Shown in pieces: positions 1-20,423 of a DNA stretch of 20,423 nucleotides. Made by a program: the position numbers and the translations under genes. How positions within the stretch are numbered: the stretch's first letter is position 1; each line of letters opens with the position of its first letter. Origin of the DNA: Catajapyx aquilonaris (lineage: Eukaryota); the NCBI GenBank assembly GCA_000934665.2, contig JYFJ02001342.1:62001-82423 (forward strand), given 5' to 3'. Under the pieces are notes generated by a model, which worked only from the letters and a program-made list of their open reading frames with translations, was not told the origin of the DNA and searched no databases.

Positions 1-142
1 CATTTTGTAAATGCCAAACTTTGTACAACCTTGAAATATCACATTAATAAAATAATATGAACGTTTACAAGTGGGACACGACTGACTGAGTAAAATTTTA
101 AAATACCTAGTACTGTACAGTGAGCACTGAGAATACATTGTA

Positions 143-662
143 CAGGGTGTAACAAAGTTATTTCTAGCACACCACATATTGCACTTGATATTTTTTTAAA
201 TTAACATTAGCTCTATAAATATGAATTTTTTTGAATGTCTGACAGGAAAGGCAATTTCTCTCCAAACACTGAAACACACGTCTGCCAAAACTGTCCACAA
301 GTTTGAACGTAGGCCATATCCTCTTTTGTGACCGATGCCCGTTCCTGCTGAACTCTCCTAATTAACTCCCGACGATTTCTTGGCCTGGGTTGCTTGAAAA
401 CACTGTATTGCAGCCTGGCCCACAGGTGTTCAATAGGATTTAAATCTGGAGAGTTTCCAGGCCAGTCAAGCCACACCTTTCCATACATCTTTTGTGCTGC
501 TGCAATGGACACTTTCGCAGTGTGGAATTTTGCACCATCTTGCATAAGCACCTTCAGGTTTTGTTTTGGAAAGATATGGCAGTCCTTCATCGTTTCTCCA
601 TACTTTGGCAACATCTTGTCACGACGATATTCCCCGTTTAAAAAATTACTGAGACTTTGCAC
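143..662 (-). mobile_element. Tc1-like DNA transposon relic (C-terminal DDE transposase fragment plus probable terminal repeat)
   Basis: ORF 213-662(-) contains QDGAKFHTAK and WPGNSPDLNPIEHLW, the second-D and catalytic-E motifs of Tc1 transposases. TA|CAGGGTGT at 141-150 resembles a Tc1/mariner terminus. No N-terminal half is recognisable. Confidence 0.88.
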
Positions 663-3108
663 TTGTACAGTACATTACTGACTGGGCTAGAAACTTATGT
701 TACACCATGTATGAATGCAGTTAATCGGGCTTTCAAAGGGATATTAACAAACATAAAATGTTATGGTACTAATTTCCACGTTCAGTATTACTCATCGTTC
801 CTCCTCAATTCAGTATTATTCAAGTTACAATTAGGGTGTCTGATATTTTAACTGCTATCATTTCTATAACGCAGCAGGTTTGTCAGGCACATGGAAACAA
901 GCATGGAAAAGCAAACTAATGAAGCCACTGCCCAACGTTCTTCTATACCAACTACATCAGCCGAAGTAAAAAACGTGACACAATAAAGGTATATGGCATA
1001 CACGTTGTTGGGGAACTTGTTGTATCCCAGATAATGGTACCTGTTGAGATTATTCTCAAATGCGCTTTTGACTTGAAATATCAGTATTTGGGATTTTTAA
1101 ACCCATTGTGAGGATTACCTTAAAGCTTGCAAAACTCAAAAATGAACATTCTGATTATTGCTCCCTCAAGCAGTAAGCTATTAGCAATGCATGGCAGTAT
1201 TTTGTTCCAAATTAACTGATCCTCATCTGCCCCTAACCTCACCCCAATGCATTGTATAATACGAGTATTTAATAGAAGGCTATGTTATAATCCATCAACC
1301 AAAGAGATTTGTTCGTAAGGGAATTCATATTTTGAATGAAATATTATAGGGTACAGTTAACGCGATATAGGGCGCGAAATTCGTTAAGGGAAAGAAACCA
1401 TAATAAAATATACATTTCTATAAAGTATATATAGCGTTACAGCATATAGACTATACTGCGTATTTTTTGAAAAGTTATAATCATTCAGAAAAAATAGGTC
1501 ATCTGTGTTTTGTTTGTGTATTATATAATTTATTAGTAAAGTAAACTTATCCTAGGTGTGCAAGTATGTTTTAAAAACTTATCTATATGGTCGGTTATCC
1601 GCGGTGGCTTGGTATACTAATTACCACAAATAACCGGGATCCTATACTCTATAATAATTTGTTGTGGCCTTGACAGGCAAAATAGAATCGAACTCTTGTC
1701 TATAGATGTATCTTCCGAGAAAACAGCCAGAAACTGTTTCTCTCAATCCAGAGAATAGTGGCACACCACCACCGCTTGAAGGAACGCATCACATTTGACA
1801 AACACATCGCCTCTGCCAACACTGGACGCAGCTCTTTGAATGCAGTGTGCATAGCTCTCCTTCGTCAAAGCATGCAGTTACCCTGCCACGTCCGTAATAC
1901 GTCACTCGAAGGCCCATTGCCAGCCGACTCTCTTTCCCTTGGTTCACAAGCTAAAGAAAAGGATGCAACAGAGGCAGCTGGCGGATGCAACTCACACTGC
2001 TTTCCTTCCGCTGCATGGTGAGCATCTCAGAAGTGGCCGTCACCTGGCGACGCCCAGGAGGACCCATGCCCAGAGTTTCATCCAGTTGCTGTAGGAAACC
2101 TGAAACGAGACAGGCGGAGGTGAAAAAAAAGATATGTGTTCGGGAGTTAATTAGACCCGCGCCGCAATTTGGCAAAGAGGAGAAACAGCAATGGCGGCGC
2201 TTCCGGAATGCCTCAGGCTCCTCAAGACTAATGCCTGTGTCCAGACGGATTCTCAGGCATCCGTCTGGCCGTCTCCAGCCAGCCCCTCTCTTTATATAAC
2301 GCATGACCTCCGTGAGAAAGGTCGGGATCCGCCTTATGCTAACTACGTCCAGTAGCTAAAAGGACGTTGCACTGACCGTGACCAAAATGGCACTTGTAAA
2401 TGCACTGGCCCAGGGACGTGTGTGTCCAGCACTGCCGCGAAATGAAAAATACTTTATGAGGACTTCTGGACTCTGGAAGGACGTGTATGACCTCCCAGCT
2501 CCGAATAGAAACCAATGGCTATATATTCTTCCAGTGCAGTGGTGAAAGAAACGATGGAAACTGACGTTAGCAGTGACGTGATTAATTTCAGCTCTCCATT
2601 CAGCCCTTCTTTTTCAGTGCGTTCATAGGCCTAAGGAACTGAGCATGTCGAACTGAGACTGAAGAATAGTGCAGCCGAGCGGTCACATGCTTGCCTTTTC
2701 AGTTCACAAAGAAATACTTGTAACAAATACCAGAGGGGTATAAATAAAAAAGCACGAAATAAACTGTGATACTTTTAGTCGCAATCTGAGCTTTAACCCT
2801 ACATAGTGGGTTTTTCCACCACCGAAGATAGAAAGAACAATAATGGATGTCGGGAAAATCCCACCACCTCAGCAGACTTGATTTTTGTCTCGATTTTAAA
2901 CAGAGCAAAGAAATAAAGGTGTGGTGACACTAACTGATCCGCCCAGATGGACGCATCAGGTGGGTGAGAAAAGTGTGCTAAGACGTTTATATAAATAATG
3001 CCACTATTATTGTCACACCTTGGATGCCAATCGGAGCTCACGTAAGAAAAAGTATCAAAAAAACCAAACCTTGTCTTCTCCTAACTCTAGGCTACTAAAT
3101 GGAACTAC

Positions 3109-3426
3109 AGGGGAGGTGTAGATGGCCAAGACAAAGTCTCGGCTTCCTGAGTGAAAGGCCCCAGGTTCGATCCCCGCCTGGGGAGTTCCCTTTCACCTGC
3201 GTCAGGAGGGATTCTGACCGGCACCTTGGAGGTGTCTCGCAACCTATCCTCCTGATGGTGAACAGCACATGACCCATTATTCAGACATTGCACCTGCACT
3301 GATGTTACCTCCCCAAAAATCCATATCCCTATACCCTACATCCCTAATCCACCCCCTTGAATGAAATTGAAAGGCCTACGGCCTACGGGGTAAACAGGCG
3401 CAAAAAAACAAAACAAAACAAAACAA
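3109..3426 (+). mobile_element. tRNA-derived SINE with (CAAAA)n tail
   Basis: 5' GGGGAGGTGTAGATGG (A-box-like), B box GGTTCGATCCC at 3164-3174, A-rich (CAAAA)n tail at about 3400-3429, and a degenerate TSD AAATGGAACTAC (3097-3108) / AAACTGAACTAC (3427-3438). Confidence 0.8.
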
Positions 3427-6400
3427 AAACTGAACTACCAATGCTGCTACTACATACCTAATGTCTAACTGTAATGTACGAGATAATCGTATATGACTTC
3501 TGAACGGACTCCCTGACAAATACAATACAATAATGTAGTACATATGTCACTTTCTCTTACACATATTTTTGCAGCGCCACCGAATACATCTCAATATTTA
3601 ATGTATACTGGAATGAAATGAAATCGTGGTTCTTATATTGCGTAAGATAACTTGACCGCTGAACCACTCTTTCAATTTACAATTAACCACAAAATCCAGC
3701 ATTAAAATCTGGCTCTTTTTACGACTGCAAAATAATAGTGTACAGGAAAATGCAAAGCAATGCTGCATGGTTTTACGTCGCTGCCTACCATTATGCAATG
3801 CAGTGCAATGAGTACGTGACGTCATTTTCTGACACAACCTTTTATTTATGCAGTGTAAAGATGCCAGGATTACGTACCTTCACTCTGAGTTATCGAAAGA
3901 CTGCGGTAGCTGGTGCTAACGCTGGTCGAAGAACTACTCTGGAAACTGCTTCTAGACTGAAATATGTGTGAGGACTCCATCTTCAGCTCGTATCATACGT
4001 CTGCAAGACAAAAGAGACTCTATTAATAATCCCTCCAACCTCTCTTGACCTAGCTTAAACTAATTATCAAAGGCAGTCGAACAAATTTTTGGCAGGTAAA
4101 GGTATCACAATCGAGTGTATAGTGAGCACGTCACATGCATTCCTGCAATTCCCACGCTCACTAGAACTAGCAGCAACATCCATCCTTCCAGGATGCAGCC
4201 AGCAGCCCCAAAAATAGCCACGCCCAGTGTTCCCCTCATTCCACCCACCCCCAACCAAACGCCTACAAGTTTTTTTAAAGTAAAAAAAGAGGAATCTTTC
4301 GCGGCTAGGAGTATAAACAACGTAGGATCAGTTGGTCATGTGTTGCACGTCATCCTCCTTCCGCATCGTCGACCTTATTTCCCATTCATGGAATCACCCA
4401 CTTTCTGGCCGATGTAATTTTCATGGCGCCATTTTTTGTGATGGGTCGCCTATTTATGTGTCGAAATTTGTCGGAGCTCGACAGTGTCGGAAGCTGCTTT
4501 TGGAGGAAACTAATGATGGATAGACATTGCTCAAAGTATAGTAACAGGCTCGGATTTCATGTTCATCTATACCCCAACATCTGAGGTTTTACCTATTCCT
4601 TACTCCTGGCTGGGTTGGCAGTATTCAAAGGTAAGCAAACAATACAGTACTTCAGGCATTGTGCCCCCCACCGACCCCTACTCCTCCTCCTTCAAACCGA
4701 CTCCCAGAAGCTGCCCAGAAGACTGTGGCCCTGACAATGTCCGTGTGCCAATAATACAGTGCTCCAAGAGGATCTTTATTGGCACAGGCTCTTACCTGCA
4801 TTTTTTGCTATTTCATTTATGGTGTCAATACGGAAACCTTCAAATTCCGTGCTCGGTTACATTACTAGTTACAGTAAATGAGTGGATAATAACGATCTAT
4901 CAATTTTATTGACAATCAAAGCTATCAATTAGGAAAAAAATGACACATAATATTTGAGAAGCGGTCTTCTTCGTTAAAAAGGTAGCCTACTGCGGCAAAA
5001 ATAGTTCCACATGATTTAAAGAATCACAGGAACAATGGAAGGGGACGGGTACATTCGATTCAAAATGTACTGTACAACAAGTGCATGGCCTTCCCTTGCT
5101 CCTGGACTCATTTTGCACAAAGTTCAAAGTTTAGCAATAGGACACTAAACGCAAATTTTTAATTATATAATAGTCAATGTTGAACATCCCCATATTATTA
5201 TTACAAAGAAGAAACATTGAAATTCTTGAGACTTACCGGACTCATGTGTAAAAGAGACAAGTCCCCAGTTCAAGAGTATGGGCCGCGTGAATAACTTACG
5301 CCTTGTTTATCTCATCAGCCTCCCAATTCAGTGATAATAAGATTAATAACCAATCAGTTGGACGCAACAATCATGGTCATATTCACTAGCTAATGATTGT
5401 TGCTTCTATTTTAACTGATTCCTCGTGGTAAACAATCCACGGCAACCTTTCCACTTATCTTTATCTTGAAATAATGAGAATTTGGCAATGCACAATGGCA
5501 ATGTACTATGCTGTAGGACCTCAGAACATCGAAGAGACTGGTTTTTATTGGCCTTCTAAGACCAAGTCAACGCAACAATGTGTTGAGACATTTCTCCTCT
5601 GTCTTACATTGAGAAAATCATAATCAATTACAGTACAGTATATTCTACGTCTGCATGATGAAGATATCGGCCATTGCAAAAGCAACCAGCAGAATTTGTG
5701 TAGCATGTTGCCGTCAGCTATCTGGTATGATACGGGCAGGAGGTAACCCGGTGCTTCTATTAGTTGCAGTGCTTTCGAGACAAGAACCCACTGAAACGCG
5801 TGGACAGGTGGAGCGTTAAATAAACGATCAGGTTGAATACCCTGAAGGACTATACACCTACAGGTCCAACAAAGACACCTTGTTTCCTCCCGAATAAAGT
5901 TGGCAACAGACGCGATAGGCCCGCTAAAAGCTAAATCTGGGGTCCAGCTCTCAGTATGCCCTTGCCTCTATACACGAGCCCATATACACATGGACTTGCA
6001 CGAGGGCACTCCCAATCTTTCAGGTTAACGAATGGTCCCAAGAGTTAAAGTCTTCTTGGAATTTCTTTAAAGTTAAGGCATGTATTGGTTATTTTGTATA
6101 GTTTACAGCAGAGTCCAAGCTCCACGATAAGGCATGCAGAATGTCACAGGCCTTGAAATCATATTGACCTGACCATGGAATAGTCGAAATTAACCAGATA
6201 TGCACCCTGTGGCATTTTCACGAGATCATGCTCAAACATCCATCTGGATAAATGGACGTGATTCGAGCTTTTGAAAAATAAAAATCGTACATTTTTCGTT
6301 ATAATGTATGGGTTTAAACCATATGGAGGTCATTCGCTATAACCGTGCAGAGCAGGCGTGGGTGCAGTACATCACGTTGAAGGCACCGCCAACATGGACA

Positions 6401-7651
6401 TAACCGTACGTTACACGCCTCAGTTCAGAAACGCCTTGTTAATCCCACTACCTCAACCATGTCACTCTCACAGTTCAGTTGTGCTTCGAGTGTAGGAAAA
6501 AAAAACTCGCAAAAAAACAGGGACTTGACTTAGTGGGGATTGTGCCAACTCAAACCAACTGGGATGTCCCAGTAATTAGTTTCAGCGCACTTGGAAGAAA
6601 AAAAGAATTTGACACAAGAATTAAATAAACTGTCTTCAGGGTGTTAAAAATCGGGTTTCCTCACCTTCACCCTCGAGGTGCAAAGAGAAGTGTCCTGCTA
6701 CTCCAGGGGGCTATGGGGAAGTGCGCGAATATTTGGATTCTCAAACGAGACTAAGGGGAGGGGTAGACAGAAATTAGAACGGGGTCCTCCCACCTAACAA
6801 AATGTCCTCCAGAAAATGGAAACCTGAGGCCCCATCTGCTGTTTGTTTGCTTAAGCCTACATCATTCGGGGAAAGCTTTTAACAGGCTATTTCTCTCTTT
6901 TTTTTTAAACTGGTGTTGGGCTGCTCCCAAAGGTCGTCATTTACGTGCACCTTAAAGGCCCTTTCACACTATGCAGTTTATTGTACGATCCATGCGCCGT
7001 TTTAGATCCTCGACGACACGTGCCATGAGATAAATAATTTTACAGATATTTATGCCGATAACTTCACAATAATTCGATTGAACATCCAATTAGGAGGCTG
7101 ATTCACGGCATGCAAATACACTGCGAGACATGGCCTGATGGTGTCAGACCTAAAATGAGGTAGTGACTTCCTCGTTGAATCAGTTCCCAAAAATACAGGG
7201 TGCCTAATATTTCCGAAATAAGTACTGTATAAGCAGGCGAACTTTGACGCTAACAGGTGTGACCTAGGAAGGTCATCGTGGCTTGGCAAATTGCCAAATC
7301 TACCTACATATGTCTAGCCTAGTTGGCGTCCAAAAATATTCCAACCTTGGTTCTTTCTATGGACTTTGTTGCTTCAATGTCCATCCCTAAGAACACATTC
7401 CCTCCCACTGCATTTTTCAAGATTTTGTTTGGGGTAAGCAGTGAGCCAGTTGTTAGTCACAGTTGCGTACATGGGCGTGGCATGGTGTACGTACGGAGCA
7501 TTTAAGTTATGATGTTGACGTAGTCACATCCGCTTCCATTTCAGAGTCAACAGTTTCGTCAGGGGTTTCGTCGCCAAGAGATGCATCCAAACGAGTAACA
7601 ATGAAGCACAAACACGGGAATGTTTCTATATGCAACGACAACATTAAAAGA

Positions 7652-7747
7652 ATGGCATTTCACGTGTGCATGAGTCTTCTTACATGCGCCTGTCTTCTGC
7701 TGACACTTCATGCTGTACCCTTGGATGTACAACTATTACAAAATCCA
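7652..7747 (+). CDS. Avidin-like secreted protein, coding exon 1 (signal peptide)
   Basis: MAFHVCMSLLTCACLLLTLHAVPLDVQLLQNP: hydrophobic core with a plausible LHA|VP cleavage site. Donor CCA|GTAGGG, phase 0. An alternative in-frame ATG lies at 7601. Confidence 0.62.
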
Positions 7748-7886
7748 GTAGGGTGCACACTTTTTGTTACTAATATTTAATGCCTTAAGTATATGGTATG
7801 TCTAGGAATCATAATTATCAGCCAATGTATTTTCCCGACCCGAAATTAAATTGAAAAATATTGAATGATTGGTACCTTAACTATAG

Positions 7887-8103
7887 GAAGGCAGGGCCGA
7901 TGGCAGTCCAGAAGTAGTGACTCCGGAGTGGGAAACCGGAAAGGAAGATGCGATGCCGGGCACTGTTTCAACGAAGGAAGATCTGAGCGGAGAAACGCAT
8001 CTGCTGCTACACCACCTTCTCCAAGAGATCGAGCGCATGCGCCTCACACAAGCCCATGCCAGTACACGTGAAGAATTAGTCACTTCCCAACTGTCGGATA
8101 TTG
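7887..8103 (+). CDS. Avidin-like secreted protein, coding exon 2 (N-terminal extension)
   Basis: Acceptor CCTTAACTATAG|GAA and strong donor TTG|GTGAGT. Open frame EGRADGSPEVV...LLLHHLLQEIERMRLTQ...QLSDI. Phase 0 in, phase 1 out, matching both neighbouring exons. Confidence 0.68.
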
Positions 8104-8360
8104 GTGAGTAATGAGTATGTACCCAATGTGACACATTCTTGGTGGTCTTTTTATATGGTTCAAGTTGGTATGGCAGTTCGTGAAGATCTGAAATGAAATA
8201 TAATATCAATAGTGTTTTCATGAAAATGAGCTGAAAATGCCTATTTTGTCATTACAGTGAGCCCCCGGTTTAATATCCGCGGTTTCTTTAGAAAAGGTAT
8301 TAAATAAACATAAAATGAAAAATATTGCATTTTTAAAATTCGGATAGTACTTTCAGGTTT

Positions 8361-8975
8361 CAGCCATATTGCGCAATACCATGATGTGGTAAAAAAAAGC
8401 GCAAAATTTGGAAATAGCTGATTTATAGTTATATTAGTAATACAGTATATCTCGAAAACCGTGCTGGACACCACAATTCTAAGTGCCGATTTGGAATCAG
8501 GGAGAAAGGTACTATAGGAATCACTATTCACAACCTCAGAAAGATCAAAAAAAGTTTTTTGTAGAAGAGTGAAAATAACTATATCTGCAAAATATTTATT
8601 ATTTTCTCGCGAACCATGCATGACCCAGGCTTCAAACTTAACATACTGAACCTTATGTCGGTCACCACTAGTGTCACCAAATATGACTGATGTAACGCAA
8701 ACACATCAGTAATTGTTGAGGTCACCATTCTCGGGAATGTGACTGAGCAAGTGACCAATGAAATGCTATAAAAACTTATTTCTACATTTGAAAGGAAAAC
8801 TAATTCCATGGGCACATTTTTCTGGTGTTCCTCTTTCTTTTGATATATATGTTCATTGGCTTTTGACCACTTCCACTAATAACCGGGAAACAAATCTCCT
8901 AAAAAGGCCTCATTTTCAGCCATTTCCAGATTTTAGCGATTCTTTCCCTCATTATGGTATTGCGCAATATGGCTG
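8361..8975. mobile_element. Non-autonomous DNA transposon (MITE) with about 60-bp imperfect TIRs
   Basis: CAGCCATATTGCGCAATACCAT (from 8361) is the exact reverse complement of ATGGTATTGCGCAATATGGCTG (ending 8975), and similarity continues for about 60 bp. TT lies on both flanks (possible 2-bp TSD). Confidence 0.82.
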
Positions 8976-9933
8976 TTGAGTATATCTGCGATTATTTTCA
9001 CCTAGATCCGAGAGGGTCCAGCAACATTTAGGCCCACTTGGTTCAGAAAGACCCTTAGTAAATCGTTCAAAGTTTTAAAACTATATATCTCAAAACCTGT
9101 GTGTGATAGAAGATTTTGGTTAGCGTATTTGAAATCAGCGCAAACAATACAATAGGAATCCCACATTCGTGTACATGGGCCAAACCACACGTTCAATTTT
9201 GTTCCCTAGTGTTATTATCGAATTCGATGGCTCAAGTCATTTGCATTAAAAGATGACTTACATGTAATTATACGACATTGCATGTACTTATTTTAGCTAT
9301 GTAAAGGGTTTATAGAGCTCAGCATTGAGATAGAGATTGAGACGCTGCGCTCGCTGTTTCATAAAAAAAAGAGAATTTTTACGAAACAACATCCGCATTT
9401 CTTCTTCTGACACATTGCGCCTGTAAGGTACCATTTGGTAGCACAGAAGTGGTTGAAGGGTTGCGGACCATTCAGGATGAGGCAGATGCGTTACTTTCTT
9501 GTCATGCAATTACAATGATATGAATAAATGCTTAAGGCTTAGAATAGTGTTCACACTCACAAACCTAAATGCCACTCGAAAGTAAAACAGCTTCATTGTC
9601 TGATCAGAAAAAGAAGACGAAGAAGAAGAAAGAAAGGGGGGAGGGGGGAGGGAACAAATGCAGTAATCAACTAATCGCTGTTATTAAAAAAATTAGGAAG
9701 TCGTTCATTTCATAGTAAAAGTACGATCATCTTTAGTGGGCTTAACGTCGGCCTATTTCTGCTTCTAAGGCTAAACACCGAACAATGCATCTGTAGTGCG
9801 TAACACAAAACAAGGCACGACTAATAAAGTCTGCGAGGGAAGGCCTACAGGGTGCTCCAATTGACAGACTATACAGTATAAGTTTTTTCTATCAACCAAA
9901 GTATTTTTCAGAAGTGGTCGTCAATAGTAATTT

Positions 9934-9991
9934 AACAACAACAACAACAACAACAACAACAATCTAATAATAATAATCTAATAATAATAAT
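9934..9991 (+). repeat. Compound microsatellite (AAC)n followed by two TC(TAA)4 units; SINE tail
   Basis: Directly visible tandem repeats. Confidence 0.95.
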
Positions 9992-10244
9992 GGACACCGC
10001 CTGTGATAGGCCTTCTAGGGCTTTTTAGGCGATCATCTTTTAACTAACCGTCTTTAATCATTGTCGTTGCTCTGATGGGTTTTGATGGTGGGAGGGAACG
10101 GGAGAACCCCGAGAAACTCCCCGCGAACACGGAGAGAACCCATCGAAACTCTATCCACATAAGTGTCCTTCTGTCCGACCCGGGGATCGAACTCAGGACC
10201 TCAGAGGTGGAAGGCTGTGGCGATAACCACTCCACCACCGTGCC
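9934..10244 (-). mobile_element. tRNA-derived SINE with V-domain-like central core and (TTA)n/(TTG)n tail
   Basis: Minus strand starts GGCACGGTGGTGGAGTGGTTA (A box 10237-10227), B box GAGTTCGATCCC (10194-10183), core GTTCTCTCCGTGTTCGCGGGGAGTTTCTCGGGGTTCTCCCGTTCCCTCCCAC, then a simple-repeat tail. Confidence 0.85.
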
Positions 10245-10949
10245 TCTCTGGTTGTCGAAAGTATTTGTTACTCATGTTTGGTTGCATTGACTCATCATTT
10301 TTAACGCCTTCAAGTCAATGAGTCTGGTCTGCAACAAATGAGTGCAATCATTGATGTTCGACGATGTTTTTTTTTTAATAAACTATTCCCAATAGGAAAT
10401 TTATTCCAGTATTCAGAGCTGAGATGAATGATTCCATTCAGTCAATGTCATCAGCAAACACTTTTGATAACCACTAAAGGTACCAAGTCCAAAATAACTG
10501 CTTAAAATAAGAACTTGGTGACAGAAAATAGCTAGCTAAAATGGACATTTTAATGTGGATGCCCTGTATTTCAAATCTAAGAAATTCTAGAATCCCCTTT
10601 CCCTGCCCACCAAGAAAAAGGGGGGAAAAAACAGAACCTTTAATAGGCCTACTGTGGATATAGGTTGTTATGCTGCCAGGAAAATATAATGTAAAATCAC
10701 CCAATCATAAGCTGACATTTCCCTACATCCACCAAACAGCTATTCCAGTCCATCAAGTTCAATTTTCAATACACCATGCATCACACGATTCACACCCTTA
10801 TACTATAAAGCGCCCAGTATTCTTGACCATAACTCTAGTAGCATACAATAAATGTTACAGTACAATATTACCACATAACTTGCGGCAGTATGACCTACTG
10901 CAGAATGAATGTCAAACTAATGTACTAATCCCGTCCACAATGCATTTAG

Positions 10950-11140
10950 GCTTACCTTGTGATGTAGAAGGGACTTGGTGGAGCACCTCAACACAAGCTG
11001 CATTACAAATTCGCAAGGATTCACAACAATCTATCAGCATAGAAGTTGGGCAGGAAGAACTTGTCACAGGTTTCCAACTAGCAAATAACATGAAGCTTAC
11101 CAGCAAGTGGTCTTTACAAGCAATTGGTCCAAAATATGAG
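10950..11140 (+). CDS. Avidin-like secreted protein, coding exon 3 (first half of avidin barrel)
   Basis: Acceptor CATTTAG|GC and donor GAG|GTAATG. (G)LPCDVEGTWWS matches the avidin N-terminal C-x3-G-x-W motif. Phase 1 in, phase 0 out. Confidence 0.8.
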
Positions 11141-11490
11141 GTAATGCGTATCGAATATTTTGCACATAACTCTCTGCCTATCGGCTTTTAATGTGGTTAC
11201 ATCCAAACGAGTCACATGAATAACGTATCAGAAGTGGGTTACGAATATGGGTAAAAGTTACTTCCCAGGATCATGGTCAGATTTCAAACTACAATGTAGT
11301 AATATCAACATTACTGTGATTGTCTGTCTTTACCAAGACTGAAGTGTTGATTGTCTGTTAACATGGCTACATGGTCAAAAAATGACAGCAATCTTGGTAT
11401 AACACCGCTACCTAAAAGAATGAAGATAAATATTTTCACAACCCCTGCATGTTTTTTACCAATGACAATCACAAAATAGTCACATACAAC

Positions 11491-11752
11491 CGAAGCGGGT
11501 TATTTCACCGACCCCCACCCGGTCGACAGGCCATTTCACCGACATACCCACTCCACCAACAAGGAGGTTCCCCGCCACGATGTCTCACCAACAGGGCGTT
11601 ACTACGACAAAACATATCACCGACACCCACATATCGGAATTGTGTGGGTAAATTTGTCGATCAATGACTGTTGGTGAAATGCCGTCGGGGAACCTCCTTG
11701 TCGGTGAAATGGCCTGTCGGCCGGGTGGGTGTCGGTGAAATGACCCACACCC
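11491..11752. mobile_element. MITE with long sub-repeated TIRs and 8-bp TSD
   Basis: Left GGGTTATTTCACCGACCCCCACCCGGTCGACAGGCCATTTCACCGACA is mirrored by right TGTCGGTGAAATGGCCTGTCGGCCGGGTGGGTGTCGGTGAAATGACCC. Direct repeat CATACAAC at 11483-11490 and 11753-11760. Confidence 0.88.
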
Positions 11753-11897
11753 CATACAACTGACTCCTTTCATCAAATTAATTTGATGCAAGAATTTAAA
11801 AATTCTTTATCTGCATGTGAAGCAATTCTAATAGGGTACAACAACATAACAAAAAAAAGTGTCAATCACTTACTGAATATTGTGTTTGTTATTTCAG

Positions 11898-12101
11898 GGA
11901 GGTCCTTTCACTATCACTGGTTTTTGCCCAGAAGGAAATCATGCAGCAGTTTTTATTGGTCAATGTCGAATATGTGGTAGAAAAGCAATCATTTCAGGCT
12001 CATGGATCATGCTCATGGCTGCAAATAACTGCCCCAATCTACAAAATCAGATTCTTCACAGCCATGATATCATGCACAAAGTTGGAGATTTTCAGAAATA
12101 A
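11898..12101 (+). CDS. Avidin-like secreted protein, last coding exon
   Basis: Acceptor TTATTTCAG|GGA. GGPFTITGFCPEGNHAAVFIGQCRICGRKAIISGSWIML...HDIMHKV matches avidin VFTGQC...TMWLL...NIFTRL. Stop TAA at 12099-12101. Confidence 0.83.
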   Translation, partial: GGPFTITGFCPEGNHAAVFIGQCRICGRKAIISGSWIMLMAANNCPNLQNQILHSHDIMHKVGDFQK

Positions 12102-12202
12102 AAGGCTCTCTTCTTTTCATTTTCTTATTTTAAAACACTTACAACTTGACTAGTACAAAGTCAGGTGTAAAAGTAACAAACGTGTGACTAGATGTAAATA
12201 AA
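12097..12202 (+). promoter_or_regulatory. Candidate polyadenylation signals (AATAAA) of the avidin-like gene
   Basis: AATAAA at 12097-12102 (overlapping the stop codon) and at 12197-12202. Confidence 0.5.
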
Positions 12203-12228
12203 AATACAAAATAATATATTGAGCTCAT

Positions 12229-12400
12229 TTATGAATGGGACATAGACTCTTGTTGAACAGATTTCAAAACATTGATCCCTTTGACAGTTATTCTGAGGGT
12301 GCCAATATTGCGTCCTTTATCAAGATCCTTCACTGGTACCTTTTTATCCTCCAGATCGTGACCATTTCGCAGCATCTGATGAAGATCCACATCTGAAAAA
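12229..12400 (-). CDS. RPGRIP1L: RPGRIP1L-like (fantom), terminal coding exon
   Basis: Acceptor CTGCCTAG|T. (G)FSDVDLHQMLRNGHDLEDKKVPV...IGTLRITVKGINVLKSV...*, resembling the end of the RPGRIP1/1L C-terminal C2-fold domain. Stop TAA at 12231-12229. Confidence 0.88.
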
Positions 12401-12790
12401 CTAGGCAGAAACAGATTGCAGTATTATCCTGAAAATGATTATTCGTTGCAAGGTACTGTGTATATTAGCAAAGCTAGTTTATCATAAAAGTGCATAATTT
12501 CCTGTATTCAATGTTGGTAAGTGATCCATGTGACATCTAAGAACAAAGTCGGTAATTACTTTCAGCATCATTGTGCACGATGAGGCCTAAGAATTTTTAA
12601 GTATCTCTGGCTACTCTTTTGCAACACTCATACAGGGTTCAGATAATTGAAAGTGGACCAGTCAAATGAGTGCCTAATGTCATACTAGGATGTTACCATC
12701 CATGGCAGTGTACATTACTGCAGCACTACTCTACCTCCCCAGCACTTAACTGCAGCACTTAGAAATCAACACACATCATCACACACTTAC

Positions 12791-12941
12791 CCAATATCCT
12801 GATTATCCAGGTTCTCCTTATCTTCAGGAGGTTCACTCACTACTGTGAAACGCACCAGGCACGGTTTTCCTGAATCTGGGCTAAGCATGTTACCAAGCAT
12901 CTTTCTCCTTTTGGCATGAACTTTTGGATCCATTGAAATAA
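12791..12941 (-). CDS. RPGRIP1L: RPGRIP1L-like exon (RPGR-interacting domain)
   Basis: Acceptor TTTTGCAG| and donor |GTAAGT. VRFTVVSEPPEDKENLDNQDIG resembles vertebrate [22 protein letters not shown]. Phase 1 in, phase 2 out. Confidence 0.92.
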
Positions 12942-13027
12942 CTGCAAAATTAACACCACTAGATATTGGTAGGATACCGGTACTTCAAAAGCAGAAATCC
13001 AGCAACAATATTAATGGCACCCCAAAC

Positions 13028-13235
13028 CTGTTTTGTATTTAAAATTCATAGGCTGTTCTGCTTTCTTTGGGAGAGGCAAAGCAAATGGAGTTTCTGTCTC
13101 TTCAGGAGGTACGTCCAAGAATGGGAACTCTACAAACACTCCAGCAATCACTGATGGGCCCTTTTTCATTGCCTTGCACTTCTTGGACAGAGTAAGAATT
13201 CCTACACCAATCTCAATGTTGCTGTCTACATCCTT
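13028..13235 (-). CDS. RPGRIP1L: RPGRIP1L-like exon (RPGR-interacting domain)
   Basis: Acceptor TTTTCAG|AAG and donor CAG|GTTTGG. VFVEFPFLDVPPEETETPFALPLPK carries the FVE...ETP.SLP.P signature. Confidence 0.9.
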
Positions 13236-13445
13236 CTGAAAAACAAGTGAAAGAAAAAGGTGCAATGCAATTGCTTGTGCAAAATTAATAACTGCCCCTT
13301 TCAATGTAAATCAAGCAAAAAGCAGCAAAAATCAGGCACAATACATTATAGAATATTGGTAATTCATTCCAACACATCCAGATTTCATGTGGCAGTTATC
13401 AATGAGGCAAATCCATAAGTTAATAATGTTATAAAAACTCCGAAC

Positions 13446-13985
13446 CTTAGATGTTGCTTCTCCTGAAGGTATGTTAGCAACAACAACTCCTTCACTATCC
13501 CCACTACTAGTCACGCTGCTGCTGTCCAGAGATGGTTGCTGATGAACTTCAGCAATTACAGTTTCTTTCTTCTTAGGCTCCACCACACTTTCTTTTTCTT
13601 CTTCCTTCTCTTTTACTGTCTTTCTTTCTTCTGTCTCATCTCCTTCCTCTACTCCCTCCTCCTCCTCACCCACCTCCTGCTCTGCTTCTGCTGCTTCGCC
13701 CTCAAGAGGTTCGCTTTCTTCCTGATGTTCATCATCATCTTCATCAAACATTGTGTCATCTTCATAGTCTGTGTCAACTGCCTCCTCTGACACATTTTCC
13801 CTTTGTTTATCTTGTTCTTCTGGATCCTGGGATTCCTCTTCCTGTGTGGACTCACTCACCTCTTCCACTATGCTTAGTGTTTGCAAGGTGCTTGGCATGT
13901 CAGTTGACTTTTCAGATTTCTCCAATTCTTCTGGTGTGGTTTCATGTGACTGAGGAACAGCTACCCTTGGACTTGCCTTAGGAAC
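13446..13985 (-). CDS. RPGRIP1L: RPGRIP1L-like exon (acidic low-complexity linker)
   Basis: E/D-rich ORF ending SSGDSEGVVV...; donor AAG|GTTCGG. The acceptor TCAAG|GTT at 13985 is in frame but uncertain; an in-frame alternative starts at 13976. Confidence 0.8.
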
Positions 13986-14112
13986 CTTGATATTTAAAAA
14001 TTGAGAATTTTTTTTAAAGCGAAAAATGCATCACCAAGAGACAAAACCTCACATGACATTCAGATGATAACAATCATAACAAGAAATGAAACACCAGAAG
14101 GTAAAGTGTTAC

Positions 14113-14415
14113 CTTAGCTTTGGGTGAAACTGCTACTCCTTGAGTATTATCTCCTTCATAATGAGCTGTCCCTTCGACTGGCAATTCTTTCCTTTCTGCT
14201 TCCTTAGAAGGTTTCTGATTTGGAACTACTGTCTGCCCTCGCTTCCTTGGAAGGACTCTAGGTGCTGGTGCAGGAAGCTTTGGTCTTGCTTGCCTCTCAC
14301 TTGCTTTTGCTTCTCCATTGCTTAGCTGTTCTTTTTCTCCCGGAAGTAACGTAATAGTAGGAGAGGTCACCATTGGTAGGGAACTAAGCAAAGTGTCAGA
14401 TGCATCTATAGCTTT
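14113..14415 (-). CDS. RPGRIP1L: RPGRIP1L-like exon (P/K-rich linker)
   Basis: Acceptor TATTTTCAG|AAA and donor AAG|GTAACA. 303 nt, phase 0-0, contains PAPAPR. Confidence 0.83.
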
Positions 14416-14574
14416 CTGAAAATAGATTTCAACAAGGGCACAATCGTTTTACATAGTATATAAAAGTCTATTTCAATTTCATCAGACGCCAAACTGTTCT
14501 TGAGAAAATTTGTATAGGTGATTAGGTGGTATACTCAAGCATAAGAATAGCAAACATTCTCACAACCGACTCAC

Positions 14575-15189
14575 CTGTCCATGCTCAACCTGCCACCAAA
14601 TCTGGCTGGCTTGCATCCTGAAGCTGTACTCCAAGGTTGCTAAATCTCTGTTATCATCACTAAGTCCATGTAGAGTCACCATCCCATGCAAACGGTTGGA
14701 TGGGAAGGTAAGTAATTCTGAGAACTGCAGTTCCCCTCTGGCTATAATCCTCGAGTCATCCTCCCCAACAGCCAAATGCAACTCCACCCTGGTTCCACCC
14801 CTCCGCAGAAAGTCATTCCAATGAGCATCAAGATCCACCGGATACACAGAGCACAAGTGGAAGTTTGCCTTGGGACCAGAAACCACAGCAGTGTATTGCA
14901 AATCCCGACCCATAAAAGACCAAGTGGCAAAGACCCGTGGAGATGGATGACCCACAACTGAAAGGCCTTCAGAAGTGAGAGTGGCCATGCGGATCTGCAG
15001 CTCAAACAGGCCCTGGCCAGGGCCAACACTCAGAGAAGAAGCAAGTACATCAGAAGGTTCCAAGGTGCCATTTGAGGTCTCCAATGAATGGATGCGATTG
15101 GCACGGAGATTAAGAAGTCGAGTGTACTCACGTAGGCGGGCAGCATGGTCCACCTGGACTTCAGATAAGTGCTGGGTCAGGAGTGATAC
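14575..15189 (-). CDS. RPGRIP1L: RPGRIP1L-like exon (end of coiled coil plus first C2 domain, C2-C2_1/DUF3250)
   Basis: Acceptor TTCTTTTAG|GTA and donor CAG|GTGAGT. YTRLLNLRANRIHSLE and GQGLFELQI...FATWSF...QYTAVVSG...LATLEYSFRM. 615 nt, phase 0-0. Confidence 0.93.
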
Positions 15190-15920
15190 CTAAAAGAAAG
15201 TGAAATAGTAACTTTGATTAAAGTCTGCACCAGTTACTTGCATTGAAAAATGCATGCTATAAAGATTTTTTGATTATTCCAATATTTTAACAGTATCCAA
15301 TGTGAAACCCATCTGATTAATTGAATAGAAGAACCCTTACTGACCGAACTAAATAACAGTGATTCCACCAATATGTATCTCAGTAATGAGTAGATTTGAT
15401 ATTTAAACAACTTAATATGTTATCACCTGCCCATGCAATCTTATTTTGTATAACTTAACGAAATGCATACCGGTACTAATCTTGTGTAATAAGTGCGTAT
15501 CAGAAGTAGGCCTTCTCACCCTGACATAAAATTGGAACATTGGAACAAATTTACGAAGCAGGCAAAAAAATTCAACTGAAATTATGGTCATGGAAAACAA
15601 TTTATTGCAGGATTAACAGGAAAATTGCAATCCACTAAAAGTCTAAAGAGAGGTTGCAGATGACAACAAGGCCCCTAATCTAGTCTGATCACCATGGGTA
15701 GCTTACCTGCCTGGGTAACTGGTTGTTTACTTCTAGCATTTTATATATTGCCATGAGGAGAAAAGCTACCCAGGGCAATAAGACTAGAAGGTAATGAATC
15801 ACAACATTTATGATGCCCTCTATTTGCACTCACATCATCCATTACTTTCAACGGGATCCATAATGTAACATGAGATCTTTGATATGCTTTTGGCCAATCA
15901 TTAACCTTCCGAATTAGTTT

Positions 15921-16309
15921 GGGGCTGTCCATAATCCGCGCGGACATATTTTTTCACTTTTTTACCTCCTCCCCTCCCCTTTGCGGACAGAAGCAGACAA
16001 TATATTACTTCCCCCCCTAAAAATTACGTGGACATGGCCTCCTTGACCCCCCCTCCCTTCACCGTGAAAGTGTTATTTTCAATAGGCCTACATTTGTATT
16101 TATATTTTTTATATCTACACACAAATTTGACAAATTTGGTATATTTGACATGTCTGACTAAGAAATGGGCAAGTCCTTAATATTAATTTAACGTTTATTG
16201 TCCACGAGTACAACAGACCTCTACCCCCACCCCCCTGTACAGACAAAAGCGGACAAAGTGCAACCCCCCTCTCCCCCTTCACTTGTCCACGCGGATTATG
16301 GACGGCCCC
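15921..16309. mobile_element. MITE with 26-bp GGGG...CCCC TIRs and 3-bp TSD (Zator- or PIF/Harbinger-type ends)
   Basis: GGGGCTGTCCATAATCCGCGCGGACA versus TGTCCACGCGGATTATGGACGGCCCC (24/26 match as inverted repeats). TTT on both flanks. Confidence 0.88.
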
Positions 16310-16370
16310 TTTCTGCAAGTGAGCCTCATTTACCAGAACAGAAGATTGAAATAGTTAATCTATACAAAAC

Positions 16371-16829
16371 CTGAGTCTTGTAGTCCTGGTTGATGCGATG
16401 CTGTATCCCCAACAGATGCCTAGTCTTCTCCAGTTCCTCTGCAGTCTCCAGGAACTGGGCTCTCAGTAGAGCCACTTCCTCACTCCTCTCTAGGTTGCCT
16501 ATATTCTCTGGGGTCTCCCTCACAAAAAGAGGTTTCCTGATCATGGCTGATACTGAAGCTACTTCTTCATCAGGAACTTTAGGAGATTGAATCACTTCTG
16601 GGGGTTCCACTCGAAGAAACTTTGGTTCCTGGATGTCAAAGTCCTTCCTCTGTTCCTCATTTGTGAGTGTCACATTTGACTCTCGTAACTGAGCCATGTG
16701 CTTTTCCTGCTCCCTGAGTTGCAACTCCAATGCCCGGCATCTTTGCCTTTCCTCTTCCAGCCTCCCCAAAAGAGTAGATTGCTCTTGGAGATCTGACTTG
16801 ACAGTAGCTTCCAGTTGGGCAATCTGCAG
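16371..16829 (-). CDS. RPGRIP1L: RPGRIP1L-like exon (coiled coil)
   Basis: Acceptor TTACAG|CTG and donor CAG|GTTTTG. LQIAQLEATVKSDL and ETAEELEKTRHLLGIQHRINQDYK are family-typical motifs. 459 nt. Confidence 0.93.
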
Positions 16830-17161
16830 CTGTAATTTCAGGTACATGTAGGGTGTGTTGAAAATAGGATACAAGCATAATACTGTAGCAGTCACTTTCC
16901 ACAAATTTGGCTTCTGCTCTGGTGTTTCCCCATTTGCTTTGTACAAGCCAGCCATTTTAACACTGGACTCCTCCTCGGATTATTAGGGGCTTTATATATA
17001 CTGGATTGTAAATTCTGGGACCATAAAGTAACTTCATACTAAGCTACCTAATATCCAAATTTTGTCTTATCCAACCTACAGAGCCAGAAATCACTACTCT
17101 CTGGTGGAGAATTGGTTTCACTTCGTCATATATGGATTTCATTTTATTCTTCTTCTTATTA

Positions 17162-17241
17162 CAGTATTACCTCACGTTACGCGACATGCCGCTATAACCC
17201 AGGGGTGTCCGAAATGCCGCAATAACAGAGGTAGAATTCTG
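17162..17241. mobile_element. Tiny degenerate Tigger/pogo-type MITE
   Basis: TA|CAGTATTACCTC...GAGGTAGAATTCTG|TA: imperfect inverted termini with TA flanks. Confidence 0.5.
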
Positions 17242-17582
17242 TAATTTTGATCCTTGTCTTTTTTTAATGGAATGCTTCTAGTACCATACTGAAACTATGT
17301 TACGATGAAAATGGGCAAGTGTAGAGTCAACTCTTCAAGAGGACAGTGATGATGGCTTTCCATTTCTATGCACACAGATGACATCACTAGAATTGTCTAT
17401 TGATTACTTCTGCAGTGATGCTTCCCAGCCAAAATGTTTCATCTTGACGTAAATCAATAAATTTCCTCACCACCCCCATATTGCAGATAATAAACAGTTC
17501 ACACTACATTGTACAGTATTGGTATTTGTTAACCATTTTAATAATTAATTTCACCAACACTTCATGAGTTAGATATACTCAC

Positions 17583-17684
17583 TTTCAGGCTATCTATGGT
17601 GTCCAGATGCTGCTTCTCCTTCTCTGAATTCAAGGCAGCTCCCACAAGCTTCTCATTTGTCTTCTGTAGCAGTTCATTGTCAAG
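17583..17684 (-). CDS. RPGRIP1L: RPGRIP1L-like exon (coiled coil)
   Basis: Acceptor TTCTTGCAG|CTT and donor AAA|GTGAGT. LDNELLQKTNEKLVGAALNSEKEKQHLDTIDSLK, 102 nt. Absent from the ORF track. Confidence 0.87.
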
Positions 17685-17743
17685 CTGCAAGAACAATTCA
17701 TTTGCACAAGGTTTCAGAAATGTACAGGAACCAACACACTAAC

Positions 17744-17868
17744 CTGCAGATCAGACAGTTGCTGCTGATATTCCTTGACTGTCTGCTTGGCTAGGATGCT
17801 CTCCCTCACCTCACCCTGTAGCTCCAAGTAATTACTCTTCTCTTGCTGCAGCTGCTCCTTCACTTTAT
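17744..17868 (-). CDS. RPGRIP1L: RPGRIP1L-like exon (coiled coil)
   Basis: Acceptor CATTTTAG|AT and donor CAG|GTTAGT. (D)KVKEQLQQEKSNYLELQ...YQQQLSDLQ. Phase 1 in, phase 0 out. Confidence 0.87.
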
Positions 17869-17896
17869 CTAAAATGAACAATGATGGATATTTATA

Positions 17897-18621
17897 TTAG
17901 GTGGAGTCAATAAGTACCCGCCCCGGTCCCAGGAGGCCGGTAGGTGACGGTGGAGACAGGTGCTGCTGTGCTTGGCTGTGAGGGACATTCGCAGTTGCCA
18001 ACCTGGCCAAGGGTATGCTGCAGAAATGTTGTTCATGATATCAAGTGTGTCCAAGGAGGACGAACGGGCAGTGATTGCTGCAGTGATTTAGTTCCTGTGT
18101 GGGGAGGGAAAGGAACCGAAGGCAATTCATACGTGCATAAGGGCTGTGTATGGAGACACTTGCATGGCGTACAAGACAGCAAAGGACTGGGTCCGCCATT
18201 TCTGCAGTGGCCGACAAGGCACGTCGGACATGGCACGGCTAGGCCGACCTGTTACCGCCTCCACCGATGCAAGCATAGTGTGAGTCAAGGGGGGACCCAG
18301 TCCTTCACTGTCGTGTACGCCATGCAAGTGTCTCCATACACAGCCCTCATGCGCATATGAATCGCCTTCGGTTCCTCTCCCTCCGCACACAGGAACTGAA
18401 TCGCTGCGGCAATCACTGCCCATTCGTCCTTCTTGGACACACCTGATATTGTGAACGACATTTTCCAACTCTATACCGCAGCTACTATGCAGCACACCTC
18501 GTTCACCCCTGGCCAGGTTGGCGACTGCAAATGTACCTCACAGCAAAGCGCAGCAGCACAGGTCTCCATCGTCACCTGCCGGGCTCCCACGGCCGGGGTG
18601 AGTACTTATTGACTAGACTAG
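17897..18621. mobile_element. Mariner-derived foldback element (two inverted copies of the transposon 5' end)
   Basis: Arms 17897-18194 and 18293-18621 are inverted copies with AGTCAATAAGTAC termini and TA flanks. Both arms encode a mariner N-terminal HTH fragment, e.g. AIQFLCAEGEEPKAIHMRMRAVYGDTCM. Confidence 0.92.
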
Positions 18622-18780
18622 TACTTACAGCTACTTCCACTTTTTCCACCACCCTTTTTAGTCATAAGTATGAAAATCATGTCAATAAATATTTCTACAC
18701 TTTCTCTTAAATGAATTAACTTGCACCTTCATGAAGCACATGGGCAAAAGACAGTGGTACTACTGAAAAATCTTATTTAC

Positions 18781-19018
18781 CCAATTCTTTCCTGATCATT
18801 TCTGCAGCTGTCCTTTCCTGTTTGAGTACTTCATCTGCCTGTCTACACTCTGCTGCTAGTGCTTCTGTCTTCGCTTCCGCTTCTTGAAGGTCTCTCCGCA
18901 TGTGAATGACACCAAGCTCATCTTGAAGCTCATGTTCATGCGTCTGAGACAATTGTTCCCTCAGAGACATCAATTCTTCTTCTTGTTCCATTTCCCGCAG
19001 CCGTGACTCCTCATTTGC
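18781..19018 (-). CDS. RPGRIP1L: RPGRIP1L-like exon (first coding exon visible in window; coiled coil)
   Basis: Acceptor GAGCAG|GCA and donor TTGG|GTAAAT. ANEESRLREMEQEEELMSLREQL...RKEL. Its phase-1 end matches the next exon. Upstream exons lie outside the window. Confidence 0.8.
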
Positions 19019-19370
19019 CTGCTCATGGTGGGGAAATATCAGCCAACACACTTGGGTTAAGATACAACTGAATTCATTATTTTGTATATGTTCATATGTG
19101 AAGAACAATAATGATAAATTGCACATACTCTGCTTTACAAGAGCATACAAGAGGTTAGATGAGCATGAGGAGTGAGAGTCCTTTCTTCAAAAATACATCC
19201 TGTTTCTGGCCTGCTAGCTGCTACCAATATTACATACCAGTACTGCATTGTACGAGTATTTGCAATTGAAAACAAAACTGAAACAATATCTTTTCTAAAG
19301 AATATCACACTTTTTATACATTTTTATTACCCTACTGGCCTCCAAAGTCATTATGGGGAATACTTTATGA

Positions 19371-20000
19371 AGGTAAAATCTCGTTACAATGAAACCAGCG
19401 GAACCGGAGAAATATTTTCGTAATAACGGAATTTCATTAAATCGAGATTGGCTATTTTTATTTCCGAAATTCAGAGTGCCTTAGAGGTTACAAACAAATA
19501 TCACTTCTGATCCCCCAAATTGTGAATTAAGAGGGAGAGAGGTCAAACAAGTCAAAAGTAAATATATCAAATTATGCCCTGTCCAGAAAAGCAGTCATTA
19601 TGGTTTGAACCAGGTGTCGGGATTCACTTGCCATTAGGTAAGTTTCAACACCAGCAACGTGATGGAAGATTGCATCCGGGATGTCAACGCAAGTGGTCAA
19701 GAAGCACTTGACTCTTTCCATTGCAGAAAGTGCATCTCTGACTGTCATTGTCTCTTCGTGATGCTCGTCCCCCACATCTTCACCCTCAGTGTCACTGTCC
19801 TCTGAGTCATGTGTGGGAACCACATCGGTACTTCTTGGCGCCACCCCCGCAAGTATATGTCTGAATCTGTCAACTCCTGGCACGCTTGTACGTCGTTATC
19901 TGCTGCTACAAAATCGTGGAAGATAACTTCATCCGCCACACCGGCATCGGTGATTTCAGCGACTGACCTCCACACAGACAGGTCGTCAGGTAGACCTGAG
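19371..20000 (-). mobile_element. pogo/Tigger transposon relic (C-terminal transposase, frameshifted)
   Basis: FHDFVAADNDVQACQELTDSDI, a frameshift near 19857, then an acidic tract, TVRDALSAMERVKCFL and terminal VQTIMTAFL, typical of the Tigger C-terminus. Degenerate TIR GTAAAATCTCGTTACAATGAA near 19373. Confidence 0.82.
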
Positions 20001-20002
20001 TA

Positions 20003-20423
20003 CAGGGTGGGGCAAAAGTCATTGGCTGGTTTAAACGACGCAGCATGGCGTAAGTAACGAACAATTATATTTAAAAAAAATTACACTACACAGAGAAAGA
20101 TGTGCCATTTATGGATCAATGTCCAAAAAAAGTCACTTCTTGAAAACAACGCTGGATAGATGTCCACCTGTTTGCGGGCAACACATATTCCTCCAAACGC
20201 CGGACGAAACCCTTCTTAACACGCTCCAGCAAGTCCAGGGAATTGTTTCTCATGGCATGTCTTATCTGATCCTTAAGATCAGCCAATGGCTGAGGACATG
20301 TGGCAAACACCAAACTCTTCAGGTACCCCCACAAGAAGAAGTCAGGGGTGGGCAAATCCGGCAACTGCGACGGCCAAGGAATGTCCCCAAATCTCGAAAT
20401 GACCCTCCCAGGAAACACTTGAC
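20003..20423 (-). mobile_element. Tc1/mariner-superfamily transposon 3' end (DDxD type, rosa/DD41D-like), continues beyond the window
   Basis: FPGRVISRFGDIPWPSQLPDLPTPDFFLWGYLKS is a decayed WPPRSPDLxPxDFFLWGYLK motif. Terminus TA|CAGGGTGGGGCAAAAGTC at 20001-20020. Confidence 0.88.

Follow-up and report, generated by a model that had tools for sequence, protein, structure and literature searches.

A four-exon gene of Catajapyx aquilonaris predicted to encode a secreted protein with a very divergent avidin-like domain

Structure of the gene

The window analysed here is a stretch of 20,423 nt from contig JYFJ02001342.1 of Catajapyx aquilonaris (assembly GCA_000934665.2, forward-strand positions 62,001 to 82,423), and all coordinates below are counted from its first letter. 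On the plus strand, four exons join into an open reading frame of 708 nt, namely 235 codons and a terminal TAA without internal stops:

7652–7747, plus strand: exon 1, 96 nt, with the start codon and 32 codons; ends in phase 0
7748–7886, plus strand: intron 1, 139 nt, GT...AG; GC 0.31
7887–8103, plus strand: exon 2, 217 nt, coding for a linker of about 72 residues that is acidic (net charge −9); phase 1 at its end
8104–10949, plus strand: intron 2, 2846 nt, GT...AG; repeats and microsatellites inside
10950–11140, plus strand: exon 3, 191 nt, first half of the conserved domain; ends in phase 0
11141–11897, plus strand: intron 3, 757 nt, GT...AG, phase 0; inverted-repeat element inside
11898–12101, plus strand: exon 4, 204 nt, second half of the domain and the stop codon TAA at 12099–12101
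12097–12102 (overlapping the stop) and 12197–12202, plus strand: two candidate AATAAA poly(A) signals, found by pattern match; their use is presumptive

An earlier note on this DNA had proposed four GT-AG exons with phases 0, 1 and 0 and a product of about 235 residues, and every coordinate of that model checks, with a single stop at the end. None of the four exons holds a stop or a frameshift. The ATG at 7652 lies in the context aaaagaATGG, and an upstream in-frame ATG at 7601 offers an alternative start. In translation, exon 3 opens with LPCDVEGTW and closes with a strand near KWSLQA, and exon 4 carries VFIGQCRIC, GSWIM, NNC and HDIMHKV; the peptide motifs quoted in the note were thus found in these two exons. 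The N-terminus encoded by exon 1 is hydrophobic (best 12-residue Kyte-Doolittle mean 2.42, residues 5–16), and by this hydropathy heuristic its core is a putative signal peptide, provided that exon 1 belongs to the gene. The inverted repeat in intron 3 has arms of 48 nt (11497–11544 and 11699–11746) that are 94% complementary.

A single relative and the conserved unit

A search with exon 4 among 1,835,955,588 representatives returned five matches, of which the sole true relative (E 7.5e-4) is P0009, a 208-residue protein encoded on one contig in the assembly of a public read set. The other four are bacterial repeat proteins and were rejected as artefacts. Apart from P0009, searches of two large protein collections found nothing resembling the window protein, and within these collections it is fair to call the gene hidden.

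Residues 84–230 of the spliced protein align with residues 55–196 of P0009 (57 bits, E 1e-14, 40/151 or 26% identical), and this alignment spans both the exon 2/3 and the exon 3/4 junction, P0009 itself being one uninterrupted reading frame. Exon 3 is colinear with P0009 80–133, with seven of its first nine residues identical, and exon 4 matches P0009 138–196 at 32% identity (pairwise E 2e-12); in the shuffle control against P0009, the score of either exon was reached by none of 1000 shuffles. Exons 3 and 4 belong together because P0009 matches both colinearly in one reading frame, and as judged from this sequence comparison they are real coding sequence and one conserved unit. P0009 resembles the window protein in its order of parts, with a hydrophobic N-terminus (hydropathy 2.03), a spacer of about 60 residues and then the domain, as well as in four aligned Cys. 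It differs in having three extra Cys and a spacer that is not alignable to exon 2. By hydropathy, neither protein has membrane-like stretches beyond the N-terminal core.

The avidin-like signal

The separate exon peptides and P0009 were compared with 24,736 Pfam models, including Avidin (PF01382), whose gathering score is 24 bits. Avidin is the top match of exon 4 (E 0.016, 16 bits, profile positions 70–114 of 116) and the sole match of P0009 (E 0.03, 15.1 bits, the equivalent profile region). Both lie below the cut-off. When a two-sequence profile of P0009 and exon 4 was run against 177,635 PDB sequences, eight of the nine matches with E ≤ 10 were avidin-family chains from chicken; the best was AVR2 (E 0.089), with AVR4/5 also among the best, all weak, and the alignment places the family Cys on the avidin strand-6 Cys and the family Trp on the strand-7 Trp. 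Single-sequence PDB searches gave no avidin match whereas the profile did, and therefore the signal rises with profile depth. For exon 3, the N-terminal half of the domain, the Pfam and PDB searches gave no avidin match. In the ESM Atlas (7.7 million clusters), the best three clusters for P0009 are all avidin (0.89, 0.88 and 0.88), with 152 shared features and a score below 0.9, as against usually at least 170 features for true family members.

We further considered a 17-row alignment that took in 14 bacterial avidins, all from Pseudomonadota. Two residues of P0009, W88 and G155, fall in nearly invariant columns, and the Trp of strand 7 and the Asp of strand 8 are aligned as well. Profile-profile comparison with the 14 bacterial avidins by hhalign was not significant (P 0.064, 0.046 and 0.028–0.038); in the column-shuffle control 2 of 200 reached the profile score, and the reversed control was nearly equal (16.6 vs 17.1). 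An HMM of the bacterial avidins gave 2.8 bits for the spliced protein and 0.9 bits for P0009.

From a family-only alignment without avidins, AlphaFold2 gave no usable fold for P0009 (pLDDT 31.8). With the 14 bacterial avidins added, the model has eight strands at residues 86–196 and a helix at 40–69 (pLDDT 65.9, pTM 0.59); this eight-strand model is conditional on the assumed homology, and in that sense circular, because its alignment contained avidins. Foldseek with the conditional model gave 32 matches at E ≤ 0.001, and all among the matches listed are avidin or streptavidin. Chicken BBP, avidin, zebavidin and AVR4 (TM 0.62–0.71 by target) rank above streptavidin and rhizavidin, so vertebrate avidins come first although the alignment behind the model held only bacterial ones. 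What stood of the avidin-like reading is that every method that returned a family returned avidin; what did not is its strength, all scores lying below accepted thresholds.

Known avidins, the biotin pocket and alternative readings

Our preferred reading, which we consider likely, is an intact animal gene, so far unannotated, whose product of about 235 residues would be secreted and whose exons 3 and 4 encode a very divergent domain of the avidin superfamily, most likely one without avidin-like affinity for biotin; it would probably represent a new non-biotin subfamily of the avidin fold. Avidin homology, secretion and function are here read from sequence features, and each is put forward as a prediction. 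In our proposal, exon 1 would supply the signal peptide, exon 2 would add a linker that is acidic and probably helical, and the domain after it, about 130 residues long, would fold as an eight-stranded up-and-down beta-barrel. The landmarks kept would be the Gly-x-Trp and Cys of strand 1, the Gly of strand 6 with the disulfide Cys after it, the Trp of strand 7 and the Asp of strand 8, and the barrel may have been re-used as a scaffold, either for oligomerisation or to hold some other small ligand, as is reported of the fibropellin avidin-like domain.

The note ascribes to that domain a CxxC after the strand-6 Gly-Gln and a later Cys, and proposes a likeness on this ground; such an arrangement is present in the window protein and in P0009. 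Another Cys lies upstream in both, just before the strand-1 Gly-x-Trp, and is separated from the strand-6 Cys by 83 residues in the window protein and 75 in P0009, against 79 for Cys4-Cys83 of avidin. In chicken avidin, these two are described as the intrasubunit disulfide linking strand 1 to strand 6 (PMC1082904). The strand-1 and strand-6 Cys may well pair here in the same way, and a second bridge, specific to this family, may join the second Cys of the CxxC to the loop Cys between strands 7 and 8.

Vertebrate avidins (chicken avidin, AVR2, AVR4/5, BBP-A and zebavidin) are small and secreted, as is predicted here, and have the intrasubunit Cys pair, the Gly of strand 6 and the Trp of strand 7 in common with the window protein; known eukaryotic avidins are described as secreted (PMC8033661). 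Their genes are reported to consist of four exons, with the signal peptide in exon 1 (PMC3811995, PMC1082904), and the window gene likewise has four exons with a putative signal peptide in the first. Zebavidin, with exons of 87, 211, 120 and 42 nt, has its barrel spread over exons 2–4 according to PMC3811995, whereas the window gene would spread it over two exons, not three (191 and 204 nt, separated by a phase-0 intron). Unlike vertebrate avidins, the window protein also has an additional acidic linker of about 72 residues with its own exon, the extra CxxC and loop Cys, biotin contacts that are mostly replaced, and scores under the family thresholds. The fibropellin avidin-like domain of sea urchins is described as not binding biotin, with the key Trp residues replaced and a role in oligomerisation (PMC8033661, PMC10336842). 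Loss of the biotin contacts is the likeness to the window domain, and the context is the difference, since fibropellins combine up to 21 EGF repeats with a C1S-like domain in one large mosaic protein (PMC10336842), whereas the window model has 235 residues and its exons 1 and 2 gave no EGF or other domain in Pfam, exon 2 having only a sub-threshold PEHE match. Bacterial avidins (streptavidin, rhizavidin and relatives, here the 14 from Pseudomonadota) align colinearly with the window protein and P0009 over the whole barrel and have four columns in common with them (strand-1 Trp, strand-6 Gly, strand-7 Trp and strand-8 Asp). Their identity to these two is only 12–19%, and unlike them they keep the Asn, Gly-Ser and Tyr/Phe biotin contacts and are without the four Cys.

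Avidins hold biotin through Asn and Ser in strand 1 and loop 1, Tyr in strand 3, and Trp in strands 5 and 7 and in the loop 7-8. Among the 12 columns common to at least 10 of the 14 bacterial avidins, P0009 keeps four and the window protein five. The Asn and Gly-Ser columns, present in 14/14 bacterial avidins, read A/T and A-G/Q-A in P0009 and the window protein, the Gly of the Gly-x-Tyr/Phe column is replaced (E/I), and the position aligned to the strand-5 Trp of AVR2 is occupied by Leu (P0009) or Cys (window protein). With the residues that hold the ureido ring in true avidins replaced, avidin-like affinity for biotin is most likely absent from the window protein. A functional biotin-binding avidin like that of chicken, like zebavidin or like those of lancelet and sea urchin would agree with the putative secreted architecture and with the strand-7 Trp, the strand-8 Asp and the disulfide Cys, all kept in both proteins. 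It is very improbable given the lost Asn and Ser columns, the E/I column, the Leu/Cys in strand 5 and the single Tyr in the whole window protein; in avidin, replacement of Trp70 and Trp110 alone is stated to virtually abolish binding (PMC8033661).

A quite unlikely alternative is that exons 3 and 4 encode a conserved beta-rich domain, secreted and held by disulfides, from a new family unrelated to avidin, its motif likeness being due to chance or convergence. The sub-threshold scores agree with it, as do the non-significant hhalign comparison with its nearly equal reversed control, the silent N-terminal half, the low pLDDT of the model built without avidins, and the 152 shared Atlas features, a number in the range of chance matches or distant relatives. 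Against it, three methods each chose avidin, from the Pfam models, the PDB sequences and the Atlas clusters, and four landmark residues and the disulfide Cys occur in the right order and spacing. We regard it as unlikely that exons 3 and 4 are genuine while the 5′ half is wrong, exons 1 and 2 being a chance chain of reading frames and the true first exons lying elsewhere, or that the locus is an unexpressed or recently silenced relic. The similarity of exon 2 to P0009 is no better than chance (311/1000 shuffles reach the observed gain), reading frames of about 70 codons are by our own estimate not rare at 40% GC, and the pyrimidine tracts at the exon 2 and exon 3 acceptors are weak. On the other side, the start context of exon 1 is strong and its hydrophobic core is signal-like, a feature that the family requires, P0009 having it too. 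The frame of exon 2 is open only at 7887–8108 (74 codons), so that stops bound it at both splice sites; its donor is the consensus gtgagt (TTG|gtgagt), and its GC of 0.54 exceeds that of the flanking introns (0.31 and 0.38) by 16–23 points. Its 217 nt are needed because exon 1, in phase 0, must be brought into register with exon 3 in phase 1, and it restores that phase exactly. Moreover, between exons 1 and 3 the only other plus-strand reading frame of at least 80 residues is repeat-derived (10048–10290), and none of the exons is interrupted by a stop or a frameshift. The joining of exons 1 and 2 to exon 3 is thus suggested by the matching phases, the splice sites, the contrast in GC and the shared architecture, homology being silent on it.

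Avidins are among the most-used proteins of biotechnology, but little is known of what they do in nature or how widely they occur in animals, and to our knowledge re-use of the barrel after loss of biotin binding has so far been documented only for the fibropellin domain. If our preferred reading of a divergent avidin domain is true, the gene adds an example of such re-use in which the pocket is rebuilt and a further disulfide and an N-terminal arm are added, and possibly a new scaffold for small ligands or oligomerisation. More tentatively, and with somewhat less than even confidence, we suggest that the window protein and P0009 are a third, stand-alone animal lineage of the avidin fold, distinct both from biotin-binding avidins and from fibropellin modules and sampled so seldom that it has only two members among 1.84 billion representatives, that would be secreted, with an N-terminal helical arm, a second disulfide pinning the strand 7-8 loop and a pocket rebuilt for a non-biotin ligand or for assembly. 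The gene also illustrates how spliced genes of small, fast-evolving secreted proteins escape annotation based on reading frames and similarity. The two proteins themselves differ in composition, P0009 being far richer in Arg and Ala, with a domain net charge of +12 against 0 in the window protein.

The predicted four-exon gene and its homologue

The avidin-like gene is predicted as four plus-strand exons, and the four-exon model proposed in the earlier note proved base-exact when we read 7500-12300 and translated all four exons.

Exons of the predicted avidin-like gene (window positions)
7652-7747, plus strand, exon 1, 96 nt, translated
7887-8103, plus strand, exon 2, 217 nt, translated
10950-11140, plus strand, exon 3, 191 nt, translated
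11898-12101, plus strand, exon 4, 204 nt, translated

The introns of 139, 2846 and 757 nt are all bounded by GT...AG and lie in phases 0, 1 and 0, and the spliced coding sequence of 708 nt gives 235 codons with the TAA at its end as the sole stop. Consensus-like donors follow exon 2 (gtgagt) and exon 3 (gtaatg), the pyrimidine tract of the acceptor is good at exon 4 and weaker at exons 2 and 3, and two candidate AATAAA signals are located at 12097 and 12197. The start codon has a strong context (aaaagaATGG); translation might instead begin at the in-frame ATG at 7601. No paralogous exons were found elsewhere within the window.

The 67-residue exon 4 peptide was scanned with HMMER against all 1,835,955,588 representative proteins, giving five matches at E <= 0.001. 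Four were rejected as artefacts: they are repeat proteins of bacteria (Pfam MBG_2 and Big_13 among others) in whose scores 17, 11, 5 and 6 weak stretches were summed. With a 67-aa query against 1.84 billion proteins, the best E-values (3e-30, 5e-9) belonged to these long repeat proteins and the true homologue ranked bottom, a caution for reading such tables. This fifth match, termed P0009, is a 208-aa protein found on just a single contig assembled from a public read set. It aligns with exon 4 over 59 residues at 32% identity (pairwise E 2e-12). It also matches seven of the nine residues at the start of exon 3, and its residues 80-133 are colinear with the entire exon 3. When the spliced window protein was compared, residues 84-230 were joined with P0009 55-196 in a single HSP (57 bits, E 1e-14, 40/151 identical), and the scores of exon 3 and exon 4 were each reached by none of 1000 shuffles of the respective peptide. 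P0009 is a single uninterrupted ORF and thereby independent evidence that exons 3 and 4 join in this order, forming a unit that is almost certainly genuine.

Exon 2 gained 6 score units against P0009, which 311 of 1000 shuffled versions matched or beat, and exons 1 and 2 have no backing from the homologue. Indirect support for exon 2 comes from its being needed to put exon 1 in frame with exon 3, from a reading frame that stays open solely between its own two splice sites, and from a GC content of 0.54, where the flanks have 0.31 and 0.38; exons 1 and 2 are also indirectly supported because exon 1 gives a hydrophobic N-terminus, likewise present in P0009, and because P0009 too carries a spacer of about 60 residues ahead of the domain. 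Judged from sequence, the predicted four-exon model as a whole is probably correct. Sub-threshold Pfam matches of exon 2 to PEHE and of exon 4 to TtuA_LIM_N were dismissed as chance.

A word-based protein search found no match for exon 4 and retrieved P0009 alone with P0009 as query, and, P0009 aside, the collections searched contain no protein resembling the window protein. A profile of the family (the window protein plus P0009) recovered no relatives among 225 pattern matches in metagenomes, and of 13 loci picked out in metagenomes by a degenerate DNA pattern of the strand-6 motif, none has the remainder of the domain. Nine contigs from two metagenomes (L097, L099, L101, L102, L104-L108) share a near-identical 25-codon ORF that happens to include the strand-6 motif; this ORF is a repeat dispersed in one of the sampled organisms and unrelated to the avidin-like gene. 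Our literature search found no description of such a family, which is weak evidence of absence.

Likeness to avidins in sequence and predicted structure

The earlier note had read the protein as avidin/fibropellin-like and proposed Pfam Avidin (PF01382) as a check. Exon 4 has PF01382 as its top Pfam match (16 bits, E 0.016, covering positions 70-114 of the 116 in the profile), and for P0009 it is the sole match (15.1 bits, E 0.03, positions 65-101), both under the curated cut-off of 24 bits, and the exon 3 peptide has no Pfam match at all; the NCBIfam search gave nothing relevant. Single-sequence queries of the PDB with exon 3, exon 4 or P0009 returned no avidin. A two-row profile of P0009 and exon 4 matched nine PDB chains at E <= 10: one is RecD, aligned on the spacer, and the other eight, with 0.089 as the lowest E-value, are chicken AVR2, AVR4/5 or avidin chimeras. 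With the profile of exon 3 and P0009, avidins were absent and the one match was a RecD chain, again aligned on the spacer. In these PDB alignments, the family V-F-V/I-G-x-C sits on V-F-V/T-G-Q-C of AVR2 and AVR4, and the Trp of the family G-S-W on the strand-7 Trp. In the ESM Atlas, the three clusters nearest to P0009 are all avidin (0.89, 0.88, 0.88) and chordate-dominated, a score that together with 152 shared features falls in the zone graded "lead only"; exon 4 alone was uninformative (best score 0.81). The avidin reading of the note is thus partly supported: in these comparisons avidin was named by every method that named a family, and none reached significance.

For a bacterial reference set, 14 non-identical domains were taken from the 16 of 401 Pseudomonadota genomes with a PF01382 match. 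Profile-profile comparison (hhalign) placed family positions 79-177 colinear with avidin 2-97, the whole barrel, at a level that is not significant (P 0.064 and 0.046; 0.028-0.038 in scripted runs). The real score was reached by 2 of 200 column shuffles, and the reversed alignment scored 16.6 vs 17.1. The HMM of the 14 bacterial avidins gave the spliced window protein 2.8 bits. Inference did not draw on the three-row MAFFT alignments A1 and A2, in which the latter half of exon 3 was misplaced.

AlphaFold2 gave an unusable model of P0009 from the family-only alignment (pLDDT 31.8) and one with pLDDT 65.9 and pTM 0.59 once the 14 bacterial avidins were added, with eight strands within 86-196 and a long spacer helix at 40-69. 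Foldseek matched the latter model to 32 PDB chains at E <= 0.001, and all matches listed were avidin or streptavidin. As a homology test, this predicted eight-strand barrel and its Foldseek result are circular. Vertebrate avidins, namely chicken BBP, avidin, zebavidin and AVR4 (TM 0.62-0.71 by target), ranked above streptavidin and rhizavidin, an order that was not built in, the avidins of the alignment being bacterial only; it agrees with the PDB sequence result, where AVR2 and AVR4/5 were best. The exon 3 and exon 4 peptides run as two chains in an ESMFold-based complex test gave an ipSAE of 0.01, evidence neither way.

Cysteines, biotin pocket and proposed function

In a 17-row alignment of the family with the 14 bacterial avidin domains (A6), two residues hardly vary throughout, the strand-1 Trp (W88 in P0009) and the strand-6 Gly (G155). 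The strand-7 Trp and the strand-8 Asp align too, the latter with the family motif D-V/I-M-x-R/K-V facing bacterial D-T/I-F-T-R. Of the 12 columns with the same residue in at least 10 of the 14 bacterial avidins, four are kept in P0009 and five in the window protein. The intrasubunit bridge of avidin is reported as Cys4-Cys83 (PMC1082904). In the family, one Cys lies directly ahead of the strand-1 Gly-x-Trp and another past the strand-6 Gly, spaced by 83 residues in the window protein and 75 in P0009 vs 79 in avidin, and from position in the sequence they are plausible counterparts of this pair. Both proteins share two more Cys, of which one closes a CxxC motif and the other lies in the loop between strands 7 and 8, suggesting a second, family-specific bridge. 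The window protein domain has a fifth, unpaired Cys.

At the aligned positions most biotin contacts are lost. After the strand-1 Trp, the family has Ala/Thr in place of the Asn and Ala-Gly/Gln-Ala in place of the following Gly-Ser (14/14 bacterial avidins), and Glu/Ile in place of the Gly ahead of the strand-3 Tyr/Phe. At the position of the AVR2 strand-5 Trp, P0009 has Leu and the window protein, with one Tyr in its whole length, has Cys. Fibropellins are described as not binding biotin, and swapping avidin Trp70 and Trp110 for the fibropellin residues is described as virtually abolishing binding (PMC8033661); the reported role of the fibropellin avidin-like domain is oligomerisation (PMC8033661, PMC10336842). 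Because the contact residues are replaced, and given these fibropellin reports, we infer that the predicted barrel, preceded by an acidic and probably helical arm, is probably a non-biotin scaffold for another ligand or for assembly.

Eukaryotic avidins have been reported from birds, reptiles, amphibians, fish, sea urchin, lancelet and fungi (PMC8033661). The window protein is not a fibropellin, since EGF repeats are absent by Pfam. Vertebrate avidin genes are described with four exons and the barrel across exons 2-4, as in zebavidin with 87/211/120/42 nt (PMC3811995, PMC1082904); the predicted window gene likewise has four exons, however its exon 2 encodes a linker and the barrel is confined to two exons. 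The most likely reading of the window protein is a new non-biotin variant of the avidin fold, very divergent and encoded by an unannotated predicted spliced gene.

Neighbouring gene and repeats

The avidin-like gene lies tail-to-tail with a minus-strand gene of the RPGRIP1/RPGRIP1L type (C2-C2_1 domain, E 7.3e-25), whose best PDB match is human "fantom" with a mere 55 bits over 141 residues, a hint that the source is a non-vertebrate animal. A word-based protein search with an exon of this neighbour found no match.

Features of the neighbouring gene (window positions)
13332-19186, minus strand, exons of the ciliary gene of RPGRIP1/RPGRIP1L type, in convergent orientation to the avidin-like gene
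13332-14030, minus strand, very acidic tail ORF of the RPGRIP1-type gene
14560-15189, minus strand, ORF with the C2-C2_1 domain (human "fantom" C2 domain 2yrb, E 8.9e-14)
16326-16979, minus strand, ORF with a weak Rootletin-like coiled coil (E 7.7e-5, under cut-off)

Within this gene, a large foldback element at 17905-18614 is built of inverted repeats nested in each other, one with 177-nt arms that are 89% complementary and separated by 86 nt, the other with 110-nt arms (85%); the element yields mirror-image ORFs on both strands. Intron 3 of the avidin-like gene holds a MITE-like inverted repeat at 11497-11746, in which 48-nt arms with 94% complementarity are separated by 154 nt and a second pair (27 nt, 89%) is nested. 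In intron 2, the inverted repeat at 8361-8975, whose 45-nt arms are 82% complementary with 525 nt between them, may be a further small transposon. At 9930-10260, also in intron 2, (AAC)n and (AAT)n microsatellites are followed by a minus-strand stretch that could be read as the head of a tRNA-derived SINE, at which ARAGORN and Rfam found nothing. The Rfam and tRNA scans gave nothing relevant. A Tc1/mariner-type transposase fragment (Pfam DDE_3, E 6.8e-10) lies on the minus strand at 213-674.
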